Positions 1 to 64,000 of a DNA stretch of 64,000 nucleotides are shown here, in pieces (the stretch's first letter is position 1; every line of letters starts with the position of its first letter). The stretch lies in contig JAVRCV020000026.1 of NCBI GenBank assembly GCA_034530615.2, forward strand, positions 1 through 64,000, in the 5' to 3' direction. The DNA comes from Aulosira sp. ZfuVER01 (lineage in GTDB: Bacteria; Cyanobacteriota; Cyanobacteriia; Cyanobacteriales; Nostocaceae). Below the pieces are notes generated by a model, which ran no database searches, was not told the origin of the DNA, and saw nothing but the letters and a program-made list of their open reading frames with translations. The translations under genes and the position numbers were made by a program.

Positions 1-52
1 TACCCGTTCATTCTCTCAATATTAGTGTACCTCATTTACCTGCAATTGGCTG

Positions 53-132
53 TATTTGAGTACTCCAAAACGATATTTGAGTACTCCAAAACGATATTTG
101 GGTACTCCAAAACGATATTTGAGTACTCCGAA
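53..132. repeat. 21-bp tandem repeat (TATTTGAGTACTCCAAAACGA, about 4 copies)
   Basis: Units start at 53, 74, 95 and 116, then degenerate; no spacers. Confidence 0.9.
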
Positions 133-248
133 ATGGCAATTGTGACTCCCAAACTGGCAGTTATCGAATTGAGTCAGGACGATATGATGAATATACAGAT
201 ATTCCCAGCAAATAATCTTGAACTGAAGCAGGAATTCATAATTTAACT

Positions 249-1565
249 ATGACTCAACAACCGATACAAGTGATTGGAGGTGGACTAGCTGGAACAGAAG
301 CAGCTTGGCAAATAGCGCAGGCTGGAGTGCCGGTAATTTTGCATGAAATGCGTCCAAATCGCTTTAGTCCTGCTCATCATACAGAACATCTGGCAGAATT
401 AGTGTGTAGTAATTCCTTTGGTGCAATGGCGAGCGATCGCGCTACTGGATTATTACACGAAGAACTCAGGCAGCTTAATTCAATTGTCATTGCCAAAGCC
501 GATGAACACGCGGTTCCGGCTGGTGGGGCTTTAGCTGTAGATAGAGGACAATTTAGCCAAGAGTTAACGGAAACTCTATCTCACCATCCTTTAGTTGAAT
601 TCCGCCGCGGTGAAGTCCCCGCAATTCCTGAAGGTATAGTAGTTTTGGCAACTGGCCCCTTAACTAGTCCTGACTTAGCTGAAGATATCCGCCGTTTAAC
701 AGGGATGGAATACCTGAGCTTTTTCGACGCTGCTAGCCCTATCGTTGTCGGAGAATCGATTAACCGCGATATTGCCTTTATGGCTTCTCGCTATGACAAA
801 GGCGAAGCTGCTTATCTCAACTGTCCCATGAATAAGGAGCAATACCTGCACTTCTGGGAAGAACTGAAAAAAGCCGAACAAACAGAATTGAAGGATTTTG
901 AACGGGAAACAGCAAAATTTTTTGAAGCTTGTCTACCCATCGAAGAACAAGCACTGCGCGGAGAAGATACAATGCGCTATGGCCCCCTTAAGCCAGTAGG
1001 GTTGTCTGATAGTCGCACTGGAGAGCGTCCTTATGCTGTTGTGCAGTTGCGCCAAGAAGACAAAGCCGGTCAACTGTGGAATATGGTAGGGTTTCAAACT
1101 AATTTGCGTTGGGGTGAGCAAAAGCGAGTGTTTCGGTTAATTCCTGGTTTGGAAAATGCAGAATTTGTGCGGTTGGGAGTGATGCACCGCAACACTTTTA
1201 TTAATGCTCCCCAACTGATGCATCCGACTCTGCAATTTAAACAGCGTCCTAACTTATTGGCTGCTGGACAATTGATTGGGACTGAAGGCTACACCGCAGC
1301 AGCAGCGGGTGGTTGCTTGGCAGGAATTAATGCTGCACGAATAGCTTTAGGGAAAGAGGCTCTAACTTTACCAGCAACTACTATGATGGGAGCGTTATTT
1401 GAGTTTATCAGTTCCGCTTCGCCCAAGCACTTCCAACCAATGCCACCTAACTTTGGCATTTTCCCCGAACTAGGTGTGAAAATCAAAAATAAACAAGAGC
1501 GTTACGGACGTTACCGCGATCGCTCTTTGGCTGACTTGGCAAATTGGAAAGCGAATCAGTTATGA
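249..1565 (+). CDS. trmFO: Folate/FAD-dependent tRNA (uracil-5)-methyltransferase TrmFO (Gid)
   Basis: [13 protein letters not shown] motif, [26 protein letters not shown]. Confidence 0.96.
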
Positions 1566-1874
1566 CTTATCTGGTTTGCTCTTGTGTTGCTCTGGGATAG
1601 TTGCTAACCCATGTATACCAAGTCCTGTAATTACTCCTCCGATTAATCCCCAAGTCCCATCAGCAAATACATTAATCCGATGAGCTAAAGTCCGATGATA
1701 GGCATAATCTAACTGTCTATCATTTACTTTTTCATCTTTTGCTAGCTTTTCTATGTAATTCTCAGCTTTTCCTAGTGCATCGTAATCCAAAATAAACCAA
1801 TAAAGCGATATACCCACTACTGCTAAACCAGGAATAACTAAAGTAATTAAAAGAATTGCTTTGCGTATATTCAT
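1560..1874 (-). CDS. Small hypothetical membrane protein
   Basis: 104-aa ORF with two hydrophobic segments. Confidence 0.7.
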
Positions 1875-2172
1875 ATAACTAGTAATTCGTAATTCTACTT
1901 ATTAACTACAAAATATGAATTAACAATTACGAATTATCGTGACATTACTAGGATGTTTATGTTAAAACGTGGCTGACAAACTTGATACATAGCGCATTTG
2001 AGTAGGTGAGCCGGATTTTGCAACTAATCCTGATGGTGTTTGGTTGGAGCGATCGCTTTTGGCAATCTCACACTATGAAAAACTTCACCCACAAAGGTAT
2101 GGAGTTTTTGAGCATGGGGAATGAGGCAGGGGGCATGGGAAAGAGCCACCAATGCCCCCTCCCCAATGCCCC

Positions 2173-2230
2173 AAGTCGGCGGGCGAGTATGCCTCTCCAC
2201 CCAGAAGGAGATGAAGTTTCCCGCCGACTT
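2173..2230. repeat. Small inverted-repeat element (AAGTCGGCGGG ... CCCGCCGACTT)
   Basis: Perfect 11-bp inverted repeat at 2173-2183 and 2220-2230. Confidence 0.6.
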
Positions 2231-2233
2231 TCA

Positions 2234-3433
2234 ATGAGAGCGCCATTTTTTGCAAAGCAGAGATTTTGCTGGTGGAATCTGGCAATTGGCTGGATTCTAT
2301 GTATAATTTTTGTGCTAGTTATTCCTACATTATCAGTACAGGCAGCTACTAACACATCAATTGATACTCTCAAGCAGCAGCAACAACAAGTAAAGCAACA
2401 GCAACAGAGTGTAGTTAAGGAACGCGATCGCTTAAACAATCTGCAAAATGCAGCGCAAAATCGCCTGACAGGAATTAAGCAAAATCTCAAAACTACTGAT
2501 AGTCATATTCAACATAGTGAATTGCAATTAAAACTGGCTGCTGAACGTCTCCAGCAGTTAGAGGCTAATTTAGCAGTCGCGGAACGTTCCTATGAAGAAC
2601 GCCAAGTAGCAACTGTTGCTAGGTTGCGGTTCCTTCAGCGATCGCCTACAAGTCAAGGATGGGGAGTTTTGCTGCAAAGCGAAAATATCAGTGATTTTAT
2701 CAGCCGCCGTCATCAGTTAAAGTTAGTCTACCAAGCAGACCAGCAAATTTTAGTCAAACTCAATCAGCAAGCAAACTCGATTATCCAACAAAAAACCGCA
2801 GTAGAGCAGCAAAAAAACGAAATTGCTTTGATTAGGCAGCAATTACTAGCGCAGAAATCTGATTATCAAGTCCAAGCGCAGTTGCAATCAGAATTGATTC
2901 AACGCCTCAATAGCGATCGCTTGGCCTTAGAAGCTGCGCAAAACCAATTAGAGCAAGATTCCAAAAATTTAGAAGCCTTAATTCAACAAAAGGTAGCAGA
3001 GGCGCAAGCGAAAACCAACAGCAGCAGTAAAAACATTCTCATTCGCGGAACTGGAATGTTCGCATTTCCTAGCGATGCACCTACCAGCAGTCCTTTCGGT
3101 TGGCGAATACACCCGATTCTTGGCTATCGTCGCTTTCATGCTGGACTCGATTTTGCCGCTAGTTATGGTAGTACAATTCGGGCAGCAGATTCAGGAACAG
3201 TAATTTTTGCTGGCTGGTATGGTGGTTATGGTAAAGCTGTAATTATCGACCACGGCGGAGGTATTACCACACTTTACGGTCACACCAGTGAATTGTATGT
3301 TGCTGACGGACAAGGTGTGCAACGCGGACAAGCGATCGCGGCTGTGGGTTCATCTGGCTTATCTACTGGGCCTCACCTGCATTTTGAAGTGCGACGTGAT
3401 GGTACACCTGTAGATCCCGCTAATTATCTTTAA
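2234..3433 (+). CDS. M23 family peptidase / EnvC-like murein hydrolase with coiled coil
   Basis: Hydrophobic N-terminus, Gln-rich coiled coil, HAGLDF and STGPHLHFEV motifs; start uncertain (frame open from 2006). Confidence 0.88.
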   Translation: MRAPFFAKQRFCWWNLAIGWILCIIFVLVIPTLSVQAATNTSIDTLKQQQQQVKQQQQSVVKERDRLNNLQNAAQNRLTGIKQNLKTTDSHIQHSELQLKLAAERLQQLEANLAVAERSYEERQVATVARLRFLQRSPTSQGWGVLLQSENISDFISRRHQLKLVYQADQQILVKLNQQANSIIQQKTAVEQQKNEIALIRQQLLAQKSDYQVQAQLQSELIQRLNSDRLALEAAQNQLEQDSKNLEALIQQKVAEAQAKTNSSSKNILIRGTGMFAFPSDAPTSSPFGWRIHPILGYRRFHAGLDFAASYGSTIRAADSGTVIFAGWYGGYGKAVIIDHGGGITTLYGHTSELYVADGQGVQRGQAIAAVGSSGLSTGPHLHFEVRRDGTPVDPANYL

Positions 3434-3545
3434 CTGGGAGTGTGGGAAGTGTGGGAGAGGGTGGGGAGTGTGGGGAGAAGAAATACTTGACTATTGACTC
3501 TGGACTCTTGACCAATGATAAATGTGTTATAATGCAAAAGATTAA

Positions 3546-3618
3546 GGGCGCGTGGCTCAGTGGATAGAGCAACAGATTCCGGTTCTGTGGGTCGGGGGTT
3601 CAAATCCCTCCGCGCTCG
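3546..3618 (+). tRNA. tRNA-Arg (anticodon CCG)
   Basis: Acceptor stem GGGCGCG/CGCGCTC, anticodon arm ACAGA-TTCCGGT-TCTGT, T-arm GGTTCAAATCC; CCA not encoded. Confidence 0.96.
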
Positions 3619-3725
3619 TTATTTACAAAAGTAACTACAAAAACGAGAGTTCATTTTCTCTCGTCTCAATCTAAATTGATCCCAAAACAACTAAAAAGGG
3701 GTAGGTAGTTGGCTTAAGAGAAACT

Positions 3726-4301
3726 CTATCTTTTAAGCTCCTTGTTGCTAGGAACGCCCCAAAAATAGTAATCCGCTTGATAATTAACTTTAACCTCGCG
3801 TTTGGCGTGGGCGCGATCGCAGCCTTGAGTTGGGGCTTTACCGCCAACTGTATGCAAACGCTGTATCCAATTTACTTGGCTGAAGATACCATTACCTTGA
3901 TGCGATCGCCCCTCCAACAGCAACCAGGGAATTGTAGTGGTTTGCGGTGCATTAGCTTTAGCTTTTAGTTGACCGATGACTTTACTACCATCATTCGATT
4001 CCCAGGTAGGCCCAGCATAATGTTTGCCTAGTGGTTGTCCTTGCTCATTGAACAATACTGCATCTGGAGCCTTCAGCGTCCACTCGAAAGCATCGAGATT
4101 CTCTGGCTTAAGTTTGCAAACATATATTTGTGAACCTTTAGCCGATGCTTTGAACAGAAGGCTTTGGCCTGGCGGAACTTGCAGGTTTGTAGGCACATCT
4201 GATGAAGTGGTCGATGGGGTTTGGGCGTGGGTGTTACCAGCACTCAACCCAAAGAGTACGAGCAAGAGACTGATATTCAGGAAATAAGTTTTGTTCATCA
4301 C
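3726..4301 (-). CDS. Secreted DUF3455-like protein
   Basis: Signal peptide; GSQIYVC, HYAGPTW, IPWLLL, TVGGKAP and YQADYYF motifs. Confidence 0.8.
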   Translation of the reverse strand: MMNKTYFLNISLLLVLFGLSAGNTHAQTPSTTSSDVPTNLQVPPGQSLLFKASAKGSQIYVCKLKPENLDAFEWTLKAPDAVLFNEQGQPLGKHYAGPTWESNDGSKVIGQLKAKANAPQTTTIPWLLLEGRSHQGNGIFSQVNWIQRLHTVGGKAPTQGCDRAHAKREVKVNYQADYYFWGVPSNKELKR

Positions 4302-4465
4302 AATTTTCCTTCAATATGACCTCATAGTTCCTGGATTCTAGGATCTGGAAAAGAGAAAAACATCTGAACAAAGTCTTAAAATCACCCTAAAAAAATAGAT
4401 AAATTATTTACAACTTTCGTTGAGTGATTAGTAAATGGTTGGGCTAAAAGTAGTGAAGAAACTGC

Positions 4466-5815
4466 TTATATTTCATTAGCCCTGAGCCTTTGTAAGAACT
4501 GTGCCACCTCTTTGCGAGGTTCCCGATTTAGTCTCAACTCAATGAGGGTAGTTGTAAACGGCCAGAAAAGCTTGACTTTGGACTCGCGCAGTAAGTATGA
4601 GATATCCATTTGTGCATCCCATTCACCGAAATTCTTGATTCCTAGGTAGTCGATTAACTGCGAACCGGAGGATGCAATTACACGCATTACCAAATTTGGC
4701 ATATCCGTTGGTTGCAGTAAATTATGTGGATTCAGAATACCATTCAGGTTGACGTAGAAACAGCGGAGGCTTTTATCACCACTATATGTATGCACGTTTA
4801 CACCAAAATTCTCAATTCCTTGGAATTCATCATTACCTTGGGTAAATATCTGAAGGTAGTAGTCAGGAATAGGATCGTCGCGTTCGTCCACTGCACGAAC
4901 GATAAACTGTTGCCAAGGGTTAATATCCTTCGGTGTGAGTTGATCGCTAGTTTTTTTATACCAATCCTGAATGTTCTGTTCGGCGGAGAATTGCAGCGCT
5001 TCACAGACCGCATCCACCAGTTCAGTGCTAGGATTGCTCATAATTGTGTTGTGGTTTAACCCCTTCACCAGTACTGTGGGCGCGATACCATTGTTGCTGG
5101 AACCATCAAAATCGATTCGCTGACCCTGCTGCGGCTGCTTTGTGAGGTCAAGTACTATTTTGCGGGTATTTAAAGCACATCCTGCCCAACGCACAGTACC
5201 ATCAGTACCAGGATCGCTGACAAATTTAGCTAGTCCGCTATATGGGTTTGTACCACAGAAGGTGAAGACGTAAGGCGTATCGGTTTTCGTCCCATAGAAT
5301 GTTTCACTGCTAAATAAGTCTTTGTGTGCTAGATCCCAAGTAAATCTGCTTCCTAATTCCAAGCCATCCAGCACCTGATCTCCTGCTTCTAGAAAGTCGG
5401 GGCCAAATTCTTTATTTCCCTTGAACATTGCACCTAGCCAACTGCGTCCCTTATGAGCTAAGGGAGAACCGAAAGTTGCAGGTGCTAGTCCAATCAAGTG
5501 TTTGAGTCGATTGCGTCGCTTACTGGAGTAGGTAGTCAACCAAGAACGAATTACTAGCATTCCAGTTGAATGAACGATCGCATCAAACTCTTGATCGGGC
5601 CCTAAACCAGCATCTATAGATAATGCGCGATCGAAGCCTTCGGCGATATCTTTGATTGTTACTTCGTTAGTTAGCGTTACATAACTACAAATATGGATAG
5701 TCGAAACATCATAGCCACGTGCTTCTAGCCTCTGTTCCCACACTTTAAAAGATTCGCCTGAAGCAGAGTAGCCATGAATCAGGACAATGGGATTTCTTGT
5801 GGAATCGCTAACCAT
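4466..5815 (-). CDS. Alpha/beta hydrolase (esterase/lipase-like)
   Basis: LIHGYS oxyanion motif, VHSTG nucleophile elbow, APATFGSPLA, DGTV. Confidence 0.8.
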   Translation of the reverse strand: MVSDSTRNPIVLIHGYSASGESFKVWEQRLEARGYDVSTIHICSYVTLTNEVTIKDIAEGFDRALSIDAGLGPDQEFDAIVHSTGMLVIRSWLTTYSSKRRNRLKHLIGLAPATFGSPLAHKGRSWLGAMFKGNKEFGPDFLEAGDQVLDGLELGSRFTWDLAHKDLFSSETFYGTKTDTPYVFTFCGTNPYSGLAKFVSDPGTDGTVRWAGCALNTRKIVLDLTKQPQQGQRIDFDGSSNNGIAPTVLVKGLNHNTIMSNPSTELVDAVCEALQFSAEQNIQDWYKKTSDQLTPKDINPWQQFIVRAVDERDDPIPDYYLQIFTQGNDEFQGIENFGVNVHTYSGDKSLRCFYVNLNGILNPHNLLQPTDMPNLVMRVIASSGSQLIDYLGIKNFGEWDAQMDISYLLRESKVKLFWPFTTTLIELRLNREPRKEVAQFLQRLRANEI

Positions 5816-6109
5816 ATACTTTTCTTAGATAATCTTGAATATGCTGAAGCAACTATACGCAAATGCACATTATCTCAGGTTTAATTTGCAACCTGCCTTT
5901 AACTTTGAAAAACTTAGGATACCTTATGCGTCATATTTCATTTTTCAAATAATCTTGTGCTATCGTAATTGGCAAGCGAAGTACAGCTTTGCATTTCTAG
6001 CTTTTTTAAACGCAAAGGAACGCAGAGTCAGTGCGGAGTAATACAGAGTTTTTCTTGGGAAATCTTGTACTAAGCATTTAACTTTCAAATTATTTATCTA
6101 GGTAAATCA

Positions 6110-6898
6110 ATGGATTTGCCAAATATTCAAACTTATTTAAGTCCTGATGATGTTGAAAATATTAATAACTGGAGTCATGATTGGGCTTGGTTGGCGGGGG
6201 GAACGTGGCTATTTTCGGAACCGCAACCACAGCTAAAAGTTCTAGTAGATATACAGCGTTTAGGATGGTCAGAGATTGAAGTTCAAGGAGATTCTTTAAT
6301 TATTGGGGCGACCTGTCCGTTAATTAAATTATTAGAATATCCTTGGTTAGGAGAATGGACAGCAGTTGAGGGGTTAAAAAGTGCTGTTTCTGCACTAGTA
6401 GCTTCATTAAAAGTAATTAATGTGGCGACTGTCGGCGGAAATATTTGTTTAGCTTTATCGGTGGGAACTTTAGCACCTTTAATGATAGCTTTAAATGCAA
6501 GTTACGAAATTTTGAATTTGCGGAGAGAGTCACATCAAGTTGCAGCCAAAGACTTTCAAATTGGTTCTCGCCAAACAATTTTACAACCAGGAGAAATTCT
6601 CAGGCGGGTTTTAATTCCATTACCTAATTTAAAATGGCAAGTTAATTATCAACGCTTGAGTATAGCCGCAACCGATCCGGCTTTGGCAATTGTTGTCACT
6701 GCTAAGAATCATCAACAAGTCCGTTGTGTAATTGCGGCGAGTGTTGCTGCACCCCGCTTGCTAGAAGTTGATAATATAGAATTTTTGGAAAGACAATATA
6801 TTACTCTTTTAGAAAGAGTAACTTTTATCGAAGATGCTAGAGCTAGTGCTAAATATCGCCAGGAAATGACAGCAGTTTTAATCAAGCGCTCACTATAA
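6110..6898 (+). CDS. Xanthine dehydrogenase-family FAD-binding subunit
   Basis: AGGT and NVATVGGN motifs; directly upstream of the Mo subunit. Confidence 0.87.
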   Translation: MDLPNIQTYLSPDDVENINNWSHDWAWLAGGTWLFSEPQPQLKVLVDIQRLGWSEIEVQGDSLIIGATCPLIKLLEYPWLGEWTAVEGLKSAVSALVASLKVINVATVGGNICLALSVGTLAPLMIALNASYEILNLRRESHQVAAKDFQIGSRQTILQPGEILRRVLIPLPNLKWQVNYQRLSIAATDPALAIVVTAKNHQQVRCVIAASVAAPRLLEVDNIEFLERQYITLLERVTFIEDARASAKYRQEMTAVLIKRSL

Positions 6899-6914
6899 TA
6901 ATTTAAAATTTAAT

Positions 6915-9563
6915 ATGCTAGAACCGTTAAAATTTCATGTTAATAATCAAACTTACACAGAAATTTGTCAGCCGGGAAGCAGCCTGTTAAGTTTATTACG
7001 TCAATTAGGCTATTTTGGCGTACATCGTGTTTGCGATTCTGGTGATTGTGGCGCTTGTACTGTTTGGGTAAATGACACACCAATTCACAGTTGTATTTAC
7101 CCTGCGATGCGAATTGCTAATAAATCGGTAACGACAATTGAAGGAATTTCGCAAAATGGAGAACTTGCACCAATACAACAAGCATTTTTGACTGCGCAGG
7201 GTTTTCAATGTGGTTTCTGCACTCCTGGGATGATTATGAGTGCGGCTAAGTTACCGGAGTTATCAGAAGATGAATTACGGTTGGCTTTAAAAGGTAATCT
7301 CTGTAGATGTACAGGTTATCAGGCGATTGTTGAGAGTATTCTGCAATATTATCAACCGCCGATGAACACGGATGAAAACAGATGTAATATTAGTGTTTGC
7401 AATTCTGTAGAGTCTGTGGGAAAAAGCATTCCCAAACAAGATGGTACAGCAATTGTCACGGGGAAAGCATCATATACAGCAGATATTGCACCACCTGGGT
7501 TACTACATCTTAAAGTACTGCGATCGCCTTATGCTCATGCTCGTATCCGCAACATCGATACTGCAAAAGCGAAAGCACTTCCTGGTGTAGTGGCGATTTT
7601 CACCCACGAAGATGTCCCCAGAATACCTTACACCACCGCCGGTCATGCTGAACCAGTACCCGATCCGCTAGATCGTTACTTATTAGATAATAAAGTAAGA
7701 TTTGTAGGCGATCGCGTGGCAGCTGTGGTTGCAGAATCACCCAGTATTGCTGAAGAAGCTTGTGAATTAATTGCCGTCGATTACGAAATCTTACCCCACA
7801 TTCTCGACCCTGAGCAAGCAATGAACGGTGGAGTCGTGATTCACGATGAACCAGAATCAACCCAAATACCTGATAGAGATCGCAACATTTCTGGCAAAAT
7901 ATTTCTCGAATCTGGTGATGTAGAACAGGGATTTAAACAAGCAGCTTTAATTGTCGAAAATATCTATAATTTACCAGCAGTTCAACACGTCCACCTGGAA
8001 CCTCACGTAACTATTACTTGGTTAGAAGCTGATGGTACTTTAGTTGTGCGTTCCAGTACTCAAGTACCATTTCACTGTCAAAGGTTACTCTCGCAAATAT
8101 TCAACTTACCTAAAGATAAAATCCGAGTTTATAAAGCACATCTGGGTGGTGGCTTTGGGAATAAACAAGAAATTTTATCAGAAGATTTGTGTGTATTAGC
8201 AACTTTACGCACAGGTAAACCCGTACAGTGGGAATTTACGAGAAAAGAAGAATTTACTGCCACTAATAGCCGCCATGCGATGAAAATTAAAATTAAAACT
8301 GGCGTGAAAGCAGATGGTACAATTGTTGCCCAAGATATGGAAGTAATTGGCAATACAGGTGCTTATGGCAATCATGGACAAACAGTGGTATTTTTATCAG
8401 GTTATATACCTTTAGGTTTATATCGTTGTGCCAATAAAAGATTTCAAGGTTTTGCCGTTTATACAAATACAATGACTGCGGGTGCATTTCGCGGTTATGG
8501 TGCAACTCAAGGCACCTTTGCAATGGAATGTCAAATCGATGAAATTGCCCAAAAATTAAATATTGACCGCGTAGAGATGCGTTGTAAAAACTTAATTCGT
8601 GCTGGAGATATCATTAATTTAGGCAACGCTGATAGCCACTTTAACTTAATTGGTAGCTACGCAGTTCAAGAATGCTGGGAAAAAGTTATCCAATCACTAG
8701 GGTATGTTGCTAACACACCAGCAATCATAGAAGGTTCGCGCCGTCGTAGTGTCGGTTTTGCCGTTTCTATGCAAGGAAGTGGTTTATGTAAAATCCACGT
8801 TGCAAGTGTGAAATTATCTTTGTTACCTGATGGCAAATATGAATTAAGAACAGGTAGCGTCGATGTTGGTACAGGTTCAGATACAACATTACGCCAAATA
8901 GCGGCAGAAGTTTTAAATGTCAGCTTTGCCGATATTCATATCATTTCCGGTGATACCCAAGAAACACCTTTTGATGCAGGTTCTTATGCTTCTGCAACAG
9001 TTTATATTTCTGGACAAGCTGTTAAGCTAGCAGCCGAAAAACTTCTTTCTACAAATGAAACCAGCGTTGAAGTTACTTATACAGCAGATGAATCAACTTT
9101 AACTTTTGCTGTACAAGGTGTAGAAGTAGAAGTTGATATTGAAACAGGCAAAGTTCAAGTTTTACGATGCGTACAAGCCATTGATTTAGGTAAAGCCATA
9201 AATCCGCGTATGTGCTACGGACAAGCAACCGGTGGTATAGCAATGGGAATTGGCTATGCGTTAACCGAAGAATTATTATTTAACGAACAAGGACAAATTC
9301 TTAACCCCACATTGCGCCAGTATCGCATCCCCACCGCCGCAGATATGCCACCAATGGAAGTAATTTTAGTCGAAGCCGCCGATCCTTACGGGCCATTTGG
9401 TGCAAAAGGTGTGGGAGAAATTACCACCAATTGTACAGCCCCAGCCATTGCCAATGCGATCGCCCACGCCACAGGATGCAGAATTCGCCAACTCCCCATG
9501 ACACCAGAAAGAATTTTCAAAGAATTCAAAATTAAAAATTCAAAATCTAGCGTTGCAGAATAG
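6915..9563 (+). CDS. Xanthine dehydrogenase-family fused 2Fe-2S + molybdopterin subunit
   Basis: CDSGDCGAC, QCGFC and NLCRCTGY FeS motifs; GGGFG, AFRGYG and GAKGVGE Moco-domain motifs. Confidence 0.92.
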   Translation: MLEPLKFHVNNQTYTEICQPGSSLLSLLRQLGYFGVHRVCDSGDCGACTVWVNDTPIHSCIYPAMRIANKSVTTIEGISQNGELAPIQQAFLTAQGFQCGFCTPGMIMSAAKLPELSEDELRLALKGNLCRCTGYQAIVESILQYYQPPMNTDENRCNISVCNSVESVGKSIPKQDGTAIVTGKASYTADIAPPGLLHLKVLRSPYAHARIRNIDTAKAKALPGVVAIFTHEDVPRIPYTTAGHAEPVPDPLDRYLLDNKVRFVGDRVAAVVAESPSIAEEACELIAVDYEILPHILDPEQAMNGGVVIHDEPESTQIPDRDRNISGKIFLESGDVEQGFKQAALIVENIYNLPAVQHVHLEPHVTITWLEADGTLVVRSSTQVPFHCQRLLSQIFNLPKDKIRVYKAHLGGGFGNKQEILSEDLCVLATLRTGKPVQWEFTRKEEFTATNSRHAMKIKIKTGVKADGTIVAQDMEVIGNTGAYGNHGQTVVFLSGYIPLGLYRCANKRFQGFAVYTNTMTAGAFRGYGATQGTFAMECQIDEIAQKLNIDRVEMRCKNLIRAGDIINLGNADSHFNLIGSYAVQECWEKVIQSLGYVANTPAIIEGSRRRSVGFAVSMQGSGLCKIHVASVKLSLLPDGKYELRTGSVDVGTGSDTTLRQIAAEVLNVSFADIHIISGDTQETPFDAGSYASATVYISGQAVKLAAEKLLSTNETSVEVTYTADESTLTFAVQGVEVEVDIETGKVQVLRCVQAIDLGKAINPRMCYGQATGGIAMGIGYALTEELLFNEQGQILNPTLRQYRIPTAADMPPMEVILVEAADPYGPFGAKGVGEITTNCTAPAIANAIAHATGCRIRQLPMTPERIFKEFKIKNSKSSVAE

Positions 9564-9689
9564 AAATATGAATTAGAGTGCTCGCGCTGCGCGGATTGCC
9601 CTCAGAAAAATACCTCTTTCTGTCAAACACTTTCTTGCATACAACACTAAACATGAATAAAATAAGGGTGAGGCTATTGGAGACACATT

Positions 9690-9848
9690 ATGCCTACTGT
9701 TTATCTAAAAGGCGGAGAGACTGTAGAGGTTAGTCTAGAAGAGCTAGAAGATTACCTTTATAAAAATCAAGAGCGTATTGAGATTCGTCGCAAGAAACTG
9801 CGTAGACCCCCAGTAGATAATGCTACAGCCTCTGTTAGCAGTAAATAA
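9690..9848 (+). CDS. Small hypothetical protein (52 aa, MPTVYLKGGETVEVSLEELEDYLYKNQ...)
   Basis: ATG with upstream GGAG; below the ORF-track length cutoff; translated by hand. Confidence 0.55.
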   Translation: MPTVYLKGGETVEVSLEELEDYLYKNQERIEIRRKKLRRPPVDNATASVSSK

Positions 9849-10110
9849 TTATCGTTACGTTAGGCAAATATTCTGCTTCAAAATCGCCATTAGCTAGTTG
9901 CTCTTGAGTTTTAGCAAAGTAAACATCACAACCTGTAAAAATTCTGTAGTCCGTAATCGGATTATCTTTTGGTGATTGGATGTATTCTTGTTCCGATCCT
10001 AACTCGGCATAAGCATAAAGACCCCGTTTCCCTTTAATCTCACCGTAGACACAACCATTAGCACAAGCTGCCTGAAATTCTTCGCGTGTGGCCTTTATTC
10101 TTAGTGTCAT
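9835..10110 (-). CDS. Hypothetical protein
   Basis: 91-aa ORF with GAGGA upstream. Confidence 0.6.
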   Translation of the reverse strand: MTLRIKATREEFQAACANGCVYGEIKGKRGLYAYAELGSEQEYIQSPKDNPITDYRIFTGCDVYFAKTQEQLANGDFEAEYLPNVTIIIYC

Positions 10111-10538
10111 TGTTTATCCTCATAAGTAACTAGAGGAAACATCACAGACCACTACAAACGCATTTACTTCATTTAGAAGGCATAGGGTTTCCAAGGAGCT
10201 TAACCTCGGACTATAATTAAATTGGGTCATTTTAGACTCCATTAATTTAAGAAAAATTTGGCGGCTTGCTTTCTAGCTGTAGCCGTCGTGCATAAAACCT
10301 AAAGGGGTCATCGTTGGCGCGATGGCCTCTTTCTGTATGATAAAGACATGAATTAAATTTGACAACTGGTTTTTTGTAAAAATTGCTGATTTGATAAAAA
10401 CTGAAGATGCCTCGAACGCTTACCCAGCAGTGTATACACAAAATGAGGTTTTATCCCTAAGTTAATACAATTAAAATATACATTAAAATATAACAGAACT
10501 GCGGCACCTAGTGCAGGGGTTTATATTAAAGCAACAAT

Positions 10539-11060
10539 ATGCAGGATAATTATATGTCAACCCAGGAAAGCTCTCAAATTAAAAGAGAAAGTATTCCAGA
10601 CGTTAAAAACCGCCCAGATTCAGTGATGTTTGTTCACAACCTGGTTGATGAGTATGGCTTAGATCCTTATGAGTTTCGGATCTATGCTCATGCAGTTCGT
10701 AGAACAGGAGGCAAGCCAGATGGTAAGTATTTTGCTAGCCTAAGTAAGACAGCAGAAATCTGCAAGATGAGTGTTCGCAAAGCCCAGTATGCACTCAAGT
10801 TTCTTTGCGAGGCAGGTTTTTTAACGCAGGAAAAGCGTAAGGGGCGGACAGATCAGTATAGAATGACCCACAGTCGTGAGTGGGCAAAGCCAGAAGATTT
10901 AGAAGCAATACGAGAAAGAGTTACAGGTGTTAAAAGAAAAAAGTCCAAGAACAAGCGTCAGTCAGCTACATCACAATCTTCATTAACCAAACAATCCCAT
11001 GAAATAGACGTAATCAGTCCACTCAATAGTGAGAATGATGTGATTGCGTTTAATACATAG
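10539..11060 (+). CDS. Winged HTH protein resembling plasmid/phage replication-initiator N-termini
   Basis: LDPYEFRIY...FASLSKTAEICKMSVRKAQYALKFLCEAGFL pattern. Confidence 0.65.
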   Translation: MQDNYMSTQESSQIKRESIPDVKNRPDSVMFVHNLVDEYGLDPYEFRIYAHAVRRTGGKPDGKYFASLSKTAEICKMSVRKAQYALKFLCEAGFLTQEKRKGRTDQYRMTHSREWAKPEDLEAIRERVTGVKRKKSKNKRQSATSQSSLTKQSHEIDVISPLNSENDVIAFNT

Positions 11061-11162
11061 TTGTTAATGTTGAGAAGATTGCTAAGTTTACAACGATATA
11101 AAAACGACTAGAGTGCGATTGGTTTAACTTAATAAATTATCCGATATCAACAATAATTTTAG

Positions 11163-11657
11163 CTAAATCATCTCAAACTCTAACTGATGACTTTTCAGAA
11201 AATCATGAGTGAAATGATCCACCACATTCGTATCATTCAATTCTAAATTATAAAAATCCACAACTTCATGGTCAAAATAAGGGCCTGCGTGCCAAGTCCC
11301 CTCATTTAACTTAATAAAACAATTCCCTGGAATTCGGAAAGCCGCAATTTCATCTAACACAGGTTCATCCAATTCATGATGCGGAGGACAAACCGCAATT
11401 AACCAATCTTTCCCTTCCAAGGAACCTAAACATTGAGTACATTGCAGATGGCGAGTAATTTTATGAAACTTTCGCCCTCTACTATGCAGGCGCATAATAT
11501 AAAAGCGTGGAGTGCCATTTTGTAGATTTAATTGGGCATCTTCTGCATCAAAAGCCTTACCATCTGAACTAGGAAAAATCACCTGTCCATAAGGTTGAAA
11601 GTTTTCTGATGTGACTAATTCTGCCTGTAATTCTTGTACTATTTGTGATGTATTCAT
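11163..11657 (-). CDS. Ureidoglycolate lyase/hydrolase family
   Basis: NFQPYGQVI, RHLQCTQC and GTWHAGP motifs; purine-catabolism context. Confidence 0.82.
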   Translation of the reverse strand: MNTSQIVQELQAELVTSENFQPYGQVIFPSSDGKAFDAEDAQLNLQNGTPRFYIMRLHSRGRKFHKITRHLQCTQCLGSLEGKDWLIAVCPPHHELDEPVLDEIAAFRIPGNCFIKLNEGTWHAGPYFDHEVVDFYNLELNDTNVVDHFTHDFLKSHQLEFEMI

Positions 11658-11669
11658 AAGATTATCAAA

Positions 11670-12110
11670 TTACCATTCTAACTCTTTAGGAATCAATGAT
11701 TTAGGAATAATTGACGCTTGTTTTTCTTTATCTGAAGGTTTCGTATACCACCAAGCCCAAGCAATGAAAACTGCTTGGAAGGGAAGCCTAATTGCTTGCA
11801 ACCAAGGTGAATCTGAATAAGGTATAGTTTCAATCTTAATATGATTAACCGCCATATTAATATTCGCAGGAAAAACCGCAATAAATAACAAAATTAATCC
11901 CCAAGCAGCTGCTTGACTCACAGGCGGAACCAATAAGCCTATTCCACCCAAAATTTCATAAAAGCCACTGAGATAAACTAATCCTAAAGGATATGGCAGT
12001 TGTGGGGGCATAATTTTGACGTATGGTTGGGGAACAACAAAGTGCGTCACTCCAACTATAATTATCGATACTGCCAGGATGACACGCCAAAGTTCCTTAT
12101 TTTTATACAT
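11670..12110 (-). CDS. DoxX-like membrane protein
   Basis: GVTHF, SGFYEILGG, VFPANINMA, RLPFQ. Confidence 0.8.
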   Translation of the reverse strand: MYKNKELWRVILAVSIIIVGVTHFVVPQPYVKIMPPQLPYPLGLVYLSGFYEILGGIGLLVPPVSQAAAWGLILLFIAVFPANINMAVNHIKIETIPYSDSPWLQAIRLPFQAVFIAWAWWYTKPSDKEKQASIIPKSLIPKELEW

Positions 12111-12276
12111 GGGATTCGCCTTATTCTTGATTTACTCACATTTCTTTAGTTTTGTTGAGTGGTGTAATTTTGTCTTCAGTCAACAGTGAGAAAAATTGAG
12201 AAATTGCTTCCCAAATACCACCTCCGACTTTAGAGTGTTGAAATAACTAAAATATTTATCTATCTGAAGGCGAGGT

Positions 12277-13335
12277 ATGAAAACCAACTTTAGTCGGCGT
12301 CAATTTATCTTGTTTGGTTCAGCGGCGTTTGGTACTAGCTTACTGCTAAAAGCTTGCAGTAATAACCAGACGACACCAACAGCGACAACAACGGGCGGTA
12401 CTGAAGGGTTTAAAATAGCGATCGCTCTCCCTGGAATCATCACCGACAAAGCTTGGAATCAATCTGGTTATGAAGGAATCAATCTAGCAAAACAAAAGCT
12501 AGGTGCAGAAACCGCCTATGTAGAGAAAGTAGCACAAGCAGATCAAACAGAAGTACTCACAGATTTTGCTCGTAAAGGCTACAATCTCATCTTTGCGCAC
12601 GGCGGACAATTTGATGCCGCAATTGAACAAGTCGCCGCACAATTCACCAACACCTTTTTTGTGGGAGTCAATGGTAATCTCAAGGGAGAAAATATTGCCT
12701 CTTTACGAATAGATCACCTCCAAGCTAGTTATTTGTGTGGGATTATCGGCGCTTCTGTCACTAAATCGAATAAATTGGCTTATATTGCTGGGGAGAAGTT
12801 TCCAGCAACAGAGGGAGAACTGCGGGGATTTGAATTAGGGGCAAAATCTGTAAAGCCCAATATCCAAATTGCTTCTACTTTTACAGGTGACTGGAACGAT
12901 GTTGCTAAAGCCAAAGAAGCAACTCTCGCATTAATTTCTTCAGGTGCAGATGTCATCTATCAATGGTTAGATAATGCCTCAGCCGCAGTTATACAAACAG
13001 CAAGTGAAAAAGGAGTTTATGCTTTTGGTAATACCAACGATCAATTAGATGTTGCGCCAAAAGCCGTCTTAACCAGCGCTGTTAAACGTTTGGATTTAGC
13101 CATAGCTTATATAGCAGAACTAGCTAAACAAAAACAAATCAAAGGACAAATATATACACTTGGGCTTGAAAGACCAGATATATTATTTTTAGGAAAATTC
13201 GGGGCAATCGTACCGGAAGCAGTTAAGCAAAAGGCATTAAATACAAAGCAAGAGATTGTTGATAAGAAAATAATTTTTGAAGACTGCAAAGAGACTGGTA
13301 AAGATACACGCTGCGTGAAGAAAACAACAGCATAA
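12277..13335 (+). CDS. BMP family (nucleoside) ABC substrate-binding lipoprotein
   Basis: SRRQFI Tat-like signal, LKAC lipobox, DKAWNQSGYEG, GDWND. Confidence 0.9.
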   Translation: MKTNFSRRQFILFGSAAFGTSLLLKACSNNQTTPTATTTGGTEGFKIAIALPGIITDKAWNQSGYEGINLAKQKLGAETAYVEKVAQADQTEVLTDFARKGYNLIFAHGGQFDAAIEQVAAQFTNTFFVGVNGNLKGENIASLRIDHLQASYLCGIIGASVTKSNKLAYIAGEKFPATEGELRGFELGAKSVKPNIQIASTFTGDWNDVAKAKEATLALISSGADVIYQWLDNASAAVIQTASEKGVYAFGNTNDQLDVAPKAVLTSAVKRLDLAIAYIAELAKQKQIKGQIYTLGLERPDILFLGKFGAIVPEAVKQKALNTKQEIVDKKIIFEDCKETGKDTRCVKKTTA

Positions 13336-13461
13336 ATTTAGCATAAAGACATATTAAGAAGTTTCGCTTTGAGGAATTTATTCCTCAAAATGTGGACTAA
13401 ACTTTTGACTGCAAGCTATCATTTGCCAGCGTACATTGGTGTTTATCCGTGGTTCCTTAAT

Positions 13462-14928
13462 ATGAACTATTTACGCTTAGAAAATATTACTAAACGATTT
13501 GGTTCTTTTGTTGCCAATGATAATATCAGTCTCAGTCTTGCATCTGGAACCATTCACGCAATTCTAGGCGAAAATGGTGCGGGTAAGAGTACTTTAATGA
13601 ATATTATTAGTGGACTCTATCAACCTGATGCTGGTAATATTTACTTGCAAGAAAAACCAATAAAAATCACCTCATCTAATGAGGCAATTAAACTAGGTAT
13701 TGGCATGATTCACCAACATTTCATGCTTGTACCCCAATTGACTGTCACAGAAAATATCATCTTAGGAACGGAGAAAAGTTGGCAACTGAATCTACAACAA
13801 AAACAGCAAGAAATCGCTGCATTATCCCAAGCTTATGGATTAGAAATTGACCCGACTGCCAAAGTTGAAAATTTACCTGTTGGCACACAACAACGAGTAG
13901 AAATTCTCAAAGTTCTTTACCGCCAAGCAAAATTGTTGATTCTCGATGAACCAACAGCAGTTTTGACACCACCAGAAGTAGAGTCATTAATTGCTATCTT
14001 GCGCCAATTAGCAGCCGCAGGCAACACAATTATTTTTATCAGCCATAAATTAGAAGAGGTAATGAATCTCTGCGCTACAGTCACAGTTTTGCGCCAGGGA
14101 AAGGTAGTAACTACAACATCAACTGAAGCGGCGACTCCTCAGCAGTTAGCAACATTGATGGTAGGACGAGAGGTGGCTTTACAGTTAAATAAAACTCCTA
14201 CATCGCCAGGAGAAATTATCCTGTCGGTGCAAAATTTACAAGTTGCTGATAATAGAAATATTCTTGCTGTAAATAATGTATCTTTTGAGTTACGGAAAGG
14301 TGAAATTTTAGGAGTTGCTGGTGTAGATGGCAATGGACAGAGAGAATTAGCTGATGCATTAGCAAGTTTACAAACTATCAAGCACGGTAAAATTGAGTTC
14401 ACACACAAACCTTCCTTAGTAGGCTACATCCCAGAAGATAGGCAAATAATGGGATTAGTGATGCAATTTAGCATTGCCCAAAACTTGATTTTAAAAGCTT
14501 TTAAATATCTACCATTTTGTCGCCGTTTTTTGTTACAACAAGAAGCGATCGCTCATCATGCCCAAACTGCAATGCAAGAGTTTGATATCCGGGCGACAGG
14601 GAAAGATAGCAAAGTAAGCCAGCTTTCGGGAGGAAATCAACAAAAAGTGGTGTTAGCGCGAGAATTGGCGCGGGAACCAGCATTAATTATCGCTATGCAA
14701 CCCACACGGGGGTTAGATGTGGGGGCGACAGCCGCAGTTCATACTCGATTATTAGCAGAACGCGATCGCGGTGCCGCAATTTTGTATATTTCTACTGAGT
14801 TAGAAGAAGTGATGGCAATGAGCGATCGCATTGCCGTAATCTACAGAGGTGAGTTTGTCGCTATTTTGGATGCAGCCACGGCGACGGTGGAAGAGATTGG
14901 TTTATTGATGGCTGGGGGGACGCGGTGA
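13462..14928 (+). CDS. Nucleoside ABC transporter ATP-binding protein (two NBDs)
   Basis: GENGAGKS, LSGGNQQK, QPTRGLD; start moved to ATG 13462. Confidence 0.92.
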   Translation: MNYLRLENITKRFGSFVANDNISLSLASGTIHAILGENGAGKSTLMNIISGLYQPDAGNIYLQEKPIKITSSNEAIKLGIGMIHQHFMLVPQLTVTENIILGTEKSWQLNLQQKQQEIAALSQAYGLEIDPTAKVENLPVGTQQRVEILKVLYRQAKLLILDEPTAVLTPPEVESLIAILRQLAAAGNTIIFISHKLEEVMNLCATVTVLRQGKVVTTTSTEAATPQQLATLMVGREVALQLNKTPTSPGEIILSVQNLQVADNRNILAVNNVSFELRKGEILGVAGVDGNGQRELADALASLQTIKHGKIEFTHKPSLVGYIPEDRQIMGLVMQFSIAQNLILKAFKYLPFCRRFLLQQEAIAHHAQTAMQEFDIRATGKDSKVSQLSGGNQQKVVLARELAREPALIIAMQPTRGLDVGATAAVHTRLLAERDRGAAILYISTELEEVMAMSDRIAVIYRGEFVAILDAATATVEEIGLLMAGGTR

Positions 14929-14944
14929 CGCGGGGAAAATTGGT

Positions 14945-15511
14945 ATGCCAAGTCTTTATAACATTGGTGGTGCAAATGGTTCAGGAAAGACAACTGTGGC
15001 GATGAGTTTGTTGCCGAATTTTCTAGACTGCTTTGAGTACGTAAATGCAGATGCTATTGCTGCTGGACTATCTCCATTAAATCCAGATTCAATGGCTATG
15101 GAGGCAGGAAGATTAATGATTACACGGCTACAAACACTGTCTAATTCAGGTAGTGATTTTGCTTTTGAAACTACCTTAGGCGCGAGAACTTTTGCACCTT
15201 TTATAATTGAATGTAAAGCTAAAGGCTACACAGTTAACTTAATATACTTTTGGTTACGAAGTGTAGATTTAGCTATAGAACGGGTAGCACAACGAGTTGC
15301 TAGCGGCGGACATTCAATTCCAGAAGATGTTATACGTAGACGTTACGAAAGGGGAAGGAGAAATCTAATATCTTTGTATTTACCGTTGTGCGATGGCTGG
15401 ATGATATATGACAACTCTGGATCATCTCCCCTTTTCGTTGCTGAACGCATTATTAATCAACAGCATATGATTTATATAAATGAGATTTGGAGCCAAATTA
15501 TAGAGGTATGA
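14945..15511 (+). CDS. Zeta-toxin-like P-loop kinase
   Basis: GANGSGKTT, NADAIA, FETTL, RVASGGH, YDNS. Confidence 0.8.
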   Translation: MPSLYNIGGANGSGKTTVAMSLLPNFLDCFEYVNADAIAAGLSPLNPDSMAMEAGRLMITRLQTLSNSGSDFAFETTLGARTFAPFIIECKAKGYTVNLIYFWLRSVDLAIERVAQRVASGGHSIPEDVIRRRYERGRRNLISLYLPLCDGWMIYDNSGSSPLFVAERIINQQHMIYINEIWSQIIEV

Positions 15512-15512
15512 A

Positions 15513-15704
15513 ATGACTGAAGAAGAGATGAAAAAACTACATAGCAAAATTGATTCCGGAGTCAAAGCAGCAATTGCAGCAGCGATTGAAAGACATCGCA
15601 AACTGGGTCAATCGATTAGTATTATGCAAGATGGAAAGATTGTGACTTTAACTGCTGACGAAATTGCAGCGATTCAGAATCAACATAACACTGAAAAAAT
15701 CTGA
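15513..15704 (+). CDS. Small partner protein of the zeta-like kinase
   Basis: 63 aa, 1-bp gap after the kinase; AAIERHRKLGQSISI pattern. Confidence 0.7.
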   Translation: MTEEEMKKLHSKIDSGVKAAIAAAIERHRKLGQSISIMQDGKIVTLTADEIAAIQNQHNTEKI

Positions 15705-15751
15705 ATTCATCCCGCGCTTTTTCATTGGGACTGTCTTCTGCCTTTGCTTGA

Positions 15752-18043
15752 CTATTGATTGCTGGGGGCTAATTGAGGATAAGCGATCCTTTTGTGATGA
15801 AACTGCTGCCAAACCTGAACAAAAATATAGGCAATTTGAGACATTTCTTGGCGTGTTAACCCTGAATCAACTAACTGATTATCTTCCCAACGCGCTTTGA
15901 GGATTTTATTTACCATTGCCAATGCTGCTTCTGGGGTTGCATCTTTTTGCGAACGTAAAGCCGCCTCACAAGCATCAGCCAGCATCGCAATCCCGGTTTC
16001 TTTCGACTGGGGAATGGGGCCGTCATAGCGAAAATCTGATTCGAGCAACACTATGTCAGGATTATGTTTTTGTTGCTGCTGGGCTTCTTGGTAGAAATAC
16101 GCAATTAAAATAGTTCCCTGGTGTTCGGGAATAAACGCCTGAATGGCGCTAGGTAGCTTGTACTGACGAGCCATTACCAGCCCTTCACTTACGTGCTTTT
16201 TGATAATTTTGGCACTTTTCCAGGGGTCATGAATAGCATCGTGTTTATTGGGGCCTCCCATCTGATTTTCAATAAATCCCAGAGGATCGTGCATTTTACC
16301 GATGTCATGATAGAGAATTCCCGCCCGTACCAATTCCACATTACAATTTAATGCCCGTGCCGCAGCTTCTGCTAAAGTGGCGACAAACAGTGTATGTTGG
16401 AAAGTTCCCGGAGTTTCATGAGCTAGGCGTTTTAATAAAGGTCGGTTGGGATTGGACAATTCAGCTAGGCGAATTGGTGTAACTAAATCAAATAAAGCTT
16501 CTAGGTAGGGACTTAACCCTAGGGCTAAGATGCTCCAAATCAACCCTGCCAAACCATTGAGAACTGCTGTACCCAGAACAGCATACCAAAGGGGAGCGAT
16601 CGCAGTATTTACCAATAGATAAACCACTCCCTGCGTTAACCCAATTAAAATTCCCAAGGTAGCTAATTCTTCTCGCGTGCGTAGTGCTTCCCTACCGGGG
16701 AATCGCCATTGTCCCGCCATCAATCCGCCAAGCATTCCGCCAGCTGCACTAGGTATTAAATCAGTCCAGCTAAGTTCGGTTCCGATGGAGAGCAATATTG
16801 TCAGTAAGCCCATCACAGTACCCCCAATTGCCGTACCGTAGAAGCTACCAAGCAGCAAACCGATGGCGGGTAAAGCTGTCAATGATTTGGTCAAGATTAT
16901 CAGTAATGGCGCACTGAGAGTCAAGAACAAAATTAAGATATAATCGCTACTTCTTAATTTGGGGTGAATCCTTTGTTCTACTAGCCGGAAAACAGCCACC
17001 GCCAATCCCACAATCCCAGTAAAACGCATTAGATACAGCCAATCAATACCGCGTTGGCTTAAGTGAAAGCGATCTAACAGTACAAAATCAGCCTGAGTAA
17101 TTTTTTCTCCCGCCTTAACGATAACTTCACCTTTTTGAATGCTGACTATCGTTGGTTCTACTGCTTGCGCTGCTTGTTCGGCAATTAGCTTGGTTTGCTC
17201 TATATCTTTAATTAAATTGGCACTGATTACCGCTGATAGTAATTGCCTTGCTAAAGGTTGTGCGGTTTTTGGTACAGAAACACTCACCTGCATCCTGATT
17301 GCATAGTTCAAGTTATCCTTGGATAACCCTGAATAGATTCCTTGTGCTAACATTCGGTCTAAAGTTTGACGCACTTGGATTCGAGTTTCTTGCCAATCTG
17401 CATCAGACAAATTCAAAAAATTGGCATCATAAAGCGTTTCATTTTCGCTCAAGCTATTTAGGGTGATAGTATAGCGCTGACGAGAAGAGGCGATCGCTTT
17501 TAATAATTGAGAAAAATCACGGTAAGTTCGGAGTTCCTTAACGGCTAGCTGTTGAGCAGAATTTAAGCCAGTCAGATTGGTATTTTTCTCCAAGGTGCGC
17601 AATACTGTCTGCCATTGAGGTTCTGGTGCTTGTCGCAGGTAAGTTTGCGTGGCAGTGGATAATACTGAAGTCTTCACAAAGGGAAAACTGCCCAACTTCT
17701 CCCGGATTTTATTGCCTTGTGCCAATAATTCCTGGAGTTTTTGGTGAATTTCCTCATTCACTTGTTGATCGACAACCCATACCGCCGAAGCCCCGCTACG
17801 AGCCTCCCTGCGTCTTTCCTCTGTGGTTTTGACATCTTCTACATGAGCTGAAATCGGTGCGGTAAGCGTTTGCGGCGCTATCTTACCTACATCCAATTTT
17901 GGTTGGTTATAAAAACGGTAGCCTAGTCCACTAGAGAGCGATAGCACGACCAACACAAACATCCCTGTAGAATAGAGACGGTTTTTCAGCGATCGCCTAC
18001 TTTTGAGTACAGTTTGCCTGTAAGACCTACGAAATAAACTCAA
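15752..18043 (-). CDS. 7TM-HD (PgpH-like) membrane HD phosphohydrolase
   Basis: Extracellular domain, multiple TM helices, PGTFQH, YHDIGK, HVSEG, EHQGT, LADACEAA. Confidence 0.88.
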   Translation of the reverse strand: MSLFRRSYRQTVLKSRRSLKNRLYSTGMFVLVVLSLSSGLGYRFYNQPKLDVGKIAPQTLTAPISAHVEDVKTTEERRREARSGASAVWVVDQQVNEEIHQKLQELLAQGNKIREKLGSFPFVKTSVLSTATQTYLRQAPEPQWQTVLRTLEKNTNLTGLNSAQQLAVKELRTYRDFSQLLKAIASSRQRYTITLNSLSENETLYDANFLNLSDADWQETRIQVRQTLDRMLAQGIYSGLSKDNLNYAIRMQVSVSVPKTAQPLARQLLSAVISANLIKDIEQTKLIAEQAAQAVEPTIVSIQKGEVIVKAGEKITQADFVLLDRFHLSQRGIDWLYLMRFTGIVGLAVAVFRLVEQRIHPKLRSSDYILILFLTLSAPLLIILTKSLTALPAIGLLLGSFYGTAIGGTVMGLLTILLSIGTELSWTDLIPSAAGGMLGGLMAGQWRFPGREALRTREELATLGILIGLTQGVVYLLVNTAIAPLWYAVLGTAVLNGLAGLIWSILALGLSPYLEALFDLVTPIRLAELSNPNRPLLKRLAHETPGTFQHTLFVATLAEAAARALNCNVELVRAGILYHDIGKMHDPLGFIENQMGGPNKHDAIHDPWKSAKIIKKHVSEGLVMARQYKLPSAIQAFIPEHQGTILIAYFYQEAQQQQKHNPDIVLLESDFRYDGPIPQSKETGIAMLADACEAALRSQKDATPEAALAMVNKILKARWEDNQLVDSGLTRQEMSQIAYIFVQVWQQFHHKRIAYPQLAPSNQ

Positions 18044-18196
18044 ACATCACCCCCAAAAACTACGCCAGGATACTGCTTGTCAAGTCTAATTGGGCGATAT
18101 CGATATCACTGACCAATCCATTTTATCTACAATTTTGAGAACTGTTCAGTAACTTTTAGCTGAAATCACATCACAATAACGATCGCAACTAATCCT

Positions 18197-19246
18197 ATGA
18201 AATTCCTGCTACCAATCCTATCACCGCTAATTGCGATTGCCTCCGCCCTGATCGTTGGCGCTATCCTCATCCTCATTGCTGGCGCTAATCCCCTCACTGC
18301 ATACACAGCTTTATTTCAAGAATCCCTTTCTAGCTACTTTGGATTTGGTAACACCCTCACCAAAATGACACCGCTATTATTCACCAGTTTAGGCGTGTTA
18401 GTAGCATTGCGGGCTGGGCAATTTAATATCGGTGGGGAAGGGCAAATTTACCTCGGTGCATTGGGAAGTACTTTAATCGGGTTGTACGTGCAAGGTTTAC
18501 CTGCTGTGATTCATATCCCCTTAGCACTTTTAGCAGGATTTCTCTTTGGTGCAGTTTGGGGTTGGATTCCTGGTTATCTCAAAGCAATGCGGGGAGTGAA
18601 TGAGGTAATTACTACGTTATTGCTCAACTACATTGCCGTGAATTTAGTTAGCTATCTCGTACAAAATCCGTTAATGGCTCCAGGTGCGCCTAGCCCTTAT
18701 TCGCCCTTAATTGCTAAATCTGCACAATTACCGATTATCTTATCGCAGAGTCTCGCCCATGCCGGGATTGTATTGGCGTTAATTGCCGCTGGGATTTTAT
18801 GGGTGTTGTTAGTGCGATCGCCTCTAGGTTATCAAATTACAGCAGTGGGATTTAACCCCATCGCCGCCCGTTATGCCCACATCTCTGTCGAACGGACAAT
18901 TATGCTGGTGATGGCGTTAGCGGGGGGGTTGGCTGGTTTAGCTGGGAGTTGTGAGGTGATGGGGTTGAAATATCGGCTATTTGAACAAGTTTCGCCAGGT
19001 TATGGATTTGATGCGATTGCGATCGCTTTTTTAAGTCGTGGTAGTGTTGTTGGTGTAGTATTGACTTCCTTGTTTTTTGCCGCGCTTCGCAGTGGTGCGA
19101 ATGTGATGCAGCGGAGTGCAGGTGTGCCGATAACTGTAGTTTACGCGATTCAGGGGTTGACGGTGTTGTTTATTGCTATCAGCCTCGCGGTGGAAAGGGA
19201 GATAAGAGTAGAAACGCAAAGGGACGCGGAGGTTCACGCAGAGTAA
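18197..19246 (+). CDS. Nucleoside ABC transporter permease
   Basis: FNIGGEGQ, NEVITTLLLNY, GYGFDAIAIAFL. Confidence 0.9.
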   Translation: MKFLLPILSPLIAIASALIVGAILILIAGANPLTAYTALFQESLSSYFGFGNTLTKMTPLLFTSLGVLVALRAGQFNIGGEGQIYLGALGSTLIGLYVQGLPAVIHIPLALLAGFLFGAVWGWIPGYLKAMRGVNEVITTLLLNYIAVNLVSYLVQNPLMAPGAPSPYSPLIAKSAQLPIILSQSLAHAGIVLALIAAGILWVLLVRSPLGYQITAVGFNPIAARYAHISVERTIMLVMALAGGLAGLAGSCEVMGLKYRLFEQVSPGYGFDAIAIAFLSRGSVVGVVLTSLFFAALRSGANVMQRSAGVPITVVYAIQGLTVLFIAISLAVEREIRVETQRDAEVHAE

Positions 19247-19289
19247 CGCAAAGATTTCTCTGTGTTCCTCTGCGTTTAAAAATAACTCT

Positions 19290-20228
19290 ATGAATAATCT
19301 CAACTTCTTCTCTGATTACTTGGTAGCTACTTTACGTCTAGCTGTACCCTTGGGATTTGCTGCCCTAGGTGGATTGTACTCGGAACGGTCGGGGGTACTC
19401 AATATTGCCTTGGAAGGTATGTTGCTCACTGGTGCTTTTGCGAGTGCTGCTGCTACCTTCTACACTGGTAATCCCTGGCTTGGTATCCTCGCAGCTTTGA
19501 TTGCTGGAGGATTAATAGGGTTACTTCATGCTTTTTTATGTGTAACTTTGCGCGTTGACCAATTGGTGTCTGGGTTAGCAATTAATCTTGTCGCAGCTGG
19601 GTTAACATCATTTTTGGCAAGGTTAGTATTTAGTGGTAGCAGTACACAGCAAGTACCTGGAATTGGGGCAATTATTATTCCTGGTTTAGCTAATATTCCC
19701 GTGCTTGGTTCGCTGCTATTTCAGCAAGATATTTTAGTATATTTGCTATTTATATTAGTTATTTTTACTACTTACATTTTATTTAAAACTAGCTTTGGAT
19801 TAACATTACGGGCTGTGGGTGAATCTCCCAAGGCGGCTGATACAGCTGGCATTTCGGTACAGATTGTACGTTATATCGCTGTGATAATTAGTGGCTGTCT
19901 TGTTAGTTTGGGAGGTGCTTATTTAACTTTGGTACAGGTAAGATTTTTTGCCGAGGGGATGAGTGCTGGTAAGGGATTTATTGCGATCGCAGCTTTAATT
20001 TTTGGCAGATGGCATCCTATATATAGTGCTTTAGCTTGTTTGCTATTTGGCGCTACAGAAGCTTTACAACTGCGAATTCAAGCACTAGGTGTAAATATCC
20101 CTTACCAATTTTTAGTCATGTTACCTTATGCGATCGCTTTATTGGCATTAGTAGGATTAGCCGGGAAATCTACACCACCCAAAGCTTTAGGCACTCCCTA
20201 CTTTCGAGAAAATCGCCACTCAGACTAA
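19290..20228 (+). CDS. Nucleoside ABC transporter permease
   Basis: SERSGVLNIALEG, GKGFIAIAALIFGRW. Confidence 0.9.
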   Translation: MNNLNFFSDYLVATLRLAVPLGFAALGGLYSERSGVLNIALEGMLLTGAFASAAATFYTGNPWLGILAALIAGGLIGLLHAFLCVTLRVDQLVSGLAINLVAAGLTSFLARLVFSGSSTQQVPGIGAIIIPGLANIPVLGSLLFQQDILVYLLFILVIFTTYILFKTSFGLTLRAVGESPKAADTAGISVQIVRYIAVIISGCLVSLGGAYLTLVQVRFFAEGMSAGKGFIAIAALIFGRWHPIYSALACLLFGATEALQLRIQALGVNIPYQFLVMLPYAIALLALVGLAGKSTPPKALGTPYFRENRHSD

Positions 20229-20229
20229 T

Positions 20230-20874
20230 TTATCTTGTACCAAATAAGCGATCGCCTGCATCTCCTAATCCAGGAATAATATAGCCGTGTTCGTCCAAAT
20301 GATCATCAATAGCCGCCGTGTACAACGGTACATCAGGATGCTCCTCACAAAAATGCTGAATACCTTCTGGTGCGGCGAGTAAGCAGACAAACTTAATCGA
20401 CAAAGGATTAGTTGATTTCAACCGTTCCACCGCCGCCACCGCAGAATTACCCGTCGCTAGCATCGGATCGACAACGATCATGTCTCGCTGCTCTACATCA
20501 TGGGGAACCTTAAAATAATACTCCACCGCAATTAAAGTTTTCGGATCGCGGTACAAACCAACGTGTCCCACCCTTGCTGATGGAATTAACTCCAACATTC
20601 CATCTAAAATTCCTTGTCCCGCCCGCATAATCGAAACTAATACCAGCTTTTTATCAGGCGCAAGCACAGGCGCATTCATTGGTGCGAGTGGTGTTTGAAT
20701 CTCTTCGTATTTCAGCGGTAAATCCCGCGTTACCTCATAAGCCAACAACAAACTAACTTCTTTCAGGAGATTACGAAATTTCGTTGTACTAGTTTCAGCC
20801 CTCCGCATCAGCGTTAGTTTGTGCTGAATTAATGGATGTTCAATTAGTGTTACTTGATTTTTGTCATTTGTCAT
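20230..20874 (-). CDS. upp: Uracil phosphoribosyltransferase
   Basis: [29 protein letters not shown]. Confidence 0.96.
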
Positions 20875-20960
20875 TTGTCATTTGTTATTTGTCATCTGTT
20901 ATTCTCCGCGTCCCCGCGTCCCCGCGTCCCCCTGTCTCCCTGTCTCCCTCATCTCCCTCA
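20859..20960. repeat. STRR-type short tandem repeats (TTTGTCA; CCCCGCGT; CCCTGTCT)
   Basis: Visible heptamer and octamer runs between URC4 and upp. Confidence 0.75.
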
Positions 20961-20968
20961 TCCACCAA

Positions 20969-22216
20969 TCAGAATACCGTGCCATCACTTTCTATTTGTA
21001 TGGGGGGTATCCCACCCGTTCTAAGTTCAGCAGCGATTTTGCGTCCAGCCGTCCAAGTTCCCCCTTGGAGGATTTTTACTAATGGCAATTCCTCGGTACT
21101 CATACTCAACTTTTCGCGGACTGTCGCAGCGATTCTATCTAAAAGAATCACCGTCAAAGCTCGCCATTCAACTATAACTGCCGATGCCACTGAGTGAGAT
21201 GAACTTAAAATATCTAGGTTTTTCACACTGATAAGTCCCAAGTCGAGACATAAACCTCCATTGCGATATTCTGGTAAACCAGTAAGTTGATCTAAACCAG
21301 TAATTTTTAACCCAAGTTCTTGCAGTGGTTCTAATAAAGAATATGTCAACCACTGAGACAGCTTATGAAAAGGTACTAAACCATCATCGCCAATAGCTGG
21401 ATGTTGCCATACATCACCTAAATTTACCCCAGCTACCTCTAATCTTCCCGGCCAGATATCACTCAGCCCTTCCAGTACTGCATTTAAAACAGTTGTAGCT
21501 GCTAACTCCCCGTTTTCCGACTTACCCAACAGATAATTAACCAAATTCCCCGGACGAGGATTTTTCTCTCCAAATAAATGGGGTGAAGCCAGTAAAACTT
21601 GCCCTAACTTTTGTAATAAATTCAACCTTCCCGCAATTCCCACCAAAGGATTTTCTGAACTTACCTGAAACCCAGTGGCTAATTCTGCCTCAGTTAATGC
21701 TTGCAACCGCAAAGCATCAGCCTGTGGTAAACCATCACTGGCAAAATTACCTTCACAAAACATTTGGAAACTAGCCACAGCCAATCCTTCAGAACGCCCC
21801 AACCTCAAGCCAGTTTCCTGTTCATCATAATGCCATTTATCCCCAGCACCTGCATCCAACAACACGCTGACAATCGCTAAATCAAACTTAGCCGCCGCCT
21901 TCTCTTCAGGCGACAACCCCGCTAACAAATTATCCAACTTAGCTAATCGCGGCACACCCCCAACTTCAAAATGTCGCCAACGACTATGAAAGGGAATATC
22001 CAGATTTGGGTACTCTCCTCGCATCACCTCAATTACATAATCCGCAACCCTTCCCAACTGCGCCAAATCACATACAAAATTATCTGACTTCCCCTCACAC
22101 ACCCAGGAAAACAATTGCCCACATCGTTCCCGAATTGCCTCCGGCGAACGAAGATATGCAACTAATCTCTCTTCTTCCCTTGGCGTTCTTGGCGTCTTGG
22201 CGGTTTGTTTTTCCAT
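20969..22216 (-). CDS. URC4/urg3 family protein (DUF1688)
   Basis: PFHSRWRHF, SVLLDAGAG, RSEGLAVAS, FHKLSQWLTYSL, TGLPEYRNGGL, EWRALT. Confidence 0.9.
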   Translation of the reverse strand: MEKQTAKTPRTPREEERLVAYLRSPEAIRERCGQLFSWVCEGKSDNFVCDLAQLGRVADYVIEVMRGEYPNLDIPFHSRWRHFEVGGVPRLAKLDNLLAGLSPEEKAAAKFDLAIVSVLLDAGAGDKWHYDEQETGLRLGRSEGLAVASFQMFCEGNFASDGLPQADALRLQALTEAELATGFQVSSENPLVGIAGRLNLLQKLGQVLLASPHLFGEKNPRPGNLVNYLLGKSENGELAATTVLNAVLEGLSDIWPGRLEVAGVNLGDVWQHPAIGDDGLVPFHKLSQWLTYSLLEPLQELGLKITGLDQLTGLPEYRNGGLCLDLGLISVKNLDILSSSHSVASAVIVEWRALTVILLDRIAATVREKLSMSTEELPLVKILQGGTWTAGRKIAAELRTGGIPPIQIESDGTVF

Positions 22217-22326
22217 CCTTCACCTCCTAATACACCCCAGAAGGATAAAGGATAAAACTTCATCCTTCAAACTTTATCAGGAAGACAGAGAGCATTATTC
22301 CTTCTGCCCTCTGCCTTCTGCCTTCT

Positions 22327-23586
22327 TTACCCTTCCAACTCTCGCCCCTTCACCTCACTCAAACCCTCACCATCTAACACATCACCAGTGGTATAGTAAC
22401 CAGCCGCCTTCTTCGCCTCAATTTCCACCCGCGCATCTTGGGGAATCAAATCCTCTGGAATCGGCACCCGTTCCACAATTTCAATCCCCGCTTGGGTAAT
22501 GGCGTTGAACTTCATATTACTCATCGACACCATGCGGTCAATACGGGTAATACCCAACCAATGCAATACATCGGGCATCAACTCCTGAAAGCGCATATCT
22601 TGGACTCCTGCCACACATTCTGTACGGGCAAAGTAGGCATCAGCGCGATCGCCTCCTTCTTGGCGCTTCCTGGCATTGTAAACTAAGAATTTCGTCACCT
22701 CTCCCAAGGCTCGTCCTTCCTTGCGGCAGTATACAATAACACCCACACCTCCTTCCTGTGCGGTTTTTACGCAGACTTCAATCCCATGTACTAAATAAGG
22801 ACGACAAGTACAGATATCAGAACCAAACACATCAGAACCGTTGCATTCATCATGTACCCGCACCGCTAGCGGTTTATTGGGATCGGCGATCGCAGCTACA
22901 TCACCGACAATGTAAACAGTTACACCGCCAATTGGTGGTAAAAACACTTCCAAATCAGAACGTGTCACCAATTCTGGGAACATTCCCCCAGTTTGTTCAA
23001 ATAAAGCGCGACGCAAATCTGCTTCTGTGATGCCAAAGCGCTTGGCAATTCCTGGTAAATACCAAACTGGCTCAATTGCTGCCTTAGTGACAACCAAATC
23101 ACCACCTGGTTTCATAATTTTGCCATCAACCTGCAAGCGCCCTTTGTCCACGGCGTCTTGCAGTTCCGGCATATTAATATGAGCTTGAGTAATGGCGATC
23201 GTCGGGCGGATATCATATCCTTGGGCGTAAAAAGAGGCAAACACCTCACTAGCTACTGCCCCAAAAGGGTCAAGGGAAACTATTTTCTCAGGATCGCCCC
23301 AGCTAGGATGGGGGCCAATACGTGTGACTGGGGATGTATTAGTCAAATCTGCACGATGATCTGACTGTAAAGCACCGCTAGCCACCGCGAGAGCGCGATA
23401 TACAGCATAACTACCAGAATGAGTGCCAATCACATTCCGGTGCGCCTGCTTAGTTAAAGTGGCAATAATCGGACCACGTTGCAAGGGGTCAGCTGCTCCC
23501 CAGTGAATAGGGATTGGTTTGGGGCCAAAACTATGGGGATGGGATGTGAGAACAATATGCCTGGAGACGCTATTTGGCTTTGGCAT
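22327..23586 (-). CDS. URC1-like GTP cyclohydrolase II family protein with N-terminal extension
   Basis: RGPIIAT, RNVIGTHSGSYAVY N-domain; RVHDECNGSDVFGSDICTC, EGRALGE; linked to URC4 and upp. Confidence 0.9.
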   Translation of the reverse strand: MPKPNSVSRHIVLTSHPHSFGPKPIPIHWGAADPLQRGPIIATLTKQAHRNVIGTHSGSYAVYRALAVASGALQSDHRADLTNTSPVTRIGPHPSWGDPEKIVSLDPFGAVASEVFASFYAQGYDIRPTIAITQAHINMPELQDAVDKGRLQVDGKIMKPGGDLVVTKAAIEPVWYLPGIAKRFGITEADLRRALFEQTGGMFPELVTRSDLEVFLPPIGGVTVYIVGDVAAIADPNKPLAVRVHDECNGSDVFGSDICTCRPYLVHGIEVCVKTAQEGGVGVIVYCRKEGRALGEVTKFLVYNARKRQEGGDRADAYFARTECVAGVQDMRFQELMPDVLHWLGITRIDRMVSMSNMKFNAITQAGIEIVERVPIPEDLIPQDARVEIEAKKAAGYYTTGDVLDGEGLSEVKGRELEG

Positions 23587-23703
23587 AGTCAATTTATTTT
23601 TTTTGTGATGTTTTTATCAACTATTAGTCAAGAGGGGTTTGTCAACTACCAACAGTGACTTTTATTTTTAAATTTATGATGTACTAATCGCTAGTTAACC
23701 ATG

Positions 23704-23745
23704 AATTTACATATTGAAACCCGTATTTATAGTATTACTCAATAC
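23704..23745 (-). promoter_or_regulatory. NtcA-activated class II promoter for the URC1-URC4-upp operon
   Basis: Minus strand GTA-TTGAGTAA-TAC (23745-23732), exactly 22 nt, then TAAATT (23709-23704), matching GTAN8TAC-N22-TAN3T. Confidence 0.7.
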
Positions 23746-23877
23746 CTAAAAATAACAACACGGAAATTTCTTAATTTGTAAATGTAAAAAGAGAATTTAA
23801 AGATGACTTTAAAAATGCCTAAGTAGAGAATTTTGTGCGAAAGTTGATATATAAATACAATTACCTAGACCGAATTT

Positions 23878-24348
23878 ATGGATTCTTTATCTATCAGCTC
23901 TCTACTTGAAGATTTGAAAAATTCAGATGCTGCAATCCGGGAACAGGCAACTAAAAAAATATGGCGTATCTGGTTTCAGCAAAAAGGAATTTACGGATTG
24001 GAGAAAATTGACCATAGTCAAAAGTTGCTAGATGCTGGTGAAACTACGGAAGCTGAGAAAGTGCTAACCCAGCTAATTGCAGAACAACCGGATTTTGCTG
24101 AAGCATGGAATCGTCGTGCTTTTCTTTACTACAGCATAGGTGATTATCAAAGGTCTTTAGCAGATTGTCAGATGGTTGTGAATCTTAATTCTGTACATTT
24201 TGGCGCACTCCACGGTATGGGCTTATGTTATGCCGCATTAGGAAAGTATCGTGAAGCAATCCAAGCTTTTCAACGCGCTCTACTAATTCAACCTTATTCT
24301 GTGGTCAACCAAAAGTTGATTCTAGAATGTACATTCAGAATCAGCTAA
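23878..24348 (+). CDS. TPR protein
   Basis: PDFAEAWNRRA and HFGALHGMGLCY repeats. Confidence 0.85.
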   Translation: MDSLSISSLLEDLKNSDAAIREQATKKIWRIWFQQKGIYGLEKIDHSQKLLDAGETTEAEKVLTQLIAEQPDFAEAWNRRAFLYYSIGDYQRSLADCQMVVNLNSVHFGALHGMGLCYAALGKYREAIQAFQRALLIQPYSVVNQKLILECTFRIS

Positions 24349-24381
24349 AACACCAGAACCAAAAGAGCTTTAACCTGTTCC

Positions 24382-25443
24382 ATGAATCAGTCTCCATCTC
24401 CATCAACAGCAATTCATCGCCTTAGTCGCCGTCAATTTATTCAGTACAGTTGCATCAGTATTGGTAGCAGTTTGCTTGCCGCCTGTGCTAATAGCAACCA
24501 ACAATTATCCACAAGTTCAGGGTTAGAAAAAGTTACCTTTGGTACAAATTGGATCGCCCAAGCAGAACACGGCGGATTTTATCAGGCGATCGCAACTGGA
24601 ATTTACAAAAACCACGGTCTGGATGTGACTATTAAAATGGGTGGTCCCCAAGTACCAAGTGGTGCCCAGTTATTGATGGGAGGTGCGGTAGATTTTTTCA
24701 TGGGTTATGGCGTTGATGCCATAAACGCAATAGCACAAGATATTCCTAAAATCACGGTAGCGGCAATCTTTCAAAAAGACCCCCAGTGTCTGATTTCCCA
24801 TCCCAACACAGCAATAAAAACCCTTGCCAACCTCAAAGGCAAACCAATTTATGTCTCTGCTGCTGCTAACGTTACATATTGGCCACTTCTCAAAGCTAAG
24901 TATGGTTTTACTGACGATCAAAAACGTCCTTATAACTTCAATCCTGCCCCATTTCTAGCTGACAAAACCTCAGCACAACAAGGCTACATCACATCCGAAC
25001 CCTTCGCTATTGAAAAGCAAGGTGGGTTTAAGCCGATAGTATTTTTACTCGCAGATTATGGTTATCCAGCATACGCAACTACTATTGAAACCAAGAAAGA
25101 ATTAGTAGAAAAAAATCCAAATTTAGTCCAACGCTTTGTTGACGCATCAATTAAAGGTTGGTATAGCTACTTAGAAAATCCCCAACCAGGTAATCAATTA
25201 ATCAAAAAAGATAATCCAGAAATGACAGATGAGCAGCTAGCTTATAGCGTTCCTAAACTTAAAGAATACGGGATTATCTTATCTGGAGAAGCAGAAAAGC
25301 TCGGTATTGGGGCAATGACTGACGAAAGATGGAAAGTACTATTCGATAGCATGGTTAATACCGGACTTTCTCAGCCTAATGTTAATTATAAAGATGCATT
25401 TACATTGCAATTTATCGATAAAGGTATAGATTATTACAAATAA
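24382..25443 (+). CDS. NMT1/THI5-like ABC substrate-binding lipoprotein
   Basis: Tat-like signal with LAAC lipobox; NWIAQAEHGGFYQA, QGYITSEP. Confidence 0.88.
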   Translation: MNQSPSPSTAIHRLSRRQFIQYSCISIGSSLLAACANSNQQLSTSSGLEKVTFGTNWIAQAEHGGFYQAIATGIYKNHGLDVTIKMGGPQVPSGAQLLMGGAVDFFMGYGVDAINAIAQDIPKITVAAIFQKDPQCLISHPNTAIKTLANLKGKPIYVSAAANVTYWPLLKAKYGFTDDQKRPYNFNPAPFLADKTSAQQGYITSEPFAIEKQGGFKPIVFLLADYGYPAYATTIETKKELVEKNPNLVQRFVDASIKGWYSYLENPQPGNQLIKKDNPEMTDEQLAYSVPKLKEYGIILSGEAEKLGIGAMTDERWKVLFDSMVNTGLSQPNVNYKDAFTLQFIDKGIDYYK

Positions 25444-25610
25444 TAGACAATCATTTATAGCGTTTCTTAGTCTGCTGAGGTACGAATTTACAGCAGAATT
25501 CTGAATTATGAATTCAAACAGGCTTTCTGCCTGACTAGCAACTTAGGAAATAAATCTAATTTTATGAGGAACTTAAGACGAAGAGCATGAAATTTAGTGA
25601 GGGCAGTTAA

Positions 25611-25943
25611 TTGATTTTGCTATTATGTGAGCGCGCTACTGGTGAACAACTTGAGCAAATGCTCCAACAGCACAAATTTTATGTGAAACTTGCGGTTGAT
25701 CTGGAGCGTCGAGTGTTGATTGGCGGTGGTGATATGCACTATGACTGCGAACAAGCTTTACTACATGATGGTAGTCGTCAGGAAAATATCTGGGCAGCAA
25801 GTTTTATGCCTGCCACTGGGAAGATAATTTTTGAATCAATTGTCAACCTGCGCCCACGCCAGAATCGTTCAATGGAAATTTTAGACCCTATTATTAGAGA
25901 AAGGGTTGCTCAACTGATTAACGAGTTCCTGGGAAACTTATGA
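25611..25943 (+). CDS. DUF5674-like protein
   Basis: VKLAVD, GGDMHYDCEQALL, GSRQENIW, VNLRP. Confidence 0.75.
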   Translation: MILLLCERATGEQLEQMLQQHKFYVKLAVDLERRVLIGGGDMHYDCEQALLHDGSRQENIWAASFMPATGKIIFESIVNLRPRQNRSMEILDPIIRERVAQLINEFLGNL

Positions 25944-26314
25944 TTGAATTGACACCACAACAACAAAGTTTTGTACAAGATGATGTCCCTACTCGTTTGC
26001 ATCATCTAGCTGCACATCTATCACAAATTCAATCCTTGTGGACTCAAGACTCTTCCCAGGACTTGATAATGGCTCTGGCCAAAGAAAGCAGATATTTTAT
26101 CGAGTGGACTGTCCCCGACATGGTAAAAGCAGACGATATTGACCAAGCAGCAGAATTGGTTGATTTGGGTCGTGTCTTGACTCGTTGGTTATTTAATTGG
26201 GACAACATCTGGTGTGATTATGAACAAAAGCAAGTTGCTGCTGAACAAACACAAGATTGGTTGTGTCGCGTTCTGGAGATATCAGGTACAGAAACTAAGT
26301 CACTGAGTGCTTAA
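25940..26314 (+). CDS. Hypothetical protein coupled to the DUF5674-like gene
   Basis: ATGA overlap; ESRYFIEWT motif. Confidence 0.7.
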   Translation: MIELTPQQQSFVQDDVPTRLHHLAAHLSQIQSLWTQDSSQDLIMALAKESRYFIEWTVPDMVKADDIDQAAELVDLGRVLTRWLFNWDNIWCDYEQKQVAAEQTQDWLCRVLEISGTETKSLSA

Positions 26315-26342
26315 CTGATTTACCATTGCTTATCGAAAAATT

Positions 26343-26376
26343 GGGTTTAAAACCCCGTCCTTCTAGGACGGCTTTT
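26343..26376. repeat. Small palindromic element GGGTTTAAAACCCCGTCCTTCTAGGACGGCTTTT
   Basis: CCGTCCT-TCT-AGGACGG hairpin; resembles IS200/IS605-type end hairpins; no transposase nearby. Confidence 0.5.
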
Positions 26377-26391
26377 CTCGATATTTCCATA

Positions 26392-27165
26392 ATGAATAAC
26401 CATCTCACTATTACACTCAATCACATTAGCAAAATCTACGCTAATGGCACAGTTGCTCTGCAAGACTTGAATTTAGCTATCCCAGAAGCACAATTTGTCA
26501 GCTTAGTTGGCCCTTCGGGATGCGGTAAAAGTACAGTCCTGAGATTAATTGCCGGACTGGGACGCGAAAGTTCTGGTAGTATTGACTGGGGTTTTCCTCC
26601 GCAAGTCCGCAAACTAGCCTTTGTGTTTCAAGACGCTGCACTCATGCCTTGGGCAACAGTGAGAGAAAATATCCGCCTCCCCCTGAAGCTGGCAAAAGTA
26701 CCCCAAAAAGATGCAAATAGCTTGGTAGAGCAGACACTAGCATTAGTAGGATTAGAAAAGTTTGAGCATTGCTACCCCCGTGAGTTATCTGGTGGGATGA
26801 AAATGCGGGTATCAATTGCTCGTGCTTTAGTCACTCAACCAAATATTCTCTTAATGGATGAGCCATTTGGCGCATTAGATGAAATCACTCGCAGCAAACT
26901 CAACAGCGACTTACTGGATTTATGGCAGCAGCACCATTGGACAGTAGTTTTTGTCACCCACAATATTTACGAAGCGGTATACTTGTCAAACCGCGTGCTG
27001 GTGATGGGGACAAATCCTGGTCGCATAGTTGCAGATATAGAAATTGATGCACCTTACCCTCGCAGTGAGGCTTTTCGCACTTCATCTGTGTATATTGAAT
27101 ATTGCCGCAAAGTTTCCCAGTCTCTAGCGGTAGCTATGAATCATCCCCAAACTACTGCATTTTGA
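26392..27165 (+). CDS. ABC transporter ATP-binding protein (SsuB/TauB-like)
   Basis: GPSGCGKS, LSGGMKMR, MDEPFGALD; start moved to ATG 26392. Confidence 0.92.
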   Translation: MNNHLTITLNHISKIYANGTVALQDLNLAIPEAQFVSLVGPSGCGKSTVLRLIAGLGRESSGSIDWGFPPQVRKLAFVFQDAALMPWATVRENIRLPLKLAKVPQKDANSLVEQTLALVGLEKFEHCYPRELSGGMKMRVSIARALVTQPNILLMDEPFGALDEITRSKLNSDLLDLWQQHHWTVVFVTHNIYEAVYLSNRVLVMGTNPGRIVADIEIDAPYPRSEAFRTSSVYIEYCRKVSQSLAVAMNHPQTTAF

Positions 27166-27990
27166 ATGTTTAACCGTCGCTCAAAACTACAAAAGAAACC
27201 TACTAAATTACTATCGGCTGATGTTTGGGCACCAGTAGTAGTTGGTATTTTAGTACTGGTGTTGTGGGATATTTTGGTGCGGGTAACACATTTACCTCCC
27301 TATATTCTTCCTGGGCCTATCTTAGTATTTAAAACCTTAATTACTGACTGGAATGAGCTTTTCTCATCTTTATTAATTACCCTACAAATCACATTTGTTG
27401 CCTTTATTGCTGCTGCTATTTCCGGGTTGCTGATAGCGATATTGTTTACCCAAAGCAAATGGATTGAACGCAGCTTATTTCCCTATGCAGTTATTTTACA
27501 GACAACTCCCATAGTTGCGATCGCACCTTTAATCATTCTCTGGCTCAAAAATAATACCTTTGCCGCTTTAGTAGTTTGTGCCTGGATAGTTGCCTTTTTC
27601 CCCATCGTCTCCAACACCACCCTCGGACTCAACAGCGTTGACCGCAACTTACTCAACTTATTTCAACTCTACAAAGCCTCCCGTTGGCAAACACTGCTGT
27701 ATCTCCGCTTACCCAGCGCCATGCCATACTTCTTAGGGGGGTTAAAAATTAGTGGTGGTTTAGCCTTAATTGGTGCAGTCGTCGCTGAGTTTGTCGCTGG
27801 GACTGGTGGGGAAAAATCAGGTATCGCTTATCGCATTTTAATTTCCAGCTATAACCTGCAAATTCCCCGAATGTTCGCCGCATTATTCCTTACCACGGGG
27901 TTAGGAGTCTTAATTTTTATCAGCTTGAGTGTTTTATCAGACTTTATTTTAAGTAAATGGCACGAAAGTGCTGTGAAACATGAGAATTAA
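27166..27990 (+). CDS. ABC transporter permease (SsuC/TauC-like)
   Basis: ILPGP, QTTPIVAIAP, GAVVAEF. Confidence 0.9.
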   Translation: MFNRRSKLQKKPTKLLSADVWAPVVVGILVLVLWDILVRVTHLPPYILPGPILVFKTLITDWNELFSSLLITLQITFVAFIAAAISGLLIAILFTQSKWIERSLFPYAVILQTTPIVAIAPLIILWLKNNTFAALVVCAWIVAFFPIVSNTTLGLNSVDRNLLNLFQLYKASRWQTLLYLRLPSAMPYFLGGLKISGGLALIGAVVAEFVAGTGGEKSGIAYRILISSYNLQIPRMFAALFLTTGLGVLIFISLSVLSDFILSKWHESAVKHEN

Positions 27991-28019
27991 TACCTCTGAT
28001 ACTTGAAGCTTCGGCTCTA

Positions 28020-28145
28020 AAACGAGAATGTTCTGGGTTGAAATGAGAATATTTTGGGTTGAAACGAGAATGTTTTGGTTCTAAACGAGAATGTTTTGGT
28101 TCTAAACGAGAACTTTCTGGGTTGAAACGAGAACATTGCGGTTCA
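28020..28145. repeat. 21-bp tandem repeat (AAACGAGAATGTTTTGGTTCT-like, 6 copies)
   Basis: Units at 28020, 28041, 28062, 28083, 28104, 28125. Confidence 0.9.
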
Positions 28146-28386
28146 AAGGCTGAAGTTTGGTGTTTGTCAGTCGAAATGTTACTATTACAACACCTCTATT
28201 GTTCTTCTCTGCGCCTCTGCGCCTCTGCGTGAAACAAAAATATCCCTGTAAAATCGAACCGCAAAGGACGCGGAGGAAGAGGTAAGAGAAAACTTTAGCT
28301 GTAATATAGCGTTATACGGGCTAATTTTTGTCATCTGTCGCTAGGATAGGTTACAGGTGTAAAAATTATATCTAGCCCTAGCGAAG

Positions 28387-29952
28387 ATGAGTATTGATAT
28401 TGTAGTTAAAGCACTTAAGAGTCTTGCAAAACCTGCGGCTTCTCTAGTAATTAATCAAGCTCAACGCAATGAAACTGTAGTCAGAACTTTAAAACAATTC
28501 AATTTTGACCCAGCACAACCACCCAAAGATGTTGACGGTGTTTATATCTACTCTTTAATTGAGTATGGTGTCGGTAAGCCGGAAGCCATGCTGAATCTTT
28601 TTAGGGAAAGAGAGATAAAAAAAGCTTTTTGGAGTGCTTATACTTCCAATAATCCCTTGGGTTTTGTCAAGGAAGTAGAAAAGTTTTTGCAAGGGAATGA
28701 TTTAGAATTTGATATCCGATTGAAAAGAATTGAATTGCGATCGGAGTTAGAAGAGTTTGGGGAAATATTTATTCAGGTTGCTAAAAGAAGTAAATCCAAA
28801 GAGTTTGAACCTTTCCCTGAATGGAATTTAGATGAGTATCCAACGGAATTTAAGTCATTAATTAAAGAAAAAATTCGCTCATTTTGCGGTCGTCAGTTTG
28901 TTTTTGACGCATTTCACAAATTTTGCGACCAAAATCGCAGTGGTTACTTTACAGTAGTGGGTGATGCAGGAATGGGGAAGAGTACCATTGCTGCTAAATA
29001 CGTCTGGGACTATACATCACCATGCTATTTTAATATTCGTTCCGATGGTCGCAATCGAGCGGAGCTTTTTCTAGAAAGTATTCGCAAACAATTAATTAAG
29101 CATTACCAGTTGCAGAATGTCGAGAAGGCTAATTTAGCAGATTTACTAGAACAGGTTAGCAAGAAGCTGACTGCTGGTGGACATCTTGTAATCGTAGTTG
29201 ATGCACTGGATGAAGTAGAACAAGAAGCAGGGGGGAATCTTTTAGATTTACCACCTTCGCTTCCTGAACGTATTTATTTTTTGCTGACTAGGCGACCTTA
29301 TACCAGAGATAAAAAGCGCTTGTCTGCACCAGATGTCCCGGTAGAGGAGCTAGATTTAAGGATAAGTCAGTATGTTAATTTGAGTCGTGAAGATATCAAG
29401 GAGTATATTCGGTACTTTTTGAATATCGATCAAGACTATAAAAATGCAATTAAACAATGGATTCAACAGTGCAATATTTCTGATAACGTTTTTGTTGAGC
29501 AGGTAGCAACTAAGAGTGAAAACAATTTCATGTACCTGCGCTATGTTTTGCCAGGAATTGCTAAAGGTGACTATAATGACCTGAGTTTAAAGCAATTACC
29601 CGATGGTCTGCAAGAATATTATCAAGATCATTGGCAGCGAATGGGTATGGATGATAAATCCCAGGAAGTAAAGGTACTTATTCTGTTTATTTTAGTGGAG
29701 ATTGGTACACCAATTCCTTGTGAGATGATAGCGGCTATTACTGAACAGGATGAATATGATGTGCAAGTAGTTTTAGATGATTGGGTTGAATATTTGAAGC
29801 TGCAAAATATAAAAGGAGAAAACTGCTACAGCATCTATCATGCTAGTTTTTTAGACTTCTTAAAAGTAAAACGGGTTTTGGATGCCAAACGCAAGCTATT
29901 TCAAGAGGTTAATCAACGCATTGCAGATTACCTTATAGAGGAGATGGCATGA
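28387..29952 (+). CDS. NACHT/STAND-like ATPase
   Basis: FCGR pre-motif, Walker A GDAGMGKS, Walker B VIVVDALDE, NFMY, LPDGL..YY, YSIYHASF. Confidence 0.85.
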   Translation: MSIDIVVKALKSLAKPAASLVINQAQRNETVVRTLKQFNFDPAQPPKDVDGVYIYSLIEYGVGKPEAMLNLFREREIKKAFWSAYTSNNPLGFVKEVEKFLQGNDLEFDIRLKRIELRSELEEFGEIFIQVAKRSKSKEFEPFPEWNLDEYPTEFKSLIKEKIRSFCGRQFVFDAFHKFCDQNRSGYFTVVGDAGMGKSTIAAKYVWDYTSPCYFNIRSDGRNRAELFLESIRKQLIKHYQLQNVEKANLADLLEQVSKKLTAGGHLVIVVDALDEVEQEAGGNLLDLPPSLPERIYFLLTRRPYTRDKKRLSAPDVPVEELDLRISQYVNLSREDIKEYIRYFLNIDQDYKNAIKQWIQQCNISDNVFVEQVATKSENNFMYLRYVLPGIAKGDYNDLSLKQLPDGLQEYYQDHWQRMGMDDKSQEVKVLILFILVEIGTPIPCEMIAAITEQDEYDVQVVLDDWVEYLKLQNIKGENCYSIYHASFLDFLKVKRVLDAKRKLFQEVNQRIADYLIEEMA

Positions 29953-29953
29953 T

Positions 29954-32059
29954 ATGGGAGAATTTGCTGACAAGTTAGCGGCAAAAAAGCCGTCTATTCA
30001 ACGTGTTTACTTGGGTAGTTTAGTACCAAGCTTGGTGAAGTCGGGAAAATTAGGAAAGTATTACCAAACCCTGACTGATTTTGATTTCATTAATGCCAAG
30101 ATTAACAATCCTGAGTTTGGGGTGCAACCGCTAGTTGAAGATTATGATTTGATTGATCGTGAAGAGACATTAAATTATCCAGAATACAACTCTGAGAAAG
30201 TCGAAAGTCTGAAATTGATTCAAGGTGCATTAAGACTGTCAGCGCATATTTTAGTAGTGGATAAGCAGCAACTAGCAAGTCAATTGCACGGACGGTTACT
30301 AAATCAAAAAATGCCAGAAGAAATTCAAGCATTATTGACACAAACCAAGCAAGAGACAACTACCCCTTGGCTATGTCCTTTGACTGCTAGCTTAATCCCA
30401 CCAGGAAGAAACTTAATCCGCACCCTCACTGGTCATAGCTTCCCGGTAAATGCCGTCACCGTCACCCCCAATGGGCAACAAGTGATTTCTGCATCTAATG
30501 ACAACACCCTTAAAGTCTGGAATCTGGTAACTGGAGAGGAACTATTCACCCTCAAGGGTCATAGTAACTCGGTAAATGCAGTCGCTATCACCCCCAATGG
30601 GCAACAAGTGATTTCTGCATCCAATGACAACACCCTCAAAGTCTGGAATCTGGTAACTGGAGAGGAACTATTCACCCTCAAGGGTCATAGTAACTCGGTA
30701 AATGCAGTCGCTATCACCCCCAATGGGCAACAAGTGATTTCTGCATCCAATGACAACACCCTCAAAGTCTGGAATCTGGTAACTGGAGAGGAACTATTCA
30801 CCCTCAAGGGTCATAGTAACTCGGTAAATGCAGTCGCTATCACCCCCAATGGACGACAAGTGATTTCTGCATCCAATGACAACACCCTCAAAGTCTGGAA
30901 TCTCGCAACTGGAAAACTAATGTTCACCCTCAAGGGTCATAAGTCCTCGATAAATGCCGTTGCCGTCACTCCCAAGGGGCAACAGGCGATTTCTGCATCC
31001 AATGATAACACCCTCAAAGTCTGGAATCTGGTAGCAGGAAAGCAACTATTCACTCTCAGGGATCATAACTCTTCGGTAAATGCCGTTGCCTTTACCCCCA
31101 ATGGACAACAGGTGATTTGTGCATCCAATGACAACACCCTCAAAGTCTGGAATTTAGCAACTAGGAAGCAACTATTCACCTTTGATGGTCATGGTAACTC
31201 GGTAAATGCCGTCGCCGTCACCCCTAACGGACAACAAGTGATTTCTGCATCCAATGACAACACCCTCAAAGTCTGGAATCTGACAACTGAGGAGGAACTA
31301 TTCACCCTCAATCGTCATAGTTCCTTGGTAAAAGCTGTCGCCGCCACTCCTAACGGGCAACAAGTGATTTCTGCATCCAATGACAACACCCTCAAAGTCT
31401 GGAATCTCGCAACTGGGGAGGAATTATTCACCCTCAATGGTCAGAATAACTTGGTAAAAGCTGTCGCCGTCACACCCAATGGGCAAAGGGTGATTTTTGC
31501 ATTATGGGACAACATCCTCAAAGTCTGGAATTTGACAACTGGGGAGGAATTATTCACCCTCAATGGTCATGGTAACTCGATAAATACTGTCGCCGTCACC
31601 CCCAATGGGCAACAAGTGATTTCTGCATCAGATAACAACACCCTCAAAGTCTGGAATCTGGCAACTGGGAAGGAAGTATTCACCCTCAAGGGTCATACAT
31701 CCTCGATAAACACCGTTGCTGTCACACCCAATGGGCAACAAGTGATTTCTGCATCCGATGACAACACTCTCAAAGTCTGGAATCTCGCAACAGGGCAGGA
31801 ACTATTTACCCTAAATCGTCATAGTAACTCGGTAAACGCCTTTGCCGTCACCCCCAATGGGCAACAAGTGATTTCTGCATCCAATGACAACACTCTCAAA
31901 GTCTGGAATCTCGCAACTATGAAGATAATTGCCACTTTTACGGGAGAAAGTTACATCTCTTGCTGTACTGTTGCACCTGATCGCATGACAATTGTCGCAG
32001 GGGAACAATCAGGTAGGATGCATTTTTTGCGTCTTGAGAACATGAGATCTAATTCATAA
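29954..32059 (+). CDS. WD40-repeat protein with N-terminal helical domain
   Basis: 12 GH-type...KVWNL repeats; N-terminal LTDFDF and QLASQLHGRLL segments. Confidence 0.92.
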   Translation: MGEFADKLAAKKPSIQRVYLGSLVPSLVKSGKLGKYYQTLTDFDFINAKINNPEFGVQPLVEDYDLIDREETLNYPEYNSEKVESLKLIQGALRLSAHILVVDKQQLASQLHGRLLNQKMPEEIQALLTQTKQETTTPWLCPLTASLIPPGRNLIRTLTGHSFPVNAVTVTPNGQQVISASNDNTLKVWNLVTGEELFTLKGHSNSVNAVAITPNGQQVISASNDNTLKVWNLVTGEELFTLKGHSNSVNAVAITPNGQQVISASNDNTLKVWNLVTGEELFTLKGHSNSVNAVAITPNGRQVISASNDNTLKVWNLATGKLMFTLKGHKSSINAVAVTPKGQQAISASNDNTLKVWNLVAGKQLFTLRDHNSSVNAVAFTPNGQQVICASNDNTLKVWNLATRKQLFTFDGHGNSVNAVAVTPNGQQVISASNDNTLKVWNLTTEEELFTLNRHSSLVKAVAATPNGQQVISASNDNTLKVWNLATGEELFTLNGQNNLVKAVAVTPNGQRVIFALWDNILKVWNLTTGEELFTLNGHGNSINTVAVTPNGQQVISASDNNTLKVWNLATGKEVFTLKGHTSSINTVAVTPNGQQVISASDDNTLKVWNLATGQELFTLNRHSNSVNAFAVTPNGQQVISASNDNTLKVWNLATMKIIATFTGESYISCCTVAPDRMTIVAGEQSGRMHFLRLENMRSNS
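30421..31930 (+). repeat. 126-bp intragenic tandem repeat, 12 copies (WD40 units)
   Basis: Units at 30421, 30547, 30673, 30799 onward; several near-identical at DNA level. Confidence 0.92.
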
Positions 32060-32100
32060 TTCATAATTCGTAATTTGTAGTTGAGAAACTATCCAGGATA

Positions 32101-32664
32101 TTAATGACCAAGAATTTCGCTAACGGTAATGTTTACATCGCTTCAGGCTGGAATTGGTAAAGTTTGACTGCTAGCGAACTTTTGAATATGCTGATATCCT
32201 GCTGCGGTGGGTTGTTGATAAACTTCGACAATTTGCTCGTTAATATCTACTAACTAAACTTCAATTATGTTTGCTTCTGCATATAAAGGAATTTTCTGTT
32301 CTCGGTCATACTCGATAGTTGAATCAGCTACTTCAATTAATAAAAAAATATCCTGGGGTTGGGGGTGTGCAGTGGCGTAAAAATCATCACAGGGTTTAAG
32401 TAATGCTACATCTGGCTGAGGTTGTGAGTTATTGTTTAACACGACAGGATTATGAACAGAAATTATGATGCTATTTCCCAAACGCTGACCTAACTTATTA
32501 CTCAGTCGCCTGACACAAGCCGCGTGTTTTGTGCCAAAAGGCGACATTTCAAGAATCTCTCCCCGTATCAGTTCTACTCGGTCATACTTTGTTAGAATCC
32601 CCGAATCAATAATTTTATGATATTGCTTAACTGTGAATTTCTGTCTTAATAACTGCACAGTCAT
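32101..32664 (-). pseudogene. Uma2-family endonuclease pseudogene
   Basis: QPQPDV and LIEVADST motifs; in-frame TAG (32254-56, at the expected EVW) and TGA (32143-45), with family-like sequence continuing to TAA at 32101. Confidence 0.85.
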
Positions 32665-32713
32665 GACTACCTCCACTGTTGGTTTAATAGTAATGCAAAA
32701 TTCAACATCCATT

Positions 32714-32808
32714 GTCATTGCGAGTGTAGCGAAGCGAAACGAAGCAATCCCAACCCTTGATGATTACTTCACTTCTTACCCTACGGGAAGGCTTTGCCTA
32801 CGCAATGA
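32714..32808. repeat. Palindromic element (TCATTGCG...GAAGCAATC...CGCAATGA) with an internal insert
   Basis: Terminal IR at 32715-22 and 32801-08, plus an imperfect inner IR GAAGCAATC/GATTACTTC. Confidence 0.65.
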
Positions 32809-32857
32809 TATAAATAGTTTTGCATAACCGCTACTCTTATAATTATTCCTCACAATT

Positions 32858-33946
32858 ATGAACTCGCCACCTAAACCACCCACTAAAATCAATTCCAGAG
32901 GACATCCCAAGAAGTTTGAGGAAATTATTACTGAGAAAAGCCATAATTTTATTGGTCGTGAATTTGTGTTTACAGCTATTCATGAGTTTATTCACCGTTA
33001 TCGCCGGGGTTATTTCACTATTGTTGGCGCACCTGGTAGTGGTAAAAGTGCTATTCTCGCCAAGTATGCGACAGATAATCCTGATGTTGTCTATTACAGC
33101 GTTGAACTTGAGGGTAAAAATCACGCCGAGGAATTCATCAGCAATATTTGTACCCAACTTGTTGAGATATTCAATGTAGAGACGTTACCTGTAGAGACAT
33201 TTCATGTCACATTTCTACATCAGTTAATTCAGCAAATCAGCGATGAGTTAGAACCCGAGCAAAAACTAATAATTACTATTGATGGTTTAGACCGCATTGA
33301 CCGCAAGAGTCAATCTCCTGGGACAAATTTATTTTATCTTCCCCGCTATCTCCCAGATGGGGTTTATTTTCTCCTCACCCGCAGACCTTTTCTGAGAGAG
33401 AAATCGGGTTTATTAATTGAAACGCCGTCACAAAATCTGGCGTTAGAAGACTACTCAGCAGAAAATCGGCAAGATATTCAAACATATATCCAGCAATATT
33501 TAACTCACGAAGATATAAAGTCTTGGCTAAGTAATCGCCAGATAGGTGAGCAAGATTTTTGCACTAGCATTGCTGCTAAATCGGAAAATAATTTTATGTA
33601 TGTCAGTCAGGTTTTAGCTGCTATGGCTGAGGGTTTTGATCCGCAAGCTTTGGATGACAATCAAGTTCCACCTGGATTAGATGCATATTATCAACAGCAT
33701 TGGCAAAAAATGATGACTGCAAATCAAGATGAGGATTTTAGCCAAGCTGTGTTGAATGTTTTAGTAGAGCAACAGCAGCCGATGTCTGTAGAAGCAATTG
33801 CAGAAATTATTAATGCGGATGAATTTGATGTTGAGGAAGTGTTAGAAAATTGGTTTGAGTTTTTCCATCAAGAAGAAATGGGAGAAGAGAAATATTACAG
33901 CTTTTATCATTCAAGTTTCCGTAAATGGTTAGCAAATAATATTTAA
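32858..33946 (+). CDS. Second NACHT/STAND-like ATPase (core-only paralog of 28387..29952)
   Basis: FIGR, GAPGSGKS, IITIDGLD, YFLLTRRP, SENNFMY, YSFYHSSF shared with the first ATPase. Confidence 0.85.
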   Translation: MNSPPKPPTKINSRGHPKKFEEIITEKSHNFIGREFVFTAIHEFIHRYRRGYFTIVGAPGSGKSAILAKYATDNPDVVYYSVELEGKNHAEEFISNICTQLVEIFNVETLPVETFHVTFLHQLIQQISDELEPEQKLIITIDGLDRIDRKSQSPGTNLFYLPRYLPDGVYFLLTRRPFLREKSGLLIETPSQNLALEDYSAENRQDIQTYIQQYLTHEDIKSWLSNRQIGEQDFCTSIAAKSENNFMYVSQVLAAMAEGFDPQALDDNQVPPGLDAYYQQHWQKMMTANQDEDFSQAVLNVLVEQQQPMSVEAIAEIINADEFDVEEVLENWFEFFHQEEMGEEKYYSFYHSSFRKWLANNI

Positions 33947-34252
33947 TTAAAAAAGCAAAAAGCAGTGAAATATATGTAGAGTTAGCAATGCATATCAAAA
34001 CTTGAATATATTGGAATAATATTATATTTTTTTTTAAAATTAGCTCAAAATATCTGCTTAATACTAATTTAAATAAGTTAGCGATACATAGAATTATGGC
34101 TGAGGGCAAGGCAATGCCTTGCCCCTACGCATTTGTCCGATTATTTTTTCAAATTGGTATAACACACCCTATATTAATTTGATTTTTACTTTATCAAGAA
34201 CCTCTAAATGCGTGAGAATAAAAACAAATTTGTTGCTTTAACCAAAATACTA

Positions 34253-35602
34253 ATGAAAACTTTCAACTTAGATACCCTGACTGCGGCTTTTGCAGACATC
34301 GAAACCATTACCGACCCCGCGCAAGTTGCCAAATTATCCCAGGACTATCATACCTTTAGCCCCGTTCTTGTACCCAAATTAGCCGGGAAAGTCGGTGATA
34401 TTGTCGTCCGTCCCGCCAACGAAGCAGAAGTGATTAAGGTGGCTGCAACCTGCGCCAAACACCGCATCCCTGTAACAGTCCGGGGTGCAGGTACAGGGAA
34501 TTACGGGCAATGCGTACCTATGCATGGTGGCGTAATTCTCGATATGACCAAAATGCACGAAATTCTCTGGGTAAAACCAGCAGTAGCACGGGTAGAAGCT
34601 GGGGTGAAATTGGCAGCATTGGATAAAAAAGCACGAGAAATCGGCTGGGAAATGCGTATGGCCCCCTCTACCTACCGCACAGCAACTATTGGCGGCTTTA
34701 TTGCTGGTGGAAGTGGGGGTATTGGCTCAATTCAATATGGCTTATTAGGCGATCGCGGTAATCTTTTAGGACTGCGAGTGGTAACTTTAGAAGATGAACC
34801 TCGTGTCATCGAGTTACGCGGCGATGATGTGCAAAAGGTAAACCATGCTTGGGGTATTAATGGTATCATCACCCAACTGGAACTTCCCTTGGGGCCAGCC
34901 TATCCTTGGGCGGAAGTGATTGTCACCTTTGACGACTTCATGACAGCCGCCAAGTTTGGCTATGCTCTTGGCAATGCCGATGGCATGATGAAGAAATTGA
35001 TTAGTGTATTTGCATCGCCAATTCCCCAATACTTTCATGCTTTACATGAATACATCCCTGAAGGTAAGCACCCAGCATTTTTAATGGTTGCGGAACCGAG
35101 TTTGGAATCATTACCAGGATTAGTACAACAATATGGCGGACAAATTACCTATCAAAAACCCGCACAAGATGCAGGTAAAGGCACTCATTTAGCAGAATTT
35201 ACCTGGAACCACACCACCTTACACGCCCGCACTGTCGATACTTCAATTACCTATTTGCAAAGTATCTTTCCTCCAGATTCGAGTTTGCAAGTAGTGGAAC
35301 ATCTGTATCATCACTTTGGTGATGAAGTCATGATGCATTTAGAATTTTTTCGGGTGCGAGGTGCAGTCATTCCTGGTGCTTTACAACTCGTGCGATACAC
35401 CACAGAAGAACGCCTCAACGAAATTATCCGCTATCACGAAGCGCAAGGTGTAGCGATCGCCAATCCTCATACATACATTATTGAAGATGGCGGCAGGAAA
35501 GTAATTGACCCCGAGCAGTTAAAATTTAAAGAAATGGTTGACCCTCACGGGTTAATGAATCCTGGTAAAAGCAAAGTCCTAGAATTCAAAGTTCAACATT
35601 AA
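34253..35602 (+). CDS. FAD-binding oxidoreductase (GlcD/FAD_binding_4-like)
   Basis: RGAGTGNYGQ, ATIGGFIAGG, DPHGLMNPGK. Confidence 0.88.
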   Translation: MKTFNLDTLTAAFADIETITDPAQVAKLSQDYHTFSPVLVPKLAGKVGDIVVRPANEAEVIKVAATCAKHRIPVTVRGAGTGNYGQCVPMHGGVILDMTKMHEILWVKPAVARVEAGVKLAALDKKAREIGWEMRMAPSTYRTATIGGFIAGGSGGIGSIQYGLLGDRGNLLGLRVVTLEDEPRVIELRGDDVQKVNHAWGINGIITQLELPLGPAYPWAEVIVTFDDFMTAAKFGYALGNADGMMKKLISVFASPIPQYFHALHEYIPEGKHPAFLMVAEPSLESLPGLVQQYGGQITYQKPAQDAGKGTHLAEFTWNHTTLHARTVDTSITYLQSIFPPDSSLQVVEHLYHHFGDEVMMHLEFFRVRGAVIPGALQLVRYTTEERLNEIIRYHEAQGVAIANPHTYIIEDGGRKVIDPEQLKFKEMVDPHGLMNPGKSKVLEFKVQH

Positions 35603-35747
35603 CAGGAAATAGGGAAATCATTGCCAGCTGTAAAGATTTCCCTTACCAGTAAAAGTTGTATTGCACTCAACTGCAAACCGCTATAAACTTTGTAGTCTGA
35701 TTACTCAACCGTAGAGATAATCAAAAGTTCCAAATCACCAATTGCCC

Positions 35748-36794
35748 ATGATTGAAATTGACGGTTCCTACGGAGAAGGAGGTGGACAAGTTCTTCGTAC
35801 CTCCTTGAGTTTAGCCGCTATCACTGGCGAAGCTATCACCATTGCAGGTATTCGTGCCAAACGTAAAAGACCGGGACTAGCAGCACAACACCTGACAGCC
35901 GTTCGCGCTGCGGCAAAAATCTGTCATGCGCAGATGCGGGGTGATGCTTTAGGTTCAATGAAACTAGAATTTATCCCTGGTAGTGCTGTACAGCCAGGAC
36001 ACTATACTTTTGATGTCACAGAAGCACAGCAAGGTGGTTCGGCGGGGGCGATGACTCTGGTTTTGCAGACTGTACTTTTACCTCTAGCTTTGGCTGCTGC
36101 TGATTCCCAAGTGACTTTAAAAGGCGGCACTCATGTTCCCTTTAGTCCGACAATGACATACATTGAGCAAGTTTATCTACCAATGCTGCGCCGCATGGGA
36201 GTCAAGGCGACAGCAAAGCTACGTGCTTGGGGATGGTATCCGCAAGGTGGGGGAGAGATGCAGATCAAAGTCAGTGGTAGTGGCACAATCAAAGGGATCA
36301 CTTTGCTAGAACGAGGTCATTTACACCAAGTGCGGGGACTAGCAGTAGTAACAGAATTGGCTTCCCATATTGCCCAACGCATGGCGAATCGTACCGAGAA
36401 TTTGTTGCGTCAAGCTGGGTTAAAAGCGGCTATTGAGGCGTTGCGAGAAAAAGGTGTTGCACCTGGGGCAGGTGTGTTCTTAACTGCTGAGTATAAAAAT
36501 AGCTTGACAGGATTTGGTGGATTTGGACGTTTGCGCTTACCAGCAGAAAAAGTTGCAGATATTGCTTGTCGGCAACTATTGCAGTTTCATCAAACAGGTG
36601 CGCCAGTAGATGAACATTTGGCAGATCAATTATTGTTACCGGCAACTTTAGCATCTCAGTCCAGTGAATATCGAGCATCTGAGATTAGCAGTCATTTAAT
36701 CACCAATGCAGCGATTATTGAACGGTTTGGACTAGCACGGATAACAGTGGATGAAGCAGAGAAGATAGTTGCGATCGCACCTGCTGTCACCTAA
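35748..36794 (+). CDS. rtcA: RNA 3'-terminal phosphate cyclase
   Basis: DGSYGEGGGQVLR, RPGLAAQHL, GGTHV, GWYPQGGG, DEHLADQ, SHLITN. Confidence 0.93.
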   Translation: MIEIDGSYGEGGGQVLRTSLSLAAITGEAITIAGIRAKRKRPGLAAQHLTAVRAAAKICHAQMRGDALGSMKLEFIPGSAVQPGHYTFDVTEAQQGGSAGAMTLVLQTVLLPLALAAADSQVTLKGGTHVPFSPTMTYIEQVYLPMLRRMGVKATAKLRAWGWYPQGGGEMQIKVSGSGTIKGITLLERGHLHQVRGLAVVTELASHIAQRMANRTENLLRQAGLKAAIEALREKGVAPGAGVFLTAEYKNSLTGFGGFGRLRLPAEKVADIACRQLLQFHQTGAPVDEHLADQLLLPATLASQSSEYRASEISSHLITNAAIIERFGLARITVDEAEKIVAIAPAVT

Positions 36795-37045
36795 CACTGT
36801 TTTAAAATAACACCCAAGCCAACAAGCGATCGCAGTAGTCAAGCTATTTTCAATAAAATTAACGAATTATCTTCAGTACAATAGATATACCGCAGCGATT
36901 TAAAACAGCAATAATGGGCGAACAAGTTTGAACTAATCTAGAAATTGATGACTTCGGTTATGTTTCTTGCCTATGCAGGAAGAATTTTTAGGTTGAACTT
37001 GTTCTGATTATAAGAATAGAGAACTTTACTAACAAGAGAAAGCTT

Positions 37046-37999
37046 ATGTCTCAAGTTCTTATCGGTACAGAAAAAGGGCTTTTTCACCTAAAAAGCAATA
37101 ATCAGGTGATTCGCGATGAATCAGCACCCCCGACAATCAAATTTTTAGCCGCTAGTCACGGTCAAGTTTATGCATTGACTTTAGATGATGTACTTTGGTC
37201 GAAAAAAGAAAATGAAGCTTGGGAAATAGTTAACTCAAAACCAGTAACAGAAGAAGTATGGTCTTTTGCAGCTGATTCTCATATTCCAAATCGAGTTTAT
37301 ATAGGCGTGTCTCCCGCACTGCTATATCAAAGTGATGATGGTGGTAAAAACTGGAAACCTTGCGACTCTATCCGCCAGATTCCAGGTTATGAAACATGGA
37401 CTTTTCCGCCACCTCCACATATTCCTCACGTTCGCTATATTGCTTCAGCGCCCAAAGCTGAAAATGGTCTGTATATTGGAGTTGAAGAAGGCGGAATATT
37501 TCGGAGTGATGACCAAGGTCAAACTTGGGAAAGCCTGAATGAAGGACTTTATTGGGATGTGCATACAGTCGTCCCAACTAATGATGGCTTACGGTTGTAT
37601 GCAACGACTGGAAATGGTTTTTATCGCAGCGATGATGGTGGTCATCACTGGCGACATATTAAAGAAGGACTAGAACGCAGTTACACAGTACCTTGTATTG
37701 CATCTTTGCAGCAACCAAATCTCTTATTTACCGCTGCGGCTGCGGGGCCACCACCAACTTGGGGGCGAGGAGCAAATGCGGCACTGTATCGTAGCTTAGA
37801 TGGTGGCGAACACTGGCAAAAACTAGAGCAGGGACTACCATCAAAGTTCGATGCGATGATTCGAGCTTTAATTGTAGATCCAGAAGATAGAATTTTTGCG
37901 GCTGCTGGTGATGAGCTTTATATGAGTCAGGATTTGGGTGAAAGCTGGCAATTAGTAGGCAAAGATTTGTCTAATATTCGTGCGTTAGCAGTGGTGTAA
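37046..37999 (+). CDS. BNR/Asp-box beta-propeller protein
   Basis: Repeated SxDxGxxW motifs. Confidence 0.85.
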   Translation: MSQVLIGTEKGLFHLKSNNQVIRDESAPPTIKFLAASHGQVYALTLDDVLWSKKENEAWEIVNSKPVTEEVWSFAADSHIPNRVYIGVSPALLYQSDDGGKNWKPCDSIRQIPGYETWTFPPPPHIPHVRYIASAPKAENGLYIGVEEGGIFRSDDQGQTWESLNEGLYWDVHTVVPTNDGLRLYATTGNGFYRSDDGGHHWRHIKEGLERSYTVPCIASLQQPNLLFTAAAAGPPPTWGRGANAALYRSLDGGEHWQKLEQGLPSKFDAMIRALIVDPEDRIFAAAGDELYMSQDLGESWQLVGKDLSNIRALAVV

Positions 38000-38041
38000 G
38001 CTGATTTTTATTGATTATAATCAAAGCTTTCGCTTAATATT

Positions 38042-38093
38042 AATGGAGACTAAACGCGGTTAGTAATTAGTTCATTATCCGCAAGTCTCCATT
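38042..38093. terminator. Inverted repeat between convergent genes
   Basis: AATGGAGACT ... AGTCTCCATT with inner GCGG/CCGC. Confidence 0.5.
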
Positions 38094-38097
38094 TAAT

Positions 38098-38361
38098 TTA
38101 TCTGTACTTAATTTTCAACACCAAAATCATCCCCGCAAACACAAAGGTAACAATGTTGGCGGCAATAATAGGAATATCGCGAACATAAGCGCCATACACC
38201 AACCATAAAATAATCCCTATACACAGAACAATCAGCATACTCCAAGACAAATCTTCGGCTGATTTTGACTGCCAAGTTTTGATGAGTTGGGGTAAATAAG
38301 CAATGGTTGTAAGTACTCCTGCTGTTAACCCTAAAATGGTGATGAGATTAGATTCCTCCAT
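38098..38361 (-). CDS. SemiSWEET / PQ-loop transporter
   Basis: TTIAYLPQ, SAEDLS, WLVYG, PIIAAN; 3 TM. Confidence 0.9.
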   Translation of the reverse strand: MEESNLITILGLTAGVLTTIAYLPQLIKTWQSKSAEDLSWSMLIVLCIGIILWLVYGAYVRDIPIIAANIVTFVFAGMILVLKIKYR

Positions 38362-38514
38362 TTGAGTTTGCTACCTCTATGCAGTGAAATGGCCAAGTAC
38401 AAGCTTTTGAACGTTGACCATACACTACCATATTTAGCCGAGTAGACTTATCAGCCTTAATTGGTATTACTACAGTTTATTTGTGGGCGCGATCGCTCTT
38501 GTGCAATTTCCCTG

Positions 38515-38805
38515 TTACTGTGTCTCTAGGGGAATGAGACTGGCGCTTTTGGCTGCACTATCCCAAACTATCCAGCTACAAGAATTGTCTACGTCATCTG
38601 GATTAGTTGTGACTTTAAAATAGAGCTTGTTGCTATTCTTCGGTTCAATAGCAAAATCGGCATTTTGGGCATAAACTACTTTAAAACCTCTATCTCTCAG
38701 GCAATACATCGCCCAATTTTTCAACGATTGCTTGTAGGGTTCGTGAGGAATTGACGGTTTTGTAATCGCGTCTTCGATGACTTTAAATATCTGCATTGAT
38801 ATCAT
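38515..38805 (-). CDS. Hypothetical protein
   Basis: WAMYCLRDRGF core; start uncertain. Confidence 0.7.
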   Translation of the reverse strand: MISMQIFKVIEDAITKPSIPHEPYKQSLKNWAMYCLRDRGFKVVYAQNADFAIEPKNSNKLYFKVTTNPDDVDNSCSWIVWDSAAKSASLIPLETQ

Positions 38806-38849
38806 GTTTCTGGAAATGGTCAAAACTTTGTAATCAGAACTAAACTTGA

Positions 38850-39311
38850 CTACGAAACTGGATCGCAACGAATCTCAATCATAAAACCATCAGGATCGTA
38901 GAAGTAGACACCTCTACCAGTAGGACGGCTGACTGGGCCATGAGCGATCGCTATTTGATTGTCTCTGATTACTGCCACTGCGCGATCGAATAACTGCGGA
39001 TCGATGTCAAAAGCTAGGTGATATGCTCTGGTGAAAGTCTTTTCTGGATTGGGATCTGGTGGGGATAATTCTGGTTCGCCAAATAAATCTAAAATTGTGC
39101 CATCGGGGGTAATGAAGTTAGCTACCTTCCCAGCAGCGACGAGTTCAACTAAGGTTGCGGGGACTTCATCGCCTGTGAGTTCGTGCAAACCGAGAATCGT
39201 GCCATAAAAGTGTCGGGATGCTTGCATATCTTTAACATTGAGCGCAATGTGATGCACTTTCCGTAGAACACCCGGAGTTAAGACGCTGTTCGCACAAGAG
39301 ATAGATAGCAT
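38850..39311 (-). CDS. VOC/glyoxalase family protein
   Basis: HHIALNV, HLAF, YFYDPDG..IE. Confidence 0.9.
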   Translation of the reverse strand: MLSISCANSVLTPGVLRKVHHIALNVKDMQASRHFYGTILGLHELTGDEVPATLVELVAAGKVANFITPDGTILDLFGEPELSPPDPNPEKTFTRAYHLAFDIDPQLFDRAVAVIRDNQIAIAHGPVSRPTGRGVYFYDPDGFMIEIRCDPVS

Positions 39312-39388
39312 GGCAGAATCTACTTTCCCTACAAAGATAGAAGTTCAACTCTTTATTTAGAGTTTATTATTCATCATAAAAACTTACC

Positions 39389-39856
39389 ATGCCTTTTGAT
39401 TATTCTTTAGACTTTACAAGTATCAATTTTCGTCAACATCCTGAACTTTATCGTGTGGGTAAGGGCGAACAGGGTGTACTTTTGGTAGAACCATACAAAT
39501 CAGAAATTCTTCCTTACTGGCGATTTAAAACTCCTGAGATTGCTAAAGATTCGAGTGAAAAAATCTACGAACTTTTTCTTGCATATTTAGAGCAAGATGA
39601 TTTTGTTGGTGCAGATATGGCGCGGAAGTTTTTACAAATGGGTTATACCAGATCCCGGCGTTATGCTAATCATAAAAGTGGTAGGAAGTATAAAAAATCT
39701 GAATTAGAATCTGATAGTAAGAAAGAAATTCTGCCCTATGAAGTAGATCTGATTAAAGCGGAATCAGCAGCGATATTTAAAGCTAAGTGGATAGAAGCAA
39801 AGAATAATGAAAAATATGTGCGGCTTTTAGCTCAACATAAACAGATGTATGGATAA
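39389..39856 (+). CDS. DUF4385-like protein
   Basis: GKGEQGVLLVEPYK, DMARKFLQMGYTRSRRYANH. Confidence 0.85.
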   Translation: MPFDYSLDFTSINFRQHPELYRVGKGEQGVLLVEPYKSEILPYWRFKTPEIAKDSSEKIYELFLAYLEQDDFVGADMARKFLQMGYTRSRRYANHKSGRKYKKSELESDSKKEILPYEVDLIKAESAAIFKAKWIEAKNNEKYVRLLAQHKQMYG

Positions 39857-39902
39857 TATTTTCGCCTAAATACGATGCCTAGATATTAGTGGTTCACACG
39901 CT

Positions 39903-40132
39903 AAATTTAGATGGGTAAGGGAACGAACCACAAAGGACACAAAGGACACGAAGGAAGAGAGGAAGAAGAAGAACTGAAAATTTGACTCAACTCTAAAAAT
40001 TAATGTGACAGACAAGTAGTTGTTCATCGCATTACTCTTAATAAGAGAAAATAACTTTTCAATTTCTTTTCTCTTTCTCTTCCTTCGCGTACTTTGCGCC
40101 TTTGTGGTTCGTTAATAAACCCCTTCAAATTT
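39903..40132. mobile_element. MITE-like inverted-repeat element between convergent genes
   Basis: AACGAACCACAAAGG (39922-36) / CCTTTGTGGTTCGTT (40099-113) plus an imperfect outer IR. Confidence 0.55.
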
Positions 40133-40166
40133 AAGGCGATGAATCCTAGCTCAATAAAGTACTGAT

Positions 40167-42323
40167 TTACGATTTCATCTCCCCATATTTTGGACTCCAC
40201 CAACCTTTTTGTGTATGGAAGTAAGCGACATCTTTATGTTTCTTATCTTGACGAGATTGGGGATCGGAACATCGCAGCATGGTTTTACGCTGTCCATCTT
40301 TGGTGTAGCTGTATTCTTCTAAAAATTTTTTGCACACTGGACAGGGATACGAGCTAATTTTGCTTGGCAACTTTTCATCCTTGGTTTCTTTATTTCGCGG
40401 TGCTTCCCAAGCTTTCTGTAATTCATTCCAAAATAGAACAATATTTTCACAGCCGCTATTACATTTGAGGAAGTATTTCTTTTTGACTTTACTGCTAGGA
40501 ATTTTAACAAGACAGTTATTACATTCAGGGCAACGAGTTCTAGAAGTTTCAAATTTGCGTTCAGCGACAGCAGCAGTTTTAACCCCATTTCCTGAACTCA
40601 CAACTACAGTTTTGGCTTTTGCTAATGCTGGTGCAAAGTAATTTTGATTCCAACTGGTGAGGTATTGTTGCCAAGGCTGTTTTCCGGATGCGATCGCATC
40701 TAGAGCATCTTCCATTTTGGCGGTAAATTCTGCCTCTAGTAAATCTGGTAATGCTTTTTGTAAAAAAACGTCAACTTCTAACCCTAGAGTTGTCGGTTGG
40801 ATAATTTCTTTTGTTAGCTGGATATAATCCCGTTTTTTCAACGTAGCAATGGTGGGAGAATAGGTACTGGGACGACCAATGCCTTTACGCTCCATTAATT
40901 GCACTAATTTGGGTTCGCTGTAACGCGGTGGCGGTTGAGTTTGTTTTTTCTCGTGTCCTGCATCTGCTAAAGTTAACATCTGTCCCTGTTGCAAGGCAGG
41001 TAAGATAGTATCTTTACCAAGATTAGGCCAGTAGCGTGCATATCCTAAAAACTCGACTACTTGCCCTCTAGCTTGCCAAAAAATTTCCCCAGATTTAGTA
41101 ATAACTTTGGTTTTCCGCAGTTGAGCAGGGCGACATTGAGAAGCGATCGCTCTTTTCCAAATTAAAACATACAAGTTAAACTCGTCGGCAGGCAATTGCA
41201 CTCGTAACTCCGCCGAAGGGCGAAATACATCTGTCGGACGAATCGCTTCATGGGCTTCTTGCGCAGTTTTGTTGCTGCGATGTCTCGTTGTGCGTTGCGG
41301 TACATTCTGCGGATCGTTTGCTTCTAACCACTGACGCGCACTTTCACAGAACTCAGGACTTAACATCACTGAATCTGTCCGCATATATGTAATTAACCCT
41401 GCTTCATAAAGCTTTTGGGCTACTTGCATGGTTTTCTCTGGTGCAAATCGCAACCGCGAACCAGCCGCTTGCTGGAGAGTAGAGGTGATAAAAGGTGGCG
41501 GTGCTTGGCGGTTGTTAACTTTCCCCTCATATTGCACAACTTGATGGGGATGGCGTTTTGCTTCTTCTACTAAGCGGTTGGCTTCGGCTTCGGAAAGTAC
41601 GCGCGTAGATTCTGGCGCTGTTTGGGTATTGATAACAGTATCATCAGTAACTTCTGTTTCCTGCTTGGCTGCATCCTGGGGAGCATTCGCCATCCCGTGA
41701 TAAAAAGCCCGGAATCCCTCCGCATAGTCTACCCAGACACTCCAGTAATCTTGGGGTACAAAGGTTTGTATTTCGCGTTCTCGCTGACAAATTAGGTGTA
41801 ATGTGGCACTCTGAACTCTGCCTACACTCTTAGCACCATTATTTAATGCCCATACTAACGGGCTGCCCTTATAGCCTACTAGTTTATCGAGGCAATCTCG
41901 ACACAAACCTGCACCGACTAAATTTAGGTCAAGTTTTCGCGGATGAGCGATCGCATTTCTGACAGCCGATGCGGTAATTTCTGTGTATACTACTCGCTTG
42001 GCTTCCCTTAAACCTAGCACTTCCTTAAGATGCCAAGCGATTGTTTCCCCTTCCCTATCTGGGTCTGTGGCTAAAACAACTTCACTTACCTGTTTCGCTA
42101 CAGTCTTTAATTGCTGGATGGTTTCTTTTGAACGTTGGTCGCGGGGAACATAGTTGCATTTAACGTTACCGTTATCCATACTAAATCCCAGCGAATCTTC
42201 CCCCTGGTCGCTGAGTTCGCGAATGTGACCGCAACTTGCACGCACAATCCACTCAGCACCGAGAATTTCGCTGAGTTTTTTGACTTTACCAGGAGATTCG
42301 ACAACTAGAAGGCGTTTAGGCAT
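40167..42323 (-). CDS. topA: Type IA DNA topoisomerase with C-terminal Zn-ribbons (probably an accessory copy)
   Basis: VESPGK, GHI, ATDPDREGE, GRVQS, LITYMRTDS, AHEAIRPT, GIGRPSTY. Confidence 0.9.
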   Translation of the reverse strand: MPKRLLVVESPGKVKKLSEILGAEWIVRASCGHIRELSDQGEDSLGFSMDNGNVKCNYVPRDQRSKETIQQLKTVAKQVSEVVLATDPDREGETIAWHLKEVLGLREAKRVVYTEITASAVRNAIAHPRKLDLNLVGAGLCRDCLDKLVGYKGSPLVWALNNGAKSVGRVQSATLHLICQREREIQTFVPQDYWSVWVDYAEGFRAFYHGMANAPQDAAKQETEVTDDTVINTQTAPESTRVLSEAEANRLVEEAKRHPHQVVQYEGKVNNRQAPPPFITSTLQQAAGSRLRFAPEKTMQVAQKLYEAGLITYMRTDSVMLSPEFCESARQWLEANDPQNVPQRTTRHRSNKTAQEAHEAIRPTDVFRPSAELRVQLPADEFNLYVLIWKRAIASQCRPAQLRKTKVITKSGEIFWQARGQVVEFLGYARYWPNLGKDTILPALQQGQMLTLADAGHEKKQTQPPPRYSEPKLVQLMERKGIGRPSTYSPTIATLKKRDYIQLTKEIIQPTTLGLEVDVFLQKALPDLLEAEFTAKMEDALDAIASGKQPWQQYLTSWNQNYFAPALAKAKTVVVSSGNGVKTAAVAERKFETSRTRCPECNNCLVKIPSSKVKKKYFLKCNSGCENIVLFWNELQKAWEAPRNKETKDEKLPSKISSYPCPVCKKFLEEYSYTKDGQRKTMLRCSDPQSRQDKKHKDVAYFHTQKGWWSPKYGEMKS

Positions 42324-42376
42324 AGCACCCGCTTGTTAGATGCTGTATAACTGATACAACTTTTTATCATATATTT

Positions 42377-42390
42377 AGTATAAATGTACT
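42377..42390. promoter_or_regulatory. Cyanobacterial LexA-like box AGTATAAATGTACT
   Basis: One mismatch to RGTAC-N3-DGTWCB; lies between divergent topA and recD2. Confidence 0.6.
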
Positions 42391-42419
42391 ATAAATCTCT
42401 TATTGTTAATCAGCAAACA

Positions 42420-44705
42420 ATGTCCACGTTAGTAGAACAGCAGGAAACTATTACCGGAGTAGTCGAACGCTTGACTTTCTACTCTGAGGAATCAGGGTAT
42501 ACAGTGGCACGGCTGACACGCTCTGGTATTAAAGATTTAACTACAATTGTTGGTAGCTTCGCAAATATCCAGCCTGGGCAAACACTGCAACTCACAGGCT
42601 TCTGGCGTGACCATCCCCAGTACGGGCCGCAATTTCAAGTCATAAATTACAAAGAAACTAAACCTGCAAGTCTGACAGGGATTGAAAAGTATTTGGGTAG
42701 CGGATTAATTAAAGGTGTAGGGCCAGTCACAGCCAAGCGGATAGTTGCTCACTTTGGACTGGAAACTCTAGAAATTATTGAAAACCAAATTGAGCGCTTA
42801 GTGGAAGTTCAAGGTATAGCTAAGAAGCGAATCAATATGATTAAAACCGCTTGGGAAACCCAAAAAGCCATCAAAGAAGTGATGGTGTTCTTGCAAGGAC
42901 ATGGTGTTTCTACTACCTACGCAGTAAAAATTTATAAACAGTACGGTGATGAGGCGATCGCTACAGTTACTCATAACCCCTATCAATTAGCTACCGATAT
43001 CTATGGTATTGGCTTTCTGACTGCTGATAAAATTGCTCGTAATTTAGGCGTTACACCAGATTCCGAGTTTAGATACCGTGCGGGAATTATCCATGCTTTG
43101 AGTGAAGCGGCGGAAGATGGACACTGTTATTTACCCCAAGCGGAATTGGTTGAGAAAGTCATTCCCTTATTAACTACTGACACTCATCAACCCCCAGAAG
43201 CCGCACTTACAACAACTATCAAAGACATGGCTCTCAAGGATGAGCTAATTAGAGAAAGTAGTGCCGATAAAATAGTTAATTGCTACAAGCCAACTTTCTT
43301 CTACACAGAACAAAACCTAGCGCAACTTGTACAGCAACGCCTGAATCAACCTGTTGCTACCGACTTTCCCCGCGTCCGTACTTGGCTGGAACGCTTTACC
43401 GCCAGTCAGAAAATTGAACTTTCTACCCAGCAACAACAAGCGGTAGAAATGGCTGCTTACGCCCCTGTAATGATTTTGACAGGTGGGCCTGGAGTCGGTA
43501 AAACGTTCACCACCCACACCATTGTTTCACTATGGAAAGCGATGGGTAAATCTATTGCCTTAGCTGCACCCACAGGACGCGCCGCCCAACGTTTGAGTGA
43601 AATGACTGGTTTAGAAGCGAAAACCATACATCGCTTGTTGGAATTTGATCCTAAAACAATGGGTTTTAAGCGTGACAGCGAAAATCCTTTGCCTGAAACG
43701 GCGATTATCGTTGATGAAGCGAGTATGCTGGATTTATTTCTCGCTAACTCGCTGCTGAAAGCTATAGGAAAAAATGCTCAACTGTTGTTAGTAGGAGATA
43801 TCGATCAGTTACCATCTGTAGGGCCAGGAAGCATACTCGCTGACCTAATTAATTCTAGTCGAGTGCCTGTAGTCCGGTTAAATCAAGTATTCCGCCAAGC
43901 CCAACAAAGCGCCATCGTCACCGCCGCCCATCAAATCAATCGCGGACATTATCCCACAATTGAACCGATATGCGATCGCCCCGTTTCTGATTGTATTTGG
44001 CATGGTGGCGGGTATCAGCCAGAACACGGCGTTCAAGCAATTTGCGAACTGATTACAGACTTAATTCCTAATTTAGGGTTTAATCCCGCTACCGATGTGC
44101 AAGTACTTTGTCCCATGTCACGGGGAGTAGTAGGTACTCGCAACCTCAACCAAGTGTTGCAAGAACTGATTAATCCTCCCAGTGCTGAGAAAGTGGAAAT
44201 CTCCAGAGGTGGAATTAAACTGCGGGTAGGCGACAGAGTGATTCAGCAGACTAACGACTATCAACGGGAAGTATTTAACGGAGATTTGGGAATAATTACC
44301 GCCATTGATACTGTTGAGCAAGAAGTGAATGTCCAGTATTGCGAACGTATTGTCACTTACGATTATGCTGATTTAAATGAAATATCCCTAGCATTTGCCA
44401 CCTCAATTCATAAAAGCCAAGGCTCTGAATATCCGGTAGTAATTCTGCCAATATATATGCAACACTACATGATGCTGAGTCGTAACCTCATCTATACTGG
44501 TTTAACTCGTGCTAAACAATTGGCGATTATTATTGGTGCAAAAAAAGTAATCTCCTTAGCTGTAAATTCCAGCGAGAGACAACAACGTTACACGCAATTG
44601 CAACAGAGATTAATTCAGGCTGGATTGCATTCATCAATTATTGACAATCAAAACTCTAGCATCAGTCAATATTTTGAATATCAAACCACAGATGAACAAA
44701 GATAA
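42420..44705 (+). CDS. recD2: RecD2-like SF1B DNA helicase
   Basis: GVGPVTA HhH, NPY, GGPGVGKT, APTGRAA, DEASM, GDIDQLPSVG, SIHKSQGSE, YTGLTRA. Confidence 0.92.
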   Translation: MSTLVEQQETITGVVERLTFYSEESGYTVARLTRSGIKDLTTIVGSFANIQPGQTLQLTGFWRDHPQYGPQFQVINYKETKPASLTGIEKYLGSGLIKGVGPVTAKRIVAHFGLETLEIIENQIERLVEVQGIAKKRINMIKTAWETQKAIKEVMVFLQGHGVSTTYAVKIYKQYGDEAIATVTHNPYQLATDIYGIGFLTADKIARNLGVTPDSEFRYRAGIIHALSEAAEDGHCYLPQAELVEKVIPLLTTDTHQPPEAALTTTIKDMALKDELIRESSADKIVNCYKPTFFYTEQNLAQLVQQRLNQPVATDFPRVRTWLERFTASQKIELSTQQQQAVEMAAYAPVMILTGGPGVGKTFTTHTIVSLWKAMGKSIALAAPTGRAAQRLSEMTGLEAKTIHRLLEFDPKTMGFKRDSENPLPETAIIVDEASMLDLFLANSLLKAIGKNAQLLLVGDIDQLPSVGPGSILADLINSSRVPVVRLNQVFRQAQQSAIVTAAHQINRGHYPTIEPICDRPVSDCIWHGGGYQPEHGVQAICELITDLIPNLGFNPATDVQVLCPMSRGVVGTRNLNQVLQELINPPSAEKVEISRGGIKLRVGDRVIQQTNDYQREVFNGDLGIITAIDTVEQEVNVQYCERIVTYDYADLNEISLAFATSIHKSQGSEYPVVILPIYMQHYMMLSRNLIYTGLTRAKQLAIIIGAKKVISLAVNSSERQQRYTQLQQRLIQAGLHSSIIDNQNSSISQYFEYQTTDEQR

Positions 44706-44818
44706 AAGAAGCATCCCAATTTTGCACCAATATCCAGAACTAACGCAAAAACCCTTTTAAACTTTCTTTCCTTTGTGTTCTTTGTGCCCTTTGCGGTTCG
44801 TTATTTTATTAGATATCA

Positions 44819-45538
44819 ATGACATCTGAATGCAACTCAATTTTTATACAAGAAATAGCAGAGTTTCTTAATTGCTTATTTAATGTTGAACGCTTCCCTA
44901 CAACTGAAAGAGGAGGCATATATTTAGCATCATCAAATCCTATAACACGCATAGGATTAGCACTTGAACCAGACACACAGTTACAAGATTGGATAAAAAC
45001 CCACAATTTAGACGCACTATTCTTACATCGCCCTTGGAAATTAACAGCAGATAAAATTCCATCCGAACTTGGAATAATCTCCTACCATCTACCATTTGAT
45101 GAGTGCTTGACGCTAGGTTTCAATCTCCGCCTTGCTCAAGTTTTGAGAATGTCTGAACTAGAAGTATTAGGAAAAAAAGAAACCAGAGCAATTGGCATGA
45201 TTGGAAATATTCCGACTCAAAGCTTTGAGCATTTGTGCAATTGTATTACTCCAATTTTCGGCGGACAAGAACGAATACATCCAGCAGTTAATTCTGAAAT
45301 GAAACGCATTGCTGTTGTTGGTGCAATGACAGATGCGTTAGTCCGGGAAGCAGCAGAACGTGGTGCTGATGTCTACATTACAGGACAGTTACGACAACCA
45401 GCCGCAGCAGCACTGCAAGAAACTAAAATAGGAGCGATCGCAGTTGGTCATCGTCGCAGTGAAGTATGGGGTTTACGTTCCTTAGCTGGGATTTTACAAG
45501 AACGCTGGGCTGATTTGGCAGTATTTGTCAAACATTAA
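44819..45538 (+). CDS. NIF3-like (DUF34) metal-binding protein
   Basis: LHRP, YHLPFD, YITG, GHRRSE. Confidence 0.75.
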   Translation: MTSECNSIFIQEIAEFLNCLFNVERFPTTERGGIYLASSNPITRIGLALEPDTQLQDWIKTHNLDALFLHRPWKLTADKIPSELGIISYHLPFDECLTLGFNLRLAQVLRMSELEVLGKKETRAIGMIGNIPTQSFEHLCNCITPIFGGQERIHPAVNSEMKRIAVVGAMTDALVREAAERGADVYITGQLRQPAAAALQETKIGAIAVGHRRSEVWGLRSLAGILQERWADLAVFVKH

Positions 45539-45541
45539 ATC

Positions 45542-45580
45542 AGGCAAAAGGCAATATATAAATACTATTGCCTCTTGCCT
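45542..45580. terminator. Hairpin between convergent genes
   Basis: AGGCAAAAGGCAATA ... TATTGCCTCTTGCCT. Confidence 0.55.
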
Positions 45581-45596
45581 ATAAAAAGAATAGCAA

Positions 45597-45866
45597 TTAA
45601 ACACCAGCAGGTTGTTCGTTTAGCAATTGAGCCATTGCTTCATCCACAGTTTTATTGAGGTACACAGCTCGTTCATCTACTGCTCTCACCCAGTTGATCG
45701 GAAACCAGTGATGTTTTCCATCAGGAGCATTGTTTTTTGTCAATTTGATGTAATTGCCCCCTTCTACGGAGTCAATATTTCCAATATGTGTGTCCGATGC
45801 TCCTGCTAAACCGCCAGGGCCTTCTGCGTAGACGGGCATGCGTTCTTTAATTTGTGATACGTTCAT
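45597..45866 (-). CDS. DUF2171-like protein
   Basis: HIGNID, IKLTK...DGKHHWFPINWV, VYLNK. Confidence 0.8.
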   Translation of the reverse strand: MNVSQIKERMPVYAEGPGGLAGASDTHIGNIDSVEGGNYIKLTKNNAPDGKHHWFPINWVRAVDERAVYLNKTVDEAMAQLLNEQPAGV

Positions 45867-45914
45867 TGTCAGCCTCCTATTTTAATGCTTAAAAATTCTC
45901 TTCAACTAAGGTTT

Positions 45915-46136
45915 CTATTTGTTTGTGCCAGTAGAGTTTGATTCTTTAGCTGGGCGTTGGGTTGCAGGAGGATAATTAACAGCTTCGTCAACTCTGAGAG
46001 TTTCTGCATTAGTTAAATTCTCTGGCAGAAGATCTTCAGGATTTACTGTTTTATCCACAGCATCATCAATTATTCCATTAGCATTAACATTGGGTTTGTC
46101 AGAAGCGCCTTTATGACTAGCATGACCACCAGGCAT
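45915..46136 (-). CDS. Small hydrophilic hypothetical protein
   Basis: 73-aa ORF with AGGGG upstream. Confidence 0.65.
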   Translation of the reverse strand: MPGGHASHKGASDKPNVNANGIIDDAVDKTVNPEDLLPENLTNAETLRVDEAVNYPPATQRPAKESNSTGTNK

Positions 46137-46440
46137 AATTTGTTCCCCTTAAGTTCTACGTCTAAACATACCTAGCCTAGACTTTTTGATTTTGAAAAAT
46201 ACACTATCAGAAGGCTGAGAGCAGAAGGATATAGATCGCGTCTTGGGTTATACAGCGTTTTCAGCTAAATGAAGTACACAAGTAGGAAAAATTGTTAACC
46301 TGTGTCAAATTGAGCGTGCCAGTTGCTACCCTGTGACTTGAAAGTCCACTTATAAAAGCATTGCTAGTCTGTCTGATTCTAATATCAACTATTGCTGTAA
46401 GTAGCGAATTATATTTGTCTAAAACTTTTCAAATATGCTT

Positions 46441-46854
46441 TTATACTCGCTCAACAACTTCATCTTTTTCCCAAATAACTGATTCTTCCATTGTCCCAAG
46501 CTCCGCGAAAGCTTTGGCAGCTTTAAGGGTTGTATTTAGGTCAACGCAGGACTTAGCCGGATAAATACCTTCTTGACCCCCAACTATTACAAATTCATCT
46601 ATATCTGATTTAAATGGGTCAACAAGATAATGAAAACTCTCATTATCAAATGTTAAATACACTATATATTTGTCTAAACCACCACCCACCGCCATGTGAG
46701 TTTCGCCATCCGTTTCTAAGGTTACAAGTGTTTTGTGATGCCCATCCAACTCTCTAATAGCTAATTCTATTTCTTGCCAGCTATGCGCTTGCTCTACACT
46801 TCCCTTGTTCTGATTACCAATCCAATCTTCAACTGAAAATTTTGTTATAAACAT
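46441..46854 (-). CDS. Imm1-family immunity protein (putative)
   Basis: MAVGGG...VGGQEGIYP...VDLNTTLKAAKAFAELG...VIWE pattern; GAGG ribosome site overlaps the upstream stop. Confidence 0.75.
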   Translation of the reverse strand: MFITKFSVEDWIGNQNKGSVEQAHSWQEIELAIRELDGHHKTLVTLETDGETHMAVGGGLDKYIVYLTFDNESFHYLVDPFKSDIDEFVIVGGQEGIYPAKSCVDLNTTLKAAKAFAELGTMEESVIWEKDEVVERV

Positions 46855-46862
46855 AATTAACC

Positions 46863-47247
46863 TCACATCAGTGTAATCGTTTGACGACCGCTAGGGCTAA
46901 TAACTTCTATTTCTTCTAGACCAAGCTGTCTAGCCATTCCTTTCACACCTCCGTTCTGACCACATGCTCTGCAAAGATCCCGATCAACTGTTAAACGCGC
47001 TTTTCCTCCTCTTAATCCTGCATCAAAGGCTTGTTGAAAGGCATCAGCTTCAGCATGTGTGCGACTAATTGGATTTACTTTAAGTGTAATCTTTCTGCGA
47101 TTGGGGTTACTGCCTGCACTGATACCAAAAAATACGCTACCACCTATCTCTAACTTTGCGATTGTAGCGCGATCGCCTTCACTTCCTGCTGGAGGAAGAC
47201 CAAGCAGTTGCCTATACTCTGCTAATTCTTCAAAAATAAGCTTTCAC
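46863..47247 (-). CDS. Zn-dependent nucleic-acid deaminase toxin-like domain (absent from ORF track; start disrupted or non-canonical)
   Basis: Open frame 47243-46863 encodes ...THAEADAFQQAFDAG...LTVDRDLCRACG...EVISPSG (HAE + CxxC); GTG at 47247 is one base out of frame. Confidence 0.8.
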
Positions 47248-47312
47248 CCTGATAAAAGTAACTGTTATATTTACGATGCACTATGACCTAAATACTGCTT
47301 GGTTAAGGATTT

Positions 47313-47350
47313 AAAAAAATTTGATCGTTCTGCTTCGCTACAATCTAAAA
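47313..47350 (-). other. Conserved element downstream of caspase-FGE gene 1 (TTTTAGATTGTAGCGAAGCAGAACGATCAAATTTTTT)
   Basis: Near-identical to 52499-52535 and at nearly the same distance from the stop codon. Confidence 0.8.
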
Positions 47351-47397
47351 GCAAAAAAGAACAAGCGTAAAGGGAAAAAGGACTAAAGCATAAAGAG

Positions 47398-49296
47398 CTA
47401 GCGAAGAATCCTCCCGAACGCGCAGACAACACGAAAACCAAGATCCAGATAGATGCTATCGCGCTCTGCCCAATAGTGGAAGCTACGGAACGTGGAACGG
47501 CAGTACCTAGGGCTACTGCCCCAGGAACCGCCACGCCGTATACGAGACTGATTATCATTAAGCCAAGCACTACCATCTGTTGGCGCTTTTTTATAGCTTT
47601 CATGGTAAGTATCTTGACACCACTCCTCAACGTTCCCGTGCATGTCGTATAATCCAAAGCCGTTGGGTGTAAAACTTCCTACTTCTGTTGTTTCTCCACG
47701 TTTTTTGCCTAATGGCTCAGAACCGTAGGTGTCAGTCCCATCGTAGTTAGCTAACTCAGTTGTTATCGTTTGTCCGAAGTAAAATGGTGTAGTCGTTCCT
47801 GCTCGACAAGCATATTCCCACTCTGCTTCACTTGGTAGGCGATATTGTTTGTTTGTATATTTGGAGAGGCGATCGCAAAACTCAACTGCATCATTCCAGG
47901 AAACTTGCTCTACTGGTCGGTTGTCTCCTTTGAAATTTGATGGGTCAGCTTTCAGGTCATACTTAACTTTGGGTAGTGTTGCTACTCTTCTCCATTGCGC
48001 TTGAGTGACTGGATTTTTACCCATGAAGAATGATTTAACCGTTACTTGATGTTGCGGTTTTTCTCTTTTAAACCCATCCCATTTGAATTTTTGCACAAGC
48101 CTTTCTATTTCTTCATCTTCCGTCCCCATCATGAATTTGCCACTAGGGATATGCATTATTTCTAAAATGACACCATTGCCTAAGTCTTCAGTAAAATATT
48201 GAGCTTGGCGTTGTTCTCGTTTAATTTCTTGACCTTTGGCATTTACCGTAACCACATCAAATTTAAATACTTGTAGTTCAGGAGTGACTGACTTCTCTTC
48301 CCTTGAGCAAGTAATAAGCTCAGAAATTACTTCGGTTAACCTCTCTCCTCTTGAGGAAGTAACAGGCTCAGGAGTTGGGGATGGTGAAGAAACTCCCTGT
48401 TTATTGGCAATTCTGATAAATGCTTCAATTACCTGCACATCTGAACCCCTAGCAGCCACATTCACCCGCAACCATAATTGTCTAGCTAATTCCCAATCTC
48501 CTTTAACCTCAGCTTGATAAGCATCTATTTTCAGTTGGTTAATATCATGAAGCGTGGCGTAGTCGGGTAACAAAATTAGGTGTAGTTTTGTGGCAGGTTC
48601 GGCTGTAACATAGGGATTTTGCAGAGTTTTTCGGTGTATTTGATTAATTGCGGGTACTCTTGCTTGTAAATATCTATCCAATCTTTCTACTGTGGCGCAG
48701 TTTCCTTCACCTGCTATCCTCAACCCTTCTAACAAAGCTTGGGTGAATGAGCCATGTTGTAACTGCTCAATTTCATAAGACTTTTGACTGGGACTGCAAG
48801 AGTAAAAGGTGACTACTCCTTGATGTTCTTCTCCAATACCCACTCCCCGTCTGCTACCTTCATCACGGCAAGCATCCAAAAACAACACTACATTATCTGC
48901 CCCACTGCGGCGCAATCTTTGGGTAACAAATTCCACAGGGATTGCTGTATGTTCTACATCGCCTGGGTCGCTATCTATTAGCATAAGATAATCGCGATCG
49001 CCTTCCCGACAGCCATGACCTGCAAAGAAAAACCAGAGATTATCTCCTGGTTCTAGTAGTGGCGTTTCAAAGTTTGCTCTTAAGAACCGCCGCAAGTTAC
49101 CGTAAGTAGGCTGAGTGGGTATAGGCGGATTGGTTGGGATTGGGGGAGAATCATCAGTGAAGAGGAAAACTTGATCAAATCTGGCTTCCTTGCCAAACCA
49201 ATCGCGCATAGCTTCGGCGTCTAGTTTGGCGTAATTTAGGTGCTGAAGATTGTTGTATTGATTAATGCCAATTGCTACTGCCCAATTTTTAGCCAT
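47398..49296 (-). CDS. Caspase-like (C14) peptidase + FGE-sulfatase/CLec domain protein, soluble
   Basis: FAGHG and FLDAC dyad; RLPSEAEWEYACRAG, LYDMHGNV, RGGSW, GFRVV; start at ATG 49296. Confidence 0.92.
   Translation of the reverse strand: MAKNWAVAIGINQYNNLQHLNYAKLDAEAMRDWFGKEARFDQVFLFTDDSPPIPTNPPIPTQPTYGNLRRFLRANFETPLLEPGDNLWFFFAGHGCREGDRDYLMLIDSDPGDVEHTAIPVEFVTQRLRRSGADNVVLFLDACRDEGSRRGVGIGEEHQGVVTFYSCSPSQKSYEIEQLQHGSFTQALLEGLRIAGEGNCATVERLDRYLQARVPAINQIHRKTLQNPYVTAEPATKLHLILLPDYATLHDINQLKIDAYQAEVKGDWELARQLWLRVNVAARGSDVQVIEAFIRIANKQGVSSPSPTPEPVTSSRGERLTEVISELITCSREEKSVTPELQVFKFDVVTVNAKGQEIKREQRQAQYFTEDLGNGVILEIMHIPSGKFMMGTEDEEIERLVQKFKWDGFKREKPQHQVTVKSFFMGKNPVTQAQWRRVATLPKVKYDLKADPSNFKGDNRPVEQVSWNDAVEFCDRLSKYTNKQYRLPSEAEWEYACRAGTTTPFYFGQTITTELANYDGTDTYGSEPLGKKRGETTEVGSFTPNGFGLYDMHGNVEEWCQDTYHESYKKAPTDGSAWLNDNQSRIRRGGSWGSSPRYCRSTFRSFHYWAERDSIYLDLGFRVVCAFGRILR
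47420..47532 (-). other. Putative DGR variable region of gene 1
   Basis: 113-nt ungapped alignment to 52319-52431 with identical flanks and a hypervariable interior. Confidence 0.6.
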
Positions 49297-49419
49297 TCTG
49301 CGTTGGTATGCTCGTCTTGTTGCCAGTTTACGTGTTACTACTGAATAATAGTAATGCAATAGCGCTGGAAGCTTTGGTAAAAGCTAGTTAAATCAAGAAT
49401 AATCTAAATAATTAAAATT

Positions 49420-49854
49420 ATGTCAGCAGAACATCCTACCCCAAAAGCTATCTGGATTATTACAGAAGAAGTAGCGGAAACTTCAAATACAACCACTGAA
49501 ACTTACACAGATACCGTCACCAGAGGTGGAGCCAGAAGCGGTACTCAAGATACAGGCGGAAGACTGGGCGGAATTCAAACCAAGGAAGAAATAGTTATCA
49601 GTCAAAAAAAAGGCGAACTAGTAATTACTAGACGCAAAGTAGAAGTATCTCAACTCAAGCAAGAAATGAAGGGATTTCTCCAAGCAATGCGGGAGATGCT
49701 TGATGAAGCGGAAGAACCCAATTCAAAAATGCAGTTAGATGAGGTTGAACTTTCAGTAGAAATTAATGGGGAAGGACAAGTCAGCCTGTTTGGGCTTGGT
49801 GGTGGTAAAGCCGGCGGAAAAGGCGCGATGACTTTTAAGTTTAAGCGGAAATAA
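49420..49854 (+). CDS. Pepco-like (peptidase co-occurring) domain protein
   Basis: Helix followed by MQLDEVELSVEINGEGQVSLFGLGGGKAGGKGAMTFKFKR; directly upstream of a caspase gene. Confidence 0.7.
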   Translation: MSAEHPTPKAIWIITEEVAETSNTTTETYTDTVTRGGARSGTQDTGGRLGGIQTKEEIVISQKKGELVITRRKVEVSQLKQEMKGFLQAMREMLDEAEEPNSKMQLDEVELSVEINGEGQVSLFGLGGGKAGGKGAMTFKFKRK

Positions 49855-49867
49855 TTGGTAGTTGAAG

Positions 49868-52453
49868 ATGGGTAGAAATTGGGCGATTGTTGTGGGGATT
49901 AATCACTATGAAAATCTGCGATCGCTAAACTTTGCCAAGCGAGATGCTACTGTGATGGCAACTTGGTTTCAACAAGAAGCCAGATTTGAGCAAGTTTTTC
50001 TATTTACTGATGATTCTTCCCCAATCCCTACCAATCCGCCAATTCCTACTCAACCTACTTTTGGACATTTGCGGCGATTTTTACGGGCACAGTTTGAGAA
50101 TACTTTATTAAAGCCAGAAGATAATTTATGGTTTTTCTTTGCCGGTCATGGCAATAGATATAAAGACAAAGATTATTTAATGTTCTCCGATAGTGACCCA
50201 GGAGATATAGAACATACTGCTATTTCTGTTGATTATATAACTCAAAGATTGCGGCGTAGTGGTGCTGATAATGTAGTGCTATTTCTAGATGCTTGCCGTG
50301 ATGAAAGTAGTCGCTCCGGATTGGGAATTGGTGAGCAAAGACATCAGGGAGTTATTACATTTTATTCTTGCACAGCTAACCAAAAATCTTGGGAAATTGA
50401 TGAATTACAACATGGTGCTTTTACCTATTCACTATTAGAAGGATTGCGGCTACAGGGAGAGGCTAATTGTGCCACAGTCGAGCGTTTAGCACAATATTTA
50501 AGTTATCAAGTTCCTGATGTGAATACTCGTTATGGCAAGGCAGTACAAAATCCTTATTTACAGGCAGAACCGCCTTATAAAATGTATTTTATTTTATTAG
50601 AGCAAACTGCTACACTGAGAGATGTTGAGCCATTAAAATATCAAGCCTCTCAAGCTGAAAACAGAGGTGATTTTTCATTAGCAAAACAATTATGGGTAAG
50701 AGTTTTAGCTGTATCCCGTGGTGATTGGGAGGCAATTGAAGCTATTGAAAGGATTGCCCGTAAGCGAGGAGGTTTTGAACCGACAATCTCAAATTCTGAG
50801 CCTGTGACTTTCTCAAGCGGAGGTAGATCAGTAAGTAATGAACTGTTAGCTCAAAAGCAAGAAGAACATCGGCAAAATATAGTTCGCTATCGGCAAGCTT
50901 TTTCGGAAGCAATTGAGCGAGAATATCCTCTTAATGAATCAACTCGTCGTCAGTTAAAGCAGTTGCAGCAATCTCTGCGACTCAAAGAAAAAGAAGTATT
51001 GCAAATTGAACAGCCAATTGTTTCTCCCAAGGAAGTAGAATATCAGCAACAGCAAGAGAAAATAAGACAACAGCAAGAGGAAGCAGAATATCGTCAAAAG
51101 CTACGGCAGTATGAGCAAGAATTGATTCAAACAATTGAGCGAGAATTTCCCCTAACTGAAGCAAGTCTTAGACAGTTAAGAAATTTACAACAATCCTTGC
51201 AGCTTATGGATCAGGAAGTATTGCAGATTGCACAACCAATTGTGATTCAGAAGGAAGCAGAATATCAGCAACAGCAAGAAAGAATTAGACAGCAAAAAGC
51301 AGTAGAAAAACAAATACAACAAGAGACAGAATTACAAATAAAGCAGCTGGAAGCAGAAGAAAAACGGCAGAGAGAAGAAGCCAAATATCACCAAAAATTA
51401 CGGCAGTATGAGCAGGCATTAATTGAGCAGGCATTCATGAAAACAATTAATGCAGGAAATTCCCTTGATAGTTATGTTATGCGGCTGAGGTTAAGACTAC
51501 TTCGATGGACTTTAGGACTTAAACAAACGGACATCACTGCAATTGAAGCTAGAGTTGTAGCAAGCTACGATCAATCGACTCAACCTACTCAAGAACGAAT
51601 AACTCGACAAAAGTTTTTGAAGTGGGCTGGTTTGGGAGGTGCAAGTTTAGTGACAGTAGTAGTAGGCCGTGAAATTTTTAAGAATCAGGTTGAGTTTGAA
51701 ACGGTAACTGTAGATGAAAAGGGACAGGTAATTAAACGAGATTCTAAAAAGCAACCTAAGTCCTTTAAGGAGGACTTGGGTAATGGTATAACTCTAGAAA
51801 TGGTCTCTATTCCTAGTGGTTCATTTAAAATGGGTTCACCATCAGGGGAGAAAGGTCGAAGTTCAAATGAAAGTCCCCAGCACGATGTAAATGTGCCTGC
51901 TTTTTTGATGGGCAGGTTTGAAGTCACCCAGGAACAATATCAACAAGTAATGGGTACAAATCCATCTAACTTCAAGGGAAAGAAACGCCCTGTAGAGCAA
52001 GTATCTTGGAATGATGCAGCAGAATTTTGCAAAAAGCTTAGTGATAAGACTGGGCGGAAATATCGCCTACCTAGTGAAGCAGAGTGGGAATACGCCTGTC
52101 GTGCAGGAACAAATACACCTTTTCACTTTGGCGAGACAATTACAACAGAGTTAGCTAATTACAATGGGAATTCTACTTACGCTTCTGAGCCAAAGGGTAA
52201 AAATCGTCAACAGACAACAGAAGTAGGAAGTTTTACACCCAACGGCTTTGGATTATACGATATGCACGGGAACGTTTGGGAATGGATAGATACTAATTCT
52301 AATTTTCATCTGCTGCGGGGCGGTTCCTGGAGCAACTCTCCTAGCGTCTGCCGTTCCGCTTCTCGCGTCAACGACAGTTGGGCGGGAGGCGCCATCATCG
52401 GCAGCGTTATTGGTTTTCGTGTTGTCTGCGCTGTTGGGAAGATTATTCAATAG
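49868..52453 (+). CDS. Caspase-like (C14) peptidase + helical repeats + hydrophobic segment + FGE-sulfatase/CLec domain
   Basis: FAGHG/FLDAC; about three ~75-aa RQYEQ-type repeats; TRQKFLKWAGLGGASLVTVVVG; FGE motifs. Confidence 0.92.
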   Translation: MGRNWAIVVGINHYENLRSLNFAKRDATVMATWFQQEARFEQVFLFTDDSSPIPTNPPIPTQPTFGHLRRFLRAQFENTLLKPEDNLWFFFAGHGNRYKDKDYLMFSDSDPGDIEHTAISVDYITQRLRRSGADNVVLFLDACRDESSRSGLGIGEQRHQGVITFYSCTANQKSWEIDELQHGAFTYSLLEGLRLQGEANCATVERLAQYLSYQVPDVNTRYGKAVQNPYLQAEPPYKMYFILLEQTATLRDVEPLKYQASQAENRGDFSLAKQLWVRVLAVSRGDWEAIEAIERIARKRGGFEPTISNSEPVTFSSGGRSVSNELLAQKQEEHRQNIVRYRQAFSEAIEREYPLNESTRRQLKQLQQSLRLKEKEVLQIEQPIVSPKEVEYQQQQEKIRQQQEEAEYRQKLRQYEQELIQTIEREFPLTEASLRQLRNLQQSLQLMDQEVLQIAQPIVIQKEAEYQQQQERIRQQKAVEKQIQQETELQIKQLEAEEKRQREEAKYHQKLRQYEQALIEQAFMKTINAGNSLDSYVMRLRLRLLRWTLGLKQTDITAIEARVVASYDQSTQPTQERITRQKFLKWAGLGGASLVTVVVGREIFKNQVEFETVTVDEKGQVIKRDSKKQPKSFKEDLGNGITLEMVSIPSGSFKMGSPSGEKGRSSNESPQHDVNVPAFLMGRFEVTQEQYQQVMGTNPSNFKGKKRPVEQVSWNDAAEFCKKLSDKTGRKYRLPSEAEWEYACRAGTNTPFHFGETITTELANYNGNSTYASEPKGKNRQQTTEVGSFTPNGFGLYDMHGNVWEWIDTNSNFHLLRGGSWSNSPSVCRSASRVNDSWAGGAIIGSVIGFRVVCAVGKIIQ
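52319..52431 (+). other. Putative DGR variable region of gene 2
   Basis: Runs of NNC/NNT codons between GGCGGTTCCTGG and TGGTTTTCGTGTTGTCTGCGC. Confidence 0.7.
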
Positions 52454-52498
52454 CCTTTTATATTAGTTTTTTCCCCTCTACCCTTCTTTCTTTTACCC

Positions 52499-52535
52499 TT
52501 TTAGAGTGTAGCGAAGCAGAACGATCTAATTTTTT
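52499..52535 (+). other. Conserved element downstream of caspase-FGE gene 2 (TTTTAGAGTGTAGCGAAGCAGAACGATCTAATTTTTT)
   Basis: Matches 47313-47350 on the opposite strand. Confidence 0.8.
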
Positions 52536-52585
52536 GAAAAACACAGATGTAGAGTTGATGGTGCGTTAGCCTACGGCATAACACA

Positions 52586-52631
52586 ACGCCAGCCGCCTCA
52601 ACGGGGGGAACCCCCGCACGGCGATGGCTCC
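52586..52631 (+). repeat. 46-nt structured dispersed repeat (ACGCCA...GGGAACCC...TGGCTCC)
   Basis: Related inverted copy at 53637-53682. Confidence 0.65.
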
Positions 52632-52640
52632 CCTACGTTT

Positions 52641-52830
52641 CTAGTCAGTTTTAATATTCTCATCTGATGCTTTTTCTGCCGCAGATTTTAAGCGGGTGGC
52701 TCTAATTTTACGGACGCGATCGCTATTGCGAACACCACCCGCCATTTCATATTCGCGGCTGTCTTTATCATATTTAATTGCAACTACCATCAGCATTTTC
52801 TCACAAAGCTGACTCAAGTTTTTTTCTGGC
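52641..52830 (-). pseudogene. Probable 5'-truncated remnant of a conserved cyanobacterial hypothetical protein (KYxKDSREYEMAGGVR type)
   Basis: Recognisable C-terminal motif; upstream part does not resemble the family as I recall it. Confidence 0.5.
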
Positions 52831-52917
52831 AATATAAAACCGTTCCTCTCTAACTCGGAGAAGAACGGACTCGAACAAAAGTTCATGCTAGAGAAAAGTT
52901 TGTTGAACTGACATTAA

Positions 52918-53427
52918 TTAATGGTTACAGCTACCTTGTTGATGGTGCTGTTCATGGCCGTGACTATTACAGCCGCCTTCATGATGGTGGTGTTCGTGAT
53001 TTCCACCATGTGCGCAGCCTTGTAAATCTTTGCCCATAAGGTTTTCAGCTATTTCGCGGAAGGATTCATCTACAGGTTGTAAGCCAATCCATGCGTCAAT
53101 TTTGTCTACTTCAAATCCTACCTCGCGGCGATCGCCTACTTGAATTAACGGACGGCGAATTAATAGCGGATCTTGCAGCATCAGCGCTAAAGCGGTGTTT
53201 GCATCCAGTTTTTCGGGAACCACCTCACCAGATTTTACCCTTGGCGAACTGCGATTAAACCATTCGGCTATGGGGCGATCGCCAAAAAATGAACGCAATC
53301 TTTCAGCAGTCCAAGGTTCTGCGAGTAAGCTTTGTGGTATGACTTCATGACCTGCGGCTGTTAGTAAAACTTTCTGTCTTGTACCACCTTTACAGCCTGG
53401 TTTTTCATAAAAAATTACTCTAGCCAT
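52918..53427 (-). CDS. Nitrogenase-associated ArsC/Spx-family protein with His-rich tail
   Basis: FYEKPGC, WFNRSSPRVK, PLLIRRPL; nif-linked context. Confidence 0.85.
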   Translation of the reverse strand: MARVIFYEKPGCKGGTRQKVLLTAAGHEVIPQSLLAEPWTAERLRSFFGDRPIAEWFNRSSPRVKSGEVVPEKLDANTALALMLQDPLLIRRPLIQVGDRREVGFEVDKIDAWIGLQPVDESFREIAENLMGKDLQGCAHGGNHEHHHHEGGCNSHGHEQHHQQGSCNH

Positions 53428-53530
53428 TGAGTCATCTCCTAGTTATATCTGTTATAAGGTCGGTGATTTTAAACGCAGAGTTTTTTGAGGTTAATTTGTG
53501 ACGAATTTGTGAATTCTTCTATTAAGCCTA

Positions 53531-53741
53531 AGAGGTTGTTTTAAAAGAGGTTAGTTGTGACTTTAGGCACTTATTGATACCCCCTAACCCCCTTAAACAA
53601 GGGAGAGAAAAGTTCTTAAAGTCCCCCTTATTAAGGGGAGCCACTGCGTTGGGCGGGTTTCCCGACTTGTAGCAAGTGGCGTGGATTTAGGGGGATCTAA
53701 AAGTATTTACTACATCACTAAGGACTTTTCAAACATCCTCT
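53531..53741. mobile_element. MITE-like element with nested small repeats
   Basis: TIR AGAGGTTGTTTTAAAAG / CTTTTCAAACATCCTCT; internal CCCCCTTATTAAGGGG palindrome and a 46-nt insert. Confidence 0.65.
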
Positions 53742-54351
53742 AAAACTTTTTAGCGATATGAGTTACTGGGTTAAACTCAAATCTTTCTTTGGGATCGGTT
53801 TCTCCATAGACGTTAAAAGTCACAGTTGGTTCATCACCTACTGCTTGGACACAATGAATTGTATCAGGAGTAAAACTAATAATATCTCCCGGTAATAAGT
53901 TAACTTCTGCCGTTGCTTCAATTTTATCTTGCGCATCAGGGCTAGGATTTCGCCGCCAAAAGGTGTTCTTTTCTTGACCTTTTAAAACTGCAACAATTCC
54001 CCAGGTTCCATGATTATGAATTGTCGATAATGTCCCTGGTTCAAATGTGACTGTTTGCACTGTCAAAGGAAAACCCAATTCATCATACATCAGTAAAACT
54101 GAGGTTCCAGTTTTAGCATCAGGTTCTAAATATTGATTATTTACCCAGTAAGAATTGACAATTAATCGCCTAACCAGCATTCTCAGTTCTGGTAGGCAAC
54201 TGGATTCATCATCAACATCATTGAGAACATCTTCCACTTCAGTCAAAAAGCGATAAACACGATAATTCTCACGTAGCAAATCCCATGCTCTCGCAGATTT
54301 ACACAGTTGTAACTTGCCATCGCCAGTTACAAGCAAATCCCTACCTTGCAT
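53740..54351 (-). CDS. Cupin (cysteine dioxygenase-like) protein
   Basis: IHNHGTWG, GQE, TIHCV, FNVYG. Confidence 0.85.
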   Translation of the reverse strand: MQGRDLLVTGDGKLQLCKSARAWDLLRENYRVYRFLTEVEDVLNDVDDESSCLPELRMLVRRLIVNSYWVNNQYLEPDAKTGTSVLLMYDELGFPLTVQTVTFEPGTLSTIHNHGTWGIVAVLKGQEKNTFWRRNPSPDAQDKIEATAEVNLLPGDIISFTPDTIHCVQAVGDEPTVTFNVYGETDPKERFEFNPVTHIAKKF

Positions 54352-54546
54352 AAATATTAAACCATAAATCGAAAAGAATTTAGCGGCAGAACCGGGGAGG
54401 GAGAATTAATAGGAGTAATAACTGGTGCAGGCTGAATAGGTAGGTTAGGTGCAGGAATCAAAGTAGGAAGATTAATGGCAGATAGGGAAATGAAATTATT
54501 CGATGAAAAAAGACTCATGATTTTTAACCAAATAATTGACAGATTT

Positions 54547-55032
54547 TCAATCCTCTTCTTCAGGTGGACGAGTGAGGATATCCAGCAGAATTCCCGCGCC
54601 AAAATCATTATTCTCGTCTATTTCTTTGACTCTGCTACTAATTTTCTTAGCCTGCTCGATATCTCCGAGTTTGGCTAATACTAATCCAGTAGCAGCATAA
54701 GCATTCAAATACAGCCTGATTTGCGAGTCTTCTTTCCGACTGACTAAAATCGGCTTGAGTTGCTCCCAATCTTCAGGAAATTTTTCAGCTTCCTTAATTT
54801 TATCTAATAATTGGTTAGTTGTTTGCAGAGCTAATAAATAATTATTTTTGTAATAGAAATACCTATATGCTGCTACTAAAACCTCTGTATATCCGCCAGT
54901 TTTAGCTACAGCTTGTTGCATATATTTCTCCGATTCTGATGTGTTTTCCCAAGTTTGTGCAGCCAACATCAAGAGCTTTTTGATGTCTTCTGGAACTTGG
55001 AACCATGAGAATTTATTGGTATCAACTTGCAT
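54547..55032 (-). CDS. Conserved hypothetical TPR-like protein of the cox2 cluster
   Basis: AYRYFYY and LYLNAY helical motifs; gene context. Confidence 0.75.
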   Translation of the reverse strand: MQVDTNKFSWFQVPEDIKKLLMLAAQTWENTSESEKYMQQAVAKTGGYTEVLVAAYRYFYYKNNYLLALQTTNQLLDKIKEAEKFPEDWEQLKPILVSRKEDSQIRLYLNAYAATGLVLAKLGDIEQAKKISSRVKEIDENNDFGAGILLDILTRPPEEED

Positions 55033-55107
55033 AATAATCTCCAAATGGGGCATAGGGCATGGGGTATTGCTTATTTTTTCCTGTTTTCCCTAGCCCCTAG
55101 CCCCTTC

Positions 55108-55707
55108 TTAAAACAAAGTGAGAACGTATACCAAAGTGAAGAGAATAATCCAGATGATGTCTACGAAGTGCCAGTAAATTTCTGCCATTTCGATGAAAGT
55201 ATGATTGGTAGCAGAATATTCACCGGGAAGACGCGATCGCCATAACACACGTAATATCAATAACAGTCCCACAAAAACGTGCAAACCGTGGAACCCAGTC
55301 AAGATATAAAAGCAGTTGGCGAAGACGTTGGTAGTCAGACCGTATCCTAAATTTGTGTACTCATAAACCTGACCACCCAAGAAGATTGCACCCATGATTG
55401 CAGTAATTGTGTACCACAGTTGCATTCCCTTGACGTTATTCTTTTTAATCGCCTTATCACCGAAGTGAATCACGAAACTGCTGGATACCAGGATAATGGT
55501 GTTAATCGTTGGTACAAATAGTTCTACTTCAGTTCCTTCTGGAGGCCAAACTGCTGTAATGCCTCGGAAAAACAAGAAAGTGGCAAAAAATCCCCCAAAC
55601 ATCAGGGATTCAGAAGCGAGGAAAGTCAACAATCCCCAAATTCTTAAATCTGGATGTTCTTCGTGTCCTGCACTGTGAGCTTCGCTCGTCGTTGTAGCTA
55701 TAGTCAT
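55108..55707 (-). CDS. ctaE: Cytochrome c oxidase subunit III (coxC2-type)
   Basis: FLASESLMF, TGFHGLHV, YWHFVD. Confidence 0.95.
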   Translation of the reverse strand: MTIATTTSEAHSAGHEEHPDLRIWGLLTFLASESLMFGGFFATFLFFRGITAVWPPEGTEVELFVPTINTIILVSSSFVIHFGDKAIKKNNVKGMQLWYTITAIMGAIFLGGQVYEYTNLGYGLTTNVFANCFYILTGFHGLHVFVGLLLILRVLWRSRLPGEYSATNHTFIEMAEIYWHFVDIIWIILFTLVYVLTLF

Positions 55708-55947
55708 AGATTTGTTGACAATATTATCCACTGTGTCTGTTGTGGAAGCTTGAATGAAGAATGAAGTCTGAAGCGGCAAAATTTTCATTCTTCATCCAAA
55801 ATCCTTATTTAACCTTTTTTAATCTCTTTACTCTGTGTTCTCTGTGCCTCTGTGGTTTAAAAATAATTTATTTAACCACAGAGACGCTGAGAGCGCTGAG
55901 AGAAAAAAGAGATTTTACAAGTCAGCTTGAAAGGGTTACTCTACCAA

Positions 55948-57636
55948 CTAAGCACTAGCTTCCGGCGTTGCAGATGGCTGTACTTCACTGCGATCGTGGC
56001 CGTAATCATAAGGTCCGTGAGTGACAACCGGCAACACTTCCCAGTTTTCAATTGCCGGTGGTGAGCTAGTTGTCCACTCTAAAGTCAAAGCTTGCCAAGG
56101 ATTATCACCAGCCAAAGGCCCTTTCAGCCAACTGTAAATCATGTTGATAGCGAAAGGAATTACCGATATCCCCAAAACAATTGAACCAAAGGTACAAAGT
56201 TGATTGAGGTCGATAAATTGGGGGTCATACATTGCCACTCGTCGGGGCATTCCTTTCAAACCCAACTCGTGCATGGGTAAAAAGGTAAGATTAGTGCCGA
56301 TGAAGGTGAGGGCGAAATGAATCCGTCCCAAGGTTTCATTCAGCATCCGTCCAGTCATTTTGGGGAACCAGTGATAAATACCGGCATAAATCCCAAACAC
56401 GGAACCGCCAAACAAGACGTAGTGAAAATGTCCGACTACATAATATGTGTCGTGGACATGAACATCAAAGGGGGCTGTTCCCATCGTCACACCGCTTAAG
56501 CCGCCCATGACAAACATGGATAACAAGCCAATGGCGAAAAGCATTGCACCGGTGAAGCGGATTTTACCACCCCAAAGGGTAGCAACCCAGGCAAAAATCT
56601 TCACGCCAGTGGGAACTGCAACTATGAGAGTGGAGATAGTGAAGAACATCCGCATCCAGCCGGGTGTACCACTGGTAAACATGTGGTGTACCCAAACGAA
56701 CAAACCGACAACGCAGATGGCTACGCTAGAATAGGCGATCGCTTTATAACCAAAAATTGGTTTACGGCTGTGAACGGGAACGACTTCGGACATAATGCCG
56801 AAGATGGGCAGAATCATTAAATATACTGCCGGGTGAGAATAGAACCAGAATAAATGTTGGTAAATAACAACGTTACCGCCTGCATCTGGTTTAAAGAAGG
56901 ATGTGCCAAAGTTGAGGTCAAATAATAACAGCACCAAACCGGCTGCTAATACAGGTGTGGAGAGAAGCGCCAGAATGGATGTTGCCAAGATTGCCCAGCA
57001 AAACAAGGGCACTTGATCCCATTTCATGCTGGGAACCTTCATCATCAAAATGGTGATCACAAAGTTCAGCGAACCCAAAATTGAGGAAGTTCCCACCAAA
57101 ACGATCGCAAGTATCCACATAGTTTGAGCGATTGGTGCTGTCACCAAACTCAAAGGTGGATAAGCTGTCCAACCAGATTGGGAACCGCCAAAAATGAAAC
57201 TACCTAATATGAGTAATCCGGCTGGTGGGTTTAACCAAAAAGCGATCGCATTCAGTTTGGGGAAAGCCATATCTCTAGCACCCACCATCAGCGGTACTAG
57301 ATAGTTACCAAATCCCCCAATCGCGCTGGGGACAATCCACAGGAAGATCATGATCGTCCCGTGATTGGTCATGAAAGCGTTATACAGATTGGGATCGAGG
57401 AAATCTGCTTCCGGTGTTGCTAATTCAACACGGATAGCCATCGCCATCAAGCCACCGATCAAATAAAACACAAATGCTGTCACTAGGTATTGAATACCAA
57501 TTACCTTGTGGTCAACATTAAACGTGAAGTAGTCCTGCCATTTCCACGCTGTTGGGTGTGTGGTGTGGGCTAGCACCACTGTTTGGGATTTATTCTTGTC
57601 TGGTGGCGTATTCCGGGGAAATTCTACTTTTGTCAT
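55948..57636 (-). CDS. ctaD: Cytochrome c oxidase subunit I (coxA2-type)
   Basis: DHKVIG, HPAVY, VWVHHMF, HFHY, PRR; start moved past the STRR repeats. Confidence 0.96.
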   Translation of the reverse strand: MTKVEFPRNTPPDKNKSQTVVLAHTTHPTAWKWQDYFTFNVDHKVIGIQYLVTAFVFYLIGGLMAMAIRVELATPEADFLDPNLYNAFMTNHGTIMIFLWIVPSAIGGFGNYLVPLMVGARDMAFPKLNAIAFWLNPPAGLLILGSFIFGGSQSGWTAYPPLSLVTAPIAQTMWILAIVLVGTSSILGSLNFVITILMMKVPSMKWDQVPLFCWAILATSILALLSTPVLAAGLVLLLFDLNFGTSFFKPDAGGNVVIYQHLFWFYSHPAVYLMILPIFGIMSEVVPVHSRKPIFGYKAIAYSSVAICVVGLFVWVHHMFTSGTPGWMRMFFTISTLIVAVPTGVKIFAWVATLWGGKIRFTGAMLFAIGLLSMFVMGGLSGVTMGTAPFDVHVHDTYYVVGHFHYVLFGGSVFGIYAGIYHWFPKMTGRMLNETLGRIHFALTFIGTNLTFLPMHELGLKGMPRRVAMYDPQFIDLNQLCTFGSIVLGISVIPFAINMIYSWLKGPLAGDNPWQALTLEWTTSSPPAIENWEVLPVVTHGPYDYGHDRSEVQPSATPEASA

Positions 57637-57760
57637 ATTTTTGTCCTTTGTCATTTGTGGTTTGTCATTTGTGGTTTGTCGTTTGTCATTCATGCTTTGT
57701 CCTTGATCCGATGACCAATGACTAATGACCAATGACCAATGACCAATGACCGATGACTAA
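57628..57760. repeat. STRR heptamer arrays (TTTGTCA / TGACCAA)
   Basis: Runs in the ctaC-ctaD intergenic region. Confidence 0.85.
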
Positions 57761-58734
57761 TGACTCTTGACCAATGACTCTAGAGTTGTTGCACTCACTC
57801 CCATATCATGGACATGGGGAGCAAGAAACTCTGATGTTGATAAATCGGTTGGGTTAACCGCGATCGCTTGCTGCAAATCTTGCTTTTGAGCAACTTGATT
57901 TTCTGTCAACCAGCTATCAAACTCTTCTGGTGTGTGGACAATCACCTGCGATCGCATTGAGCCGTGATAACCACCGCAAAGTTCAGCGCAAACTACAGGA
58001 TATGTACCGGGTTTGGTGGCGACAAATCGCAGTTGGGTAGCGATACCGGGAATTGCGTCTTGCTTCAGGCGGAAGTTCGGCACCCAGAATGAGTGAATTA
58101 CATCTTGTGCTGAAAGATTGAGTTGCACATCAGCACCAACCGGAACGTGCAATTCCCCAGAGGTAATGCCACTATCGGGATAGTTAAATATCCAGGCGTA
58201 TTGCATCCCTTGAACATCTACAACCAAATCGGCTGCTTTGTTTTGGTTTGTGGAAGACGAACCAATACCGATTGTGGGTGCAGTTTTAGCTTCTGAGGGA
58301 TTATCCAGGGTAGCGGCCATTGCACTTCCACTTACATGAGCAACATGCGCTGTACCATGAGGATGACCTGCTGGGTCTAATCCTCCCATTCTGTTAAAAA
58401 CATCTACGCTGTAAATGCCTAAACAGAGGACAATCACCGATGGAATTGCCGTCCAAAAAATTTCTAGGGGAACGTTACCTTCAACGGGTACACCATCGGT
58501 ATTATCTCCCCGACGGCGACGGTACTTCACTAGAAAAATTATAATTGTTCCTTCTACTACCAAAAATAGCGCGATCGCAATGGTAAACATGATGTTAAAA
58601 AATCCGTCCACCATCGGCGCTTGTAGCGATGCTTGCTCTGGGAATAGATTATGGTGTTGACCAATCCAAATGCTGATTGCTGTAACTAATACACCAGCAA
58701 CTAAAGTCCAAAGTGAAACAGGAATTTGTTCCAT
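57757..58734 (-). CDS. ctaC: Cytochrome c oxidase subunit II (coxB2-type, CuA)
   Basis: DVIHSFW and CAELCGGYHGSM CuA motif. Confidence 0.95.
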   Translation of the reverse strand: MEQIPVSLWTLVAGVLVTAISIWIGQHHNLFPEQASLQAPMVDGFFNIMFTIAIALFLVVEGTIIIFLVKYRRRRGDNTDGVPVEGNVPLEIFWTAIPSVIVLCLGIYSVDVFNRMGGLDPAGHPHGTAHVAHVSGSAMAATLDNPSEAKTAPTIGIGSSSTNQNKAADLVVDVQGMQYAWIFNYPDSGITSGELHVPVGADVQLNLSAQDVIHSFWVPNFRLKQDAIPGIATQLRFVATKPGTYPVVCAELCGGYHGSMRSQVIVHTPEEFDSWLTENQVAQKQDLQQAIAVNPTDLSTSEFLAPHVHDMGVSATTLESLVKSH

Positions 58735-58781
58735 ACATACCACCTGCTCTGTAAAACGCCGTCAAAGGGAATTAATTGGGT

Positions 58782-58950
58782 ATTGGGCATGGGGCATGGG
58801 GCATGGGGCATGGGGCATGGGGCATGGGGCATGGGGCATTGGGCATGGGGCATTGGGCATGGGGCATTGGTAATTTCTCCCCTTTGTCCCCCTTGTCCTC
58901 CTTGTCCCCCTTGTCTCCCTTGTCTCCCTTGTCCTCCTTCCTGTCCCTAA
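58782..58950. repeat. STRR arrays (TGGGGCA)n and 9-mer (CCTTGTCCC/CCTTGTCTC)n
   Basis: About 12 heptamers followed by several nonamers. Confidence 0.92.
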
Positions 58951-59433
58951 TACCTACTTCCTTCATCTACAAAGCAGCGTTTTTGTTTTCTCTCACTCTT
59001 TTTCTAACTTACCCCTATAAAAATTGGGGAAATTTTCCAGATCTTTTCACATCTCTTCCCCCAAAATATTTAAAACTATTTATTTTTTTTGATGAAAAAC
59101 TATCCCTAACTTTCACGAAAACCTAGTTCAGGAGGGTACTTTTAGCCTTAATATTAATTTAGCTACGTTAGCAGCAAGTATGAATTTGTTAATAGATAAC
59201 ACTTTAAGATTTACGCATTTGTTTACTACGAACCTTTTGCTGATTTCGAGTAAACATCAAGTGCAGAATAGCAAAAATCACTACACAGTTCAACAAGGTT
59301 ACAAAGCTTACTTTCCAAACTTTCTTACCTCCTGGCTTCTGCCCTCTGCCTTCTGCCTTATATCCCCCCTAATTTACCTTGCTTTTTGTCCCTCCTTGAA
59401 CTAGGCAACGATGTTAACTAATGCCAAACAATC

Positions 59434-59727
59434 TTAATTGTCTAATGCGGCGTGTGTGTAGCAATTCTTAGGACAAATCCGCGCACAAGCTTCGCAACCA
59501 ATACAGTTTTCTGTATTAGCAACTACCATTACCTTGCGCTCGATTTCTTCATCATCTTCATCTTCAACAAATTCACCTTCTTCGTTGAGAGCTTTTAGAT
59601 CTAGCACATTATACCCGCATACTTTCATGCATCTGCCACAGCCGATACATTTATCTTTATCAATTGCTTGGGCAAATTTTGGTGTCCAAGTTTTACCTCC
59701 AAAGGTCAATCCTGTTAGTTGTGCCAT
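59434..59727 (-). CDS. fdxB: Ferredoxin III, nif-specific
   Basis: [11 protein letters not shown], acidic linker, [11 protein letters not shown]; adjacent to patB. Confidence 0.9.
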
Positions 59728-60807
59728 GATAAATCCTCGGCAATTATGCCTAAAAATATGTTGGTGCTTTGATCGCTATCCTAACCTAATCTTAATAGTT
59801 TAATTGTGTTATTAAAGCATCATTTATCTATAATCAAAATTTTCTGACTTTTTACCAAATTTACTTGTTTATTTATTGACTCTATTAATTGAAAGCTTTT
59901 GCCAATAATTATTATAAAACCTTGTTCAAGTCATGCCCACTTAACATACTTTCCTGCTTTCTCTGCGATAATCAGACATTCTCTATATTTGAACAAACAA
60001 CTGCAACTGCTAGCAGTAAAAATCAATTGGATGAATAATACCTGAGTATAAGAATATGATTTTATACAATTAATCCCCTTGTAAAATCAATAGTTTTTTG
60101 CTTGTTGAGGAAGGCAGAGAGCAGATGGCAGAAGAAAAGATAGTTTTGAGCCAACTAAATGTATTCAAAGCAAAAAAAGATGTAACTTGAGACGCACAAT
60201 GCAAGAAATAGTATGTCCTTAATATCCTAAATTTATTTATAGGTATTCCTTCTTCCATCTGCTTCCTGCCTCCTGCCTTTATCTCTTGATACAAATGCAA
60301 AAAAAACAAATGTTATTTTTGCACATTACACCAAACTAATAAGACAGAATATGAGTGATTGAAAAACTGTAATACTTGTGGCAGAATATAAACTAATGTA
60401 AAATATTAAAAGTATTAATAAATAAGTTGAATACTATTAACTATAAGGGTTGGTGTTCGTCAAAAACACTTTGGCTAAGGTTTTAAGGTCTCCAAAAACT
60501 ATTCTTTGAATCTCTACAAATAAAATCGTTAAGAAACTCCTCCAGGCTCATTGTGAACAAACTTATGAATATGATTATGAAATGTATAGTTAATAAAGAA
60601 GTAATTATGAGGCTCAGGTGAACAGCCTTAAATAACTTCCTAGTGGATGTAATGTCCGAGTATGAATATGGTCAAATTCTCAAACAAGGAAAATTTTTCT
60701 TGTTAGCAAAATCAATTGGTAGCGAGTCGTAAATCTGATGAGAAAAGAGGACACATCCAGGGGAGACTTGAGCCAAACATCTCAACGAGTATAGTTGGAA
60801 GTGCATT

Positions 60808-62400
60808 ATGCCGTATACCATTCCTAACAACAGTTGCGTTGGATGTGACAATTGCCGTCCCCAATGTCCGACGGGTGCAATTAAAATCGACAACAACGAA
60901 TATTGGATCGATCCTTGTCTGTGTAACAATTGCGAAGGTTATTATCCCGAACCGCAATGTGTGATCGCCTGTCCCACAAATTCACCAATCCCGTGGCAAG
61001 CGAAAAAGGGGAGATGTAAAGTAGAACCGAGAGATGCTACCAGCCCAGATTTGTTTTCTAATGGAAAAAATAACCCATTTGCATCAGCCATTGTAATTTG
61101 GGAAGCTTGCAACGTCCTAGCACAGCGCACATCCCTCAATTGGGAAATCGATGAAGCTGGGTATTTATCCTATAGCCGACAAGTTAATCAGGGTAGAGGT
61201 GCGATCGCATTTCACATCCAAGATCCATTTAACGTCAGCACTCAGACAACAGATATCGCAGCAATTGAAGCGCTAGATATTCGAGCCGCTTGTATCCATT
61301 TAATTTTTGCAGCTTATGCAACTGCTTTAGACCAAGCTTGGGAGCAAGAATTCTCCATTGATGAACGCCAACTAGAAAAATATTTAGGGTTAGAAAAACG
61401 CAAAGACCTGAGCAAGAATGCCAAACTAACTTTAATGAAAAATATTGTGCAACAAGCTTGCTCATTGATAATTTCTATTGATTGGCCGCAACAAGGCCGA
61501 GTCAAAGGATTCTCAATTGCAGGAACGCGCTTGTGGCACCTAGTAGACATCGAGCATTACTTTCAAGAAGACGACCTCGGATGCAAATATTTAGTTGGGC
61601 TAACTTTTAAAATTAAAGCCGGAATTTGGGCGCAGCATTTCTTAAATAAACAAGCGTGTAAAGAACGCAGCGCATTCTATCAATATGGCATTCTCCCGAA
61701 GACACTGTTAACTACTATTATGAGTATTTGGCAGCAACATGAAGGCGCAGCAAGGCTCATGCTGTGGTTGCTGTTTAAAACTAAAATGGGCAGAGAGCAA
61801 CGCATAACAGTTCCTACCTTATTGCGTGTTGCTTACGGTGAAGAAAAAGTCACCTTAGCTTCTAGACAAAGAGAAGAACGCAAACGCCTATTGCGGACTT
61901 TTGAAAGCGATCTAGAAATACTGAATCATTATGGAATTAAACCTATATTTGACCCAGTTACTTATCCTGTAGAAATTCAACCATTGTGGGCAAAGTTAAT
62001 CGATTTGCCAGAAGATCCAGAAGCAGCCTTAGAATTTTGGATGAATGACGGCGGCGGCGAAACTCGCCTCACAGACACAGGCCCCCGTGGTAAATGGAAT
62101 TTGCTGATGAATGCGCGAATTTTATCCTTTAATTTGCCAACAGAATGGGAACACCAAAACTCAGACTCAGACAAAAAGCCACGGCGTAGCGTTAACCGCA
62201 ATCGCAGAAAGCCCAAAACCACAGGCGATTTGCTTGGCGAACAGATTTTACAAGCGCGAAAAAATCTCAACCTTTCTCAGAGAGAGTTAGCAAAGTTGAC
62301 AGGTAAAAGCCAAAGCTGGATACGCGATATCGAAAATGGGCGGTTAAAAGCCAAGTTAGAAGACCAAGCGCTATTACGGAAAGTACTGAATATGGCTTAA
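60808..62400 (+). CDS. patB: PatB/CnfR nif transcriptional activator (N-terminal 4Fe-4S, C-terminal HTH)
   Basis: MPYTI..CVGCDNCRPQCPTGAI ferredoxin domain; SQRELAKLTGKSQSWIRDIENGR HTH. Confidence 0.93.
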   Translation: MPYTIPNNSCVGCDNCRPQCPTGAIKIDNNEYWIDPCLCNNCEGYYPEPQCVIACPTNSPIPWQAKKGRCKVEPRDATSPDLFSNGKNNPFASAIVIWEACNVLAQRTSLNWEIDEAGYLSYSRQVNQGRGAIAFHIQDPFNVSTQTTDIAAIEALDIRAACIHLIFAAYATALDQAWEQEFSIDERQLEKYLGLEKRKDLSKNAKLTLMKNIVQQACSLIISIDWPQQGRVKGFSIAGTRLWHLVDIEHYFQEDDLGCKYLVGLTFKIKAGIWAQHFLNKQACKERSAFYQYGILPKTLLTTIMSIWQQHEGAARLMLWLLFKTKMGREQRITVPTLLRVAYGEEKVTLASRQREERKRLLRTFESDLEILNHYGIKPIFDPVTYPVEIQPLWAKLIDLPEDPEAALEFWMNDGGGETRLTDTGPRGKWNLLMNARILSFNLPTEWEHQNSDSDKKPRRSVNRNRRKPKTTGDLLGEQILQARKNLNLSQRELAKLTGKSQSWIRDIENGRLKAKLEDQALLRKVLNMA

Positions 62401-62423
62401 TGGATTAGTGCAATCTTGCTGAT

Positions 62424-62549
62424 ATGGCATAACATCGCGCCGTTATATTAATGCATCGCTCTGCAATGGCATAACATCGCGCCGTTATATTAATGCATCG
62501 CTCTGCAATGGCATAACATCGCGCTGTTATATTAATGTGTCGGTCTGCA
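62424..62549. repeat. 42-bp tandem repeat, 3 copies, each made of two related 21-mers
   Basis: ATGGCATAACATCGCGCCGTTATATTAATGCATCGCTCTGCA at 62424 and 62466, variant copy at 62508. Confidence 0.9.
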
Positions 62550-62898
62550 ATGCGATTGTATTGGGTGACGATTCAATTGCAGCCGGATACAATGCGATCG
62601 CATCGCTCTGCAAAAATTAGACAGACAGTTTTTTCAACGGGAAATACCTCTACATAAGTGTTCTCCTCTGCGGGAAACAAAAATTATCAATACAACTAAT
62701 TGACTTATCTGAAAATATTGATAACAGTGGCACGGTATTTTGCTATGGATTCAGCAGCAAATATCTATAAAAATTCGCTGCACAAAATTTTTATGCTCCA
62801 AGAATTTAATGAAATAAATTGGAGATTGCATCCATAACAAGAAGTTTTGCTTCAAGAGTATCGAGATAAATGGAAAAAGATTGTGTAGGAAGTTAATC

Positions 62899-63831
62899 AT
62901 GGATAGGTATGGCAATTACACCTACTATATACGTTGTAATAACCTAGACTTAATCGAAAATGTTCTAAACAGCATTTTCGAGCAAGAAAGCTGTCGTCGC
63001 ATTGCTCTGCCAAACCTTTCTGTAGATATTGAAGAACTGCATCGCAACCAATGGCTATTATGTAACGAATTGTGGGTGATTGGGCTGTTTGTTGGTTCAT
63101 TTGGATGGACGATTATCAAGATATTACCGAATGAACTACTATGCTGTCGAGCTAGAGGTGTCAACCGTCCTCGACTATCGGTGCTAGCAATGCATATTGG
63201 CAGCGATGCTTTTTATGTAGGCACCAACGAAGTTGAGAATATTCTGATGGAAACAGATGCAAAAGGTAATATCTTTATCTCTGGTTCAATGGATGCTCCA
63301 GAAGACGATAAATTTTTTGAGGAGCAGATTAATTTTGTACCTCGTATCCCATCAATAGAAGAGATGAAGCTGATTCGTTTACAAGGGTATAAACGGTTTT
63401 TTCTGTTAAATGTTCCAGAGGAAATGCACCAAGCAGAATCAAAACTAGAAAAGGAGCAAAGTCAAATATTTAAAAAGAGAGAGGAACAGTTTTTAGACGA
63501 TTATGCCAAACGGCATTTTCCTTTAATGTCACCCGATGAGTTAGAACAGTGGAAAGTAAAGTTTAGGGAAAACAAAAATCAGGTATTCAAAGAAAAAGGT
63601 GGGAATAAATTATTTCGAGCTTGGTATTCTGAATTGCAGGATTTGTGCGAGATGCCTAGTGATTTTCAAATATTCGAGGTAGCTATAGGGCGATTGTTAG
63701 GCGGAACACCTAACTACTGGCATTTAGGCAGAGAACCTTTAGTTTACCGTGCTTACACCCAGCAACAGCAGCTAGAAGCAGATGGAGCGCGATTACTATA
63801 CTTTCAGCCTGCAAGGTCGGCTCAAACATGA
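62899..63831 (+). CDS. Hypothetical protein
   Basis: About 310-aa ORF, AGGA upstream of ATG 62899; no motif recognised. Confidence 0.7.
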   Translation: MDRYGNYTYYIRCNNLDLIENVLNSIFEQESCRRIALPNLSVDIEELHRNQWLLCNELWVIGLFVGSFGWTIIKILPNELLCCRARGVNRPRLSVLAMHIGSDAFYVGTNEVENILMETDAKGNIFISGSMDAPEDDKFFEEQINFVPRIPSIEEMKLIRLQGYKRFFLLNVPEEMHQAESKLEKEQSQIFKKREEQFLDDYAKRHFPLMSPDELEQWKVKFRENKNQVFKEKGGNKLFRAWYSELQDLCEMPSDFQIFEVAIGRLLGGTPNYWHLGREPLVYRAYTQQQQLEADGARLLYFQPARSAQT

Positions 63832-63951
63832 GACGAAAATTATCAATGTAACAAATTGATTTTGTAAAACTATTTGTAATTTTGGTTATGAAGTGAGATC
63901 GCCTTTGTGCTAACTAAGTGCCACAATTAGTACAGATTGAAAAGTACCAAT

Positions 63952-64000
63952 ATGCCTGAAAAGCCTACTGAAATTCCGGTAAGCGTAATCATTCCTATAT
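63952..64000 (+). CDS. Start of a probable family 2 glycosyltransferase (cut by the window edge)
   Basis: MPEKPTEIPVSVIIPI. Confidence 0.55.
   Translation, partial: MPEKPTEIPVSVIIPI

Follow-up and report, generated by a model that had tools for sequence, protein, structure and literature searches.

A Pepco and caspase-CLec locus of Aulosira whose variable tips look frozen and were probably rewritten in place by transient mobile DGRs

In the window, a stretch of 64,000 nt from Aulosira sp. ZfuVER01 (genome G000, contig C26, positions 1-64000), we identified a Pepco gene lying between two genes for caspase-like proteases with C-terminal CLec domains, and the 3' ends of both protease genes (hereafter, tips) display the adenine-centered footprint of DGR mutation. 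We consider it probable, with moderate confidence, that these three genes constitute a chromosomal defense module whose DGR-mutated tips are now frozen and were rewritten in place by transient mobile DGRs. By analogy with described systems, the module is likely a cell-suicide defense system, and the rewriting of its tips was likely episodic, carried out by mobile DGRs that then leave. A narrower formulation, to which we would assign slightly less than an even chance, is that of an outsourced hypermutation: the chromosomal receptor locus would be mutator-free and DGR-ready, transient plasmid DGRs would reset its tips and then be lost or excised, and the Pepco protein would be activated N-terminally by an arginine-directed caspase.

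The assembly comprises 8.03 Mb in 83 contigs and was scored as 99.99% complete; the features of the locus are compiled in Table 1. Both protease genes combine Peptidase_C14 and FGE-sulfatase domains, with the variable regions occupying their 3' ends, and the Pfam search assigned PF00656 and PF03781 to gene 1. The open reading frame of gene 1 extends to a TTG at 49359, the ATG at 49296 being its likeliest start, which matches the starts of the orthologues. PF03781 and the sequence match of the gene 1 CLec to the DGR protein TvpA (2y3c, E=1.4e-23) place an FGE-type CLec at the C-terminus, as a preliminary description of this DNA had recognized. The His and Cys dyad motifs are kept in both proteases (His94/Cys143 in gene 1, His96/Cys145 in gene 2), and Pepco adjoins a protease-sensor fusion, with gene 2 starting 7 nt past its end. 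The middle of gene 2 is Gln/Glu-rich and has no Pfam match, and no MoxR, vWA or STAND parts were seen in the module. As judged from sequence, the post-stop elements of the two genes likely correspond to an IMH with its downstream cis-element; in both genes, the IMH-type stretch has 4 mismatches over 27 nt, versus 0-6 in cassette targets, and a search for a hairpin directly behind the tips was negative for both. The identical 47-bp block likely reflects a recent conversion between both CLec domains, and an inversion through it, swapping the tips between the proteases, is possible, though unseen. The contigs of three source-like sequencing runs break at this block; opposite-strand joints in run contigs were considered as inversions and rejected, as they are short pieces of other contigs. 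Regarding the surroundings, an Imm1 immunity-protein gene (46441-46866) is located after gene 1, and G009 and G006 also have one close to the locus; at 28387-33946, inspection of the translations by eye showed a pair of related genes of P-loop NTPase-like type and another that resembles WD40-repeat genes; and the promoter-like sequences seen in the gap that separates gene 1 from Pepco are consensus matches only.

Table 1. Features of the Pepco/caspase-CLec locus in the window, and joints between tips and template tails in other loci.
Feature	Position	Strand	Description
Gene 1	47398..49296	-	Caspase-like protease with C-terminal FGE-type CLec; 632 aa from ATG 49296
VR1	47420..47532	-	DGR variable region at the gene 1 3' end
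Post-stop element, gene 1	47313..47395	-	85.7% (84 nt) relative to the sequence that follows the L086 cis target
47-bp block	47645..47691	-	Identical to 52214-52260, inverted orientation
Pepco	49420..49854	+	144 aa; PF24393 E=1.1e-28, residues 11-143
Gene 2	49862..52453	+	Caspase-like protease, C-terminal CLec, 863 aa
Deletion junction	52283..52285	+	19 codons lost in frame from the gene 2 CLec, just upstream of VR2
VR2	52319..52431	+	DGR variable region at the gene 2 3' end
Post-stop element, gene 2	52457..52535	+	85.4% over 82 nt to L086
Tip-to-template-tail joint	L035:8812-8940		
Tip-to-template-tail joint	L036:8886-9170		
Tip-to-template-tail joint	L037		
Tip-to-template-tail joint	L083:5947-6260		

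The gapless 113-nt alignment of VR1 and VR2 reported in the preliminary description was reproduced, with 77 of 113 positions identical and with identical flanks at both tips, and so was the bias of the differences towards codon positions 1-2 (25 of 36, against 11 at position 3). Placed on the template of genome G019, 23 of these 36 differences fall on adenines, and 10 of the remaining 13 are third positions. The templates used for tip comparison come from other Nostocales genomes; against that of L084, which adjoins RT and Avd, VR1 is changed at 18/31 adenines and at 10/82 non-adenine positions (Fisher p=1.9e-6), and VR2 at 19/31 and 5/82, respectively (p=1.8e-9), the adenine bias being found with all 8 same-length templates tested (p<=1.2e-3). 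Sorted by template base, the changes in VR2 affect 19/31 A, 2/29 C, 2/23 G and 1/21 T, i.e., the enrichment is at A only. Moreover, over the 12 AAN template codons, VR2 is changed at 15/24 first and second positions and at 0/11 non-adenine third positions, which is the reverse of ordinary drift; the corresponding figures for VR1 are 14/24 and 4/11. An exact 23-base template motif is present in 9 GTDB genomes.

If the two genes were ordinary paralogues, with diversifying selection acting on binding residues and no DGR history, the third-position changes of VR1 and its 10 non-adenine differences could be accommodated; however, the codon pattern of VR2 refutes this account for that tip, the enrichment of its changes lies at template adenines only, and the homologous module of G103 (see below) is a perfect DGR target, so that we give a purely paralogous origin almost no credence. 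The DGR origin proposed earlier for both tips is thus supported by the adenine footprint, along with the occurrence of the module with a complete DGR in G103. It had also been pointed out, rightly, that several differences do not fit one template; drift in gene 1 explains them, since 7 of its 10 non-adenine differences from the L084 template are silent.

The DGR machinery itself was absent from the G000 assembly. Blastn, an exhaustive ungapped adenine-aware scan and 34 template-like queries recovered no template there, but CLec gene ends only, and the three other CLec gene ends of this genome carry at least 11 non-adenine changes from any template seen. In one of the template searches, most matches were discarded as a dispersed 56-nt repeat inside the query; this repeat stands behind the template at L086:6186-6241, and many copies occur in all 15 genus genomes. 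A DGR RT query obtained no match in G000 at 1e-20, and the RVT_1 matches comprised only an RT-Cas1 fusion (673 aa, L001:1321-3342, contig C22) and a 149-aa group II intron-like fragment. The best Avd score, 28 bits, did not reach the cut-off of 80, and two weak candidates (27-28 bits) were rejected as far under it; within the window, no RT or Avd remnant was detected at E<0.1. The template motif had no match in JGI metagenome or IMG/VR contigs, and the gene-1 motif none in metagenomes.

Since the DGR is missing from the genome assembly, both tips look frozen. Private changes, defined as non-adenine changes unexplained by any of 7 templates, amount to 7/67 in VR1 (6 silent) and 3/67 in VR2 (2 silent), and the invariant template third positions are changed at 5/20 and 2/20, respectively; by these counts, VR2 would be younger than VR1, yet no longer template-perfect. 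Among 12 cassette targets compared with their own templates, 8 have no non-adenine difference, 2 have one, 1 has two and 1 has ten. The VR1 amino-acid variant recurs in G007, from which it differs at 7 of 37 adenine columns (16-28 in other pairs), and a near-same allele is found in a rhizosphere contig (run X6), where 6 of the 10 listed point differences are the template base. In comparison with G007 (L039), 16/104 differences lie inside the tip and the preceding 100 nt are 99% identical, a pattern that might stem from partial re-homing from the 3' end or from mosaic recombination. In the root-metagenome runs X1-X3, a single contig spans each tip with 0 differences and no depth-adding second contig, an observation of little weight, as these runs belong to one study that is possibly the source of the assembly, and contigs drop rare variants. 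The sensor of gene 2 is likely decaying, as suggested by its missing 19-residue CLec segment: this segment is present in 9/9 other aligned CLec domains, the lost residues are near-invariant across 26 sequences, and the contigs of runs X1-X3 cross the deletion junction gaplessly.

The preliminary description regarded both proteins as diversified in trans, which today would require a DGR on some replicon that the assembly lacks. G000 is indeed the smallest of the 15 genus genomes (8.0 vs 8.3-10.1 Mb), and its plasmid markers are few (a single replication-type protein with DUF3854, and no coupling protein of a T4SS; five relatives have 2-10 DUF3854 matches), therefore plasmids may be missing from it; furthermore, the post-stop elements retain a similarity of about 85% to their counterparts in cassette targets. 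Nevertheless, both tips carry private non-adenine changes, whereas 10 of the 12 cassette targets have 0-1 non-adenine differences, the VR1 allele is common to G007 and run X6, and the contigs of runs X1-X3 are free of differences, for what these are worth. We consequently judge current diversification very improbable, and with neither template, DGR RT nor Avd in the assembly, the claim is unsupported for G000 as it stands today. Of the refuting observations that the earlier account named, the lack of an RT and a template holds for this assembly but not for relatives, which have both and in which the variation among orthologues centers on template adenines.

The locus is present in 10 of 14 congeners in addition to G000, and none of these 11 genomes (out of 15) holds a DGR; five of them are assembled in 2-7 contigs, and the sample comprises one genome per species, strain-level gain and loss being outside its view. 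A DGR RT together with Avd was found in 2 of the 15 genomes (G002 and G010), both of which are without the locus. Wherever the fetched stretch reached them, the neighbors are the same arsC-like and cupin genes, and G004 holds the locus without gene 1. The gene-2 slot varies in the genus (L047:5519-7429, L040:5604-6638, L039:5830-7195, L046, L048), displaying a non-CLec C-terminus in G003 and a missing or truncated caspase in G009 and G007, the gene being absent in G013 and G005.

Among the gene-1 orthologues, the caspase halves are 87-95% identical and the tips 57-84%, and three tip lengths occur in the ten orthologues (in 6, 3 and 1 genomes). Pairs of the 7 tips compared differ at 16-28 of the 37 adenine columns, G000/G007 being the exception (7); cassette targets show a mean of 20 adenine-column differences. 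In the tips of G012, G005 and G006, set against templates of named genomes that belong to several genera, 0/20 invariant template third positions are changed, versus a divergence of 17.5-19.9% at the third positions of their caspases (binomial p 0.012-0.021 per pair, the pairs not being independent). In turn, the 120 nt before the tip are on average 84-92% identical among the 7 core orthologues and 75-81% to 16 cassette-type targets, and the 75 nt after it are, in 6/7, 85-89% identical among orthologues and 74-80% to cassette-type targets, G006 having a deletion in this stretch. This flank comparison leaves out G008; G008 and L018 were dropped as plain orthologues, the gene-1 end of the former resembling gene 2. 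Fresh tips within orthologous flanks thus argue for an in-place replacement after the species split, by templates that are now absent.

Another way of renewing tips would be import, with finished VRs copied by short homologous recombination from plasmid-borne cassette targets or DGR-bearing strains, and no retrohoming at this locus. The CLec halves are mosaic (99% identity between G000 and G007 over the 100 nt preceding the tip, and a gene 2-like gene-1 end in G008), therefore recombination also moves tips; genes 1 and 2 share the 47-bp identical block, and plasmids carry CLec genes with tips of this family. However, the replaced stretch is about template-length and both flanks stay orthologue-like, where donor flanks would be expected in some lineages, and we hold import to be unlikely.

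Complete forms of the system exist in the wider family, in which a sample of 251 genomes yielded 76 with this Pepco type and 81 with a DGR RT match (partial matches included). In G103 (contig C3, 85 kb; L161), the same three genes are colinear and in the same orientation, with 74-77% nucleotide identity; gene 1 is followed by Avd, RT and a 92-class template, with which the two tips agree at 78/78 non-adenine positions. In G106 and G149, Pepco, caspase-CLec, Avd, RT and template are found in a row. At L081 (5430 and 6038), a perfect target lies inverted, about 600 nt from its own template. DGR loss is also documented: at four loci from four genomes (Table 1), a CLec end is joined to the 3' tail of the template, with Avd and RT absent, and these joints likely arose as deletions by recombination between the direct repeats represented by VR and template. 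For instance, L035 follows an intact plasmid cassette for 7.5 kb at 95.6% identity, after which its sequence resumes at the template tail of this cassette. In G004 and G010, adenine-poor 'template slots' were considered as self-mutated templates and rejected, as they are gene ends joined to a template tail without Avd or RT.

The cis forms of G103, G106 and G149 lend themselves to a history of repeated loss, in which the ancestor of the genus bore Avd-RT-template directly behind gene 1, an arrangement like that of G103, and diversification went on in every lineage up to a recent and clean loss of the cassette. Losses are frequent, to judge from the four tip-to-template deletions, a DGR RT split near its C-terminus by an insertion of about 1.3 kb (L084:3583-5949) and the partial RTs that occur in the family sample. 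Nonetheless, this history appears improbable to us: neither the 10 congener loci nor the window hold an RT or Avd remnant (E<0.1), the gene-1 ends keep a target-type tail instead of the template tail left by the observed deletions, and many independent, recent and scarless losses would be required, as well as switches of template length in one cassette lineage.

As for the transient mobile DGRs that we favor, a tblastn search with the G010 RT matched 11 plasmid records, two of them at 90-93% identity, and CLec genes with tips of this family are also located on plasmids. A plasmid- or island-borne Avd-RT-template would retrohome in trans into the tips, selection would retain a useful tip variant, and the DGR would depart by plasmid loss or by tip-to-template deletion; we infer the trans step, no case having been caught in the act. 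In six genomes with a remote Pepco-caspase-CLec locus for which all resident DGRs were read (G204, G127, G118, G063, G142 and G231), no tip matched a resident template, nor did the remote-locus tip of G051, with 1 of its 4 DGRs read; against templates of other genomes, the G118 tip is 1/82 off and that of G204 2/82. This mismatch between tip and resident template fits a departure of the writer, without being direct proof of trans homing.

Regarding function, Pepco makes beta-barrels and kills after cleavage by a linked protease, FGE fusions being included among its protease partners (PMC12642450, a preprint), and the protein encoded here is, by analogy, likely a protease-activated pore-forming effector. 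PADLOC has no model for this Pepco, and the C-terminal tail that is cut after isoleucine in the serine-protease type is absent from it: in 10/10 orthologues the protein stops where the domain does, and Arg35, Gly37, Arg39 and Ser40 of the N-terminal linker are invariant in 10/10, the rest of the linker being variable. Taken together, the absence of a tail and the invariant linker residues suggest an N-terminal cleavage. Orthocaspases cleave after positively charged residues (PMC6426788), and invader molecules have been proposed as ligands of such CLec domains (PMC8195603, PMC10907252). Accordingly to such precedents, a ligand bound by the CLec tip would activate the protease, which would cut Pepco, likely after an arginine of the N-terminal linker, leading to cell death. 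The 'ligand-sensing proteases' of the preliminary description need to be recast in this respect, as the Pepco gene between them, which it had missed, points to a defense module over a generic ligand-sensing protease.

These observations bear on wider questions. Recently rewritten targets occur without an RT in most genus genomes, therefore RT-anchored counts would understate the reach of DGRs in immune receptors; one RT-anchored survey states its blindness to remote targets (PMC8144416), and remote targets are listed in PMC5758913. As to how hypermutation comes to be turned off, the locus suggests an answer that can be tested, namely that the element is lost and the target kept; it also provides a small system (Pepco and caspase-CLec, complete in G103) for asking what cyanobacterial CLec sensors bind. 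In the literature surveyed, which comprised few subscription papers and no supplements, we found no report of a fixed chromosomal locus repeatedly rewritten by non-resident DGRs, nor of a tip-to-template deletion.

Several systems described in previous studies resemble this locus in part. Cyanobacterial orthocaspase-CLec DGR targets, remote targets and one remnant target (all3226) have been described, and the same work suggested that the machinery is discarded when selection has settled on a variant (PMC7517822). Those targets share the domain architecture and target class of genes 1 and 2, and its tables may list related genes; however, that survey covered genomes holding a DGR, whereas none of our 11 locus genomes holds one, and the orthologues studied here bear the marks of having been rewritten in place more than once, by templates that differ in length. 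The putative antigen sensors that DGRs diversify in multicellular bacteria, with Thiohalocapsa PB-PSB1 as the case (PMC10907252), and the FGS conflict systems (PMC8195603) also present CLec sensors and peptidase effectors, with Trypco adapters; DGR loci that lack parts, and activity in trans inside a single genome, were described for them, the template being elsewhere in the same genome or population, unlike here. In the Pepco-protease modules of PMC12642450, Pepco is directly upstream of a protease-sensor fusion, and FGE fusions and cysteine proteases are named, the tested case being SsPepco, which is cut in its C-terminal tail by the serine-protease Avs4. Compared with SsPepco, the Pepco of this locus is tailless, has an Arg-bearing N-terminal linker and is accompanied by two caspase-CLec partners, one of them divergent. 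Thus, the parts of this locus are of known kinds, and what is new is the genus-wide occurrence of fresh tips without a resident DGR.
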